A stretch of DNA of 63,236 nt, filler included, from Candidatus Rokuibacteriota bacterium (GCA_031406795.1; 8 parts of 8 records of this genome joined end to end with filler, not necessarily neighbours in it), one strand, 5' to 3'; counted from the first letter of the whole stretch, positions 1 to 63,236 are shown. Numbers and translations: made by a program. Notes: generated from the letters alone by a model not told the origin.

Positions 1-538
1 GGATGCCGTTGCAGCCGAAAAGCCCGTAGCTCTCGCGGTAGTTCACCGTGATCCAGTACGCGTAGACCTTGGCGACGGCATACGGACTGCGCGGGTGAAA
101 GCGCGTCAGCTCGTTCTGCGGCGGCGGCGCGGCGCCGAACATCTCGGAGGAGGAGGCCTGGTAGTAGCGGGACTTGACGCCGGATAGCCGGATAGCCTCG
201 AGCAGGCGCGTCGTGCCCAGCGCGGTGACGTCGCCGGTGTACTCCGGCTCGTCGAAGCTGACCGCGACGTGGCTCTGCGCGGCGAGGTTGTAAACCTCGT
301 CGGGGCGCAGCTGCCAGATCAGGTTGGTCAGGCGGCTGGCGTCGGCCAGATCGCCGAAGTGCATGTGCAGGCGCGCCTGGTGCTCGTGCTCGTCGAGGTA
401 GAGGTGGTCGATGCGATGGGTGTTGAACGAGCTGGAGCGCCGCTTGATGCCGTGCACCTCGTAGCCCTTGGCGAGCAGGAACTCGGCGAGGTACGAGCCG
501 TCCTGCCCGGTGATGCCGGTGATCAGCGCGCGTTTCAT
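1..538 (-). CDS. gmd: GDP-mannose 4,6-dehydratase (3' truncated by window edge)
   Basis: Manual translation from ATG 538: [22 protein letters not shown]...YNLAAQSHV...[10 protein letters not shown]...PRSPYAVAK. Confidence 0.97.
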
Positions 539-586
539 TTTCGGGTGCTTCCTCCGTAAATCATGAACACTATCATCCGACATTTC

Positions 587-735
587 GGGCGGGAATTAAT
601 CCCGCCCCTACAACCGTAGGGGAGGGTTTCATACCCTCCCGTGTGTATACATCGTCCCCGATCCTATGCAACAAGTCCGGTCGTAGGGGAGGGTTTCATA
701 CCCTCCCGTGTGTATACATCGTCCCCGATCCTATG
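587..735. repeat. Cluster of GTAG-type REP hairpins plus an exact 54-bp direct repeat (615-668, 682-735)
   Basis: GTAG-GGGAGGG-tttcata-CCCTCCC at 616-640 and 683-707; inverted copy GGGCGGG-aattaat-CCCGCCC-CTAC at 587-611. Confidence 0.85.
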
Positions 736-1610
736 TCTTCCATGACCAGATCCAGCGACGCCCGCCAGTCCGGCAGCGCGAAGCCGAAAGTCTCCGTGAA
801 CTTCGTGCAGTCGAGCAGCGCGTTCGCCGGGCGCCGGGCCGTGGTCCGGCTCTCGCGGGTCGTCACCGGCGCGATCTGGGCCGCGCGGGCGCGCAGCGGC
901 TCGGGCGCCCGCTGCAGGATCGCCCGGGCGAACTCGAACCAGGTGGTCTCGCCCGCAGCGCTCAGGTGATAGGTGCCGCCGTAATCCTCGAGCGCGTCGG
1001 GGCGCTGGGCGGCGCCGGTCTGCGCCAGCACGAGCGCCGTGGCCTCGGCGACCATGCGGCACCAGGTCGGGGCGCCGCGCTGGTCGCTGATCGCGCGCAG
1101 CGGTTTGCCGGCGGCCGCGTCGTCGAGCGTCGCGCGCAGGAAATTCCTCCCGCGCGCGCCGTAGACCCAGCTCGTGCGGAAGATCAGGTGCGGCACACCG
1201 ACGCCGCGCACGCCCGCCTCCCCTGCCAGCCGGCTCTCGCCGTAGACGCCCGCCGGCCGCGGGGGGTCTCCCTCGTCGTAGGGACCCTTCTTGACGCCGT
1301 CGAAGACGCAGCCGGTGGAGTAGTGGACCAGGCCACCGCCGAGGCGCTTGACCTCGTCGGCGATGATCGCGGGGGCCGCGCCGTTGATCGCCATGGCCAG
1401 ATCCCCCTGCTCCTCGGCGCGGTCCGGGTCGGCGTGGGCGGCGGCGTTGAGGACGAGCGTCGGCCGCAGCTTGCGGATCACGCGGCGGATCGCGGCGGTG
1501 TCCTCCAGCGGCAGTTCGGCGGCGTCGAGCGCCGCGACCGGGCCCAGCGGCGCCAGCGCGCGGCGCAGCTCCCAGCCGAGTTGGCCGTCCCTGCCGGTGA
1601 TCAGGATCAT
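696..1610 (-). CDS. rfbD: dTDP-4-dehydrorhamnose reductase
   Basis: [22 protein letters not shown](K) variant, RTSWVYG, DQRGAPT; start overlaps rfbC stop. Confidence 0.95.
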   Translation of the reverse strand: MILITGRDGQLGWELRRALAPLGPVAALDAAELPLEDTAAIRRVIRKLRPTLVLNAAAHADPDRAEEQGDLAMAINGAAPAIIADEVKRLGGGLVHYSTGCVFDGVKKGPYDEGDPPRPAGVYGESRLAGEAGVRGVGVPHLIFRTSWVYGARGRNFLRATLDDAAAGKPLRAISDQRGAPTWCRMVAEATALVLAQTGAAQRPDALEDYGGTYHLSAAGETTWFEFARAILQRAPEPLRARAAQIAPVTTRESRTTARRPANALLDCTKFTETFGFALPDWRASLDLVMEDIGSGTMYTHGRV

Positions 1611-2149
1611 TCCGGCAGATCCTTCGCGTCCGCCAGCAGCGGCAGCGCCCGGTCCTTGGCCGAAAGGAGCTTCACTCCCGGGGGCCAGGCGATGCCGATC
1701 GCCGGGTCGTCCCAGCGTACGCCGCGGTCGCCGGCGGGCCAGTAGAGCGCCGAACAGAGGTAGGAGACGTCCGCGCACTCGCTGATCACGCAGTAGCCGT
1801 GGGCGAACCCCGCAGGGATGAACAGCTGGCGGTGGTTTTTCGCCGACAGCGTGGCGCCGACCCAGCTGCCGAAGGTCGGCGAACCGCGGCGCACGTCCAC
1901 GGCGACGTCGAAGATCTCGCCGGTGACCGCGTAGACGAGCTTGGCCTGCGGGTGCACCAGCTGATAGTGCAGGCCGCGCAGCACGCCGCGGCAGGAGTGC
2001 GCGTGGTTGGCCTGGACGAAGTCGACCGGGACGCCGGCTTCGCGGTAGCGGGAGGCGTTCCAGGTCTCCAGGAAGTAGCCGCGCTCGTCGCCGAAGACGG
2101 CCGGCTCGAGCAGCAGCACCCCGGGCAGCGCGGTCGCGGTGACCTTCAT
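1607..2149 (-). CDS. rfbC: dTDP-4-dehydrorhamnose 3,5-epimerase
   Basis: [35 protein letters not shown]. Confidence 0.97.
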
Positions 2150-3018
2150 CGCTCCTCCTCCAGCAGCCCGAGCAGGTAGCGCCCGTAATCGTTCTTCTCC
2201 AACTCGGTGCCGAGCAGGCTCAGCTGCCGGTCGTCGATGAAGCCCATGCGCCAGGCGACCTCCTCGATGGCCGCGACCTTGAGCCCCTGGCGCTCCTCGA
2301 CGGTGCGCACGAAGTTGGAGGCGTCCAGCAAGGATGCGTGCGTGCCGGTGTCCAGCCAGGCGATGCCGCGGCCGAGCACCTCGACCTGCAGCGTGCCGGC
2401 CTGCTGGTAGGCGCGGTGGATGTCCACGATCTCCAGTTCGCCGCGCGGCGAGGGGCGCAGCTGCGCGGCGATCTCCGCGACGTCGCCGTCGTAGTAGTAC
2501 AGCCCGGTGATCGCCAGGTTCGAGCGCGGGCGCGCGGGCTTCTCCTCGATCGAGAGCACGCCGCCGGCGCGGTCGATCTCGATGACGCCGTAGCGCTCCG
2601 GGTCGCGCACGCGGTAGGCGAAGACCGTGGCGCCGGCGGTGCGCGCGGCGCAATCCTGGAGCAGGCCGCCGAAGCCGTGGCCGAAGAAGAGGTTGTCGCC
2701 CAGGATCAGCGCCGAGGGCCCGCCGGCGACGAACTCGCGGCCGATCAGGAACGCCTGAGGCAGCCCCCCGGGGTGCGGCTGCAGCGCGTACTCCAGGCGC
2801 AGGCCGTAGCGAGCGCCGTCGCCGAGAAGCCGGCGGTACAGCGGCAAGTCGTCGGCCGTGGAGATGATCATGATCTCGCGGATGCCGGCGAGCATCAGCG
2901 TCGAGAGCGGGTGGTAGATCATCGGCTTGTCGTACACCGGCAACAGCTGTTTGGAGACGACGCGGGTCACCGGGTGCAGCCGGGTGCCCATGCCGCCGGC
3001 GAGGATCAGGCCCTTCAC
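2146..3018 (-). CDS. rfbA: Glucose-1-phosphate thymidylyltransferase
   Basis: GTG start; [39 protein letters not shown]. Confidence 0.97.
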
Positions 3019-4094
3019 GGCGCGGCCTCCTTGCGGTGAGCGTAGTTGGTGTCGATCCAGTCCCGGTAGGCGCCCGAGCGCACGCGCTCGGCCCAGCCGG
3101 GGTGCGCGAGGTACCAGGCGACGGTGGCGCGGATCCCCGCTTCGAACCCGATGCGCGGCGACCAGCCGAGCTCCTCGCGGATCCGGGCGGCGTCGATGGC
3201 GTAGCGCCGGTCGTGGCCGGGCCGGTCGGCGACGTGGGCGATCAGCCGCTCGCGCGGCGCCGGGGCCGGTTCCAGCTCGTCGAGGATGAGGCAAATGGTG
3301 CGCACGACGTGGATGTTCGTGCGCTCGTTGCCGCCGCCGACGTTGTAGGTGCGTCCCGGGCGCCCGGCGGCGATCACGCGGGCGATCGCCTCGCAGTGAT
3401 CGTCCACATGCAACCAGTCGCGCACCTGCAGCCCGTCGCCGTAGACCGGCAGCGGCCGGCCCTCGCGGGCGTTGCAGATGATCAGCGGGATCAGCTTCTC
3501 CGGGAACTGGCAGGGGCCGTAGTTGTTCGAGCAGTTGGTCACCAGCGTCGGCAGGCCGTAGGTGTGGTGGGCGGCGCGCACCAGGTGGTCCGCGGCGGCC
3601 TTCGACGCGGCGTAGGGGCTGTTCGGCGCGTAGGCCGTCGTCTCGCGGAACGGCTCGTCGTCCGGCCCGAGCGTGCCGTAGACCTCGTCGGTCGAGACGT
3701 GCAGGAAGCGGAAAGCCGTACCAGCGGCATCCGGCTGCTGCAGGTGCGCGCGGGCGGCGTCCAGCAGCGTCTGTGTGCCGAGGATGTTCGTGCGCAAAAA
3801 CGGCGCCGCGTCGTGGATCGAGCGGTCGACGTGCGTCTCGGCCGCGAAGTTCACGAGGGCCGCCGGGCGGTACTGAGCCAGCAGCTTCGCCACCAGCGCG
3901 CCGTCGCCGATGTCGCCGTGGACGAAGGTGTACCCGGGATCGGCGGCGAGTTCGGCGAGGTTTTCCTGATTGCCGGCATAGGTCAGGGCGTCGAGATTGA
4001 CGATGCGCGCCCACCCGCGCGCGCGCGCCAGCCGGACGAACGCGGAGCCGATGAAGCCCGAGCCGCCGGTGACGATCCAGTAAGCCTCACTCAC
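3015..4094 (-). CDS. rfbB: dTDP-glucose 4,6-dehydratase
   Basis: [52 protein letters not shown]. Confidence 0.97.
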
Positions 4095-4223
4095 CTGGTT
4101 TTTCCCTCCCGTCCCCCGCTCCCGAACCCGGGGAATCCGGCAGAATATTCGTGGATTGCAGCGTTCAGTTCGCGGACGAATATACGGGTTTGGCGAAGAG
4201 TCCGTCAAGGAAAAACCGGCGAA

Positions 4224-4991
4224 CTACTTGAAATCGCGACGTTCGAAGATCGCGACGGCCAGCCCGATCAGAAAGAGGATGTAGAGCAGCCCGTACACCA
4301 GCGCCCAGCCGACGTAGGCCGGTTCGATGGCCATGTTGTAGACCACCAGGTGCTTGACGTCGAACTTCTCGAGATTCGGCAGCAGGTAGTGAACACCGGT
4401 GGCGAGCGCCCGCGACACGGGGTCCTCCATCTTGTTCGCGAACTCGGCCAGGTCCGAGGAGAAGCGGCCGATGACCCAGACGCCAAGCGTGAGCATCGCC
4501 GAGAGCGTCGGCGTGGAAAAGGTCGAGAAGAGCACCGCGACCGCGGTCACGATCATCAGCTCGACGAGGATCAGCAGGATCGCGACGAGCACGCCCCAAT
4601 TCATCCCCGCCGGGGAGTACACCGCCATCAGCGCCAGCAGCGCGGCGGACATGATCGCCATGTTCAGTGCGATCACGAGCAGCAGGCCGAGATACTTGCC
4701 GATCACGAAGCTGCGGCGCGAGATCGGCTTGGCGAGCAGCATCGCGTTCGTGCGCCGCTGGATCTCCTTGTGCACGAGGCCGATGCCGACGAAGATCGCG
4801 ATCAGCAGCCCGAAGACCGACATCGCGGCGAGGCTCAGGTCCATGATGATCTTGAGGCCCTCTCCGAGGGTCATGTTCCCGATGACCACCGAGCCGCCCA
4901 TCACCAGCAGCGCGAAGAAGACCAGGTTGTAGAGGACCTTGTCGCGGATCGCCTCGCGGAAGGTGTTGGCGACGACGGCCCAGGTTTTCAT
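4224..4991 (-). CDS. ABC-2 type transporter permease (PilI/Xap-like)
   Basis: NTFREAIRDKVLY, multiple hydrophobic helices, LAKPISR...GKYLG, C-terminal FERRDF. Confidence 0.85.
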   Translation of the reverse strand: MKTWAVVANTFREAIRDKVLYNLVFFALLVMGGSVVIGNMTLGEGLKIIMDLSLAAMSVFGLLIAIFVGIGLVHKEIQRRTNAMLLAKPISRRSFVIGKYLGLLLVIALNMAIMSAALLALMAVYSPAGMNWGVLVAILLILVELMIVTAVAVLFSTFSTPTLSAMLTLGVWVIGRFSSDLAEFANKMEDPVSRALATGVHYLLPNLEKFDVKHLVVYNMAIEPAYVGWALVYGLLYILFLIGLAVAIFERRDFK

Positions 4992-5130
4992 AGCGCGGGC
5001 GCCTCGCCCGCAAGACTACAGAGGCTTTTGCCCAAGAACGCCGGAGTAGCTCCCTGCAGACAGACACGGAACCCGTCCCGCCGAAGGGTACGAATATTCT
5101 CGCGGCTGTCGCACTGGTTGAGAAGTAGAT

Positions 5131-6060
5131 TCATAGAGCCTTCACCTCGCGCAGGAAGACGTCCTCGAGCGTCTCGTGCAGCGGCGCGACGGCGAGTAGC
5201 CGCCCGCCCCCGACCTGGATCGCCGCCACGACGCCGGGCACCTGCCCCTCGTCCCCGGGAATCGTGAACTGCACGCGTTCGCCCTCTTCCAGGAAGCTGG
5301 TGGCGCGCCGGCGCAGTTCGGCGCGCGCCGGCGCCCCGAGGCCGACGGCCTGGAACTCGACGGCCAGGACGCGGTCGCGCAGCAACTCGTCCAGGCGCCC
5401 CGAGGCGACGAGCCGCCCGCGGTTCATGATGCCCACGCGGTCGCAGATCATCTCGGCGTCGGCGAGGATGTGCGAGGAGAACAGGACGGTCCGCCCCTCG
5501 GCGCGCAGCTGCAGGATCACGTCGCGGACCTGCTTGCGGCCGAGCGGGTCGAGGCCGGACTGCGGCTCGTCCAGGATCAGCAGCCGCGGGTCGTTCACCA
5601 GCGCCTGGGCCAGGCCCGCGCGCTGGAGCATCCCCTTGGAGTACTTGCGCATGCGCACGTCGGCGGCCCGCTCCAGGTCGACGAGGGCCAGCAGCCGCGC
5701 GATGCGCTCGCGCCGCACGGGGCCGCCGATGCCGCACAGACGCCCGCAGAAGTCGAGAAACTCGCGGCCCGTCAGATAATCGTAGAAGCTGGGGTTCTCC
5801 GGCAGGTAGCCGAGGCGGCCGCGGTGGGCCAGCCCGTCGGCCGGCTCGCCCAAGATCTCGACGCTGCCCGCGCTCGGCCGCAGCAGGCCGAGCAGCAGCT
5901 TGAGCGTCGTGGTCTTGCCGGCGCCGTTCGGGCCGAGAAAACCGTAGATTTCGCCTTCGCCGACTTCGAGGTCGAGATTGTCGACCGCGATGGTGCGCGC
6001 GCGGCGCCAGTTCGAGACGAAGACCTTGCTCAGGCCCGCCGTGCGGATGACGGCGCTCAC
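5131..6060 (-). CDS. ABC transporter ATP-binding protein (PilH/XapD-like)
   Basis: Walker [10 protein letters not shown], signature variant YSKGMLQR, Walker B LLILDEP, SSH. Confidence 0.95.
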
Positions 6061-6803
6061 TGCATCCCCGGGGTCGGCGGCGCCCGCGTGCCGGCGAGAA
6101 ACGCCCGCAGGCTCTCGGGAATCCGGTTGGCGCGCAAGTCCGCGATCTTGAGCTGGATGCTCTGGCGCTCCCAGTCGTCGCGCGTGCCCTCGGCGATGAT
6201 CTCGAGAAAACGCACGGCAGCTTCGAGGCCGCCGGCCTCCGCCACCAGGCTCGCGGCGAAGCGCGGCAGGTACGCGGGGCTCCCCGGCAGGCTCGCGGCG
6301 TAGCGCATCAGCCCGGCGGCGCGTTCGGCGTCGCGCAGGTTGTAGAAGGCGTTGAACCCGATGTAGAACGGGTAGCGCCAGTCTCCCGGGTGGTTGATCA
6401 TCCCCCGGGCCAGCATGTCGATGCTCTCGTTGCCCGTCTCGGGCTTGAGGGACAGCGCCATCCCGCCAAACAGGTACGGGTACGTGAAGGGCGGATCGAG
6501 GGTCGTGACCTGCACGAGAATGCTGTAGAGCCAGGGGTATTCGCGGTCGGTGAGGACGTGCCCGCCGAAGTAGCCGACCGCCCGGATCCAGAGCACGTCC
6601 GCGGCGAGGTTCGAAAACCCGAGCGTCAGCGCCTTGGTGTGGCGCCCCGACGGGAGGTAGAGGAACTGCTCGAAGCTCCGTTGCGGCCAGGCTTTCTCGA
6701 ACGAACGCTGCACGCCGGCCTGGGCGGCCAGCGCGATGACGATCAGCAGCGCCACCGCGGCGGATCTGAGCCGGCGTCCCGCACTTCCCGTGTCATCTCT
6801 CAC
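6057..6803 (-). CDS. Membrane-anchored TPR-like protein (PilG/XapA-like)
   Basis: N-terminal TM; LAADVLWIRAVGYFG and HPGDWRYPFYIGF motifs recalled from pilin-associated proteins; coupled to the ABC ATPase. Confidence 0.65.
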   Translation of the reverse strand: MRDDTGSAGRRLRSAAVALLIVIALAAQAGVQRSFEKAWPQRSFEQFLYLPSGRHTKALTLGFSNLAADVLWIRAVGYFGGHVLTDREYPWLYSILVQVTTLDPPFTYPYLFGGMALSLKPETGNESIDMLARGMINHPGDWRYPFYIGFNAFYNLRDAERAAGLMRYAASLPGSPAYLPRFAASLVAEAGGLEAAVRFLEIIAEGTRDDWERQSIQLKIADLRANRIPESLRAFLAGTRAPPTPGMQ

Positions 6804-6808
6804 GACGA

Positions 6809-7200
6809 TCAGCCCGCGCTCTCCCGCGCCTCGATCTTTTTGAGTTCATTGTAGAAAACCGCCGGCTTGATGGCAAGCAACTCGATTTCCATCTTCGTGG
6901 TCGGCACGAGCGACTGCGCCTTTTCCGCGAGCGCGAGGCCGCGCTCGAAGGCCTCCCGCGCCGGGGCGAGCATCCCGTGCCGGGCGTAGAGCGTGCCGAG
7001 ATTGAACCAGCCGCGCAGGAAGTACTCCTCGATCGCGACCGCCCGGCGGAAGGCCGCCTCGGCCGCGGCGAGATCCCCCAATTCGTCGGAGAGCAGGCCG
7101 ATCTCGGTCCAGACGCTGAGCTGGAACGGCGCCAACTCCGCCGCGTGACGCAGATGGCCGAGCGCCGCCTCGAGCCGCTGGCGTCCCGGCGGCTCGAGCC
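6809..7200 (-). CDS. TPR-repeat protein (5' truncated at contig end)
   Basis: Frame open to contig end; AEAAFRRAVAI, GWFNLGTLY...AREAFERGLAL. Confidence 0.75.
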
Positions 7201-7300
7201 NNNNNNNNNNNNNNNNNNNNNNNNNNNNNNNNNNNNNNNNNNNNTTAATTAATTAANNNNNNNNNNNNNNNNNNNNNNNNNNNNNNNNNNNNNNNNNNNN
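7201..7300. other. Artificial contig spacer (same at 17658-17757, 21788-21887, 50713-50812, 55051-55150, 57469-57568, 60055-60154)
   Basis: N runs with a central TTAATTAATTAA all-frame stop linker. Confidence 0.99.
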
Positions 7301-7403
7301 AACTGAGCACCTCGCCCAACTCATCCCTCGTGGAGATGTAGAAGATCAGTTTGCGCAGCTCGGATCCGTGCGGCACCTCCCCGTGCCTCCCCAGCGGGAG
7401 CAT
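7301..7403 (-). CDS. N-terminal fragment of an unknown protein coupled to the STAS gene
   Basis: TGATG overlap with STAS stop; MLPLGRHGEVPHGSELRKLIFYISTRDELGEVLS runs to contig end. Confidence 0.55.
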
Positions 7404-7738
7404 CACGCCTCCGCCTCGGCGTCGCTGCGCAACATGCGGGCGTGGCGCTGCAGCCCCATGATCCGGAAGATCTCCTCGTTGACCGGGGTCAGCTCCGAGA
7501 ACGCCAGATCGCCCCCCTGCCCCCGGACCCGCTCGATCACGCCGATCAGTATCGAGATACCGACGCTGTTGATCAGGTCGGTGTCGTGCAGGTTCACGAT
7601 GAAGCGGGACACACCCCCGCCGAGCAGCCGCACGATTTCCTGCTCGAGCTGTTCGCCCGCCGCGCGGCTCAAGTACCCGCGCGTCCGGATGATCGCGCGT
7701 CCGGCCGCGACCTCCGTGGTGAAGGTAAAACTAGCCAT
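7403..7738 (-). CDS. STAS-domain anti-sigma factor antagonist
   Basis: IVNLHDTDLINSVGISILI with conserved phosphoacceptor Ser; EEIFRIMGL. Confidence 0.92.
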   Translation of the reverse strand: MASFTFTTEVAAGRAIIRTRGYLSRAAGEQLEQEIVRLLGGGVSRFIVNLHDTDLINSVGISILIGVIERVRGQGGDLAFSELTPVNEEIFRIMGLQRHARMLRSDAEAEA

Positions 7739-9938
7739 GTTCACCCCCTCCGAGATGTTTGACCATCACGAGGCTCACCCCGTCCTCGCGCGGCTCCAGC
7801 GCGACCTCGTCGACGAGCTCGCGGATTAGCGTGAGGCCCCAACCGCGGCCGCGCGCTTCCCGGCCGGCGGCCGCGCGAGGCGGCAGCGAGGCGAGCGGTC
7901 GCCCCCGGTTCTCGACCCGCATCAGCAGCCGCGAGCCGCGGACCGAAAACACCAGGCGCACCCGGCCGTCGGCGGCACCGGCGTGCTCGAAGGCATTGAT
8001 GCAGGCCTCGACGACGGCCATCTTTAGCCTGCCGGTGGCGAGCGCGTCGATCGCGAGGTTTTCGGCGAGCTGTTCGAGAGCGCGGGCCGCCACCAGCTCG
8101 ACGTCCGCTGCGCGCGGAATGACCAGTTCGATCTCGAAGTCCGGCTCGGCCGCGGCAAGCGGGCCGGGCGGGGGAGGCACCGGCGCCACCCCCAGCAGCT
8201 GCGCAAGGGACGCCAGCTGCGGCCAGGCCGAGGTCGAGAGCCGCAACCGGGCGGCCGCCAGCTCGCCCGCGCCGTCGAGCGGGGACTCCAGAATCGCCCA
8301 GCGCACGACCCGCGTGGCCGGCAACTCGCCGGCCATCTGCAGTGCGCTGATGTCGCGCTCGAACTGCGCGAGCTGCTCGCACCCGCCGCTCCCGCCCGGG
8401 AGAAAACGCACGACCCAGGCGACATCCGCCTCCGGGGCACCCGCCTCGCCGCGCAGCGCCCAGACAAGCGCGTCAACCTCCAGGCCGGGAAGCGACACGG
8501 CCTCGCCGATGCGGCCCGCGGCCACGGAGATCACCCGCGGCAGCGTCATCTCGTCGACCGCGCCGTCCGCCGCGGCGTCGCGGCGCTCACGAAATGCCGC
8601 GGCGTCGAAGCAGTCGGCAGGCACACGCTGCCCGGCCCAGGCGCAAAACATCCCGCGCAGCGCAACGCGGGCGGATTCGCGCCAGCGCCGGCGCCGGAGC
8701 GCCGGGGCGCCACGCACCTTCTCGCTAGCGAGCGACGCCACCACCGCCGCCGGCGACATTCGACCGAATTCCCGCCGGTAGAGCGCCTGCACGACATCGC
8801 GGAGCACGGGGTCCCCGTCCACGACAACGCTGGCGAAGCCGACGCGAACGACGCCGGCGCGGGTCAGCCCCGCGAGAGCCGACTCGATGTCGGCCGCCGG
8901 CTTGAGCATCAGCGCCGCGAGCCGCCCCGCGTCGAGGCTGCCCGACTCCTCGCGCAGGCAAAAAATGAGGATCTCCAGCGCGACGGCTCGAGTACGTCGA
9001 TCGGGCATGGCGCGAGCAAACAGTTCGATCCAGTAACGGGCCAGCTCGCCGTCGCAGGCCGCGGCCGCCGCCGCCCGGGCGACGTCGAGCGTGCCGGTTC
9101 CCGGCTCGCCGGCCAGGGCCCGGACCAGCGCGCCCAGGTAATAGGGCGATCCGGCCGACTCCTCCACCAGCGCCGCGACCGCGAGCTCCCCCAACTCCAG
9201 GCCGCCGATCCGCGCCAGACTCCTGGCCAGTCTCGAGGCGGCTTCGATCGACAGCGGGGCGAGACGCTCGAGGGTCAGCCGCGAGGCGGAGGCTTGCCCG
9301 AAAGTCCGCGGGACCAGATTCTCGTCCTCGAGCGTCGCGAGCAGGGGGGCGATCGAGGAGGCGAGCGCCTCTTCCGGCCAGAGCCCCTCCCCGGTCGCGG
9401 CGTCGAGATTCCCGGCGTCGTCGAAAAGACAGAGCACGCGCGTGCCGGTCAGGGCCGCGAAGCGGTGCGGCACGAGCGCCGCGCGCACGAGTGCCTCCGG
9501 CCCGCCGGGGCGCTGCTCGAGTCCGGCCAGCGCCTCCGCCAGCAGCACTCCGCCATCTCCCCAGGCCGTGCGCAACGCCCCGGCGAGCTCCACGGGGTGC
9601 AGGGGACGGTCGAGGAGCCCCGGGGCGCGTTTCTTGAAGGCCAGCGCCTGCAGGGCGAGCGCGGCGACAAGATCGCCGCCGGCAGTCGCCTGCTCGAAAA
9701 GCGAGTGGCGCAGCGGGTACCAGAAGGGAAGAATCTCACCTTCACGGAAGAGGGTCTTGTGCCACTGCCGCAGCAGTTCGGTCTTGCCCGAACCCGGCCG
9801 CCCACAAAGAACACCGCTGCGGCCAAGGCCCCGAAGCAGCGAGCGCGCCTGACGCCGCAACAGGCCCAGCTCTTCGATCCGGCCGAAGAAGCGCTCCGGC
9901 TCGAGAACCCCGGGAAACTCCCCGCCCGGCTCAGCCAC
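7731..9938 (-). CDS. STAND/AAA-type ATPase fused to a C-terminal RsbW-like HATPase kinase domain
   Basis: FFGRIEEL, Walker A GRPGSGKT, Walker B LCLFDD, SAGSPYYL (GxP), wHTH-like region; C-terminal AVVEACINAFEHA and GRGWGLTLIRELVDEV. Confidence 0.85.
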   Translation of the reverse strand: MAEPGGEFPGVLEPERFFGRIEELGLLRRQARSLLRGLGRSGVLCGRPGSGKTELLRQWHKTLFREGEILPFWYPLRHSLFEQATAGGDLVAALALQALAFKKRAPGLLDRPLHPVELAGALRTAWGDGGVLLAEALAGLEQRPGGPEALVRAALVPHRFAALTGTRVLCLFDDAGNLDAATGEGLWPEEALASSIAPLLATLEDENLVPRTFGQASASRLTLERLAPLSIEAASRLARSLARIGGLELGELAVAALVEESAGSPYYLGALVRALAGEPGTGTLDVARAAAAAACDGELARYWIELFARAMPDRRTRAVALEILIFCLREESGSLDAGRLAALMLKPAADIESALAGLTRAGVVRVGFASVVVDGDPVLRDVVQALYRREFGRMSPAAVVASLASEKVRGAPALRRRRWRESARVALRGMFCAWAGQRVPADCFDAAAFRERRDAAADGAVDEMTLPRVISVAAGRIGEAVSLPGLEVDALVWALRGEAGAPEADVAWVVRFLPGGSGGCEQLAQFERDISALQMAGELPATRVVRWAILESPLDGAGELAAARLRLSTSAWPQLASLAQLLGVAPVPPPPGPLAAAEPDFEIELVIPRAADVELVAARALEQLAENLAIDALATGRLKMAVVEACINAFEHAGAADGRVRLVFSVRGSRLLMRVENRGRPLASLPPRAAAGREARGRGWGLTLIRELVDEVALEPREDGVSLVMVKHLGGGEHG

Positions 9939-10533
9939 GGGGAGCTCCGCTCGCCGTGCCGGCCGCGGACTGCACGAGCGCCTCGTAAACGAATTCCCTG
10001 CCGCCCTCGTCGATCGCGCGCTCTTGCCGCCGCACCAGCCGCAGCCGGTGCAGACTGCCGAGTCGGGTGCTGGAGGCGGTGAGTTCGAGTTCGAGCAGGC
10101 CCACCATCTCCCGTGCGCTCATCCGGCGCCGCTCCGCCAGCAGCAGCAGTGTCTCGCGAAGGTGAGGCGTGATCGTGCCCAGGCAGTCCCAGGACCCGTC
10201 GGGGCGCACCAGCAGCGCGGGCAGCCGCTTTCTCTCGAGGGCGACGTGGATATTCTCCCGCTGCGATTCGCCCAGACCGGTCAGCCGCAGGTACTTCTCG
10301 CCATACTCGCCGGCGATCAACCGGGTCACCAGCTTCGCCAGACATTCGTCGGCGCAGGAGAAATCGATGATGCCGACCCCGGAGAAATCCAGGGTCATGA
10401 CGCTTCCCGCCGGAAGCGAACCGAGTTCGCGGGCGAAGGAGGCCCGCGCCGCCCGCCCGGTCTCGCGGGTCACCAGATGAACGACGTCTCCGGCGACGAG
10501 TTTTCTACAAGCCTCCCTGACGACCAGTTGCAC
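9931..10533 (-). CDS. STAS-like domain plus winged-helix protein
   Basis: LDFSGVGIIDFSCADECLAKL; C-terminal SAREMVGLLELELTASSTRLGSLHRLRLVRR. Confidence 0.75.
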   Translation of the reverse strand: MQLVVREACRKLVAGDVVHLVTRETGRAARASFARELGSLPAGSVMTLDFSGVGIIDFSCADECLAKLVTRLIAGEYGEKYLRLTGLGESQRENIHVALERKRLPALLVRPDGSWDCLGTITPHLRETLLLLAERRRMSAREMVGLLELELTASSTRLGSLHRLRLVRRQERAIDEGGREFVYEALVQSAAGTASGAPRG

Positions 10534-10660
10534 CTTGCCGGGCCCCCTTCAACTCGTTCAGCTGAAATCGATTGTACGGCAGCCTCCGCGCACAGGCAAT
10601 CCCTAATCATGCGCTCCTTTCTATTGAATTCCGCCGCCCCCTCTGCTAAGATCCGCAGTC

Positions 10661-11821
10661 ATGCTGAAAAAGTCGCTGCTTGTTCGTGCCGCATCCCTGT
10701 CCGGGTGCCTGATTTTCCTCGTTTTTTCGGCGCCGGCACCCGCCGCTGCGGCGGGCGTGTATTTCGTCAAGGCCGGCGATACGTTGAGTAGCATCTCGCG
10801 GGTCTTCGGCGTGAAGGTCGACAGCATCCGCGAGTTGAACCGCCTCCGGACCGACGATCTCTCGCCAGGTGACAAGCTTCGCCTCCCGGACGCCGCCCCA
10901 GCCCCAGCCCCGATCGCCGATGCTGCGCCGCGCCGCGGGGTGAGTTCCGAACGCGTTCTCCAGGCTGTCTGCCGGGAAGAGACCGTCTATCACACGGTGG
11001 CCAGGGGCGACACCCTGTCCTCGATCGCAAACCGTTTTTCCACGGAACTCGACCGCCTGCTGCAACTCAACGGGATGCGGAAGACCGCCCGCCTCTCGAT
11101 CGGTCAGAAGATCATCGTCCGAAAGAGCGGACCCCGCTCCCACACGGTCGCCCGCGGCGAGACGCTCTCCCGGATCGCCGCCCGCTACGGAGTCCCGGCC
11201 GGCGAGATCGCGCGCTTGAACAGACTCGAGAAGAGCAAGCTCGCCGTCGGACAACAACTGGTGATCGAGCCCTGTGATCCCTACGCGAGCGCCGGCAGCG
11301 CTCCACCCCCGCTCGACGGGCCGGATTCCGCCGGACTGACGGTCGGCGGCCCCGTCTCGACGAGCACCGCATCGGCGGCGCCCGGTGCTGCCGGGCGGAG
11401 TGTCGCCGCGCCCGCGGCGGCGATCGCCGAACGCGTGATCAACCTCGCGCGTACCATGCTCAATGTTCCCTATCGCTTCGGCGGCAGCACGCTGCGCGGC
11501 ATCGACTGCTCGGCCTATGTTCAGCGGGTTTTCGGGCTCATGGACGTCCGGATTCCCCGCACTGCCCGTGAGCAGTACTCGGTCGGGGCCCGCATCGACC
11601 GCGACGACATCCAGGTCGGCGACCTGATCTTCTTCCGGACCTACGCATCATTTCCTTCGCACGTCGGCATCTACCTCGGGGAGAATCTCTTCATCCACGC
11701 CTCGTCGATGGTGCGCAAGGTGGCCATCGACAGCCTTGACCTGCCCTACTACCGCAGGCGGTTCATCGGCGCCCGCCGGCTGGTCGTCGACGACGCGCCG
11801 GCCGTCGCTTCCACCCCCTGA
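10661..11821 (+). CDS. LysM (x3) / NlpC-P60 peptidoglycan endopeptidase
   Basis: Signal peptide; three GDTLSSI/GETLSRI LysM repeats; GIDCSAYVQ, HVGIYLG, FIHASS. Confidence 0.95.
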   Translation: MLKKSLLVRAASLSGCLIFLVFSAPAPAAAAGVYFVKAGDTLSSISRVFGVKVDSIRELNRLRTDDLSPGDKLRLPDAAPAPAPIADAAPRRGVSSERVLQAVCREETVYHTVARGDTLSSIANRFSTELDRLLQLNGMRKTARLSIGQKIIVRKSGPRSHTVARGETLSRIAARYGVPAGEIARLNRLEKSKLAVGQQLVIEPCDPYASAGSAPPPLDGPDSAGLTVGGPVSTSTASAAPGAAGRSVAAPAAAIAERVINLARTMLNVPYRFGGSTLRGIDCSAYVQRVFGLMDVRIPRTAREQYSVGARIDRDDIQVGDLIFFRTYASFPSHVGIYLGENLFIHASSMVRKVAIDSLDLPYYRRRFIGARRLVVDDAPAVASTP

Positions 11822-11920
11822 CCAGCTGCGGGCCGGGCCTTCTCCGCGGAGCCGCCCGACGGCCCGATTCGCCCTGGCAGCCAGCTCGTACCCCCCGCCT
11901 CCGGCGCCCCCCATCGTCCA

Positions 11921-11948
11921 TTGACATCGGCCTTGCCGCCGCTATCAT
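11921..11948 (+). promoter_or_regulatory. Sigma70-type promoter
   Basis: TTGACA-16 nt-TATCAT upstream of the polyprenyl synthetase. Confidence 0.6.
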
Positions 11949-11998
11949 TCTGCGGACACGACAGAGAACAACGACACGCTGACGAGGAAGGCTGCGAG

Positions 11999-13006
11999 AT
12001 GACGAGCGGAGCGGTTGCCGGGCAGACGGGAAACTACCAGGACCTCATGCTGCGCTTCGCTCCCGATCTCGCGGCCATCGAAGCGGCGATCGCGGACAAC
12101 CTCTCCTCGAGCAACGAACTTCTCGAAGCCATGGCGGCCCACGTGGTGAAGAGCGGCGGCAAGCGGCTGCGCCCGCTGCTGGTGATTCTCTCCTCCCGGC
12201 TGTGCGGCTACACCGGCGGCGACCACGTCTTGCTCGGCAACGTCGTCGAGTACCTCCACGCCGCGACCCTGCTGCACGACGATGTCCTCGACGACGCCGC
12301 GCTGCGACGCGGATCGCCCTCGGCCAACCGGGTCTGGGGCAATCACCTCGCGGTGCTCGGCGGCGATTTCCTCTACACGACCGCCTTCGACCTGCTCCTC
12401 TCCGCGGTTCCGCGGGAGATCATCCGCGTGCTTTGCCGCTGCTCGCTCGATATGATCGACGGCGAGGTTCTGCAACGGCGCTGGCGGAACCGGCCCGAGA
12501 TCTCCGAAGAGACCTACCTGGCCATCGTCGGCCGCAAGACGGCCAGCCTGATTTCGGGCTGCTGCCGCTCCGGCGCCCTGCTCGCCGGCGCCCCGCCCGC
12601 ACGGGTAGAGGCGCTCGGGCGATTCGGCACCAGCCTCGGCACCGCCTTCCAGGTCATCGACGACACGCTCGACTACCTCGCCGACCCGGGGCGTCTCGGC
12701 AAGGCGCTGGGGGGCGACCTCCGGCAGGGGACGGTGACCCTGCCGCTGATTCACCTGCTGCGCCGCGACGGCCTCGCCGCCGAACAGTCCCGGATCCGGG
12801 GACTCATCGAACGCGGCGAGGTGGACGACGCGGGCATCGCCGACATCGCCGCGCTGCTGCGCGAGCAGCGCTGCGGGGAGAGCGCCATGGCGCGCGCCCG
12901 GGAATTCGCCGCCGACGCCCGGCTGGCGATCGAGCCCCTTCGTGGCACGGAACTGCACGCCGCCCTCACTGCCGCCGCCGACTTCGTCATCGACCGCGAC
13001 CTGTAG
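11999..13006 (+). CDS. Polyprenyl diphosphate synthase (IspB-like)
   Basis: GGKRLRP, LLHDDVLD..LRRG, KTA, FQVIDD. Confidence 0.93.
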   Translation: MTSGAVAGQTGNYQDLMLRFAPDLAAIEAAIADNLSSSNELLEAMAAHVVKSGGKRLRPLLVILSSRLCGYTGGDHVLLGNVVEYLHAATLLHDDVLDDAALRRGSPSANRVWGNHLAVLGGDFLYTTAFDLLLSAVPREIIRVLCRCSLDMIDGEVLQRRWRNRPEISEETYLAIVGRKTASLISGCCRSGALLAGAPPARVEALGRFGTSLGTAFQVIDDTLDYLADPGRLGKALGGDLRQGTVTLPLIHLLRRDGLAAEQSRIRGLIERGEVDDAGIADIAALLREQRCGESAMARAREFAADARLAIEPLRGTELHAALTAAADFVIDRDL

Positions 13007-13019
13007 CCCGTCCCCGTCC

Positions 13020-13160
13020 GCCCGGGTCGTTTGGGAGGCCCTGACGCGCCCCGGCTGCGTTGCTCATCGCGATGCTTGTGCGGCGCACACCAGTGCGCCT
13101 CCGCGCACGCTCTTCGCTGCCTTGCCGGGACGCGCCAGGACGCTCCCAAACGACTCGGGC
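13020..13160 (+). repeat. Palindromic interspersed element family 1, copy A (141 bp)
   Basis: Terminal IR GCCCGGGTCGTTTGGGAG...CTCCCAAACGACTCGGGC; homologous to 22159-22299 and 31343-31484. Confidence 0.9.
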
Positions 13161-13227
13161 AGCCTATGCGCGGAACTTCAGGGCCAGTTCCGGGATTGTT
13201 GCCCTCGCTTCGCTGGGCAATGAACCA

Positions 13228-13421
13228 GCGAGGCGGCTGGGATTTCACTGAGGGAAGATGCGCGGAGCCGCCGTGAAGCCCGGCGCGGTGACCGGGGCGG
13301 TCCCGCAGGGACGAAGTCTCGTTGTTTGAGCCGCAGGCGAGTTACGAGACTTCGAGCACCGGGCACCGTGACGGGCAGGCGGCGCAGACGCACGACCGAA
13401 GGGAAATCCCCGCTGCCTCGC
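13228..13421. repeat. Nested-hairpin element family 2, copy A (~195 bp)
   Basis: Homologous to 16735-16930; core TGTTTGAGCCGCAGGCGAGTT. Confidence 0.9.
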
Positions 13422-13448
13422 GCACGGGAACGGCAGGGTCTCGTCCGA

Positions 13449-13778
13449 TCAGCGCACCGTCACGAGCGGGCGCAGGGCGTTTACCAGTTTCTCGCCGAAC
13501 CCCGGCACCAGCTTCAGGTCAACGACGGTGCGAAATGGACCGTGTGCCGTCCGGTGGGCGACGATCCTCGCCGCCAGCGCCGTACCGACGCCGGGGAGGG
13601 TTTCGAGGTCCGCGGCTGACGCGCTGTTGATGTCGAGTTGCAGCTCCAGGGTCGGGTCGTCGGGGACGGGGACCGCAATCGGTCGCTGCGCGGCATTGCG
13701 GCCCTGAACGACGGCGAACGCAAAGAGCGCGGCCGCCAGGACGATCAGGACCCGCTGCGCCGCCCCGCTCCCGGGCAC
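13449..13778 (-). CDS. ComEA-family helix-hairpin-helix DNA-binding protein
   Basis: N-terminal TM; DINSASAADLETLPGVG..LAARIV..R...GPF...DLKLVPGFG. Confidence 0.9.
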   Translation of the reverse strand: MPGSGAAQRVLIVLAAALFAFAVVQGRNAAQRPIAVPVPDDPTLELQLDINSASAADLETLPGVGTALAARIVAHRTAHGPFRTVVDLKLVPGFGEKLVNALRPLVTVR

Positions 13779-13782
13779 CCGG

Positions 13783-15372
13783 TCACCCCCCCGCGGACTG
13801 GTCCTTATGCAGCTTGTACTCGATCGCGTCGACGAGCGCCTGCCATGAAGCCTCGATGATGTTCGTCGAGACCCCCACGGTGCCCCAGCGTCCCTCGCTG
13901 TCGCCGGACTCGATCAGCACGCGTACCTGCGCCGCCGTGCCGGCCTCCGCGGTCAGCACCCGCACCTTGTAGTCGATCAGCTCCATCTGCTTGAGCGAGG
14001 GGTAAAAGCGGTACAACGCCTTGCGCAGCGCGGAGTCAAGCGCGTTCACCGGTCCCTTGCCCTCGGCGACCGTGTGCTCGGTCTTGCCGTCGACGATCAG
14101 CTTCACCGTCGCCTCCGAGATCGCCTCCTCGCGCTCCTTGCGCTTCTCGACGATCACGCGCGCCCCCTTGAACTCGAAGAAGCGCTGCTGCAGTCCGAGG
14201 GTGCGCTTCATCAGCAGCTCGAAGGAGGCCTCGGCCCCCTCGAACTGGAACCCGCGCGCCTCCAGTTCCTTCAGGTGCGTCAGAATGGCGAGCGCCTTCG
14301 GGTCCTTCGACTTCAGGTCGATGCCGAACGAGGCGGCCTTGTGCAGCACGCTGGCGCTGCCGGAGTAGTCCGACACCAGGACGCGCTGGCGGTTGCCGAT
14401 CTGTTCCGGAGGCACGTGTTCGTAGGTCAGCGCGTTCTTGAGGATCGCACTGACGTGCACCCCGGCCTTGTGCGCGAATGCCGAGTCCCCCACATACGGT
14501 TGATGCTTGAAGTGGGGCATGTTCGCCAGTTCGGACACGAAGCGCGAGAGCTCCCGCAACCGCGGCAGATTTTCGGGGGGGACGCAGCGCAGACCGAGCT
14601 TGAGCTGGAGCGTCGGGACGATCGAACAGAGGTTGGCATTCCCGCAGCGCTCACCGTAGCCGTTGATCGTACCGTGCACCTGCGTACACCCGGCGGCCAC
14701 CGCCGCAACGCTGTTGGCGACGGCCATCTCGGCATCGTTGTGCACGTGAATGCCCAGCGCGGCGTGCGGCAGACGCCGGTGCACCAGGCGCACGATTTCC
14801 ACGAGTTCGGCGGTGACCATGCCGCCGTTGGTGTCGCACAGCACGATACAGTCGGCGCCGGCGCCGGCGGCCGCCTCGATCGTCGCCAACGCGAACTCCC
14901 GGTTCTGGCGGCAGCCGTCGAAGAAGTGCTCGGCGTCGTAGAAGACTTCCCGGACCTTGCCCTTGAGGAACGACACTGAGTCGGCGATCATCGCGAGATT
15001 CTCCTCCGGGGAGACTCGCAGCACGTCCCGGACGTGCAGATCCCAGCTCTTGCCGAAGATCGTCACCGCCGGGGTCCCCGCGGCCACGAGCGCCCGCAGC
15101 GTCTCGTCGTCGGCGGCCGCGCGCCGCGCGCGACGCGTCGAACCGAACGCGACCACCCGGGCCTGCTTCAGGCTCAGGCGCCGCACACGCTCGAAGTACT
15201 CGGAATCCTTCGGGTTCGCTCCCGGCCAGCCGCCTTCGATGTAGGGGACGCCGAACTCGTCGAGTTGCCGCGTGATGCGCAGCTTGTCCTCAACCGAGAA
15301 CGCGATGTCCTCGGCCTGGGCGCCGTCGCGCAGCGTCGTGTCGTAGATCTGGACGCGACGCTCCTGTTTCAC
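13783..15372 (-). CDS. cimA: Citramalate synthase
   Basis: [52 protein letters not shown]; follows lysC. Confidence 0.93.
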
Positions 15373-16610
15373 AGGTCGCGGTCCCCGGCCACGCTGCCGC
15401 TGCCAAGGGCGAAGGCCTCGTGCAGGATCCGGGTCGCGAGTTCGGCGTACTTCGACTCGATGAGGCAGGAGATCTTGATCTCCGAGGTGCCGATCGAGAG
15501 GATGTTGATCTTCTCCTCGGCCAGCGCCCGGAACATCTTCGCGGCGACGCCGGCGTGGCTGCGCATGCCCGTGCCGACGATCGAAATCTTGGCGAGGTTG
15601 TCGGCGGCGACGACGCCGTTCGCGCCGACCGCGGCGCACACCGGCGCGAGCGCCTCGCGCGTGCGCTCGCTGTCGCCCTTGAGCACCGTGAACGTGATGT
15701 CGGTGGTCCCCTCGCGGCTGACGTTCTGCACGATCAGGTCCACGAGAATGCCGGCCTCGGCTATCGCCTGGAAGATCTGCGCGGCGACGCCGGGGCGGTC
15801 GGGCGCCCCCTGGATCGTGATCTTGCTCTCATTCCTGCTCAGTGTCACGCCCGAGACGAGTACCTGTTCCATCGAGGGGTCCTCCTTGGTCACCATCGTG
15901 CCGGGGTTGTCGGTGAAGCTCGAGCAGACCCGGACCGGGACGTTGTAGTTGGCGGCGTACTCGACCGAGCGCGCCTGCAGCACCTTCGCGCCGAGCGAAG
16001 CCATCTCGAGCATCTCCTCGTAGGAGACCCGCGCGAGCAGCCGCGCGTCGGGCACCACGTTCGGGTCGGCGGTGTAGACCCCGTCGACGTCGGTGTAGAT
16101 GTCGCAGCAGTCGGCGTCGATGGCGGCGGCGAGCGCGACCGCCGTCAGGTCGGAACCGCCGCGTCCGAGCGTGGTGATCTCGTCCTCCGGCGTCACGCCC
16201 TGGAAGCCGGCGACCACCGCGACCTCGCCGGCGTCGAGCGCGGCGCGCACGCGATCGGCGGTGACGCTGCGGATCCGGGCGCGGGTGAAATCGGTGTCGG
16301 TCACGAAGCCGGCCTGCCACCCCGTGAACGACCGGGCGGGGCAGCCCAGGTCGCACAGCGCGATCGCCAGCAGCGCGATCGTCACCTGCTCGCCGGTGGC
16401 CACGAGCATGTCCTGCTCGCGCGCGTCGGGCCGCGAGGCGACTTCCTGCGAGAGCCGCAGCAGGCGGTCGGTCTCCCCGCTCATCGCCGAGACGACGACC
16501 GCGACCCGGTTGCCCTTCGCCTGAGCTCCCGCGACGAGGCGGGCGACGTTCTTGATCCGCTCGGCGGACCCGACCGAAGTGCCGCCGAACTTCTTGACGA
16601 TGAGTGCCAT
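15369..16610 (-). CDS. lysC: Aspartate kinase
   Basis: [23 protein letters not shown], two ACT domains, TSEIKIS. Confidence 0.97.
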
Positions 16611-16639
16611 GCGTTCCTCTCCTGAGAAATAGTCTCCGA

Positions 16640-16667
16640 ATTGTAGCGATTGCACGAAAGGTGTCAA
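16640..16667 (-). promoter_or_regulatory. Sigma70-type promoter for lysC-cimA
   Basis: Minus strand TTGACA-16 nt-TACAAT. Confidence 0.65.
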
Positions 16668-16734
16668 TCATCGTACCACCGTGATCCGGGCTGCCTGGGA
16701 ATCACCGCAGACGGGAATCGATTCCCGAACTGGA

Positions 16735-16930
16735 GGAGGGGCGGCAGGGGATGCCCTGAGGGAAGATGCGCGGAGCAGCCGATCAGCCCGAAGGGGTGAC
16801 CGGGGCGGTCCCGCAGGGACGCAGGCTCGTTGTCTGAGCCGAAGGCGAGTTACGAGCCCGCGAGGCCCGGGCACCGCTTCGGGCCGGCTGCGCAGACGCA
16901 CGACCGATGGGCATCCCCCGCCGCCCCTCC
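16735..16930. repeat. Nested-hairpin element family 2, copy B
   Basis: Homologous to 13228-13421 with compensatory stem changes. Confidence 0.9.
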
Positions 16931-16943
16931 GGAACGGTCGAGC

Positions 16944-17657
16944 CTAGTCGACGACCTCCGCATCCACGACCTCGGGGTCGCCGCCCGGTTTCTTTTTCCC
17001 GCCGCCCTTCCCCTTCGCCCGGGGCGCCGCCGCTTCGCTCCGCGTGAACGTCAGCGCCTCCGACCCCTTCTCCAGATGCGCGAGCACCGTGTCCCCGTCG
17101 CGGAACTCGCCGCCGAGGATGCCGCGCGAGAGCGGGTCGAAGACCAGCCGCTGCACCGCGCGCTTGAGGGGCCGCGCCCCGTAGGCCGGGTCGTAGCCGA
17201 CGTCGGCCAGGTGGTCCTTCGCGCCGTCGGAGAGCAGCAGCGTGATCTTGCGCTCCTCGAGCCGCTTGAGCAGCAACCCGACCTGGATCTCGACGATCCG
17301 CCGCAGGTGCTCCCGCCCGAGGGTATGGAAGATCACCGTCTCGTCGACCCGGTTCAGGAACTCCGGCCGGAACGCCTGCCGCAACTCCTCGGTGACGAGT
17401 GCCTTCATCCGCTCGTACTCGCTCTCGGGCATCCCCTGGATGTGCTGCGAGCCGATGTTCGAGGTCATCACGATCAGCGTGTTGCGGAAATCCACGTGGC
17501 GGCCCTGGCCGTCGGTCAGCCGCCCGTCGTCGAGCACCTGCAGCAGCACGTTGAAGACATCGGGGTGCGCCTTCTCGATCTCGTCGAAGAGAATCACGCA
17601 GTAGGGGCGCCGGCGCACCGCCTCGGTCAGCTGCCCGCCCTCCTCGTAGCCGACGTA
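16944..17657 (-). CDS. clpB: ATP-dependent chaperone ClpB, C-terminal part (5' truncated)
   Basis: [54 protein letters not shown]. Confidence 0.92.
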
Positions 17658-17758
17658 NNNNNNNNNNNNNNNNNNNNNNNNNNNNNNNNNNNNNNNNNNN
17701 NTTAATTAATTAANNNNNNNNNNNNNNNNNNNNNNNNNNNNNNNNNNNNNNNNNNNNC

Positions 17759-18190
17759 GATGCCGCGCTGCTGCTGGGTGGCGACATCGGCGGCCTGCAG
17801 ACCGCGCTGGAAGCGTCGTACCGCCTGCCCTACGCCCTGGACCGCGCCAATTCCAACATTGAGCGCGTGCGCACCCAGCCGGCCGGCCTGTTCCTCACGC
17901 TGCGTCAGCACTACACGGTGCCCAAGCTGCCGGCGCCGCCGGTCCTCGCACCCGGCGCGCCGCCGCCCAACCCGGCCGCCCTGCCGAATCCGCCCGGCAC
18001 GGTGCCCGACGCGCGCAGCCTGTTCCTGGGCCAGACCTACACGCTGGCGCCGCTGCCCGCCGAGCCGATGAAAGCGCGTGCCGCCGACCCGCGCGTGGGC
18101 TACTTCGCCGTCTCTTTCGTCAACTTCGGCGACGACAACCAGGAAGGCCGCCGCACCCACATCATCGAACGCTGGCGGCTGGAGAAAAAG
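17759..18190 (+). CDS. Internal fragment of a DUF5117-type zinc metalloprotease-associated protein
   Basis: LPAEPMKARAADPRVGYF...IERWRLEKK; resemblance ends abruptly at ~18190. Confidence 0.7.
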
Positions 18191-19161
18191 TCGGCCCGCG
18201 CCCGCCGCTCCAGCAGCCGCGCGAGCGGTCCGAGGCTGCGCCGCGACCGGGCGGGCAACAGCAACCCCAGCGCGGGCAGCTCGAGCACGAAAACGTCGAG
18301 ATCGCGGGCGGGGCCGGTCAGCTCCTGCAGCCAGGCGAACTCGCGCGCGAAGCGGGACGTGGTCGCCGGCGGCAGGACGCCCTTGATCTGCCCGAGCGCC
18401 GAGCGGGTGCGCCGCACCGCGACGCGCAGGTCGTGGAGGAATTCGCTGTCGAGGTCGGTTTGAACGCCGTGCAGGTTCGCTTCCATCGTGCCGAGCAGGT
18501 GCAGCAGCAGCACGCGGGCGGCATCGCGTGCCGGCAACGAGCCGTCCAGCGGGACCCGGATCTTGCCCGAATAGTCGCGCGGCGAACGACCCAGGGGTTC
18601 GAGCACGGCTGCCACGCGGTCGGGGGGAGCCGCATCGGCATCAGGCCAGGCAGCGCACAGGGTGTCCACGGCGGCCGCGCGGGATCCGGGGGGGACGACC
18701 AGCACCGGCCGCAGCGGCAGCGACGGTTCCTCACCGGGGGGGGCCACGCGCGTGGCGACGAACACGAGCCGCGTGGCCGCGCGGCCGGGAGCGGCACGCA
18801 CGACGATCGGGGTCTCGGTTACCTCGGCGGCGGCGATCGCCAGCAGAGCGCGCGGATGAAGCACCGGCTCGAGTCGTTCGCGCAGCGCTCCCGCCGGGAG
18901 TTCGCCGGCGAACCGGATCGCCGGCCCGAGCTGACGCGCAAGCGGCGGGCCCCCGTCGATCGGGGAGAGCCGCAGCGACCCGCGGGCGCCCTCACCGATG
19001 CGCTCGAGCGCCCACCCGGCCCGGTGCAGCCGCCAGTCGAAGGTGTCGAGGAACGTGCGGCGGCTGGTGCTGTCCGCGCCCGCCGCGAGCGTGCCCGCCG
19101 GGGCGAGACGCTCCAGCAGTTCGGGAAGACCGAGTCCCGCCGGCAGCAGATACGACGGCAT
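18100..19161 (-). CDS. CHAD-domain (polyphosphate-binding) protein, apparently C-terminally truncated near 18190
   Basis: FLDTFDWRLH; DSEFLHDLRVAVRRTRSAL; LTGPARDLDVF; directly downstream of ppk1. Confidence 0.85.
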   Translation of the reverse strand: MPSYLLPAGLGLPELLERLAPAGTLAAGADSTSRRTFLDTFDWRLHRAGWALERIGEGARGSLRLSPIDGGPPLARQLGPAIRFAGELPAGALRERLEPVLHPRALLAIAAAEVTETPIVVRAAPGRAATRLVFVATRVAPPGEEPSLPLRPVLVVPPGSRAAAVDTLCAAWPDADAAPPDRVAAVLEPLGRSPRDYSGKIRVPLDGSLPARDAARVLLLHLLGTMEANLHGVQTDLDSEFLHDLRVAVRRTRSALGQIKGVLPPATTSRFAREFAWLQELTGPARDLDVFVLELPALGLLLPARSRRSLGPLARLLERRARADFFSSRQRSMMWVRRPSWLSSPKLTKETAK

Positions 19162-19174
19162 CTTGTCGGCTCGC

Positions 19175-21424
<2,250 letters not shown>

Positions 21425-21439
21425 CCGCCCCTCCGGGGT

Positions 21440-21567
21440 GGCAGACCGCTGAAAAAGGTCCATCTGCGGCGTTGCGCTCACCCCTCCTCACTGCGGCGTA
21501 CAACTCGTACGCCGCATTCGTCGGGTCTTCGCGCGCCTTGCACCTGAGCCTTCTTAAGCAGCCTGCC
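21440..21567. repeat. Palindromic element family 1b (128 bp, MITE-like)
   Basis: Imperfect IR GGCAGACCGCTGAAAAAGG...CCTTCTTAAGCAGCCTGCC; central GCGGCGTAC/GTACGCCGC hairpin; shares the GCGTTGC...GCCTTGC core with family 1. Confidence 0.8.
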
Positions 21568-21634
21568 CTTCCAACGGTTTCAACTTTCCCGTCATTGTAT
21601 ACCAAGGCGAGGCTGTGGCAAGGATGTGGTGAAG

Positions 21635-21787
21635 CCCCAAATCCGCGCGTAACGCGCGGATCAGTTGAGGCAGGCTTGCTGCCTGGTCTTGTTTTCTGGT
21701 CCTGTGGCTTATACCGGACCGTGCTGCTCGCTGCAAGCGTTGCTTGACCGCTGCCCCCCCCTGCTCTTCGTAAGCGAAATCAGGCTC
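21635..21787 (+). mobile_element. Diverged partial copy of MITE family 3 (cut by contig end)
   Basis: CCCAAATCCGCGCGTAACGCGCGGATCAG identical to the end at 36683; patchy internal similarity. Confidence 0.7.
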
Positions 21788-22158
21788 NNNNNNNNNNNNN
21801 NNNNNNNNNNNNNNNNNNNNNNNNNNNNNNNTTAATTAATTAANNNNNNNNNNNNNNNNNNNNNNNNNNNNNNNNNNNNNNNNNNNNCGAGGGGCTGACG
21901 CCATTATTGCTTTGCGCTGCTCCCGACTCAGCGGGCGGTTCGAAGATTTCTGGGAGCGACGCTCAAAATGCGCCGCGTGATCAATGCGGCCCCCGATGGT
22001 GCTCACTCAACAATCCTGTCGTGCACCCCCGGGCCAAACCGCCGGCGCGGCATGTATGCCCCGAGGACCGCAGGCTCAACGTCCTTGGCTGCCCGCGCGC
22101 AGTCACGCACGGAAGTTTTTCGACCTGGCAAGGCAGTCGCGCACTACGGAAACGTACT

Positions 22159-22299
22159 GCCCGGGTCGGCAGGGAGCGTCCTGATGCGTCCCGGCAAGGC
22201 GGCGCCGAGCGCGCGCGGAGGCGCACTGGTGTGCGCCGCACAAGCGACGCGAGAAGCAACGCCGCCGGGGCGCTTCAGGGCCTCCCTGCCGACCCGGGC
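22159..22299 (-). repeat. Palindromic element family 1, copy B
   Basis: Reverse-complement homologue of 13020-13160; abuts the fba stop codon. Confidence 0.9.
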
Positions 22300-23363
22300 T
22301 AACGGATAACTGGAGCCAGGGCGCGTTCGGCGTAGCGGGCGGCCATGTCCTCCAGCGGCACCGCCCGGATGCGCGGCGCCATCCCGGCGCACCCGAAGGC
22401 TTCGTAGCGCTCCCGGCACAGGGCCTTGGCGGCGAGCTGCGCCTCCTTGAGGATCTTGCGCGGGTCGAACTCGCTCCGCTTCAGAGCCAGCGCGCGGCGC
22501 ATCGCACCCGTCATGGCCAGCCGGATGTCGGTGTCGATGTTCACCTTGCGCACGCCGTGGCGAATCCCCTCCTGGATCTGTTCGACCGGCACGCCCCAGG
22601 TTTCGGGCATCTCGCCGCCGAATTCGCGGATCACGGCGAGCCACTCCTGCGGCACCGAACTGGAGCCGTGCATGACCAGGTGGGTGTTGGGAATGCGGGC
22701 GTGGATCTCCTTGATACGCGAGATCGCGAGGATCTCGCCGTCCGGCTTGCGGGTGAACTTGTAGGCCCCGTGCGAGGTGCCGATCGCGATGGCGAGCGCG
22801 TCGACGTGGGTCCTGTTCACGAAGTCCGCAGCCTGCGCCGGGTCGGTCAGCAGCTGCTCGCGGGTCATCGCCCCCTCGGCCCCGTGCCCGTCCTCCTTGT
22901 GGCCCGCCAGGGTCTCGAGCGAACCGAGCACGCCCAGCTCACCCTCGACGGAGACCCCGACCGCGTGCGCCATCTCCACGACCTGGCGCGTGATTTCGAC
23001 GTTGTACTCGAAGGAGGAGGGCGTCTTCGCGTCCGCCAGCAGCGAGCCGTCCATCATGACGCTCGAGAAACCCGAGCGGATGGCCTGGACGCAGACGGCG
23101 GGGCTCGCGCCGTGATCCTGGTGCATGACCACCGGCACGTGCGGGTGGGCCTCGATCGCGGCCAGGATCAGGTGGCGCAGGAAGGCCTCGCCGGCGTACT
23201 TGCGGGCGCCGGCGGAACCCTGCATGATCACCGGCGAGTCGGTCTCGTCGGCCGCCGCCATGATCGCCTTGACCTGCTCGAGATTGTTCACGTTGAACGC
23301 CGGAATCCCGTAGCGGTGCTCCGCCGCGTGGTCCAGCAGCTGCCGAAGCGACACGAGCGGCAT
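22299..23363 (-). CDS. fba: Fructose-bisphosphate aldolase class II
   Basis: [46 protein letters not shown]. Confidence 0.97.
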
Positions 23364-23431
23364 CGGCTACTTCTCCCCCTGCGGAACAGCGTGCGCGGCG
23401 ACCATGAACCGTGCCCCAAACTGACGCTGCT

Positions 23432-25471
23432 TCATGGTCCCGCCGCTGCGCGCGGAACGTTGAGCACGGACTTCACGGCCCGCACGACGCGCTCGGGGGT
23501 GAAGTCGAAGAACTTGAAGAGCGCGCCGGCCGGCGCCGACTCCCCGAAACGGTCGAGGCCGACCACGGCGCCCTCGAGACCGACGTACCGGTACCAGCCG
23601 GCGGTGACCCCGGCCTCGACCGCGACGCGCGGCACGCCGGCCGGCAACACCGCCGAACGCCAGGCGTCGTCCTGACGGTCGAAGACGCTCGTGGAGGGCA
23701 TCGAGACCACCCGCACCGCGATTCCCTCCGCCGCGAGCTGCTGCTGCGCCGCCATGGCGAGCGCGACCTCCGAGCCCGTGGCGATGATCACGGCGCGGGG
23801 TGCGCCCGCGGCCTCCGCGAGCACGTAGCCGCCGCGGCGGATCGCCGCCAGCTGCGCTGCGTCGCGCTTCTGGAAGGGCAGGTTCTGACGGGAGAAGAGC
23901 AGCGCGCTCGGACCGGTGCGCCGCTCGATTGCGGCGGCCCAGCACACGGCGGACTCGACGGTGTCGCAGGGGCGCCAGACGTCCATGTTCGGGATCAGTC
24001 GCAGCGTCGCCGCCTGCTCGACCGCCTGGTGCGTCGGGCCGTCCTCGCCGAGACCGATCGAGTCGTGGGTGTACACGAAGACCTGCCGCAACCGCATCAG
24101 CGCCGCCATCCGCAACGCGTTGCGCGCGTACTCGGAGAACATCAGAAAGGTCGCCGAATAGGGGATCAGCCCGCCGTGCAGCGCGATGCCGTTGCTGATC
24201 GCGCTCATGCCGAATTCGCGCACGCCGAAGTAGAGATAGTTGCCGCCCCCGCTGCGGGTGACCGCCTTCGAGCCGGACCAGAGCGTGAGGTTCGAGCCAG
24301 CCAGGTCGGCCGAACCGCCGATGAGCTCGGGCAGCACTTTCGCGTACGCCTCGATGCAGTTCTGCGAAGCCTTGCGCGTGGCGATCGTCTCGGCCTTGGC
24401 TGCGACGGCCGCCAGCGTCGCGTCGACGTGCGCCGCCCAGCCCGCGGGCAGTTCGCCGGCCATGCGACGCTTGTACTCCGCGGCGAGTTCGGGGTGCGCC
24501 TTGGCGTAGGCGTCGAAGCGCCGCTGCCAGTCGCCCTGGATCTTCGCCCCCTGGGGCCGCGCGTCCCAGCCCCGGTAGACTTCGTCCGGGATTTCGAACG
24601 GCAGGTGGTGCCAGTGGATGTGCGGGCGGGACGCGGCGATCTCCGCGTCGCCGAGAGGCGCGCCGTGCACGTCGTGGGAACCGGCCTTGGTGACGGCGCC
24701 CATGCCGATCACCGTCTTGCAGCAGAGAAGCGACGGCCGGTCCTTCACGGCCTGCGCGGCGAGGATCGCGGCGTGAATCGCCTCGGGGTCGTGGCCGTCG
24801 ATGTCGCGCACGACGTGCCAGCCGTACGCCTCGAAGCGCCGGGGCGTGTCGTCGGTGAACCATCCGGACACGTCGCCGTCGATCGAGATCCCGTTGTTGT
24901 CCCAGAAACAGGTCAGCTTGCCCAGGCCGAGGGTCCCCGCAAGCGAACAGGCCTCGTGGCTGATCCCCTCCATCAGGCAGCCGTCGCCGAGAAAGACCCA
25001 GGTGTTGTGGTCGACGATCTCGTGCCCGGGGCGGTTGAAGGTGCGGGCGAGGACCATCTCGGCGATGGCCATCCCCACCGCGTTGGCCAACCCCTGCCCG
25101 AGCGGGCCGGTCGTGGTCTCGACCCCCGGGGTGAGGCCGACTTCCGGGTGTCCCGGCGTCCGCGAGTGCAGCTGGCGGAAGGCCTTGAGATCTTCGATCG
25201 TCAGGTCGTAACCGCTCAGATGCAGCAAGGCGTAGAGGAGCATCGACCCGTGGCCGTTGGAGAGCACGAAGCGGTCGCGATCGGGCCAGGCGGGGTCGGC
25301 CGGATTGTGGCGCAGGTGGTGGTTCCAGAGGACCTCGGCGATCTCCGCCATCCCCATCGGCATGCCGGGGTGGCCCGAGTTGGCCTTCTGGACCGCGTCC
25401 ATTGCCAGCGCGCGGATGGCGCTCGTGAGGTTCGTGAATGCCGGTTTCTCGAAGTCGCTGAACTTCATCAT
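23432..25471 (-). CDS. tkt: Transketolase
   Basis: [46 protein letters not shown]. Confidence 0.98.
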
Positions 25472-25752
25472 CGATCGGAGTCCTCCAGTGCAACGGTCAC
25501 GTCTTCCAGCCCCACGCCAGGCGACCCCGACTTCGCCACGGCCGCAAAGTGAAGAGAGTGCCGGTGATCCGCACGGATGTCAAGTTTACAGATGCCTGCA
25601 ATATCAATGACTTGTGAAATATGTCGCGAAAAACTGCCCAAATGGGGTTCAGCGGCTTCTGCTGAAATCGATGGACGACATCGACAAAACCCAGTAAAAT
25701 CAAATCGCAGGTGGGTTTAACCACAGGGGTCACACCGCAAGGAGGAATGGAC

Positions 25753-25992
25753 ATGGCAGTAAAAAAAGAGGTCAAGAAGACCATGGCGAAAGTCGCCAAG
25801 AAGGCTGTGAAAATGGAAAAGGCCGTTGTCAAGAAGGCCGTGAAGGTGGAAAAGGCCGTTGCCAAGAAGGTCGTGAAGAAGGCGGCGCAAGTGAAGAAGG
25901 CGGTCGTGAAGAATGCCACTGCCGCCAAGAAGGCCGTCGTCAAGAAGTCGGCCCCGGCGGTGAAGGCAATCAAGAAGAAGATCTCCTGGTAG
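25753..25992 (+). CDS. Small Lys/Ala/Val-rich histone H1-like protein (79 aa)
   Basis: GGAGG RBS; repeated KKAV/KAVV units; followed by a terminator. Confidence 0.85.
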   Translation: MAVKKEVKKTMAKVAKKAVKMEKAVVKKAVKVEKAVAKKVVKKAAQVKKAVVKNATAAKKAVVKKSAPAVKAIKKKISW

Positions 25993-26005
25993 TCGGAGCG
26001 CGCCT

Positions 26006-26037
26006 GGCGCCCGCGCAAGCGGGCGTCGCTTTTTTTC
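26006..26037 (+). terminator. Intrinsic terminator
   Basis: GGCGCCCGC-gcaa-GCGGGCGTC followed by a T tract. Confidence 0.75.
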
Positions 26038-26059
26038 CGTTCGGGGGCCGAACCGTCTG

Positions 26060-26512
26060 ATGGACATCTTTCAGCGCAGCATCCACTCCAATGTCAAGCA
26101 GATCGACGCCGGCCGGATCCTGGTCACCAGTTCGCTGCTCGACCTCGAGCACTCGCTGCACCTCGAGCTGGTGGTACGCCTGGAGGATCGCACGATCGAG
26201 TCGGCGAAGGCCTCGATGAGCAAAACGCCGCTCACGCGCTGCGCGAAGGGGGTCGAGGGGATCCCGGCCCTCGCCGGCATGGTGGTCGACCGCGGCGTGC
26301 TGCGCGAGATCCACCGGCGCGTCGGCGGCCCGCGCGGCTGCGCTCACCTCGTGGAACTGCTCGACAACGCGGTGCGGCTGATTTCGATGATTCTCATCGG
26401 CAGTTCGCTCAACTACTGGGGCAACCTGAAGGAGCGCATGACCGAGGAGGAGATCGTCGCCGAAGGGCGCACGAAGTTGAAGAACACCTGCCTCGTCTTC
26501 GCCGACGAGTGA
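26060..26512 (+). CDS. DUF2889-like protein
   Basis: FQRSIH...D.EH.L.L, P...C, VGGPRGCAHLVEL, LKNTC. Confidence 0.75.
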   Translation: MDIFQRSIHSNVKQIDAGRILVTSSLLDLEHSLHLELVVRLEDRTIESAKASMSKTPLTRCAKGVEGIPALAGMVVDRGVLREIHRRVGGPRGCAHLVELLDNAVRLISMILIGSSLNYWGNLKERMTEEEIVAEGRTKLKNTCLVFADE

Positions 26513-26518
26513 CCCGGG

Positions 26519-27961
26519 CTAATCTTCAGGGACGACGAGGTCGCCGACGCGGACGATCTTCATCGCGTTCGTGCCGCCGTGCACCCCGAGCAGGTCGCCC
26601 TTGGTGATGATCACAAGGTCGCCTTCGCACACGGCGCCGAGACGCACCAGTTCGTCCACCGCCGCCTTGTTCACACGGTGGTGCGAGGTGGTGTTCGCCG
26701 AAAAGAACACCGGATGCACGCCGCGGTAGAGCGTCATCCGGCGCAGCGTGGCGCGGTGGGCGCTCAGCGCGTAGATCGGCATCCCGGAGCTGATCCGCGA
26801 CATCCACAGCGGCGTCGACCCGGACTCGGTGAGCGCGGCGATCGCCGTCACGCCCAGGTGGTTGGCGGTGTACATGGTGGCCATCGCGACGGCCTCGTCG
26901 ATGCCCGCGAAGCGCGAGTCGATCCGGTGGCGCGAGACGCGCGTGACGCGCTGTTTCTCGGCCTCGCGGCAGATGCGGTCGGCCGCCTCGATGACCTCGA
27001 CGGGGTGGCGCCCCACCGCGGTCTCGGCCGAGAGCATCACGGCGTCGGTGCCGTCGAGCACGGCGTTGGCGACATCGAAGACTTCGGCCCGCGTCGGGAT
27101 CGGGTTCTCGATCATCGACTCCATCATCTGCGTGGCCGTAATTACCGCGCGGTTGAGCGCGCGGCAGAGCCGGATGGTGCGTTTCTGCACGGGGGGCAGC
27201 GCCGCGTCCCCGATCTCCACCCCGAGGTCGCCGCGCGCGATCATCACGGCATCGGCGGCGAGTATGAAGGACTTCAGGTCGGCGAGCACCTCGGCGCGCT
27301 CGAGTTTCGCGATGATCCCGCCCCGGCCGCCCGCGGCCCGCAGCAGCGCGCGGGCCTCCTCGATGTCGGCCGGCGAGCGCGGGAACGACACCGCGAGGTA
27401 GTCCGCATCCAACTCCGCGGCGGTGATGATATCCCTGCGGTCTTTGTCGGTCAGCGCCGGGGCCGAGAGGCCGCCGCCCTGACGGTTGATTCCTTTCGCG
27501 CTGGAGAGCTCGCCGCCGACGACCACCGTGCAGCGGATTTCAGCGCCCGCAACGGCGTCGACGCACAACACGATCCGTCCGTCGTCGAGCAGCAGCCGAT
27601 CGCCGGCGACGACATCCCGCGGCAGCGCCGGGTACGTCACGCCCACCCGCTCGACGGTGCCGGCGTCGCGGGGGCAGGCGGCGTCCAGCGTGAACTTCGC
27701 GCCCGCCTCGAGCAGCACCCGACCGTCCCGGAACCCCTCGATGCGGATCTTGGGCCCCTGCAGATCGACGATGACGCCGACGTGGCGCCCGAGCGCCTCG
27801 GCGCGGCTGCGCACGAGCGCGACCCGGTCGCGGTGGCGGGCGACGCTGTCGTGCGAGAAGTTCAGGCGAGCGACGTCGAGGCCGGCGAGAATCATCCGGT
27901 CGATAATCCCCGGCGCGTCCGTGGCCGGGCCGAGCGTCGCGACGATCTTGGTCCGGATCAC
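26519..27961 (-). CDS. pyk: Pyruvate kinase
   Basis: RTKIVATLGPA, ARLNFSH, DLQGPKIR, ARGDLG, TRAEVFDVANA, MLSAET. Confidence 0.98.
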   Translation of the reverse strand: MIRTKIVATLGPATDAPGIIDRMILAGLDVARLNFSHDSVARHRDRVALVRSRAEALGRHVGVIVDLQGPKIRIEGFRDGRVLLEAGAKFTLDAACPRDAGTVERVGVTYPALPRDVVAGDRLLLDDGRIVLCVDAVAGAEIRCTVVVGGELSSAKGINRQGGGLSAPALTDKDRRDIITAAELDADYLAVSFPRSPADIEEARALLRAAGGRGGIIAKLERAEVLADLKSFILAADAVMIARGDLGVEIGDAALPPVQKRTIRLCRALNRAVITATQMMESMIENPIPTRAEVFDVANAVLDGTDAVMLSAETAVGRHPVEVIEAADRICREAEKQRVTRVSRHRIDSRFAGIDEAVAMATMYTANHLGVTAIAALTESGSTPLWMSRISSGMPIYALSAHRATLRRMTLYRGVHPVFFSANTTSHHRVNKAAVDELVRLGAVCEGDLVIITKGDLLGVHGGTNAMKIVRVGDLVVPED

Positions 27962-27986
27962 GGCCTGCGCACCTGCGTCGGGCGGA

Positions 27987-28205
27987 TCAGTCGCGGTCGG
28001 AGCCCGCGCCGGCGGGCGGTGGCACGTCCTCGTCGGCGTAGGGATCGAGAGGACCGTCGAGGACCTGCAGGTTGTCCTCCTCCAGCGTGCCGGACTCCCG
28101 CTGGACCTTGCGCTCCACGCGCCGCGCCTCTTTTTCCTTCTGCTTCTGCTGGCGGGACATTTCCTTCTGTCTTTTCTGGAACGACGGCCGTTGCTTTTTT
28201 GCCAT
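27987..28205 (-). CDS. Small basic/acidic hypothetical protein downstream of csp
   Basis: MAKKQRPSFQKRQKEMSRQQKQKEKEARR; AAAGGA RBS. Confidence 0.7.
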   Translation of the reverse strand: MAKKQRPSFQKRQKEMSRQQKQKEKEARRVERKVQRESGTLEEDNLQVLDGPLDPYADEDVPPPAGAGSDRD

Positions 28206-28319
28206 GTTCACATCCTTTCAGGGCCCGCCGCGCGGGGGACGGGGGGGGCGGCGGGGTGATGAAAAGCCAACGGCCCCCGCTCCCTTCCGGGAGGGGGGCC
28301 GCCGGCGAGTCGGGTGCGA

Positions 28320-28523
28320 CTAGACCGGGCGGACGTTAGCCGCAGCCGGGCCCTTCTGGCCCTGGACGATATCGAACTCCACGGCCTGACCCTCGCTCAG
28401 GCTCTTGAAGCCCGAGCCCTGGATCGCCGTATGATGCACGAAGACATCCTTGGAGCCATCGTCGAGGCTGATGAAACCGAAGCCCTTCTGATCGTTGAAC
28501 CACTTCACCGTCCCACGCGCCAT
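28320..28523 (-). CDS. Cold-shock protein (CspA family)
   Basis: [29 protein letters not shown]. Confidence 0.97.
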
Positions 28524-28857
28524 ACTCTTCCGTCCCTTCCACCAATCCCGTGTAGTAACACACTCGGTGTCGTCTTGGACTCCGGTGCACCTGTTTTGCC
28601 GACAATTGGGGATTGAGCAACTGTAGGCTACTGAAATCAAACCTTACTCCGATTCATTTTCGGTGTCCAGACCTTTTTTGAGCGGGCCTGGCCGCCGCTT
28701 CCGACCCAGATTCTGTATTACAATGGCCGGCGTTGGGTCCGGTCACCCCGGGCGGCGGCACACCACGCGAAAAGGAGCAACGGACATGACGCACGCCGAA
28801 CACCTCCAGGATGGACCCGCGCAACCGCTCCGGAACTTCGCGGGGGCGTAGAACCGG

Positions 28858-31338
<2,481 letters not shown>

Positions 31339-31342
31339 ATCG

Positions 31343-31484
31343 GCCCGGGTCGTTCAGGAGGGCTTTTTGCGCCCCGGCGGCGTTGGCGCTCGCGTTGCTT
31401 GTGCGGCGCACACGAGTGCGCCTCCGCGCACGCTTCGCGCCTGCCTTGCCGGGACGCAAAAATCCGCTCCTGACCGACCCGGGC
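31343..31484 (+). repeat. Palindromic element family 1, copy C
   Basis: Homologue of 13020-13160; starts 4 nt after the glgP stop. Confidence 0.9.
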
Positions 31485-31614
31485 AGCTAAGGCCCTGCGG
31501 GGTACATGCCGGGACCATCGCCAGAGAGCCCTCTGGGATAACGATCCATGTGACAAAAAAACTGAAATCGGGGCTGTCAGCCAAGAGCCGCGTCCGGGGA
31601 GACTTGGGCTGACG

Positions 31615-32103
31615 TCAGGTCCTGGTTCGTTCTCGCGGGGTTCGAGCGAGATAGGTGGCGTGGAAGAGCGCGGCGGGACCAGCCTTGGTCTCGATGAAAG
31701 CCTCCACCTTCAGCCGGGCCTTTCCCCGCAGCCGGTAGGCGTCAAGGAACGCGGCAACCTCCCCGGGCGGCGGGAGCGGACAGCGGGCGACGATCCGGCC
31801 CGACACCGGCGCGCGGTACTCGGTGGCGCCGACGGCGATCAGCACGTCGGCCGCCAGCCCCGCTTCGCGAAGCAGCAGGTCGGCCAGCGCCCAGCCGCTG
31901 AGCGCGAGAATCGAGGTCAGCGTGCCGCCGAAGGCGATCCCCTTGTCGTTGATATTCGGTTTCAGCGGCGCGGTCATCGTCACCCCCGCTGCATCGAAGG
32001 AGCGCATCCGGATGCCCATGGCCTGCGTGATGGGCACGTGTCGGGCCAGATAGGCATTCACGTCGTGGCCGGCGATGGCGCTGCCCGGGTTGCGAGAGCT
32101 CAT
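31615..32103 (-). CDS. YiiD C-terminal-like hotdog-fold thioesterase
   Basis: VPITQAMGI, APLKPNINDKGIAFGG, LSGW. Confidence 0.85.
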   Translation of the reverse strand: MSSRNPGSAIAGHDVNAYLARHVPITQAMGIRMRSFDAAGVTMTAPLKPNINDKGIAFGGTLTSILALSGWALADLLLREAGLAADVLIAVGATEYRAPVSGRIVARCPLPPPGEVAAFLDAYRLRGKARLKVEAFIETKAGPAALFHATYLARTPRERTRT

Positions 32104-32172
32104 GGGGAAAGAGTTTCGGCGCTCCGGCCGACGCTGTCAACCTCCCATTCCACCGAACAGCGTCGACGGCGT

Positions 32173-32380
32173 CCCCGATCCGCGCGTACGCGCGGATCCA
32201 GCAGCAGAGGAGGCATTTCAACAGCCGAAAAAGCAGGATTTATTGCAGGAAGCACGGCGTGGCAGAGGTCACGCATCGCTTGAAGCATGCATTGCGATCA
32301 GGTATGAGCAACGACTTGGATAAACCGGACCCGGTGACAAGCCTGACTCTCCTGATCCGCGCGTTACGCGCGGATTTGGG
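32173..32380 (-). mobile_element. MITE family 3, copy A (208 bp) with CGGCGT flanking direct repeat
   Basis: Terminal ATCCGCGCGT(A)ACGCGCGGAT hairpins; CGGCGT at 32167-32172 and 32381-32386; reverse-complement homologue of 36683-36889. Confidence 0.85.
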
Positions 32381-32395
32381 CGGCGTACAATCCCC

Positions 32396-32423
32396 TTGAC
32401 AGAATGTCGCGGCGACCTACATT
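32396..32423 (+). promoter_or_regulatory. Sigma70-type promoter of the candidate sRNA
   Basis: TTGACA-16 nt-TACATT. Confidence 0.65.
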
Positions 32424-32429
32424 GGTGAG

Positions 32430-32619
32430 TGCATCAAAGAAGACCGGGCAGGAGGGACGGCTGCCAACCGGGGACGGGAACCTGCGGTGGCGATCGCGGT
32501 GGGTCAGGCCGCGGGATGCGCCCGGAGAGGTGATCCGGGAAGCGGTTTCCCAGGCGCCATACGAAGTTCGGGCGCCAGCAGGTCAAGGCCACCCCGACAC
32601 CAGGGGTGGCCTTCTTTTT
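32430..32619 (+). ncRNA. Candidate small RNA with multiple GGA-loop hairpins (CsrB/RsmZ-like)
   Basis: Bounded by a promoter and an intrinsic terminator; no credible CDS; 7 GGA motifs in 32451-32540. Confidence 0.55.
32585..32619 (+). terminator. Intrinsic terminator
   Basis: AAGGCCACCCC-gacacca-GGGGTGGCCTT followed by CTTTTT. Confidence 0.85.
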
Positions 32620-32672
32620 CCTGCCCGGAGCCACCGTGGGCCGTGCGCGTGCGGGAACCGGGGTGCCGCGGA

Positions 32673-32700
32673 TTGACAACCACGACGGGGCGCGGATAAT
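32673..32700 (+). promoter_or_regulatory. Sigma70-type promoter for the GNAT gene
   Basis: TTGACA-16 nt-GATAAT. Confidence 0.6.
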
Positions 32701-32739
32701 CGGAACCATCGAGTCCATCAGACGACCGGGGAGGACGCC

Positions 32740-33276
32740 ATGCGGGAAGTCGTGACCTACCGGATAGCCGACGCCACGAAGATCACCCTTCGTCCCGCCC
32801 GCCCCGATGACGCGGCGGCGATCATCGCCACGGTCCGCTCGGGCGCGCCGGAGCGCAGCTACGTCCTGATGGAGATCTACGGCAAGGACGCCGCTGCCGA
32901 GCGCGCCTACATCGAGCGGCTCGATTGCGACCACAATCTCTTTCTCGTCGCGGTCGTAGACGAGCAGATCGTCGGCACCCTCGCGCTGCTCGACTCCCTG
33001 CTGTGCACCACGCCGCAACCCGGCCTCTCCGTGGGGGTGCACATCGTCCGCGATTGGCGCGGCCACGGCATCGGCTCGGCGATGCTGCGCTACGCGGTGC
33101 GTTGGGCCAAGGAACACGGTTACCGGCGGCTCGAAGCGGACATCTTCACGACGAACGAGCGATCCCTCCACCTGTTCGACCAGGCCGGATTCCGGGAAGA
33201 AACATGCCGGCGCCGCTCCGTCCAGGTGGGCGTGCAGCAGATCAGCGAAGTCATCCTGGTCAAAGCCCTGCGCTAG
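32740..33276 (+). CDS. GNAT family N-acetyltransferase
   Basis: LRPARPDDA, DWRGHGIGSAML, NERSLHLFDQAGF. Confidence 0.9.
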   Translation: MREVVTYRIADATKITLRPARPDDAAAIIATVRSGAPERSYVLMEIYGKDAAAERAYIERLDCDHNLFLVAVVDEQIVGTLALLDSLLCTTPQPGLSVGVHIVRDWRGHGIGSAMLRYAVRWAKEHGYRRLEADIFTTNERSLHLFDQAGFREETCRRRSVQVGVQQISEVILVKALR

Positions 33277-33317
33277 CAGACGCAACGGCTGCGGGGTCCT
33301 GACGCTGCGCCACCTCG

Positions 33318-34280
33318 TCAGAGGCTTTCCTCGTCAGGGTCGTGCCGGGCGTGCGCCGCCGCGGCTGCGGGGTGGGAGATGTTGGCGTAGCAGTAGACGC
33401 AGCCGTGCGGACAGGTGCCGTAGCGGCCGATGTCCTTCGAGCTGATGCATCCGCACGCCGCGCGCTGCCCTTTGTCCTTGAGCGGGTGCGCGACGCCGCC
33501 GCCCACGCCGTCGAACAGCCGCTCTGCGCTCCCGGCGCCGCACCCGAGAAACTCCAGCAGCGCGGCGTCCCCCGGAAAGGCCCGCGCCAGCAACCCGTCG
33601 TCGACGCACCTGTTGCGCCCGATGCCGAAGCCGCTGAGATCGACGGTCTCGGCGCAGGTCGCGAGTTCCAGGCCCCATTCGCGGTTGAGCCCGCGCAGGC
33701 CCGCGGCGATCTGCGCGATCGCGGCGGCCCCCGGTTCCCGGAAGCCGTCGCCGCCGGACGCCCCCAGGCGCCGGCACGCCGCCGGGTAGCGCTCGAGATC
33801 CGCGAAACTGATCACCAGCTTGCGCGTGTGCCGATAGACGGCTGCCCCGACGCCGGCGATCCGCTCGAGGATCGCCTCCGGACCCAGGCGCTTCCCGATC
33901 AGGATCGGGTCGAACCGCCAGACGACGCGTTCCCGGCCCAGCAGCTCCGCGAGGCGGCAGAACGTCTCGATCCGCGCGGCCAGCGGCGGGAGCCCCGGCT
34001 CGAGCCCTTCGCGTTCGTAGTCGTTCAGCGTGAAGGTGAAGTAGTAGTTCAGGCCGAGCGCGTCGATCTCGGCGAGGCGCGGCAGCAGCGGGGCCGGGTC
34101 CTTGCTCCAGAAGACGATCGCCCGCGTCCGCACGAAGGAAACGCGCTGCCGCACGCCGGAGAAGCGGTTGAGCCAGACGCACGAGCCGGCCCGCAGCCGC
34201 CGCAACAGCCATTCGCCGTAGAGGGCCGGGATGTCGGTGGCGCGGCTGGCTGACACGATGACGGGGGTCAAGACATCCAT
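33318..34280 (-). CDS. DUF1848 domain protein
   Basis: IVSASRATDIPA, FWSKDP, VWRFDPI, QRAACGCISSKDIGRYGTCPHGCVYCYAN. Confidence 0.88.
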   Translation of the reverse strand: MDVLTPVIVSASRATDIPALYGEWLLRRLRAGSCVWLNRFSGVRQRVSFVRTRAIVFWSKDPAPLLPRLAEIDALGLNYYFTFTLNDYEREGLEPGLPPLAARIETFCRLAELLGRERVVWRFDPILIGKRLGPEAILERIAGVGAAVYRHTRKLVISFADLERYPAACRRLGASGGDGFREPGAAAIAQIAAGLRGLNREWGLELATCAETVDLSGFGIGRNRCVDDGLLARAFPGDAALLEFLGCGAGSAERLFDGVGGGVAHPLKDKGQRAACGCISSKDIGRYGTCPHGCVYCYANISHPAAAAAHARHDPDEESL

Positions 34281-34384
34281 TGCGGCATTGTACCCCCGGG
34301 ACCGCGCGCGCCGCCGGCGTGCGGGGCCGCCCGGACCAGCAGTGCCGGCGCGCGTTGACGAACGGCGCTGCACTCTGGTAGGAG

Positions 34385-34960
34385 ATGACCATGGAAATCG
34401 ACTGGAACGCCGTGCGGGCGCGTTTCTCCGCGATGACCCGGGAGGAACTTCTGGACGAGGCGGCGCTGCACGTCGAAGACTACGCGCCGCTGGCCCAGCG
34501 GATCCTCGAAGGCGAGGCGCTCGGGCGGGGCATCACCACGCAGCAGATCGAGGCCAGGCGCGGCACCGCGGATCCGCCGGTCGAGGCGGACGGGATCGAA
34601 CTGCCGGCGCTCATCACCTCCTCCGACGAGAAGGGGCAGGTTCAGGAACTGGTGAGAATCCTCCGCGAGCGGGGGATTCCCGCCGTGACGCGCGAACTGG
34701 ACCCGAAACACTTCCACGCCTCCGGTCACAAGGTCGGCCGCTGGGGGCTGATGGTTTCGGGTGCTCAGGCCGCGGACGCGGCGCGCGTGCTGGAGGCGGC
34801 AATCCCGCCCGTCGGCGAAGACGCCCTCGCCGCCGGTTGCGGCGGCGGGTGCTGCGCCGCTGAAGGCGCATGCGAACCCGCGACCGAGGAGTGGCCCGAA
34901 GACGGGGACTGGTGGAAAACCGTTCCGGGCGAGGACGACCCCCCGGACAAACAGCGCTAG
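34385..34960 (+). CDS. Hypothetical protein with Cys/Trp-rich acidic tail
   Basis: AGGAG RBS; open frame with GC3-rich codons; CGGGCC..C near C-terminus. Confidence 0.7.
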   Translation: MTMEIDWNAVRARFSAMTREELLDEAALHVEDYAPLAQRILEGEALGRGITTQQIEARRGTADPPVEADGIELPALITSSDEKGQVQELVRILRERGIPAVTRELDPKHFHASGHKVGRWGLMVSGAQAADAARVLEAAIPPVGEDALAAGCGGGCCAAEGACEPATEEWPEDGDWWKTVPGEDDPPDKQR

Positions 34961-34982
34961 CGCAACAACCGGTGAACGCGGT

Positions 34983-36122
34983 CTAGAAGCCGAGCACCCT
35001 GCGCAAGAGCGGCTTCTTCAACTCGATAGCCTTCTCCGGGCAGAGTTCCTGACAGCAGTAGCAACGGATGCAGATGCCATAATCGTGGACCGGCGGCTGC
35101 GTCCTGTCGCCATGTCGCCAATCGAGCGCCTTCGGTTTCGCCGGGCACACCGTGATGCACAGCCCGCATCTGATGCATCGGTCCTCGACGATGACCGGCT
35201 TGGCGACCAGTCGGTTGCTGGCGAACCTGAGCAGACCCTTCTCCTGGTAGGGCTTGATCGCCGTGCGGTCGATGACGAAATCAGGGCACCTGAACGAGTC
35301 GAAATCGTCGCCGAGCAGCGCGATGCTTTTCTCCCCGGCAGTGCCGCGGCCGGCCGCCTGGCCGTACGCGATGGTCGGCACGAGCATCGGGTCGAGATCG
35401 ATCAGGCGGCAGACGGTCGCATCGACCGCAACCGGATCGGACGAAAACAGGAGGACGTTCATCTTTCTCGGCGTGCCGCCGCGCGGACCGTTGCCTTCCA
35501 TCGCGGTGATCCCATCCATGACGTAGAGCCGGGGATGGACGCAGCGGTCCAAATCAACCAGCATCCGCGCAAAGGCATAGGCGTCGGGGAGCCTGACGTG
35601 AAACTCGCCCTTGAGCAGGCCCGGGATGCAGCCAAACTGGTTCTTCACGCACCCGGTGAGCTTCTGCATGCCGTGGGCCTTCAGCTTCGGCAGGCTGACG
35701 ATGCCGTCGCTCGCTAGCACGGCCTGCGCGATCGTGAATTTCTTGTTCTGCAGCCCCTCCGCGAAATGAACCTCCCGGCCGGGTTGAAACTCCTTCAGCT
35801 CGATGCCGGCTTCCTTCGCCGCGGCATCCATCCCGATTTTCCTGCTCGCCGCGCGCGCGGTGCCGATGGCCGGCGAATCGCCGTACGAGAGCCGCGCGCC
35901 GGTGGTCTTGAAGACCTCCGCGACGGCCCGCAGGACCGACGGATGCGTGTTGACGCACTTCTCCGGCGCGTCGCCGACGAGGAGATTGGCTTTGAGCAGG
36001 ATCTTCTCGCCCGCCTTGGCGTACGTGCCCGCGCCGCCGACAAGATCGACCCCGCGCTGCACGGCCGCCTTGACCGCGTCGTAATCATAGGACTCGCAGC
36101 GGATCAGCGCGACGTCACTCAT
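34983..36122 (-). CDS. DUF362 domain / 4Fe-4S ferredoxin protein
   Basis: ILLKANLL, GDSP, PKLKAH, KNQFG, AMEGNGP; CIRCGLCITVCP and CIRCYCCQELCP. Confidence 0.92.
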   Translation of the reverse strand: MSDVALIRCESYDYDAVKAAVQRGVDLVGGAGTYAKAGEKILLKANLLVGDAPEKCVNTHPSVLRAVAEVFKTTGARLSYGDSPAIGTARAASRKIGMDAAAKEAGIELKEFQPGREVHFAEGLQNKKFTIAQAVLASDGIVSLPKLKAHGMQKLTGCVKNQFGCIPGLLKGEFHVRLPDAYAFARMLVDLDRCVHPRLYVMDGITAMEGNGPRGGTPRKMNVLLFSSDPVAVDATVCRLIDLDPMLVPTIAYGQAAGRGTAGEKSIALLGDDFDSFRCPDFVIDRTAIKPYQEKGLLRFASNRLVAKPVIVEDRCIRCGLCITVCPAKPKALDWRHGDRTQPPVHDYGICIRCYCCQELCPEKAIELKKPLLRRVLGF

Positions 36123-36210
36123 GGCCGGACCGGCCGCTGGTTCGACCAGGGTTTCCGGGGGCGAGGACCGAGCACAACCGCGTGCTTCCCCGCCCCCTGC
36201 CCTGCTGGAA

Positions 36211-36585
36211 TCAATACCCGTCCTCGTTGGGATCGTACTCGATCTCGACAACCGCCCCGTCGCCCGTGAAGACAATGCGGCCGAGCCCCTTATACGAGGC
36301 GGCCGTGCGCATGGTGTCCGGGCCGTAGTAGAAGGGGATGAATCCCTTGCCCGACGGGAAGACCCTGGTCGAAGTCGGCTCCCCGATCAGGTCGTCCACC
36401 TGGGCGCGCGGCATGCCCATCGCGATCTTCGCGAGCGGGCTGCCCGGGGGCGCCTTCTGAACGGCCTTCTCGCTCTTGGCGGGAGCCTCTTTCGCGGCGC
36501 CCCCCTCGGCGGACGACGTGGACTTGCAGCCGGCCGCACCCGCGATCAGCATCAACGACGCGCACAGGACCGCCCGGTATTTCAT
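36211..36585 (-). CDS. Putative lipoprotein (OsmE/BamE-like small domain)
   Basis: Signal peptide with AAGC lipobox; GMPRAQVDDLIGEP. Confidence 0.75.
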   Translation of the reverse strand: MKYRAVLCASLMLIAGAAGCKSTSSAEGGAAKEAPAKSEKAVQKAPPGSPLAKIAMGMPRAQVDDLIGEPTSTRVFPSGKGFIPFYYGPDTMRTAASYKGLGRIVFTGDGAVVEIEYDPNEDGY

Positions 36586-36682
36586 CGCCGTTCCCTCCTG
36601 AGATTTCCCGCAATCAACCCCGTCGCTGCGATCTTGTCATTGGTACACCCTCAAGTATGCCCCGTCAAGAGAACGAGAGCAC

Positions 36683-36889
36683 CCCAAATCCGCGCGTAAC
36701 GCGCGGATCAGGAAAGTCAGGCTTGTCACCTGGTCCGGTTTATCCAAGTCGTTGCTCATATCTGATCGCAATGCATGCTTCAAACGATGCTTGACCTCTG
36801 CCGCGCCGTGCTTCCTGCAATAAGTCCGGCTTTTTTGCGGTTGAAATGCTTCCTCTGCTGCTGGATCCGCGCGTACGCGCGGATCGGGG
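36683..36889 (+). mobile_element. MITE family 3, copy B (207 bp) with (G)AGCAC flanking direct repeat
   Basis: Near-identical reverse complement of 32173-32380; AGCAC at 36678-36682 and 36890-36894. Confidence 0.85.
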
Positions 36890-36897
36890 AGCACCGG

Positions 36898-38616
36898 TCA
36901 GCCGAGGGGCAGTTCGACGATGAAGGTGCACCCTTTTCCCAGGCCCCCGGACTCCATCCGGATCCGCCCCCCGAGGTCCTCGGTGATCCGCTGGCAGATG
37001 CTCAGGCCGACGCCGCTGCCCTCGGTGGAGGCAGTGCCCTGGTAGAAGCGGGTGAAGATTTTGCCCTGCTCCTCAGGCGCCACGCCGATCCCGTCGTCCT
37101 CGACGTGCACGCTCACCCACTTTCCTTCGATGGTGGCGCGCACCGCGATGTGCGGCTGTCCCTCCCGGCGACGGAATTTGATCGCGTTGTTCACCAGGTT
37201 CGAGAAGACGTGCCAGAGCATTTCGTCGTCCCCGACGAGCGTCAGCTCTGGCATTTCGAGCGAGAAGGCGATCCCGTAGCTGTCGAAGGCGTACTGGTAG
37301 TCCTCCTGCACGCGCCGCAGCACCGTCGCGAGGTTCAGCGGCTCCCGGCGGTAGACGCGGCCTCCCGCCTCCAGGCGCGTCAGGTTGAGCAGGTTGCGCA
37401 CGACGCTCTGCTGGCGGCGGATGCTCTCCTCCATGACGGTGAAGGCTTTCTGCTCCTGCGGCGTGAGCCGGTGGACCGAGAGCAGCGGGCGGAGGATCTC
37501 GAGTTGCATCGCGTGCTTGGCCACAGGCGTCTTGAGTTCGTGCGCGACGTCGCGCAGCAGCGCGTCCTTCATCCGGTCGACCACGCGCAGTTCCTCGTTT
37601 TGTCGCTCCACGTCGCGCCGACGCTGCGCGCCCCACAGGCCCCAGCCGGCGGCGGCGAGCAGGCCGAAGACGAGCGTCGCGCCGATGAGACTGTTGCGGG
37701 CGTTGGTGACGATCTGTCCCTGGACCGTCGCGTAGGGGATCGAGGTGCTGACGATCCAGCTTTCATTCAGTATGCCGATGGCGCCGCTCATGCGGTTGAG
37801 CGTCGCGCCCCGCGGCGTGCGGTAGAGGGCGTGGATCTGCTCCCCGCCCGCTGCCGCCCGCTTGAGATCGTCGAAACTCCCCGCCGCGTGGCAGGAGTTG
37901 CACTGCTTGTCCGGGGTGAAGACGTTCCCGTGCTGCATCGCGCTCAGCAGTTCGTGCTCGATGTTCGCGATGAGGTAGATGTCCCCCTCGTAGTCGGCGA
38001 TGATCAGCCCGATGTCCTTGCCGATCACCGGTTCGAGCGCCGTGAGCATGTAGTGCCGGAGGTTCAATTCCCCCGCCATGTGGTACAGGACGCCGTCCTC
38101 GCCCGGCAGGCGGAAGGGGACGAAGACGAATGCCGTCGGCTCTCCGTCCGTCGTGAAGACGCGCTCGGAGAGGAAGGGCGTCATGGCGGTCTCGGGGTCG
38201 ACCCTGTCCACGCGGGCGATCGTGAGGGGGTCCCAGGGCGTCGTCGGCCGGGAGCTGAACAGCACCCGTCCGTCGTCGGCGACCACGCTGACGGAGATGA
38301 ACTGGTCGATGCGCCGCGAGGCGATCGCAGCCGGTGATGACCTGAAGTCGGGCCGCCCCGTCTCGGCGCTCCTGCGGATCTCGTCCCGCGCGTAGGTCAG
38401 CAGTAGCATGGCCTCGTTGATGTGCTGCTGAACCAGACGCTCGATCAGGCGGACGCCGAGGCCCTGCTGCTGGTTGAAAGCCTCGGTGATCGAGTCGCTG
38501 AACTGGCGGTGGGAGCGCCAGGAGAAGCCGGCGGCCGCCAGCGAAAGTACAGCCCAGGCCAGCACCCAGACCCGCCAGTGGTGCGTGGGGCGCTCGCTCT
38601 GCCCAGGCTTGCTCAC
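36898..38616 (-). CDS. Sensor histidine kinase with a periplasmic CxxCH motif
   Basis: Two TM segments; CNSCH between them; H-box AHELKTP; NLVNNAIKF, DDGIG, GSGVGL. Confidence 0.92.
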   Translation of the reverse strand: MSKPGQSERPTHHWRVWVLAWAVLSLAAAGFSWRSHRQFSDSITEAFNQQQGLGVRLIERLVQQHINEAMLLLTYARDEIRRSAETGRPDFRSSPAAIASRRIDQFISVSVVADDGRVLFSSRPTTPWDPLTIARVDRVDPETAMTPFLSERVFTTDGEPTAFVFVPFRLPGEDGVLYHMAGELNLRHYMLTALEPVIGKDIGLIIADYEGDIYLIANIEHELLSAMQHGNVFTPDKQCNSCHAAGSFDDLKRAAAGGEQIHALYRTPRGATLNRMSGAIGILNESWIVSTSIPYATVQGQIVTNARNSLIGATLVFGLLAAAGWGLWGAQRRRDVERQNEELRVVDRMKDALLRDVAHELKTPVAKHAMQLEILRPLLSVHRLTPQEQKAFTVMEESIRRQQSVVRNLLNLTRLEAGGRVYRREPLNLATVLRRVQEDYQYAFDSYGIAFSLEMPELTLVGDDEMLWHVFSNLVNNAIKFRRREGQPHIAVRATIEGKWVSVHVEDDGIGVAPEEQGKIFTRFYQGTASTEGSGVGLSICQRITEDLGGRIRMESGGLGKGCTFIVELPLG

Positions 38617-38629
38617 GGCGAGGGTCGCG

Positions 38630-38848
38630 TCACGACGGCGGGTCTCGCTTTGCCTTCTGGTCCCCGATCGGCGTGTTGCACTTGGGGCAACGCCCGGCGT
38701 AGCGGCTCGTCTGACCGGTCCAGCCGCAATTCGCGCAACTCGCCGCCTGGATCCACGGCTTCGCTTTCTTCCGCCGGGTCAACTTCCAGAGCAACGCAAG
38801 CGCGACCGCGCCGATCAGGACTGCGGCAAGCATGGTTGCAGCGCTCAT
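38630..38848 (-). CDS. Small membrane protein with a zinc ribbon
   Basis: N-terminal TM; CANC...CPKC. Confidence 0.7.
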   Translation of the reverse strand: MSAATMLAAVLIGAVALALLWKLTRRKKAKPWIQAASCANCGWTGQTSRYAGRCPKCNTPIGDQKAKRDPPS

Positions 38849-38960
38849 GCCGGCAGTCTAGCCGCAGCGATGTCCCCGTGTCGACCACGGGAATCAATTC
38901 TGTCATGCGCCAGGGGATCTTCTCGGTGAGCCAGGCGATTCCCCCCCTGTCAAAAAGCCC

Positions 38961-38992
38961 TTGACACCGTACCATGGTACGGAGGGTATGGT
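38961..38992 (+). promoter_or_regulatory. MerR-family promoter/operator
   Basis: TTGACA-20 nt-TATGGT with perfect dyad CCGTACCATGGTACGG inside the long spacer. Confidence 0.9.
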
Positions 38993-39010
38993 GAAGTTGG
39001 AGGCACAGGC

Positions 39011-39475
39011 ATGAACGGTATGACGATCGGTGATCTGGCGAAAAGAAGCGGGATCGGCGTCGAGAGCATCCGCTTCTACGAGCGCCGCGGCCTTATCCTG
39101 CAGCCCGAGCGGCCCGATTCGGGCTTCAGGCGATACACGGAGGAAGTCCTTGCGCGGCTGCAGTTCATCCGCGGCGCCAAGGACCTCGGCTTTTCGCTCA
39201 AGGAGATCGCGGAACTTCTGGCACTGCGCCGCCACCCGGGCGATTCCTGTCACGCGGTCAGGGAGCAGGCGGAGACCAAGATCGGGGAGATCGATGTGAA
39301 GATCCGTGCTCTGCGGCACATGCGGGGCGTGCTTATGAATCTGGTGGATTCCTGCTCGGGCCGCGGCCTCATCAGCGATTGTCCGATCCTCGATTCATTT
39401 GAAAAGCGGGCGGGTGTGAAGGATGCGACCGCCCATAATCGCAAGTCAACAAAGACAAAAGGGAGGATCGCGTAA
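39011..39475 (+). CDS. MerR-family heavy-metal-responsive regulator
   Basis: MTIGDLAK..GI.VESIRFYERRGL; GFSLKEI; three Cys (DSC, CSG...CPIL). Confidence 0.95.
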   Translation: MNGMTIGDLAKRSGIGVESIRFYERRGLILQPERPDSGFRRYTEEVLARLQFIRGAKDLGFSLKEIAELLALRRHPGDSCHAVREQAETKIGEIDVKIRALRHMRGVLMNLVDSCSGRGLISDCPILDSFEKRAGVKDATAHNRKSTKTKGRIA

Positions 39476-39735
39476 TGCCTTGGGCAATGGAAATGTGCGG
39501 ATGGGGGCCCGGAGGGGGTCCGGGATGGCACGGTGGCATCTTCATGTTGTTGTTCTGGGGGACCGTCATCGTGATCGCAGTCAGTCTCCTGCGCAGGTCG
39601 CATGGCAGCCCGCGGGCGACATGGAACGGCCCCGGTGCGGCGGAATCCCCGCTGGAGATTCTGCGGCGCCGCTATGCCGCGGGAGAGATCGACAAAGCCG
39701 CATTCGATGAGCGCCGTCGAGACCTCGGTGTCTGA
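39475..39735 (+). CDS. SHOCT-domain membrane protein
   Basis: TM helix; PLEILRRRYAAGEIDKAAFDERRRDL; TAATG overlap with the regulator. Confidence 0.85.
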   Translation: MPWAMEMCGWGPGGGPGWHGGIFMLLFWGTVIVIAVSLLRRSHGSPRATWNGPGAAESPLEILRRRYAAGEIDKAAFDERRRDLGV

Positions 39736-39777
39736 CGCAGCAGCGACGCGCGGGGAGAAGGAGTCTGGAAGGGTTTT

Positions 39778-40470
39778 TCATGGGCTGGTCCAGCCCGCCA
39801 GCCGCATCAGGTCTCGAAGCGGTTTTTCGAGATGACCGGCCAACACCGCGTAGCCGGCGGCGTTCGGGTGGATCGAGTCGCTCTTCATCTCGGGCTTTCC
39901 GGCGATGCCCGCGAGCAGGTCCGGCACGAGCAGACAGCCTTCGCGCTTCGCGACACGGGCGTACATCCCCGCCCAGTCCCCGGTGAGACTGGGGAAGGAG
40001 AAGCCGCCGAGCACCACCATGGCCCCGGACTGATGGATCGCCCGGACGATGGCGCCGAGGTTCTCGGCTGCGGTCTCGACCGGGACACCCCGAAGAAAAT
40101 CGTTCCCGCCAAGGCAGACCACCACGATCCCGGGCCGGTGAACGAGCACGTCGGCCGCAACGCGGGCCAACGCGGCCGCTGTCGTGTCGCCGCTGACCCC
40201 GGCGTTCACCACGGGAAGGCCCAGAGCGGCCGCGAGACGTGAGGCGATGTCTTCGCCTGGCTTGGCGCCGAAGCCAGCAGTGAGCGAGTCGCCGAAGCAC
40301 ACCACGGACCTCCCCGGCGTGCCGATGTTGCGGACCTCCTGCTGCCGGGGGGGAAGCAGGGTCCAGACCGCCAGAATCAAAAAGCCGACGAGGAGTACAT
40401 CGCGCAACCGGAATCCATGGAAGCGCGGGCCGCTGCCCCTTCGTGCGGACGGAGTCGGAAGCGAGGTCAT
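39778..40470 (-). CDS. SGNH/GDSL arylesterase (TesA-like)
   Basis: FGDSLTAG, NAGVSGDTT, LGGND, DSIHPNAAGY. Confidence 0.93.
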   Translation of the reverse strand: MTSLPTPSARRGSGPRFHGFRLRDVLLVGFLILAVWTLLPPRQQEVRNIGTPGRSVVCFGDSLTAGFGAKPGEDIASRLAAALGLPVVNAGVSGDTTAAALARVAADVLVHRPGIVVVCLGGNDFLRGVPVETAAENLGAIVRAIHQSGAMVVLGGFSFPSLTGDWAGMYARVAKREGCLLVPDLLAGIAGKPEMKSDSIHPNAAGYAVLAGHLEKPLRDLMRLAGWTSP

Positions 40471-40640
40471 GGCTGCATCTTACCTCAGCCGGATGATCTG
40501 CTCTGCACACTCTTCCCGACGATACGAAAGCGGGCCGTCGAAGTCATTCAAGAGACTTCCGTCGGACACTTGCTGGGCACCTGGTCCGAAGAGATCGCCG
40601 CTCGGCAGGATGCGCCGTTCGCGAAAGTCACAGTTTTCAT

Positions 40641-40727
40641 TGGTGCCGGGGACGGGGGTCGAACCCGTACGGGGTTGCCCCCGAGGGATTTTAAGTCCCT
40701 TGCGTCTGCCAGTTCCGCCACCCCGGC
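40641..40727 (-). tRNA. tRNA-Leu(TAA)
   Basis: GCCGGGG acceptor; anticodon loop CTTAAAA; long variable arm; GGTTCGA; CCA end. Confidence 0.96.
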
Positions 40728-40827
40728 TTCGTCGCGACGGCGTCAGGATACCGCAGCCGGCTCTTCTCGTCCCGGCGGGCTACTCCCCCGGCCGGGCCGG
40801 GGGAGCCAGGAGTGCCGCTCTCGAATC

Positions 40828-41478
40828 CTACTGCTCGAGCCAGAGCGTCAGCTTTGCTTCGCGGGTGTTGGCCTGGGCGACCATGCGCACGTAGTCCACG
40901 CGCCGGCCATCCCGGAAATCCAGCAGAATGTACAGGCCGCTACCGAGAGAACGTTCCGGAAATTCCACGACCTGCACTTCGCCGTTGCCGAAGACCACCT
41001 CGGCCCAGTCCATCTGGACCCGGCCCTCGCCGACCTCGAACCAGAGCTTCGTGCCGCGGGCTTTGCAGTCGAGGGTGAACTCCGTCCACTCGTCCTCGCG
41101 GTAGAGGGTTTCCGTGTCCTGCCAGACGAGGCCGTCGCGGGAGTAACCGCGATCGTCGCGGTACCGGCGGTCGTGCCGGGAGCTGACCACCACCCCGCCG
41201 AAAACGACCGGCGGCAGAAACAGCCTGGGCTCGACGCGGACCCGGACATTGACCCGCGGGGGGCGCACGATGACGGGTCGGGCCGCGCGCTTGAGCGGCC
41301 AATTGCGGTGCGTGACGACCGGCGCGCGAACTGCCGCGCCCGGACCACGCTGCCTGTCGACCCGGTCGCGGCCCGACTCGGCGCGACGCCCGAACTGCGC
41401 GGCGGCGAAATTCGGAGCCGCCAGGCTGAAACCAGTGCCGAGCAGCAGGGAAAGAACAACGAGACGCATCAACTTCAT
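40828..41478 (-). CDS. Hypothetical secreted protein inside the tRNA cluster
   Basis: GGAGG RBS; signal peptide; Arg-rich N-region; beta-rich C-domain (EVVFGNGE, LLDF.DGRRVD). Confidence 0.75.
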   Translation of the reverse strand: MKLMRLVVLSLLLGTGFSLAAPNFAAAQFGRRAESGRDRVDRQRGPGAAVRAPVVTHRNWPLKRAARPVIVRPPRVNVRVRVEPRLFLPPVVFGGVVVSSRHDRRYRDDRGYSRDGLVWQDTETLYREDEWTEFTLDCKARGTKLWFEVGEGRVQMDWAEVVFGNGEVQVVEFPERSLGSGLYILLDFRDGRRVDYVRMVAQANTREAKLTLWLEQ

Positions 41479-41605
41479 GGCGATTCCTCCTCGCGCGCCG
41501 GCAAGGCGCGCACCAAGCGCGCCTAAGGTCCCGGCACAGAAATCATGATACTCCAATACGGCAGCAACAACCATGTTCGGTGCGGAGCAGGGATGATCGG
41601 TATCG

Positions 41606-41680
<75 letters not shown>

Positions 41681-41771
41681 ATGGATCTTCAATTCACGCC
41701 GGCAGACTCTATCTGCACGGATGGTCCCTGTCAAGACGCACATGTCCCCCCGGGGGGGCACGGTACAACGG

Positions 41772-41846
<75 letters not shown>

Positions 41847-42056
41847 AAACCGACTTCCTCCCCGTGGTCGGGAGGCGGGCTAGAATATGCCATGCAATGA
41901 CTGGGGCGTCAAGCGGCACAGCGGCGGGCTGCACAGGTGGTGCAATACAGCAACCCATCGGACGGCGCAAGGAAACTCCTCCGGCTTCGATGCGGCGACC
42001 TGATGTTCTCGCGCACCGGGGCGAGCGATGCGACGCGAGAACTCACGAACGCGTCG

Positions 42057-42677
42057 TCAGCGGCCCCGATTATCCCAGCCTTCCTTCCTGCCTCTGTTGG
42101 AACCGGGCCGGTCTTCTTCCCTTTCCGTGCCGCGGTCCTGAACGCACGTCCGGTAGCCGTCCTGATACGCCTTTTCGAAGCTTTCCTTGTACCCGGCATT
42201 GAAGCCGTCGCGGTAGCCTTCCTCATAGCCGTCGTCGAACCCTTTCTGGTAGCCGCCGCGAGAAAGGTCCTCGTGCCGCCGCGAATACTTCTGCCTGACT
42301 TCGTCGTCGTACTCGTAGGGTCGCTCGGTGTCCAGATCAACCATGACGGGAGATCCCACGCGCACTTTGATCTGCGGGGGCAGGAACGCCTTGGCAGCCC
42401 ACCGATTGGCCTCCATGAAGAAGTAGAGTTGCCGCGCCGGGTCGAAATAGACCCGGGCATCCGGGTAGTACTCGTAGCGGCGTTGGGCCGGGGAAACCCG
42501 CTGGGTTGCGGACGGGGTGGCCTCGATCGTGATCCTCGGGACGGGCGGTTTCGGGATCACGATCCTGGGGATCGGGGGAAGCGGTATCCTGATCTCAAAG
42601 TCCGCGGCAGCCGCAGCGGACGCCAGAAGAACAGCCGTGGCACCCATGACCAGAACGGTCGAAAAGAAGCGTCTCAT
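42057..42677 (-). CDS. Hypothetical secreted protein with GY/GF helical repeats
   Basis: GGAG RBS; signal peptide; YEYYPDARVYFD; GYQKGFDDGYEEGYRDGFNAGY. Confidence 0.75.
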   Translation of the reverse strand: MRRFFSTVLVMGATAVLLASAAAAADFEIRIPLPPIPRIVIPKPPVPRITIEATPSATQRVSPAQRRYEYYPDARVYFDPARQLYFFMEANRWAAKAFLPPQIKVRVGSPVMVDLDTERPYEYDDEVRQKYSRRHEDLSRGGYQKGFDDGYEEGYRDGFNAGYKESFEKAYQDGYRTCVQDRGTEREEDRPGSNRGRKEGWDNRGR

Positions 42678-42737
42678 GCTCCCTCCTTGTTGAACCAACC
42701 GGGCTTCCCAACCGCAGGAAGCCCGGCCTCAGGCAAT

Positions 42738-42866
42738 CTAAAGCCGACCCGGTATCGGCGGGCGCGGCGGCCCCCCCCCACGCCTGCCAAACGGCGGCGG
42801 ACAACCGGCAAGCACGGCACTGAGCAGCAGGATCGTCGCGACGAACAGAACCATTGTCTTCTTCAT
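42738..42866 (-). CDS. 42-aa predicted lipoprotein (not in ORF track)
   Basis: AAGGAGGAG RBS; MKKTMVLFVATILLLSAVLAG-CPPPFGRRGGGPPRPPIPGRL. Confidence 0.7.
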   Translation of the reverse strand: MKKTMVLFVATILLLSAVLAGCPPPFGRRGGGPPRPPIPGRL

Positions 42867-43311
42867 GAGACTCCTCCTTCTCCCGGCATCCCGGGGGTGG
42901 CCTTGAAGAACGTTGTTCTCTCTTCAAAGCATTGCATCAAACGTGCCGTTGTCTGATTGCATGGCAGCGAAACCATCAAGTGCCTGCAATGCCTGGCTTT
43001 TTCAGTGTTCTGGCGGGAAGCACGTTTCAGGAGAACTGCGAACGCCGATGACGGCACTGAGACGGGTGCGCGCGACGACCGCCCTGCGAATGGTGCTTGC
43101 GGAGGCCAAAAGCCTTCTGATTCCGGTCAATCCATCATGAAGAAGCGGCATTGGCCGGTGGGGATTGTCGCAAAATTCAATTTCGACACGTCCGATACAA
43201 CATTACAGATTCCTCTGGTGAGGCCGGCGACGTTGCGACCGCGCCAAGATCCTCGAAGATCGACTGCAGCTCGCCAGCCAACTCCGGCGGGAAGTCGGAA
43301 ACTCATATGGA

Positions 43312-43332
43312 CTACCACTGAGTTACTCCCGC
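43312..43332 (-). repeat. 21-bp exact copy of the tRNA-Gly 5' end
   Basis: CTACCACTGAGTTACTCCCGC identical to 41826-41846. Confidence 0.9.
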
Positions 43333-43547
43333 CCTTGCCGAAAACAGCATGCGGATACCAGCGGGGGCAGCGACCGAAGTCAAGGACTTCCGCCGAGAAA
43401 TGTCGAAACAGCCCTTTACACCCCATTGCCCCTTCCCTACCATGGCTCGATCGACAAGGGTCAGAGGACGCTGGCCGGCCGCAGGGGCAGTCGGCGAGGA
43501 TCGCCGGCACCCCGGGAATCAGGCGCACCACGGAGCGAGGAGGGGCC

Positions 43548-45098
43548 ATGAAGAAACTGACACGTCGGGAATTCCTGATCGGGGCGGCGGGGACCGCCGG
43601 CTACCTCGGCCTCAGCGGGGCGTTTCCCCGGCTGGCCTTCGCCTCCCCCGACCTGGGCACGCCCGCCGGGGTCTGGGGCGGCAGCGAGCCGGGACACTGC
43701 CACGATTTCGTGCGCGACGGCGGCACCATCCCGGCGCCGTCCTCGGGGCGCTCGGCGCAGGTCTGCATCATCGGCGGCGGCCTCTCCGGTCTCGCCGCGG
43801 CCTACCGGCTGCGCGACACCGACCTGGTGTTGCTCGAGCACCTCAAGAGCACCGGCGGCCACTGCGCCCGCGGGCGGTGGCGGGATGTCTCCTACTCGGA
43901 GTGCGCGGCCTACTTTGTGGAGCCGGAGGACCCGCTCGACAAGTTCTACGAGGAGATGAACTTCCCGATCCGGAAGATCGAGGAGCCCTCCGACAGCGCG
44001 CTGATCGCCGACAAGTACGTCCTCGACACCTTCGGCACCGGCGCCAACAAGCTGCCCTTCTCCGACGCCGCGCGCCGGGACTTCACGCGGATGCGCCGCG
44101 AGATGGAGAAACTGCTCGAGAGCGACGACTACCCGAACATGCCGATTGTGGACGCCAGCGCCGAGGCGCGCAAGCTCGATCGCCTGACCTGGGCCGACTG
44201 GCTGCTCAAGGAGCGCGGTTTCGACCCCGCGGTGAAGATCTTCGCCGACCTCTACTGCCGCTCGGCGCTCGGCGCGCCCTCCTCCGAGCACCTCTCGGCC
44301 TTCGCCGCGCTGAACTTCTGGGCCAGCGAATTCATGCCGCGCTACACCTTTCCCGGCGGCAACGCGCTGGCCGCCGAGATGCTGCACGCCGCCGTCGAGA
44401 AGGCCGGCAAGGCACGGATCGTCTCCCCGGCCACGGCCGTGTTCGTGGAGCCGCGCGGCTCCGACGTCGCCGTGACCTACCTCGACGGCCAGGGCAGGAC
44501 GCACCTGGTCGAGGCGAAGACCGTGATCATGGCCTGCCCGAAGTTCGTCGCGCGGCACATCGTCAAGGGCATCCCGAAGGACCAGGCTGCCGCGATGGGC
44601 GAACTGACCTACGGCTCGTACGTGGTCGCGAACGTGCTGTGCTCCGAGCCGATCGTCGAGGCCTCCTACGACACCTGGACGAACGCCGCCCCCTTCACCG
44701 ACTTCATCGTCGCGGACTGGGTCTCGCGCTCCGGGGTCGCCCGGCGCGCCCCGACCCGGCACCAGGTGATCAGCGTCTACTGGCCGACCGCCTACGACCA
44801 CGACTCGCCGCTGAAGGAGGGCTCGTACGCCGCCTACCGCACCGGCGCCATCGAGGGCCTCGCGAAGCTGCTGCCGGGGGCGAAGAAGAAGATCGTCGAC
44901 GTGCGGCTGGCCCGCTGGGGGCACGCGCTCTGCCACGGCAAGCCGGGGTGGTACACCGAAAAGTCGGAGATCATCAAGCGCGGGCTCGGCCGCGTGCACT
45001 TCGCGCACTCCGACAACCAGGGGCTGCCCGCGTTCGAGTCGGCGCTGATCGAGGGGCTCGAGGCCGCCAAGCGGGCGCGGGAATTGCTCCGCGGCTAG
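43548..45098 (+). CDS. Tat-signal FAD-dependent oxidoreductase (amine oxidase superfamily)
   Basis: TRREFL twin-arginine motif; IIGGGLSGL; RWGHA; FAHSD..G...FESA. Confidence 0.88.
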   Translation: MKKLTRREFLIGAAGTAGYLGLSGAFPRLAFASPDLGTPAGVWGGSEPGHCHDFVRDGGTIPAPSSGRSAQVCIIGGGLSGLAAAYRLRDTDLVLLEHLKSTGGHCARGRWRDVSYSECAAYFVEPEDPLDKFYEEMNFPIRKIEEPSDSALIADKYVLDTFGTGANKLPFSDAARRDFTRMRREMEKLLESDDYPNMPIVDASAEARKLDRLTWADWLLKERGFDPAVKIFADLYCRSALGAPSSEHLSAFAALNFWASEFMPRYTFPGGNALAAEMLHAAVEKAGKARIVSPATAVFVEPRGSDVAVTYLDGQGRTHLVEAKTVIMACPKFVARHIVKGIPKDQAAAMGELTYGSYVVANVLCSEPIVEASYDTWTNAAPFTDFIVADWVSRSGVARRAPTRHQVISVYWPTAYDHDSPLKEGSYAAYRTGAIEGLAKLLPGAKKKIVDVRLARWGHALCHGKPGWYTEKSEIIKRGLGRVHFAHSDNQGLPAFESALIEGLEAAKRARELLRG

Positions 45099-45109
45099 GC
45101 GGTCGGGAC

Positions 45110-45172
45110 GGGAGGGGGTTAACCCCTCCCCTACGGCGTCATGGGGTGTCGGGGCGGGGTTCATCCCCGCCC
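45110..45172. repeat. Inverted pair of GTAG-type REP hairpins
   Basis: GGGAGGGG-gttaa-CCCCTCCC-CTAC and GTCG-GGGCGGGG-ttcat-CCCCGCCC; same family as 587-707. Confidence 0.8.
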
Positions 45173-45196
45173 GTTCGCCAGTTACCGGTGTCGCGA

Positions 45197-45368
45197 TAAC
45201 CCTTCAGTGAACGGTGGCCAGATCAGTACCGTTCGCCCTGAGCCGTGAGCTTGTCGAACGGTCGAAGGGCGTTTGTATGAAGACTCTTTCCCGTTCGTGG
45301 TTCGACCGTTCGTCAAGCTCACGGCTCACCACGAACGGAAGAAGTTGCCTCACTTCACTGAAGGGTTA
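45197..45368. mobile_element. 172-bp palindromic element with perfect 15-bp terminal inverted repeats
   Basis: TAACCCTTCAGTGAA / TTCACTGAAGGGTTA; inner arms 45239-45266 and 45301-45328 are complementary at 27 of 28 positions. Confidence 0.8.
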
Positions 45369-45369
45369 C

Positions 45370-46167
45370 TTACCGGTAGAGGAATTCGTCGACTTCGCGG
45401 ACGCGTCCTGCGAGGTAGGTGATAGTTTCGCGGGCGACCGCGACCTGGTCCAGATCGAGATCGACCTCCGCGTAGCCCGCCTGGCCGTTCAGGTGCGCCA
45501 GCACGTCGCCGCGCGGACCGATCACGGTCGAGCCCCCGCCGAACTGGATGGCGGTGCTGCGACCCGCGCGGTTGACGCCCGCCGCGAAGACCTGATTCTC
45601 GATGGCGCGGGCCGCCAGCAGCGTGTGAAAGTGCCCGAGCCTGATCTCCGGCCACTGGGAGGGGTAGAGCAGCAGCTCGGCGCCGGCGAGCGCCATCTTG
45701 CGGGAGAGTTCGGGGAAGCGCAGGTCGTAGCAGAGCGCGATGCCGATGCGGCCGATCTCCAGGTCGACGACGGTGACGGCGCGCCCGCGCACGAAATGGC
45801 GGTCCTCCTTCATCGGGCCGAAGAGGTGCACCTTGCGGTAGCGCGCGCGCACCCGCCCGTCGGGTCCGATGACGCACGCGGTGTTGTAGAGGTGGCCGTC
45901 GTCTGCGCTCTCCGCCCAGCTGCCGACCACGAAGAAGCCGTACTTCTTCGCCAGCGCGCCGACGCGCTCGAGCGACTCGGGCGTGCGCTTCGCCAACTCG
46001 TCGAGCCGGCGGTAGGCGTAGCCGCCGAGCCACATCTCGGGGAGGACGACGAGGCTGGCCTCGCCGGCGCCGGCCCGGTCGAGCGCTGCTTTCGCCGCAC
46101 GCCAGTTCTCCGCGCACGCACCCTCGGCGAGAACGAGCTGGGCGATGGCGAGCTTCAGCCGGCGCAT
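45370..46167 (-). CDS. Carbon-nitrogen hydrolase (nitrilase family)
   Basis: E-K-C triad: LPEMW, YRKVHLF, LCYDLRFPE; ARAIENQ. Confidence 0.93.
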   Translation of the reverse strand: MRRLKLAIAQLVLAEGACAENWRAAKAALDRAGAGEASLVVLPEMWLGGYAYRRLDELAKRTPESLERVGALAKKYGFFVVGSWAESADDGHLYNTACVIGPDGRVRARYRKVHLFGPMKEDRHFVRGRAVTVVDLEIGRIGIALCYDLRFPELSRKMALAGAELLLYPSQWPEIRLGHFHTLLAARAIENQVFAAGVNRAGRSTAIQFGGGSTVIGPRGDVLAHLNGQAGYAEVDLDLDQVAVARETITYLAGRVREVDEFLYR

Positions 46168-46196
46168 GCCTCGATTCTACACCAACGCGTGGCGTC

Positions 46197-47447
<1,251 letters not shown>

Positions 47448-47702
47448 GATGTCCTCCTCGGGGACGGTGCGGCGGGAGCCGGTGGCGCTGTGGCTCCCGG
47501 GCGTTCTCGGAATAGGGGATGCATTGCTCTCGTTCGGTTCGGCGTCGCTCGCCGTGACTGTTGGTAGGGAAGTGCCGTCTTCGCGCCGTTCCGGCGCGCC
47601 CTGTTCGGTTCTAGCTCATGCAGATGATCCTTGGAATCGTTGTGTCCGCCGGGTTGGTGTTAATGAGGCTGGTGGTATGTATACGGCCGCGCCGCCCGGG
47701 TG

Positions 47703-48017
47703 TCAAGGGGATTTTATCGCCGCGGCGATTGCGGCGATCATCGCCGCCGGATCGAGGCCCTCGACGCGGAAGACCTTCCGGCGCGACTTCGCGCCGCTGT
47801 GCAGTTCGACGCGCGACTTGGCGACGCCGAGCACATCGGCAAGCAGCTCGCGCGCGGCGGCGTTGGCCTCGCCGTCCACCGGGGGGGCGTTGACGCGCAG
47901 ATCCAGGGCACCCTCCCGGACGCCGGCGACACCGGCGCGGGAGGCGCGCGGCCGCAGCCGGACGGGGACGAGACAGCCCCCGGGGACGGCGGTGATGCGG
48001 GGCGCGTCGGTGGACAG
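47703..48017 (-). CDS. DUF167 (YggU) family protein, apparent CTG start
   Basis: Manual translation VRLRPRASR...LRVNAPPVDGEANAA...LGVAKSRVEL.SGAKSRRK; follows proC; absent from ORF track. Confidence 0.85.
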   Translation of the reverse strand: MSTDAPRITAVPGGCLVPVRLRPRASRAGVAGVREGALDLRVNAPPVDGEANAAARELLADVLGVAKSRVELHSGAKSRRKVFRVEGLDPAAMIAAIAAAIKSP

Positions 48018-48023
48018 CTTCCA

Positions 48024-48097
48024 ATCCCCCTTGCTCCCGCCTCGACCAAGGGGGAGATTCCTTGTTGCTTTCGGGCGGGGGTCAACCCCGCCCCTAC
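48024..48097. repeat. Two REP-like hairpins between proC and the DUF167 gene
   Basis: ATCCCCCTTG...CAAGGGGGAGAT and GGGCGGGG-gtcaa-CCCCGCCC-CTAC; the REP GTAG contains the proC TAG stop. Confidence 0.75.
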
Positions 48098-48891
48098 CCG
48101 GAAATTTCCTTCGATCGCGCCGCCGCCGCCCGCACCGCCGCCATGAAGGCGCCGCTCACGCCTCGCTCCTCGAGCTCGGCGATGCCGCGGATCGTCGTGC
48201 CGCCGGGAGAGGCGACCTGGTCGCGCAGCTGCAGCGGGTGCAGGCCGGTCGCGAGCACCAGCTGGGCGGCGCCAAGCACCGTCTGCGCCGCAAGCTGCAG
48301 CGCGGTCGCGCGCGGCAGGCCGGCCTGGACGCCGCCGTCGGCGAGCGCCTGAATCACCGTGAAGACATAGGCCGGTCCGCTGCCCGAGAGCCCGGTGACG
48401 GCGTCCATCAGACTCTCGGGGACCTCGACCGTCGTGCCGACCGAACCGAAGAGCTTGTTGACGAGCGCCTTGTCGGCTGCGGTGACGCCGCGCCCCCAGG
48501 AGATGGCGGTCGCGCCCTCGCCGACGAGCGCCGGGGTGTTCGGCATCGTGCGCACCAGGCGCGCCTTGAGCGACCCCGCCAGCGAGCCGAGCGTGACGCC
48601 CGCCGCGATCGAGACGACGAGCTTCGTGCGGCCGGCCGCCGGAGCGATCGTCGGGAGCACCACGGGCACCAGCTGCGGCTTGACCGCGAGGACGATTACC
48701 GCGCAGCGGCGCGCGAGGTCGGTGTTGTCGGCGGCCGCCCGGACGCGGTAGCCCTTGACCAGCCGCGCACGGCGCGCGACGTCCGGCTCGCTGACCCAGA
48801 GGTCGGCCGGCCGCACCACCTTGCCGCCGACGAGGCCCCTGATCAGCGCCTCGCCCATGTTCCCCGCACCGATAAATCCGATCGTCGTCAT
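48094..48891 (-). CDS. proC: Pyrroline-5-carboxylate reductase
   Basis: GFIGAGNMG, LAVKP, SIAAG, RTMPNTP, SGSGPAY, SPGGTT. Confidence 0.97.
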   Translation of the reverse strand: MTTIGFIGAGNMGEALIRGLVGGKVVRPADLWVSEPDVARRARLVKGYRVRAAADNTDLARRCAVIVLAVKPQLVPVVLPTIAPAAGRTKLVVSIAAGVTLGSLAGSLKARLVRTMPNTPALVGEGATAISWGRGVTAADKALVNKLFGSVGTTVEVPESLMDAVTGLSGSGPAYVFTVIQALADGGVQAGLPRATALQLAAQTVLGAAQLVLATGLHPLQLRDQVASPGGTTIRGIAELEERGVSGAFMAAVRAAAARSKEISG

Positions 48892-48903
48892 GGCCGCCCC
48901 CCG

Positions 48904-50619
48904 TTACCTGATGTACGCGTCGGTGACATACCTTCTCATCATGCGATGCGTATTGAAGAAATAAGCGTTCTTCCCGATCGCATTCTGCATCATGCGAATC
49001 CACGTGTGGCGTTGGCCGTAATAGATCGGGATCACGTACTGCTCGAGTTTTTCGTAGAGACTCTCCGCGTCCTGGCAGCCGTCGTTCTCGACCCGGCAGC
49101 TGCTCTCGGTCGGCTCCGGCCCGATCGACCAGCCGGTGAAATGCTCGATGTGCCCCTCGATCCACCAGCCGTCGAGCACCGAAAAGTTGAGCACGCCGTT
49201 GTGCGCGGCTTTCATCCCCGACGTGCCGGACGCCTCGCGCGGCCGCAGCGGGGTGTTGAGCCAGACATCGACACCGGAGACGAGGTTCAGGGCCAGATCC
49301 ATGTCGTAGTTCTCGAGGTAGACCACCGGGATCTCCTCGCCCAGATCGCGCGAGAAGCGGTGGATGCTCTCGATGAGCCGCTTGCCCGGCTCGTCTTTCG
49401 GGTGGGCCTTGCCGCCATAGATCACCTGCAGCCGCCCCCCGGCGACGCTGCGCAACCGCTCCAGATCGGAGAAGAGCAGGTCGGCGCGCTTGTAGGCGGT
49501 GGCGCGGCGCGCGAAGCCGAAGGTCAGCACGTCGTCGGAGAGGCGCCGCCCGGTGCGCTCCTCGACGATGCCGAGCAGGCGGCGCTTGGCCGACTGGTGC
49601 GCCTCCCAGAGCTGCTCGTCGGGGATCACGCCGACGCGCACGAAAAGTTCCGGCTCGTTCGCCCACCCGGGCAGGTAGCGGTTGAACAGCGCCTTGTACT
49701 CCTCGCAGGTCCAGGTGAAGGAATGCACGCCGTTGGTGATGGCGTGGATCTCGTAGCCGGGGAACATCGCCTGCGAAACCGCGCCGTGCTTCTTCGCGAC
49801 GCCGTTGATGAAGTTCGAGAGATTCAGGCCCAGCAGCGTCATGTTCAGGCCGTCGGCGCCGCCGAGTTCCTTGAGCATCTTGAGCGGCACGAGCTCCTCA
49901 AGGACCTCGCCGACCATTTCCCAGGGGAAACGGTCGTGGCCGGCGTCGACGGGGGTGTGCGTGGTGAAAACGCAGAGCTGGCGCACCTCGTCGCGGTTGT
50001 AGACGAGGCTCTCGTCCCAGACGTCCTCGATGTTGCGGCGCGTGCGGCGCAGCAGTTCGATGGTCAGCAGACCCGCGTGGCCCTCGTTCATGTGGTACTT
50101 GCGCAGACTGTCGTACCCGAGCGCCTCGAGCATGCGCACCCCGCCGACGCCGAGGATCACCTCCTGCTTGAGGCGATGGCGGTCGTCCCCGCCGTAAAGC
50201 GCGTCCGTGATGCCCCGGTCGCGGGGGTCGTTGCCCTCGACGTCGGTGTCGAGGAAGTACACCGGGACGACGACCCCGGGAATGCCGAGGCTGTTGACAT
50301 CGTAGCGCCAGGCTTGAATCAGCACGAGACGGCCCTCGATCTGCACCCGCACGCGCGCACTCTGGAGCTTCATGTGATCCGCCGGGTTCCAGGAGACCGG
50401 GTGCTCGTGCTGCCGGCCCGCGGCGTCGATCTCCTGGCGGAAGTAGCCCTGACGGCTCATCAACGTGACGACCACGACGGGCAGCCCCAGGTCGGAGGCC
50501 GACTTGATGGTGTCCCCGGCGAGGACGCCGAGGCCGCCGCTGAAGGTGGGGATGTCGTTGCGCAGGCCGATCTCCATCGTGAAATAGGCGATCGACCGAT
50601 CTGATTCCCTGCGAACCAT
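48904..50619 (-). CDS. glgP: Alpha-glucan phosphorylase, short type (second phosphorylase)
   Basis: FSGGLGVLAGD, HMNEGHA, FTTHTPV, ARRATAYKR, EASGTSGMK; GGAGG before ATG 50619. Confidence 0.93.
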   Translation of the reverse strand: MVRRESDRSIAYFTMEIGLRNDIPTFSGGLGVLAGDTIKSASDLGLPVVVVTLMSRQGYFRQEIDAAGRQHEHPVSWNPADHMKLQSARVRVQIEGRLVLIQAWRYDVNSLGIPGVVVPVYFLDTDVEGNDPRDRGITDALYGGDDRHRLKQEVILGVGGVRMLEALGYDSLRKYHMNEGHAGLLTIELLRRTRRNIEDVWDESLVYNRDEVRQLCVFTTHTPVDAGHDRFPWEMVGEVLEELVPLKMLKELGGADGLNMTLLGLNLSNFINGVAKKHGAVSQAMFPGYEIHAITNGVHSFTWTCEEYKALFNRYLPGWANEPELFVRVGVIPDEQLWEAHQSAKRRLLGIVEERTGRRLSDDVLTFGFARRATAYKRADLLFSDLERLRSVAGGRLQVIYGGKAHPKDEPGKRLIESIHRFSRDLGEEIPVVYLENYDMDLALNLVSGVDVWLNTPLRPREASGTSGMKAAHNGVLNFSVLDGWWIEGHIEHFTGWSIGPEPTESSCRVENDGCQDAESLYEKLEQYVIPIYYGQRHTWIRMMQNAIGKNAYFFNTHRMMRRYVTDAYIR

Positions 50620-50639
50620 GTGACCTGACCTCCGGTAGA

Positions 50640-50694
50640 GCAGGTCGCTGAAGAGGCCCATCTGCTTGCATCTGGACCTTCTTGAGCAACCTGC
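50640..50694. repeat. Internally deleted copy of palindromic family 1b
   Basis: GCAGGTCGCTGAAGAGGCCCATCTGC joined to TTGCATCTGGACCTTCTTGAGCAACCTGC; both halves match the ends of 21440-21567. Confidence 0.75.
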
Positions 50695-50812
50695 CAGTTT
50701 TCTATGTTTTCGNNNNNNNNNNNNNNNNNNNNNNNNNNNNNNNNNNNNNNNNNNNNTTAATTAATTAANNNNNNNNNNNNNNNNNNNNNNNNNNNNNNNN
50801 NNNNNNNNNNNN

Positions 50813-52087
50813 CCGATCAAGGCGCGCGTGGACATGCTCACGACGGGGATCCGCACGCCGATCGGCGTCAAGGTCTTCGGCAAGGACCTCAAGGAGATCG
50901 CCGTCGTCGCCGAGAATCTCGAGCGGATCCTCAAGGACGTCCCGGGGACGCAATCGGTCTACGCCGAGCGCGAACTCGGGGGATTCTTCCTGGACTTCGT
51001 GCCGGATCGCGCCGCGATCGGCAGGTATGGCTTGAAAGTGATGGAGGTCCTGCGGGTCGTGGAGACGGCCATCGGGGGCGAGGACATCGACACGACCGTC
51101 GAAGGGCGCGAGCGCTACACGATCAACGTCCGCTACCCGCGGGAGCTGCGCAACACCATCGAGAAGCTGCGCGGGGTGCTGGTGTCCGTCCCCGCGCGCG
51201 GCGGGGCGCCGGCGGCGGGAAGCGGGGGCATGGGGTCGGGAGATGCGGGCGCGGACGGCGGCATGGGATCGGCCCCCGCGGCGCAGATCCCGCTGGGACA
51301 GCTCGGCCAGTTCAAGGCCACCATGGGGCCGCCGATGATCAAGAGCGAAGGCGGACTGCTCACGGGCTGGGTTTATGTGGACATCACGAGCCGGGACATC
51401 GGCGGCTACGTGAAGAGCGCCAAGCTCAAGGTCGCCCGGGAGCTCAAACTCCTGCCCGGCACCTACCTGAAGTGGACGGGGCAGTACGAGTTCCTGGAGC
51501 GCATCCAGGCGCGCATGAAGATCGTCGTCCCGCTGACGCTGCTGCTGATCTTCCTGATCCTCTACCTGAACTTCCAGGGGCTGACCCAGGCGCTGATCGT
51601 GCTGCTCTCGGTGCCGTTCGCCGCCGTCGGCTCGGTCTGGCTGATGTACCTGATGGAGTTCAACACCTCGATGGCGGTCTGGGTGGGCATGATCGCGCTG
51701 CTGGGGATCGCCACCGAGACCGCGTCAATCATGATGGTCTACCTCGACCAGGGCTACGAGACCTGGCGCAAGGAGGGGCGCCTGCATACGATGGCCGACC
51801 TCATCGACATGGCCGTGGAGTCCGCCACCCTGAGGGTCAGGCCGCTCGTGATGACCGTGGGCATGAACATCGTGGGGCTCATACCCGTGATGGTGGACAC
51901 CGGCGTCGGATCGGACGTGGCCAAGCGCGTGGCGGCGCCGCTCTGGGGCGGTCTGATCTCGCTGACGATCCTGACGCTGGCGGTGATCCCCGCCTTCTAC
52001 GTCATCTGGCGGGGGTTCCAGCTTCGCCGGGCGGTGCCGGACAACCCGCCGGTGATTGAGGAGCCCATCCCGGGAGGCACTTCATGA
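50813..52087 (+). CDS. cusA: CusA/CzcA heavy-metal efflux RND permease (5' truncated)
   Basis: PIKARVDMLTTGIRTPIGVKVFG, EGRERYTINVRYP, GPPMIKSE, W.GQYE, RVRPLVMT. Confidence 0.9.
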   Translation, partial: PIKARVDMLTTGIRTPIGVKVFGKDLKEIAVVAENLERILKDVPGTQSVYAERELGGFFLDFVPDRAAIGRYGLKVMEVLRVVETAIGGEDIDTTVEGRERYTINVRYPRELRNTIEKLRGVLVSVPARGGAPAAGSGGMGSGDAGADGGMGSAPAAQIPLGQLGQFKATMGPPMIKSEGGLLTGWVYVDITSRDIGGYVKSAKLKVARELKLLPGTYLKWTGQYEFLERIQARMKIVVPLTLLLIFLILYLNFQGLTQALIVLLSVPFAAVGSVWLMYLMEFNTSMAVWVGMIALLGIATETASIMMVYLDQGYETWRKEGRLHTMADLIDMAVESATLRVRPLVMTVGMNIVGLIPVMVDTGVGSDVAKRVAAPLWGGLISLTILTLAVIPAFYVIWRGFQLRRAVPDNPPVIEEPIPGGTS

Positions 52088-52154
52088 CGGATCAGATACA
52101 AGCGATCCAGCTGAGGATATGGATAACGGCAATCCGGTTGCTCACCGATGCGGT

Positions 52155-52182
52155 TTGACGACGTGACACATATGTATATAAT
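52155..52182 (+). promoter_or_regulatory. TA operon promoter with palindromic operator
   Basis: TTGACG-16 nt-TATAAT with ACATATGT palindrome in the spacer. Confidence 0.65.
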
Positions 52183-52216
52183 TGTGAGCAGACGGATCCT
52201 CGGAAGGAGGCAGAGC

Positions 52217-52447
52217 ATGGGACAGGTCACTATTTACCTTGACGACACGACGGCGAAGCGCTTGCGCACTGCGGCCTCGGCCGGCCGCACTCCGGTGAGC
52301 GCCTGGATTGCCGGCATCATCCGCGAGCGACTCTCAGGGCAATGGCCTGAGAAAGTACGTTCTCTTGCCGGGACGTGGAAAGACCTTCCCGACGCCGAGC
52401 AGATCCGGCGCAGCCGGGGGAAGGACATTCCCCGCGAGCGGATATAA
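52217..52447 (+). CDS. RHH/CopG-type antitoxin (VapB-like)
   Basis: AAGGAGG RBS; MGQVTIYLDD...SAWIAGII...LAGTWKDLP; abuts the PIN gene. Confidence 0.85.
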   Translation: MGQVTIYLDDTTAKRLRTAASAGRTPVSAWIAGIIRERLSGQWPEKVRSLAGTWKDLPDAEQIRRSRGKDIPRERI

Positions 52448-52840
52448 ATGTACCTCCTCGACACAAACACTCTCGTCTACTTTTTCCGAGGCGAAGGAGA
52501 TGTCTCGATGAACCTGCTCAACCATGCACCTGGGGAGATCGTCGTCCCCTCGCTGGTCGTGTGGGAGCTGGAAGTCGGCATCGGCAAGGCAGGTACTGCC
52601 TTGCGGCGGCGTAAGCAATTCGAAGCATTCCTCGAAACGGTCCAGGTTGCACCCATCGGCATCGAGGAGGCCAGGTCCGCGGCCGACATCCGCCTCAAGC
52701 TTGAGCGTCGGGGTATTCCCATCGGGCCGATCGACACCCTGATCGCCGGCACCGCGCTCGCCCGCAAAGCGGTTCTCGTCACCCGGAATGTGCGCGAATT
52801 CGGCAGGGTCGAAGGACTTCGGGTGGAGAACTGGTACTGA
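52448..52840 (+). CDS. vapC: VapC PIN-domain toxin
   Basis: YLLDTN, ELEVG, GPIDTLIAGTAL, LVTRNVREF. Confidence 0.93.
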   Translation: MYLLDTNTLVYFFRGEGDVSMNLLNHAPGEIVVPSLVVWELEVGIGKAGTALRRRKQFEAFLETVQVAPIGIEEARSAADIRLKLERRGIPIGPIDTLIAGTALARKAVLVTRNVREFGRVEGLRVENWY

Positions 52841-53062
52841 GGCGGGTTCACGAGGTTCCCTTGTCAGCCCCCGCAGGAGAAGCGATGTGGATGCAATAGC
52901 CAATCTGAAATCCGGCATCCGGGACAACCACACCCGGTCCGTGGTGTCTGCCTTCTTCACCGTCTGCGCCTATGAGGCCATGAAGGAAGTTGAGCCCGAA
53001 GCCAAACTGGGCTCTGCCAGCCCAGATTGGCTTCGGTCGTCATCTGCAATAGCTGGTCGTTA

Positions 53063-53395
53063 TTATTTTTTTGCCATGTTCCGGCATTCTTCAGCGCACT
53101 TGTGACAGGCTTCAGCGCATCGCTGACAATGCTCCATTTTGTGTTTGGCGCATTCATCACCGCAGGCCTGACAAATCTCAGCGCATAAAGCGCAAAGTTT
53201 CGCTGCATACGTTGAGCCGCGTGACATGAATTGAGCGGCCAGACTGCAGATGTCGGCACAGTCGCGGTCAAGTTCGATGCACCGCGCCATCATTTTGATG
53301 TCTTGTTCGTGCAAACAAGATGTCGCGCAATGTTCGCAAGCGGTTGCGCATTTATTACAGGCTTCGATACAACCTTCATATTGATTATGTGACAT
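53063..53395 (-). CDS. Four-helix-bundle Cys-rich copper storage protein (Csp/DUF326)
   Basis: Repeated CxxxC/CxxC pattern; no signal peptide. Confidence 0.92.
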   Translation of the reverse strand: MSHNQYEGCIEACNKCATACEHCATSCLHEQDIKMMARCIELDRDCADICSLAAQFMSRGSTYAAKLCALCAEICQACGDECAKHKMEHCQRCAEACHKCAEECRNMAKK

Positions 53396-53412
53396 AACTT
53401 TTCTTCTCCTCT

Positions 53413-53577
53413 TTACTTGTTAGTTGCGGGTTCGTGTTCCTTCCTACTCGCTCCGTGGGCCGTGGAGGTCGGTTCTTTCGGCACGAGGGTCATGCCACAT
53501 TTTGGGCAGGTACCAGGTCCTTCTTGAACAACCTCCGGGTGCATCGGGCACGTGTACAGCCTTGCAGCTGTCGTCAA
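53413..53577 (-). CDS. 54-aa stand-alone heavy-metal-binding-domain protein (not in ORF track)
   Basis: GGAGG RBS, TTG start; [26 protein letters not shown]. Confidence 0.8.
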
Positions 53578-53657
53578 ACTCCACCTCCCTTCCGCATTGT
53601 CAAGCCCGCCCCTGCCGCCGGTAGGCGAAGCCGAGACCGCCCAACAGGGACATCAGT

Positions 53658-54359
53658 CTAATGATGTTGATCGTGCTCGGAATCGGCTGGAGAGGTAGCG
53701 TCCTTCTGCGGCGCGGCCGGTGCGGGAGGAGGCGGTGCGCTCTCGCTCATCCCCTGAAGCTTTTCCATCTGCTCCAGGCTGAGGATCCCTTTCACGGCCA
53801 CCGTGGCCTTGACGTGGGCGAGGCGTATCTTCGTGCGCATCCCTTCTATCTCCTTGAGCTTGGCTTCGACCTTGCCGAGGTCCGCCTTCTCGGCCGCGAG
53901 GAGATCCGCCAGCTCCAACTCCGCGACTTTCAGGGATGCGAGCGTGAGGATTGTCTCCTTCTGGAAGGGACGCTGACCGGCCCTGAGCCGCTCCACTTGC
54001 TCATCAGACAGCGCGAGCGCCTTGCGTATCTGGGCAAGGTCGATCTGGCCCTTCATCATGCCTTCGGCCATCATCATGCAGCCGCGGGTCTTGCCCGGCA
54101 TCATCCCGTCCATCATTGCGGGCATCATCGTCCCCATCATCTCGGTGCCCATCATCCCGCCCGGCATCGCGCAGCCACCCATCGTACCCTTGCCCGAACC
54201 CATCATCCCGGAGGCCGGCATCGATGGTTTCATCTCCTCCCGGGCTGAAGGAGAAGCCGACGCGCCTTTACTCATTCCCCCGCCCATCATTTCGGACAGA
54301 GCCAGACTGGGCGTCACCAGCAGAACAACGAACGATACAAGCAAGCATTTTTTCATCAT
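53658..54359 (-). CDS. Met-rich periplasmic Spy/CpxP/ZraP-family metal protein
   Basis: Signal peptide; long Met/Gly tract; LALSDEQ and ILSLEQ (LTXXQ-like); C-terminal HDQHH. Confidence 0.85.
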   Translation of the reverse strand: MMKKCLLVSFVVLLVTPSLALSEMMGGGMSKGASASPSAREEMKPSMPASGMMGSGKGTMGGCAMPGGMMGTEMMGTMMPAMMDGMMPGKTRGCMMMAEGMMKGQIDLAQIRKALALSDEQVERLRAGQRPFQKETILTLASLKVAELELADLLAAEKADLGKVEAKLKEIEGMRTKIRLAHVKATVAVKGILSLEQMEKLQGMSESAPPPPAPAAPQKDATSPADSEHDQHH

Positions 54360-54384
54360 AATCCTCCTTGTATCGATATAACGC

Positions 54385-54400
54385 TGCATCAACTGTGCCA
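54385..54400 (-). promoter_or_regulatory. Sigma54 (-24/-12) promoter
   Basis: Minus strand TGGCACAGTTGATGCA (GG-N10-GC). Confidence 0.65.
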
Positions 54401-55150
54401 GTAACCGACGGCATGAGGCGCGCACAACGCAACTGCATGATAATCATCGAGATATATGCGGCTGAAAAAATACTCGCAGAGGAACCCCCAGAACTCTGAA
54501 ATTACTTATTGAGACAATCAGGCAGGCTCACAGTCGCTCGGACCATGCACTCAGCGTCAGGAATACAAAATAATCAAAGGCTTCCCTGCCCTCGGAAGTT
54601 TTAAATCCGGGATCTGCTGTCTCAGAATTTGCTTTCGAAACATGTGATACAAGGTTCGGAACCGCGAGGTCGTCAAGCCCCCAGGAAGGCATGTTGAGAC
54701 TGTATTGTTCGGGACAACGCCTTGACAAAACGCTTCTTGGCCCAAAGAATCGCCTCCACAAGAAGCGAAAGCAGCACTGAGTCGGCTACTCCGCTGTATG
54801 GTGGCGTTCTGTTCATTTGGCGGATGAACGCTCCGCCTTTGCTGGCCGAAGCAAGTGTTGGTCGCAGTCGCTTGGGATTGATGCCGCGGACAGAGATCGC
54901 TCTTGCCGACAATGGCATAACGCATGAGGACCTCGTCGACAGTGCTGGGCGAGATCCCATGGACAAGCGATCGGCAAGAATAATTTCATGCGCCTTCAAG
55001 CAGGGTTGGATTGAAACGCCTGGCGGCACCGTCGGCCATCTGTTTCGTGCNNNNNNNNNNNNNNNNNNNNNNNNNNNNNNNNNNNNNNNNNNNNTTAATT
55101 AATTAANNNNNNNNNNNNNNNNNNNNNNNNNNNNNNNNNNNNNNNNNNNN

Positions 55151-57253
55151 GCGCCCGGACTCGATCGCCCCGCCGACGCGGTGTTTCTCCTGCACGACTA
55201 CGCCCCGCTCAACCCGGCCGCCGAGCATCTGCCGCGTCTGCCCGGTCTGGCCTGGGATCAGTGGGCGCCCGGCGGCGGCCGTTACGCCGGCGAAATTTCC
55301 CCCTCCTCTTTTCCCGAGCACTTCTCCGCCTGGCTCGCCGCGATGCCGGCCGGCATCGTTGTCGAACTCGCCCCCACGCTGGCGGCCTTTGCCGCTGCGC
55401 CCACCCGCGCCCACTTCACCCTCGATATCGCCGAGAGCAGCGGCATCGACTGGTTCGACGTGAAGGTGAAGCTGCACGTGGAGGATACGACCCTCACCGC
55501 CGCCGAGATCAAGCTGCTGCGCTCGGCCAACGGCCGCTTCATCCGGCTCAAGGGCAAGGGCTGGCGCCGGCTGGAGCTCACCGTCTCCGCCGAGGACCAG
55601 GCCCGCTTCGAGCGCCTCGGCCTCGATCCCGCCGCCGCCACGGAGTCCGCGCGCGAGCAACCGCGCTTCCACGCCCTCCAGCTCGTCGACGAGGCCCTCG
55701 GCGACGCCCTGCCCGAAAAACTCTGGCGGCAGATCCGCGACCGCGCCGCCGCCATCCGCCAGATTCCCGCGCCCGACCTGCCGGCCGGGCTGCGCGCCGA
55801 GTTGCGTCCGTACCAGCTCGAGGGCTTTCACTTCCTTGTGCACCTCGGCGAAAACCATTTCGGCGGCGTGCTCGCCGACGACATGGGCCTTGGCAAAACC
55901 CTGCAGACCCTCGCCTGGCTGCTCTGGCTCGCCACGCGCGTGCCCGCCGGCGCACCCGGGAAAACACCCCGCTCCCTCCGCGCGCTCGTGGTCTGCCCGA
56001 AATCCGTGGTCGTGAACTGGCAGATGGAGACCGCGCGCTTCGCCCCCGCGCTCACCACCGGCCGCCTCGCCCCCCGCACCGCCCGGCCCGTCCCGGCCGG
56101 CGTCCACCTCGTCATCGTCAATTATGCACAACTCCGCCTCAACGCCGGGCTACTCGCCGCCGAAAGCTGGGACGTCGTCGTCCTCGACGAGGGCCAGAAC
56201 ATCAAGAATCCCGCCAGCGCCACCGCGCAGGCGGCGCGTGCCCTCCGGACCGTGCACCGCGTCGTGCTCACCGGCACACCCATCGAGAACCGGCTGCTCG
56301 ACCTCTGGAGCCTCTTCGCCTTCGCCCAGCCCGGCCTGCTCGGCGGCCAGACCACCATCCAGCGCCACTCCAACGACCGCGAGGAACTCGTCGCCGCCCA
56401 CGCCCGCCTGGCCAGGCGCGTCCGACATTTTCTCCTCCGCCGCACCAAGGGCCAGGTCGCCCGCGACCTGCCGCCCCGCACCGAGGAGGACCTCGTCGTC
56501 GAGCTGGAGGGTCCGCAACGCACCCTCTACGACGCCGAGCTGAAGCGCACCCGCCAGATGCTCCTCGGCGTGAAATCCGCGCGCGAGTTCGACACCCAGC
56601 GTTTCAACATCCTTCAGTCGCTGCTCCGGCTCCGCCAGATTTGCTGCGACCCCCGGCTCGTCGGCGCCGAACTGGCGGCGGACAGGAAACCCCGCGGGAA
56701 ATCCGCGACCGCCGCAGACCCGGATGAGCCCGCCCGCAGGATCCCTGCCAGCGCCAAGCTGGAGGCCCTGCTCGACACGCTCGAACCGCTGATCGCGGAG
56801 GGCCACCGCGTGCTGGTTTTCTCGCAGTTCGTCACGATGCTCGAACTCATCCGGGAGGAACTCGTCGCCCGCGACATCAAGCATCTCATGCTCACCGGCC
56901 AGACGGAGAACCGGCAGGAACTCGTGAATCAGTTTCAATCCGCCGAAGGCCCGCCCGTGTTCCTGCTCTCACTCAAGGCCGCCGGTTCCGGGCTCAACCT
57001 CACCGCTGCCAGCTACGTCGTGCTCTACGACCCGTGGTGGAACCCGGCGGTGGAGGCGCAGGCCATCGACCGCACGCACCGCATCGGCCAGACCTCACAT
57101 GTCATCGCCTACCGCCTGCTCGCCCGCGGCACCGTGGAGGAGAAAATCCGCGCCCTGCAAAAGGAGAAGGCCGCCCTCGCCGCCTCCGTGGTGCAGGAGG
57201 AAAGCCTCGCCAAGGTGCTGGACCTGGAGAGCCTGCGGCGGATTTTGGGGTGA
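55151..57253 (+). CDS. SNF2-family helicase (5' truncated)
   Basis: LRPYQ, LADDMGLGKT, LDEGQNIKN, LTGTPIEN, LRRTK, FSQF, DPWWNP, DRTHRIGQ. Confidence 0.95.
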   Translation, partial: APGLDRPADAVFLLHDYAPLNPAAEHLPRLPGLAWDQWAPGGGRYAGEISPSSFPEHFSAWLAAMPAGIVVELAPTLAAFAAAPTRAHFTLDIAESSGIDWFDVKVKLHVEDTTLTAAEIKLLRSANGRFIRLKGKGWRRLELTVSAEDQARFERLGLDPAAATESAREQPRFHALQLVDEALGDALPEKLWRQIRDRAAAIRQIPAPDLPAGLRAELRPYQLEGFHFLVHLGENHFGGVLADDMGLGKTLQTLAWLLWLATRVPAGAPGKTPRSLRALVVCPKSVVVNWQMETARFAPALTTGRLAPRTARPVPAGVHLVIVNYAQLRLNAGLLAAESWDVVVLDEGQNIKNPASATAQAARALRTVHRVVLTGTPIENRLLDLWSLFAFAQPGLLGGQTTIQRHSNDREELVAAHARLARRVRHFLLRRTKGQVARDLPPRTEEDLVVELEGPQRTLYDAELKRTRQMLLGVKSAREFDTQRFNILQSLLRLRQICCDPRLVGAELAADRKPRGKSATAADPDEPARRIPASAKLEALLDTLEPLIAEGHRVLVFSQFVTMLELIREELVARDIKHLMLTGQTENRQELVNQFQSAEGPPVFLLSLKAAGSGLNLTAASYVVLYDPWWNPAVEAQAIDRTHRIGQTSHVIAYRLLARGTVEEKIRALQKEKAALAASVVQEESLAKVLDLESLRRILG

Positions 57254-57273
57254 AAGGCATCTGGCTGGGTTTT

Positions 57274-57330
57274 GTGGGAGCGACCTTGGTCGCGATTCGC
57301 TCCAAACATCGCGTGCAAGCACGCTCCCAC
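57274..57330. repeat. GTGG-type REP doublet
   Basis: GTGGGAGCGACCTTGGTCGCGA...TCGCGTGCAAGCACGCTCCCAC between convergent genes. Confidence 0.75.
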
Positions 57331-57366
57331 AGTTCAAGCCCAGGCCGGAGCAAACTCCGGGGCTCT

Positions 57367-57468
57367 TTACTGATCCAACAACGTCTCGGGGAAAATCATC
57401 CGCTCGGGCTTGCGCGGGTCGTAGAGCACGAACACCGGCTGCTTGTCCACCGCGTGCCGCCCGAACAG
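57367..57468 (-). CDS. C-terminal fragment of an unknown protein
   Basis: LFGRHAVDKQPVFVLYDPRKPERMIFPETLLDQ-stop; open to contig end. Confidence 0.5.
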   Translation of the reverse strand: MFGRHAVDKQPVFVLYDPRKPERMIFPETLLDQ

Positions 57469-57568
57469 NNNNNNNNNNNNNNNNNNNNNNNNNNNNNNNN
57501 NNNNNNNNNNNNTTAATTAATTAANNNNNNNNNNNNNNNNNNNNNNNNNNNNNNNNNNNNNNNNNNNN

Positions 57569-57885
57569 CCGGCGCCACCCTGGTCGCGCTCGGCGTGATC
57601 ATCGCCTTTCTGCGGCGCTGGGGGCGCGAAAGCCGGCTGCTGACCGTCGCGCTCTCCCTCGTCTCCGGCGGCGCGATCGGGAATCTGATCGACCGGCTGC
57701 GCTTCGGCAGCGTCGTGGACTTCATCGACTGGTACTGGAACAACCACCACTGGTACACCTTCAACATCGCCGACAGCGCCATCTCCACGGGCGTCGTGCT
57801 GCTGATCGTGCACTCGTTGATCCCCGAATCGTCGAACCCCGTCGGCGATGCTCCCGCGTCGCCTCCCCCCGGTCCCGAGGCGTAG
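57569..57885 (+). CDS. lspA: Lipoprotein signal peptidase II (5' truncated)
   Basis: GGAIGNLIDRLRFGSVVDFID, FNIADSAI. Confidence 0.95.
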
Positions 57886-57888
57886 GCC

Positions 57889-58698
57889 GTGTTCCCGGTC
57901 CTCGCGCGCCTCGGGCCCCTGGAGATACTCGGCCACCAGTTCGGTCCGTTCACGCTGCACACCTACGGCCTGTTGGTCGCCTTCGGCTTCCTTGCCGGGC
58001 TGCTCGTCGTCATGCGCGGTTCGAAGCGCGAAGGACTGCCCACCGAGCCGGTGCTCGACCTGGCGTTCGTGGCGGTGCTCGCCGCGATCGTCGGCTCGCG
58101 CCTGCTCTATGTGCTCTTCAACCTGCGCGAGTACCTCGCCGAACCCCTGCGGATCTTCAAGATCTGGGAGGGCGGGCTGGTCTTCCACGGCGGCCTGCTG
58201 CTCGCCATCCCCGCGTGCCTGTACTTCGTGCGCCGCACCCGCCTGCCGGCCTGGGCGACGGCCGATGTCTTCGCCCCGGGCATCGCGCTCGGCCAGGCCA
58301 TCGGCCGGATCGGCTGCTTCGCCGCCGGCTGCTGTTACGGCGCCCCCTGGGACCCGCCCTTCTGCGTCATCTACACCCACCCGGACGCTCTGGCGCCGCT
58401 GAACGTCCCGCTCTTCCCCGCGCAGTTATTCGCGTTCCTGTCGGGCCTGGTCATCTTCGCGGTGCTCACCGCGTACCGCCCCCGACGCCACGCCCCCGGG
58501 CAGGTCTTCTGGCTCTATCTGGTGCTCGCCTCCGTCGCCCGCCTCGTGGAGGACGGGTTCCGCGGCATCGGCGCGAAACTCGCGGTCCTGCCCTGGCTGA
58601 GCGCCACGCAGGCGATCTCGCTCGGCATCGGGATCGCCGCGCTGCTGTTGTTCCTGGTCTTCGGCCGCCGCTCCACCCGCCTGACCCTGCCTCGCTGA
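57889..58698 (+). CDS. lgt: Prolipoprotein diacylglyceryl transferase
   Basis: YGL, GSRLLYV, IWEGGLVFHGG, QAIGRIGCFAAGCCYG. Confidence 0.93.
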   Translation: MFPVLARLGPLEILGHQFGPFTLHTYGLLVAFGFLAGLLVVMRGSKREGLPTEPVLDLAFVAVLAAIVGSRLLYVLFNLREYLAEPLRIFKIWEGGLVFHGGLLLAIPACLYFVRRTRLPAWATADVFAPGIALGQAIGRIGCFAAGCCYGAPWDPPFCVIYTHPDALAPLNVPLFPAQLFAFLSGLVIFAVLTAYRPRRHAPGQVFWLYLVLASVARLVEDGFRGIGAKLAVLPWLSATQAISLGIGIAALLLFLVFGRRSTRLTLPR

Positions 58699-58825
58699 CC
58701 GTTACGGCCGCCGAAAACGGCCCATCTGCGGCAAGAATTCGACCGCACTCCTCTGGGCACAACCCCGTAAAACTCAACCGACGAACATGGCTGTCCCTCC
58801 CCTGTGGCAATTGGTTAGAGATCGA

Positions 58826-59040
58826 ACGCGGAAAAAGCTGGTCACCCCGATGAGCAGTTCTTTGGCGAGCAGGTCCACCTCCTGGGGATTCTCCTGCAGA
58901 AAGCGCGCGTAGGAGGCGATACTGTCGATCCCTCGGCGCCAATGCCGGAGAGAAGAACGCCGATACTCAATCCCTGAAGATCGTCGGCCAGGGAGCGGAA
59001 GAAAAAATCGATCGGGAAGCGCAGGCCGCAGGCCGCGGGC
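58826..59040 (-). pseudogene. Remnant of a CheB-CheR fusion gene
   Basis: CheB motif GLRFPIDFFFRSLADD...IGVLLSGIGAEG joined out of frame to CheR motif YARFLQENPQEVDLLAKELLIGVTSFFR. Confidence 0.75.
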
Positions 59041-59341
59041 CGCCGTCGGTTCGAAGAGATGCTGCCGCCCGTGCCGATGTGAGGCTCTTCTTCACGACTG
59101 GTTCTCGAGGGTTTCCCGCCGCGGGCGCAGCACCTCCGCCATGTTAAGGTTTTTCTCACACTATGGCTCTTGACGCAATATCATGAAGAGTTTCCGGTGG
59201 TTGAGTGAGAGTTCCTGGCGTAAATTCCAGGGTTGGCGTCGAATCTGCTTACACTTCCATTTTCATGTCACTAATCGTAGAAGTCCGGCGCATCTCAAAA
59301 AAGATCAAGAATTCAGCATGTTATAGCAAGCCAAGCATCTA

Positions 59342-59357
59342 AGGCATGTTTTTTGCG
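59342..59357 (+). promoter_or_regulatory. Possible sigma54 promoter
   Basis: AGGCATGTTTTTTGCG (GG-N10-GC) about 60 nt upstream of the start. Confidence 0.5.
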
Positions 59358-59419
59358 TAATATCAGCACAACCGGAAGGTGGAATCGGAGCCAGACCACC
59401 CTAAAGAGAGGGGAAAGCG

Positions 59420-60054
59420 ATGAGAAGTATTTCCAAGGGGATGAAGGGCAAGTTCTTGAGTCTGTTCGTAGTAACGGCATTGGCCGCGCTTGTGTGCCCG
59501 CCGTTGGTATCGGCCGTCCCAATTCTGAGTGAGGAATTGGCGAGTTTCGCGGTCCTGGGCGCAACGGGGGTAACCAATGTCCCCACGAGCACCATTGGCG
59601 GAAATCTTGGTTCGGCCGTAAACCCCTCGGTCGGGGGGGGATATATTTTCAGTTCTGGTTCGTTACAGCAAAATACGGCACTCGCGCAACAAGCTCAGTC
59701 CGATCTCGACACTGCGATAACTAATCTGGGACTTCTGGGGCCCGGTACCACGTTGGGTGTGGACCTGGCCGGACTCACGCTCACGCCGGGCGTCTACACG
59801 GTTCCAGCCGGGACGACTAATTTGTCGGGAACACTCACTCTCGACGGCAATGGTAACGCCAATGCGGTGTGGGTTTTTCAGTTTGAGAGCACGCTCATCA
59901 CCTCGACCGGATCCACCGTTTCCTTCATAAATGTAGTCGACGGTGCAACTTACGGACTTTATTGGAATGTCGGCAGCTCCGCGACCCTCAATGGCGATAC
60001 GTTCGCAGGAAACGTTCTCGCGAATCAAACCATCACCAGTGACGGCGATCTGAC
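59420..60054 (+). CDS. DUF3494 ice-binding-like secreted protein (3' truncated)
   Basis: Signal peptide; FAVLGATGVTN, AQQAQSDL, DLAGLTLTPGVY, LTLDGNGNANAVWVFQ, WNVGSSATL. Confidence 0.9.
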
Positions 60055-60154
60055 NNNNNNNNNNNNNNNNNNNNNNNNNNNNNNNNNNNNNNNNNNNNTT
60101 AATTAATTAANNNNNNNNNNNNNNNNNNNNNNNNNNNNNNNNNNNNNNNNNNNN

Positions 60155-60223
60155 CTGGGGCACGGCGGCCTCTGCCTGCGCTGCGAGCGCTGCGACTTCC
60201 CGCGCTGCCCCTTCGGAAAGTAA
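60155..60223 (+). CDS. C-terminus of a probable molybdopterin-binding (MoeA-like) protein
   Basis: LGHGGLCLRCERCDFPRCPFGK-stop. Confidence 0.6.
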   Translation: MGHGGLCLRCERCDFPRCPFGK

Positions 60224-60274
60224 GGTCTTCCCGGATTGCATCGACTGCGCCTGCGCCCCGTCCGGCACCCCCCG

Positions 60275-60985
60275 CTAAAACAGCCGACCCAACAGCGCGG
60301 GGACTGCCGTCTCCGTGCTCAGGATTCTTTCACTGAGGCTGATCGGCAGAAACCCGCAGCCGACGAGTCTCTCCACCTCATACGGGATGAAGCCGCCCTC
60401 GGGACCGATGGCCAGAGTCACCGGCCGGCCGATATTTCGGGGACATTCCGCGGGGGCGGCGGGATGGGCGACCAACGGAACGGTGTTCCGGGCGAGCTCC
60501 GGCAGTTCGTCCTCGACGAAGGGCTTGAAAAGGGGGCGCAGCAGAATTTCCGGAAGGACGGTGTCCCGCGCCTGCTCCAGGCCGAGCAGCAGTTGCTCCT
60601 TCAGCGCGAAGGACTCGAGGAACGGACTCTGCCAGTAGCTCTTCTCGACTCGCCGGGCGTTGAGCAGGACGATCCGCTTCACGCCCATGGCGCTTGCCGT
60701 CCGCAGCACGCGCCTCAGCGCCTTGGGGCGGGGCAACGCGAGGACGAGCGCCAGCGGCAGCGGCGGTGGCGGCAGCCCGTCGAGAATGACCTCCATTTCG
60801 AGGACGTCCGGGGTCAGCTGCAGGACCCGACCGGTGCCGATGCCGCCTCCCAGCAGGCCCACGCGCAGCTCATCGCCTGCCGCCGCCCGATGGACATCCA
60901 GCACGTGTCTGAGCCTGCGCCCGCGCAGTCGCACGCGGCCGTGGACATCGATGCCGTCGTCGGGGAGCAGCAGGATCAGGTTCAT
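60275..60985 (-). CDS. rsmE: 16S rRNA (uracil1498-N3)-methyltransferase
   Basis: LALPRPK, VEKSYWQS, GLEQARDT, AIGPEGGF, RILSTETA. Confidence 0.9.
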   Translation of the reverse strand: MNLILLLPDDGIDVHGRVRLRGRRLRHVLDVHRAAAGDELRVGLLGGGIGTGRVLQLTPDVLEMEVILDGLPPPPLPLALVLALPRPKALRRVLRTASAMGVKRIVLLNARRVEKSYWQSPFLESFALKEQLLLGLEQARDTVLPEILLRPLFKPFVEDELPELARNTVPLVAHPAAPAECPRNIGRPVTLAIGPEGGFIPYEVERLVGCGFLPISLSERILSTETAVPALLGRLF

Positions 60986-61216
60986 GCAGCGATCAGCGGC
61001 ACCAGCTGCGTGGCGGACACCGCCGTCCTCCATGAGATCTGCCGGGATCCGGTTTCATCGCGGTGGATTGTACTGCGCCCCGGCGATGGTGAACAGCGAG
61101 AGACTCCGGCCACGCCTGCCAGCTCGTCAAGCGCATCACGGACCCGGACACCGAGATCTGGGTTTTTTGCAGCACGCAGCACCGCGCGACTTACTTCGGA
61201 GCTATACTGTACGAGT

Positions 61217-62050
61217 ATGGCTACACGAACGTCCACATCGTGGCCGGCGGCAGCGCCGGCGAGACTGTTCCTGTCGCTGCTCCTCGCCGGGATGATCGCC
61301 GCCGCCCCGCTTCGTGCCGCGGGCGAGGCCGACGCGACGACCGTGCCGATTCTCCTCTATCACCGGCTCGCCCCGACGGTCCTCGACTCGATGACCGTAA
61401 GCCTGCCGGTGTTCGAGTCGCAGCTCGCGTATCTCAAGGAACAGGGCTACGCGGTGATCCCGCTGCAGGGGCTCCTGGCCTACCTGCGCGGCGCCGCACC
61501 CCCGCCGCCCGCCCGTTCGGTCGTGATCACCGTCGACGATGGGCATCGCTCCGTGTACGAATGGATGATGCCGCTATTGAAAAGGTACGGTTACCCGGCG
61601 ACCCTTTTCATCTACCCGTCGGCGATCTCCAACGCCGACTACGCCCTGACCTGGGCCCAGCTGCGGGAACTGAAGGCCACGGGTCTCTTCGACATCCAGT
61701 CCCACACCTACTGGCACCCGAACTTCATCCGGGAGAAGCGCTCGCTCGCCCCGGAGGCCTATGCGAAACTGGTGGACAGCCAGCTGATCCGCTCGCGCGA
61801 GAAGCTGGAGCGCGAGACGGGGGGAAGAGTCACCCTGCTCGCCTGGACGTATGGTCTGTATGATGGGGATCTGATGAAACGCGCATCCGAACTGGGCTAT
61901 GCGGCGGCGTTCACGCTGGAGCGGCGCCACGCGCGGCCGGGAGACGACCTGATGGCTCTCCCGAGGTACCTCGTCAACGACTTCGACAGCGGCGCGAGAT
62001 TCGGGCGGCTCCTCGCCGGCCCGAAGGCTCGCGGGGCGGGGCCGCGATGA
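61217..62050 (+). CDS. Polysaccharide deacetylase (PgaB/IcaB-like)
   Basis: VPILLYH, ITVDDG, QSHTYWH, LPRY; N-terminal signal. Confidence 0.9.
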   Translation: MATRTSTSWPAAAPARLFLSLLLAGMIAAAPLRAAGEADATTVPILLYHRLAPTVLDSMTVSLPVFESQLAYLKEQGYAVIPLQGLLAYLRGAAPPPPARSVVITVDDGHRSVYEWMMPLLKRYGYPATLFIYPSAISNADYALTWAQLRELKATGLFDIQSHTYWHPNFIREKRSLAPEAYAKLVDSQLIRSREKLERETGGRVTLLAWTYGLYDGDLMKRASELGYAAAFTLERRHARPGDDLMALPRYLVNDFDSGARFGRLLAGPKARGAGPR

Positions 62051-63236
62051 AGACCCGGCGGCTCGCCCCGCTGCTCTGCCTGCTCGCCGCCGGGGCGCTG
62101 TTGCTCGCCTTGCCGGAGGCCGTCCGGGCCGTCGCCGCGCCGGGAGCATACCGCGGTCGTGTCCTGGATGCTGCGACGGGGATGCCGATCAGCGATGCGC
62201 TGATCACCGTCGGCGACACCGTCGCCCGCACCGACCGGGAGGGCGCCTTCAGCATCGCGGGCAGTGGCGTCACCCTGGGCGTCCGCGCCGTCGGCCACCG
62301 CCGCACGTCATTGCCGGCGGAGGATCTCGAGGGCAAGGAGACGACGATCAGGCTGCCGCCGCTTGCGGTGAAGGCCCTCTATCTTTCCGTGTACGGGATC
62401 GGGGACCGCGGTTTGCGCAATGCGGCCCTGAAGCTGCTGCGCGAGACCGAACTCAACGCGCTGGTGATCGACGTCAAGGGCGACAAGGGCCTGATCCCCT
62501 TCAAGACCGCGCTGCCGCTCGCGCGGGAGGTGGGCGCCCACGCCGTCACCACGGTGCGGGACATGCCGGAGCTGATGCAGTCCCTGCGCGGCAGGGGCAT
62601 CTATCTCATTGCGCGGATCGTCGTTTTCAAAGACACGCCGCTGGCGCTCGCGAGGCCGGGCTGGGCCATCCGGACGCACGACGGGGAGATCTGGCGCGAT
62701 CGCGAGTACCTGGCCTGGATCGACCCCTTCCAGAAGGAGGCCTGGGCCCACTCCATCGCCGTGGCGGTCGAAGCGGCGCGGATCGGTTTCGACGAGATCC
62801 AGTTCGACTACATCCGCTTCCCCGATGTCGGCGGCCTGGTCTTCTCGAAGCCGAGCATCCAGGAAGAGCGGGTGCGGGCCATCTCGGAATTCCTGGGCGC
62901 GGCCCGCAGCGCACTCGTGCCGTACAACGTCTTCCTCGCGGCGGACATCTTCGGCTACGTCCTCTGGAATCGGGACGACACGCAGATCGGACAGAAGCTC
63001 GAGGCGCTCGCCGATCAGCTCGACTACCTCTCGCCGATGCTCTACCCCTCGACGTTCCAGTTCGGCATCCCGGGGCACCGGGCCCCGGTCAAGGCCCCCT
63101 ACGCAATCGTCTTCAAGTCGCTGCAGAACACGCGGCACCGACTGCGTCTCGAGCCGGTCCGGTTCAGGCCGTGGCTTCAGGCCTTCCGCGACTACGCCTT
63201 CGACAAGCGGCGATTCGGGGGCGAGCAGATCGGCCA
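62047..63236 (+). CDS. Putative glycoside hydrolase (DUF4015-like) with an N-terminal beta-sandwich (3' truncated)
   Basis: ATGA overlap; VKALYLS, NALVIDVKGD.G, IARIVVFKD, GFDEIQFDYIRFP, SPMLYPS, RPWLQAF. Confidence 0.88.
   Translation, partial: MKTRRLAPLLCLLAAGALLLALPEAVRAVAAPGAYRGRVLDAATGMPISDALITVGDTVARTDREGAFSIAGSGVTLGVRAVGHRRTSLPAEDLEGKETTIRLPPLAVKALYLSVYGIGDRGLRNAALKLLRETELNALVIDVKGDKGLIPFKTALPLAREVGAHAVTTVRDMPELMQSLRGRGIYLIARIVVFKDTPLALARPGWAIRTHDGEIWRDREYLAWIDPFQKEAWAHSIAVAVEAARIGFDEIQFDYIRFPDVGGLVFSKPSIQEERVRAISEFLGAARSALVPYNVFLAADIFGYVLWNRDDTQIGQKLEALADQLDYLSPMLYPSTFQFGIPGHRAPVKAPYAIVFKSLQNTRHRLRLEPVRFRPWLQAFRDYAFDKRRFGGEQIG

Follow-up and report, generated by a model that had tools for sequence, protein, structure and literature searches.

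The window that we analysed, 63,236 nucleotides from Candidatus Rokuibacteriota bacterium (GCA_031406795.1), carries four genes on its minus strand at 7302-10533, each overlapping the next (Table 1). The reading frames agree with the sequence-only reading, including its truncated fourth gene, whose ATG at 7403 shares one base with the gene 3 stop codon and whose frame is cut because it runs into an artificial join. Every motif named in that reading (FFGRxxEL, Walker A/B, GxP, EVDALVW, INSVG, and DFS) was found. Seven joins of the N44-linker-N44 type occur in the window, which is therefore made of eight concatenated contigs, and the operon's piece spans 7301-17657 (10,357 bp). In the window, the operon is flanked by housekeeping genes (LysM-NlpC/P60, polyprenyl synthase, LeuA-like synthase, and ClpB). 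The operon is real and not a product of chance, as the identical gene order recurs across many genomes.

Table 1. Features of the operon and its surroundings, counted from the first nucleotide of the window.
Feature	Position	Strand	Remarks
Sigma-70-type promoter-like site, TTGCCT-17-TACAAT	10571..10599	-	Upstream of the 200-aa gene
Perfect 10-bp palindrome, TTCAGCTGAA	10557..10566	.	5 nt downstream of the -10 hexamer
Gene 1, CapS-family STAS-wHTH protein, 200 aa	9931..10533	-	
Gene 1, STAS-like domain	about residues 1-112	-	N-terminal
Gene 1, wHTH	about residues 120-186	-	C-terminal
Gene 1, predicted phospho-acceptor Ser59	codon 10357-10359	-	Alignment with CapS Ser54
Gene 2, NTPase-kinase fusion, 735 aa	7731-9938	-	8-nt overlap with gene 1
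Gene 2, P-loop NTPase core and helical lid	9039..9914	-	Residues 9-300
Gene 2, winged helix domain after the lid	8814..8999	-	Residues 314-375; model secondary structure
Gene 2, long helix and alpha/beta domain	8184..8753	-	Residues 396-585 (widest 396-598)
Gene 2, RsbW/SpoIIAB-type GHKL serine-kinase domain	7749..8138	-	Residues 601-730
Gene 3, STAS protein, 113 aa	7403..7744	-	14-nt overlap with gene 2
Gene 3, predicted phospho-acceptor Ser60	codon 7565-7567	-	
Gene 4, predicted GAF-HD-GYP N-terminus	7302..7403	-	First 34 codons only; cut at contig end
Artificial contig join	7201..7300	.	N44 + 12-base linker with all-frame stops + N44; not biology

To characterize gene 1, we used a profile of 37 homologues, which matched two CapS structures: 9z71_A from E. 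roggenkampii (E 1.9e-9, residues 24-185) and 9z72_A from V. cholerae (E 2e-10, residues 105-186). These matches bear out the earlier description of a STAS plus wHTH protein and, at the level of sequence, identify the product as a CapS homologue within the STAS-wHTH repressor family. Searches against Pfam yielded no match, just a faint ArsR-type HTH (E 0.04), and a profile-profile comparison of the gene 1 family against the STAS family of the operon itself fell short of significance (hhalign probability 1.3%), so the STAS assignment of gene 1 derives from CapS alone. Ser59 aligns with residue 56 of the 9z71 chain, which is CapS Ser54 given a numbering offset of +2 that we checked via the GG wing and Asn145. 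Likewise, Gly177-Gly178 align with CapS Gly169-Gly170. Ser59, Asp57, Asp62, Glu63, and the Gly177-Gly178 wing are unchanged in 37/37 homologues; in the profile alignment, the columns that correspond to CapS Asn145 and Lys151 vary within the family. A DFS motif had been placed at the usual phosphoacceptor position; gene 1 holds two copies, and this placement is right for the second (residues 57-59, with Ser59) but not for the first (49-51). The kinase gene directly follows gene 1 in the window, in genomes G001, G004, and G005, and in 4/4 evaluable close metagenome loci, and blastp found no homologue next to the kinase at 79 other genome loci; the CapS-like gene is limited to one small clade. 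More distant relatives adjoin a different kinase, one that is CapK-like, or none, with a STAS + HATPase gene upstream of 21 of 74. Gene 1 itself does not follow a CapK (HTH-STAS-GHKL) gene; it precedes the NTPase-GHKL gene.

The promoter-like site upstream of gene 1 is the sole one in 7301-10800 (mean in shuffles 0.1), and both of its hexamers are kept in the related loci L001 and L084. Both the window and L001 carry the adjacent palindrome without any mismatch, and L084 and L083 have one mismatch each. It has a single exact copy in the window; allowing one mismatch raises this to two, a number attained in 28 of 100 shuffles, and its support therefore comes from conservation and position, not statistics. 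We regard it as a candidate operator for the CapS-like protein.

The gene 2 product was modeled with AF2 from 85 sequences (pLDDT 90.6, pTM 0.79). Its N-terminal part contains FFGRIEEL (residues 17-24), Walker A GRPGSGKT (46-53, codons 9780-9803), Walker B LFDD (171-174, within LCLFDD 169-174), and G-S-P (263-265), with the Walker A Lys52 and the Walker B Asp-Asp intact. Pfam AAA_16 matched residues 16-182 with E 3e-5 and 25 bits, under its 32.6-bit cut-off; a search of the gene 2 profile against PDB sequences returned 2fna (E 3.4e-6, residues 15-365), and residues 316-372 gave profile matches to wHTH regulators. The GxP helical lid is followed by a winged helix, an NB-ARC-like tripartite module, and when residues 9-385 were superposed, winged helix included, the NTPase, lid, and wHTH fit plant NLRs, CED-4, Apaf-1, and bacterial Avs proteins. 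The proposed STAND-type NTPase stands in its Walker A/B, lid, and wHTH, but the closest solved folds are the archaeal Walker-type ATPases 2qen and 2fna and not STAND proteins in the strict sense. The model has no repeat-type sensor (TPR, WD40, or LRR) between the wHTH and the kinase. Among 60 family members, matches to curated models were to AAA_16 (30), ATPase_2 (14), NPHP3_N (8), nSTAND1 (3), and nSTAND_NTPase5 (1). Since the Walker A Lys is kept in 31 of 85 family representatives and missing in 54, nucleotide gating is not general across the NTPase-kinase family. For proteins of the window's type it is plausible.

Next to the wHTH, the model shows a long helix (residues 396-432) and an alpha/beta domain (433-585) of alpha-beta-beta-beta-alpha-beta-alpha-beta-alpha topology. 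The PD-(D/E)xK restriction-endonuclease-like fold combines an alpha-beta-beta-beta-alpha-beta core with an acidic/Lys catalytic set, and the modeled topology is compatible with the core so defined. A 39-sequence profile of this domain found no PDB match with E at or below 10, nor any consistent match in Pfam; ESM Atlas matches to Mrr_cat (0.82) and DUF234 (0.81), both below 0.9, serve as leads only. Of the earlier idea of a nuclease-like middle region, EVDALVW is present (residues 487-493) and the fold persists as a lead, but the candidate catalytic residues are absent in the window, which has F-P-G where members without the Walker A lysine have E-[DE]-K columns. In the alignment, the family splits cleanly into an intact P-loop type and a Walker A lysine-less type with the acidic/Lys triad.

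The C-terminal domain, previously read as an anti-sigma kinase, was confirmed as an RsbW-type GHKL module by its superposition on RsbW (rmsd 1.3 over 103 residues, 35% identity). HATPase_c_2 matched residues 613-727 at E 9e-17 (Pfam), the profile found RsbW among PDB sequences at E 2e-20, and NCBIfam gave weak RsbW, RsbA, and SpoIIAB matches. Among 85 representatives, E644 and N648 of the N-box, which serves Mg binding and catalysis, are present in all and H652 in 82, while G699 and G701 of the G2 box (R698-G-W-G701) are present in 83. In GHKL domains, the G1-box Asp (DxGxG) contacts the adenine base. This Asp is not present in the window, where Asn677 aligns with the RsbW Asp; at this position, Asn occurs in 71 of the 85 representatives, Ser in 11, and Asp in 1, and Deferrimicrobiaceae-type loci retain the Asp in otherwise similar proteins. 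The substitution makes ATP use, and hence kinase activity, uncertain, and could mean that the domain uses another nucleotide, e.g., GTP.

Gene 3 encodes a canonical STAS protein, as its INSVG motif had suggested, with matches to Pfam STAS (E 7e-10), TIGR00377 (E 2e-10), and anti-sigma-antagonist models (NCBIfam). Across 28 orthologues, Asn59, Gly62, and Ser64 are invariant and Ser60 occurs in at least 90%. The 34-codon stub of gene 4 is 63% identical to residues 6-35 of a 431-aa protein from L001, and this orthologue matches GAF_2 (E 7e-8) and HD_5 (E 9e-34) with HD and GSGYP motifs intact. Gene 4 would thus be the N-terminus of a GAF-HD-GYP protein, a putative c-di-GMP phosphodiesterase.

The NTPase-kinase fusion is real, and an artefact is excluded: it is matched by 837 cluster representatives at E <= 1e-3 and 102 at E <= 1e-30, and an ORF of >690 aa of the same cluster, i.e., the full-length fusion, occurs at 60 of 80 genome loci. 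According to source records, its lineages include Deltaproteobacteria/Thermodesulfobacteriota, Deferrimicrobiaceae, Brocadiaceae, Rokuibacteriota, and Pyrinomonadaceae, among others. The operon type is a widely conserved bacterial signaling module. The STAS gene lies directly downstream of the kinase at 73/80 loci, a GAF-HD-GYP (GAF-HD_5) gene follows it at 40 of 67 evaluable loci (missing in 27), and a PocR-GAF-GGDEF cyclase gene precedes the kinase at 23 of 65 evaluable loci. HD-GYP and GGDEF enzymes are the commonest conserved neighbors, their genes often overlapping or abutting the core genes; these c-di-GMP partners were invisible to the sequence-only reading because the fourth gene is cut. 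The PP2C or sigma partner that it had anticipated did not appear: around the 80 loci, no PP2C, sigma-factor, or defense gene occupies a conserved position, and without a conserved PP2C nearby the reset step of the switch is missing. In relatives, the flanks hold hrcA-grpE-dnaK, secDF, recJ, RNase G, and selA, with synteny stable inside lineages; no CIRCE-like element was found at hrcA-grpE-dnaK in the two orthologous loci searched.

From the computed domain identities, CapS homology, acceptor-serine conservation, and gene order, we infer each step of the following mechanism. The locus would encode a partner-switching module in which the fused NTPase gates the kinase and which steers both c-di-GMP turnover and the clade's CapS-type repressor, a reading to which we give about an even chance. 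Within the 735-aa protein, an AAA+/STAND-like switch (P-loop, lid, wHTH, and the extra alpha/beta domain) would be coupled to the RsbW-type GHKL kinase, such that engagement of STAS-fold substrates by the kinase domain depends on which nucleotide or ligand state the N-terminal part is in. The universal partner would be the 113-aa STAS protein, acting through Ser60, and its phosphorylation state would decide whether it binds the kinase or the neighboring c-di-GMP enzymes, here the GAF-HD-GYP phosphodiesterase and, in other lineages, also the PocR-GAF-GGDEF cyclase. The output would then be local c-di-GMP turnover. In the window's clade, a CapS-family STAS-wHTH repressor appears to have been added at the operon head. 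By analogy with CapK/CapS, its unphosphorylated dimers would sit on the promoter palindrome, and once Ser59 is phosphorylated they would come off the DNA, lifting the repression of the operon. A broader claim is that partner switches built on an NTPase-RsbW fusion form a phylogenetically wide, previously undescribed class that directly controls HD-GYP/GGDEF enzymes via a small STAS protein. On this view, the Rokubacteria-like clade of the window would have captured the CapS-type repressor, which would put the entire unit, perhaps together with the abutting hrcA-grpE-dnaK heat-shock genes, under phosphorylation-dependent de-repression. We propose this broader claim only tentatively and lean against it.

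The GHKL domain might instead act mainly as an anti-sigma factor, with the STAS antagonist freeing a sigma factor encoded elsewhere and the c-di-GMP genes merely co-regulated. Among solved structures, those nearest to the C-terminal domain are RsbW, UsfX, and SpoIIAB, all of them anti-sigma factors, and the weak NCBIfam matches as well as the antagonist models matched by the adjacent STAS protein point the same way. We nevertheless consider this explanation unlikely, as none of the conserved clusters surveyed in the neighborhoods of the 80 loci contains a sigma-factor gene and the top conserved neighbors are instead HD-GYP/GGDEF genes packed against the core genes. A kinase-dead scaffold, in which a GHKL domain that does not bind ATP sequesters STAS proteins and the P-loop NTPase cycle alone drives switching, would account for Asn677 at the RsbW Asp position, for the prevalence of Asn there, and for the lack of a nearby phosphatase gene, which fits a phosphorylation-free switch. 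However, near-invariance of the N-box and G2 box across 85 sequences is unexpected for a dead ATP site, acceptor serines are conserved in both STAS-fold proteins, and one branch retains the Asp in otherwise similar proteins; we judge a scaffold to be quite unlikely.

An immune role had also been entertained, that of an NLR-like anti-phage or conflict sensor whose STAND-like NTPase recognizes an invader and responds via phosphorylation. Superposition of the NTPase-lid-wHTH unit on NLR-type proteins and the nSTAND1 and NPHP3_N matches (3/60 and 8/60 family members) would agree with it, as would the control of immune operons by CapK/CapS, to which the STAS-wHTH part is most closely related among characterized systems (PMC13373217). 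Against it, PADLOC gave just a P-loop-level match (mad8, E 0.045), the flanks are housekeeping in the window and in relatives, and there is neither a repeat-type sensor arm nor an effector domain. The window's type does not carry the candidate nuclease triad, and it is c-di-GMP enzymes that recur as conserved partners. We therefore hold an immune function to be very improbable, and our best reading is that the operon is a variation on known kinds of partner switch and not an immune NLR.

Partner switching and c-di-GMP signaling are two main bacterial decision circuits. To our knowledge, the inputs known for STAS-kinase modules are few, namely stressosomes, response regulators, and, since 2026, ssDNA for CapK. 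If the partner-switch reading holds, the P-loop NTPase would be an added input device for such modules and would link that input physically to the making and degrading of c-di-GMP across many little-studied anaerobic and groundwater lineages. The sequence-only reading knew of no characterized system with this architecture; however, the CapK/CapS mechanism, in which a GHKL kinase acts on a STAS-wHTH repressor, has been described by Chambers et al. (EMBO J, June 2026; PMC13373217; PDB 9Z71-9Z73). Gene 1 is homologous to CapS over both domains, including the acceptor Ser and surrounding acidic residues, the STRL helix motif, and the GG wing, and here too a repressor stands beside an anti-sigma-type GHKL kinase, at the operon head, with a palindrome at the promoter. 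The two systems differ in that the kinase here is NTPase-wHTH-X-GHKL (735 aa) whereas CapK is HTH-STAS-GHKL, the repressor gene comes before the kinase gene instead of after it, the unit also has a free-standing second STAS protein and an HD-GYP gene, and hrcA-grpE-dnaK lies downstream in place of immune operons. The terms P-loop, AAA, NTPase, and HD-GYP are absent from the main text of the CapK/CapS paper (PMC13373217). The newly described CapS repressor fold is therefore not confined to immune operons or to partnership with CapK-type kinases, which widens the reach of that mechanism.

Like RsbW-RsbV and SpoIIAB-SpoIIAA, the operon pairs a GHKL domain that superposes on RsbW with an adjacent single-domain STAS protein with a conserved Ser, but it has no sigma-factor or PP2C gene in its conserved neighborhood, ∼600 residues are fused N-terminal to the kinase, and the G1-box Asp is replaced by Asn. 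In Pseudomonas aeruginosa, the STAS anti-anti-sigma protein HsbA binds the diguanylate cyclase HsbD directly (PMC5085249). Compared by shared domains only, HsbR-HsbA-HsbD resembles the logic proposed here, a STAS protein wired to a c-di-GMP enzyme. Its input is reportedly a phosphorelay via a response-regulator protein, whereas here the input would be a P-loop NTPase fusion and the enzyme mainly an HD-GYP phosphodiesterase. Unlike STAND NTPases (NB-ARC/NACHT, Avs), the gene 2 protein has no repeat sensor, a predicted serine-kinase output, and no defense island around it. The archaeal Walker-type ATPases PAB2304 (2qen) and SSO1545 (2fna), of Pfam ATPase_2/AAA_16, end after the wHTH without a kinase domain. 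Lastly, the split between P-loop-intact and Walker A lysine-less members provides a natural experiment for learning which signal the N-terminal half responds to.

Seven blocks, each a 12-base all-frame stop linker between two runs of N44, split the window into eight contigs. Genes at contig edges are truncated at these joins, and adjacency across a join is meaningless. The operon consists of four overlapping minus-strand genes on a single contig (7301-17657), and the motifs that the sequence-only reading quoted from it were all found in place.

Coordinates of the operon, associated features and contig joins in the window
Feature	Position	Strand	Detail
Gene 1, CapS-like STAS-wHTH protein	9931-10533	minus	200 aa
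Gene 2, NTPase-GHKL fusion kinase	7731-9938	minus	735 aa; 8-nt overlap with gene 1
Gene 3, STAS protein	7403-7744	minus	113 aa; 14-nt overlap with gene 2
Gene 4, GAF-HD-GYP protein	start 7403	minus	one base in common with gene 3 stop; 34 codons, then contig end
Asn677 codon of gene 2	7908-7910
Predicted sigma-70-like promoter	10599-10571		TTGCCT-17-TACAAT, directly upstream of gene 1
ClpB-type chaperone, C-terminal part	16944-17657	minus	AAA_2, ClpB_D2-small; far end of the operon's contig, cut by contig end
Contig joins	7201-7300, 17658-17757, 21788-21887, 50713-50812, 55051-55150, 57469-57568, 60055-60154

In an exhaustive HMMER search with gene 2, 837 cluster representatives passed E <= 1e-3 and 102 of these passed E <= 1e-30. 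The majority were 700-780 aa long and aligned end to end, and a shorter form of ~555 aa was missing residues 400-597. Among GTDB species genomes, 475 stretches encode gene 2 relatives, and a called ORF of >690 aa belonging to the gene 2 cluster was present in 60 of the 80 best loci. According to record labels, these relatives occur in Deltaproteobacteria/Thermodesulfobacteriota, Deferrimicrobiaceae, Brocadiaceae, Rokuibacteriota, Pyrinomonadaceae, Nitrospiraceae, Actinomycetota and Gemmatimonadota. Since the fusion recurs across so many lineages, a read-level frameshift is excluded and the NTPase-kinase fusion proposed earlier is real. The kinase domain also occurs unfused next to a STAS gene (L070 and L079), and at one locus (L068) the kinase gene is split in two pieces.

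Within gene 2, Pfam placed HATPase_c_2 at residues 613-727 (E 9e-17) and, below threshold, AAA_16 at residues 16-182. An AlphaFold2 model built from an alignment of 85 full-length relatives reached a pLDDT of 90.6 and a pTM of 0.79. We used VIA-align to match residues 9-385 to 48,161 PDB representatives, with archaeal Walker-type ATPases heading the matches below. Foldseek on the model agreed with this picture, and a sequence profile matched 2fna over residues 15-365 (E 3.4e-6). Taken together, these structural and profile matches identify the N-terminal module as a P-loop NTPase with a lid and a winged helix, a grade common to ORC/Cdc6, archaeal ATPase_2 and STAND proteins. Domain models scanned against the first 60 of the 85 family members matched to differing extents: AAA_16 in 30/60, ATPase_2 in 14/60, NPHP3_N in 8/60 and nSTAND1 in 3/60.

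PDB matches to gene 2 residues 9-385, with the two VIA-align values for each
PDB entry	Protein	Value 1	Value 2
2qen_A	archaeal Walker-type ATPase	24.4	323
2fna_B	archaeal Walker-type ATPase	22.8	317
9h2l	plant NLR	20.3	316
9qlv	plant NLR	19.9	299
1w5s	ORC2	18.4	315
2a5y	CED-4	14.1	320
3j2t	Apaf-1	13.8	325
9jap	bacterial Avs	13.5	276

Between the NTPase module and the kinase, the model shows a long helix followed by a compact alpha/beta domain (residues 396-598). A 39-sequence profile of this middle domain gave no PDB match at E up to 10, Pfam gave scattered single-member matches only, and every ESM Atlas match was below 0.9. The fold searches with gene 2 were filled with matches to the NTPase module and to the kinase domain.

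In the window's gene 2, Walker A is canonical and Walker B has its D-D pair. Across the 85-relative alignment (A1), the Walker A Lys is present in 31 sequences, the window's type, and missing in 54. The 80 genome loci include only 1 of the Lys-less type. An Arg-Arg pair after strand 4 follows the opposite distribution, being absent in 29 of the 31 Lys-bearing relatives and present in 52 of the 54 that lack Lys, such that only 4/85 break the split. The division extends to middle-domain columns 512, 514 and 516, which in the Lys-less type mostly read E/Q, D/E and K; the Lys-bearing type has no such E-[DE]-K set. This suggests that the two types differ in their sensing or catalytic mode. In the kinase domain, the N-box (E644, N648 and H652) and the G2 box show little or no variation. 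Alignment to RsbW places Asn677 at the G1-box Asp position, where Asn occurs in 71/85 representatives and Asp in Deferrimicrobiaceae-type loci. The rest of the GHKL ATP site is conserved despite this replacement. One possibility is that the Asn alters nucleotide preference.

The protein collection contains 219 relatives of gene 1, all of them without a Pfam domain. A profile of 37 relatives matched PDB chains 9z71_A (E 1.9e-9, residues 24-185) and 9z72_A (E 2e-10, residues 105-186), which are CapS from E. roggenkampii and V. cholerae, respectively (PMC13373217). As described there, CapS is a homodimeric STAS-wHTH repressor and CapK an anti-sigma-type HTH-STAS-GHKL kinase; ssDNA activates CapK, which phosphorylates CapS Ser54, and this splits the dimer and relieves repression of the adjacent operon (PMC13373217). 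The 9z71 chain is numbered two above the native protein (GG wing at 171-172 versus 169-170; Asn147 versus Asn145), and therefore the invariant Ser59 of gene 1 aligns exactly with CapS Ser54. The gene 1 family likewise shows no variation at Asp57, Asp62, Glu63 or the Gly177-Gly178 wing. By hhalign, similarity between this family and the operon's own STAS family was not significant (probability 1.3%), and single-sequence AF2 of the gene 1 protein gave no usable model (pLDDT 40).

Gene 1 immediately precedes the kinase gene in the window and in three further genomes (G001, G004 and G005), and it occurs in 3/5 genomes of G001's phylum. Of six close metagenome loci (74-85% identity), all four with downstream sequence run into the kinase gene. 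More distant relatives (42-52% identity, L091-L164) stand beside the fusion kinase in 0/74 cases; 21/74 have a CapK-like upstream gene, with STAS and HATPase matches just below Pfam cut-offs, and 20/74 have RmuC downstream. Further neighbours of this distant group include ribonucleotide reductase, CinA and restriction-modification genes. This distribution argues that the window's clade re-used a CapS-type repressor with another kinase. Restriction-modification aside, the distant loci have a DNA-damage-flavoured context, whereas immune operons are stressed in PMC13373217. We rejected ORFs of ~240 aa upstream in Deferrimicrobiaceae-type loci as gene 1 homologues, as each is the antisense shadow of a divergent radical-SAM gene. 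These shadow ORFs, long, conserved and on the kinase strand, lie upstream of the kinase gene in high-GC genomes (L006, L014, L030, L034 and L069) and are a trap for ORF-based neighbourhood counts.

Across the family, tblastn found a STAS gene after the kinase gene in 73/80 loci; of the seven misses, four are contig ends, and in three (L040, L058 and L068) the STAS gene lay beyond the E-value or distance cut-offs of the script. STAS is followed by a GAF-HD_5 gene in 40/67 loci with enough sequence, a tblastn count that scores those same three loci as negative, yet blastp detects the gene in each of them. In 23/65 evaluable loci, the start of the kinase gene adjoins or is overlapped by the end of a PocR-GAF-GGDEF gene. 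Housekeeping genes (radical SAM, RNase G, GntR, SelA, RecJ and SecDF) make up the rest of the conserved neighbourhood.

We consider the unit most likely to be a partner switch with an NTPase-gated kinase, each functional step of which we infer. Its core pair, present in all lineages, comprises the kinase together with the small STAS protein, and the third and fourth members seen most often would make and break c-di-GMP. For control of a diguanylate cyclase by a STAS protein that binds it, HsbA-HsbD offers a precedent (PMC5085249). In the window's clade, transcription would additionally be autoregulated by the CapS-like protein in a phosphorylation-dependent way.

A sigma-factor switch ranks next, and the weak NCBIfam matches of gene 2 to RsbW, RsbA and SpoIIAB are of the kind it would predict. 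The earlier suggestion of surveying the neighbourhood for conservation and for a PP2C or sigma partner was borne out for gene order only: the STAS gene recurs, and no recurrent PP2C, sigma-factor or defence gene was found among the conserved neighbours of the 80 loci. Behind the sigma-factor switch comes a kinase-dead scaffold, to which the G1-box Asn would lend itself and the near-invariant N-box and G2 box would not. An immune sensor is placed last; the NLR and Avs matches of the NTPase module are compatible with it, and PADLOC returned only mad8, at E 0.045 and over the P-loop. The partner switch is our preferred reading of an operon whose parts are known kinds. The first suggestion, that no characterised system is known to have this architecture, no longer applies to the STAS-wHTH and GHKL kinase logic, characterised since June 2026. 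It stands for the NTPase fusion: in the main texts of openly accessible papers, including PMC13373217, PMC13581612 and PMC7159879, we found no AAA+/STAND-like NTPase-GHKL fusion of this kind. In those main texts we likewise found no systematic linkage of an NTPase-fused kinase to HD-GYP and GGDEF genes. Nor did we find there its pairing with a CapS homologue, and the CapK/CapS supplementary datasets may hold related cases.

The promoter upstream of gene 1 is the sole sigma-70-like one predicted in 7301-10800. An Rfam scan of the operon's contig gave 0 families at gathering score, and an inverted-repeat finder, at the settings used, gave no match in the promoter region. Alignment of orthologous promoters revealed a perfect palindrome, TTCAGCTGAA, 5 nt past the -10 hexamer, which is exact in L001 and has one mismatch each in L084 and L083. 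We regard it as a candidate operator, too short for compelling statistics alone.

In the window's clade, the closest relative is L001 (66% identity), which reads LysM-NlpC/P60 (divergent), gene 1, gene 2, STAS, GAF-HD_5 (431 aa), hrcA, grpE and dnaK. Its GAF-HD protein bears HD and GSGYP motifs, and the 34 residues of the window's gene 4 match its residues 6-35 with 63% identity. This order recurs as far as hrcA in L002 and in L084 of G005, and hrcA stands beside the operon only in the window's clade (of the 80 loci, L001 and L002; in addition, L084). The hrcA-grpE-dnaK genes begin ~20 nt (L001 6618-6639) or ~70 nt (L084 ~11378-11450) past the HD-GYP gene. A CIRCE-type consensus, allowing up to 3 mismatches, had no match in the window, L001 or L084. 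In this clade, one transcript may cover both the signalling operon and the heat-shock genes. In L084 (G005:C15), the kinase and hrcA orthologues (7578-9764 and 11450-12479) each lie in two or three frames, which on a 1.46-Mb contig look like long-read indel errors and not pseudogenes.
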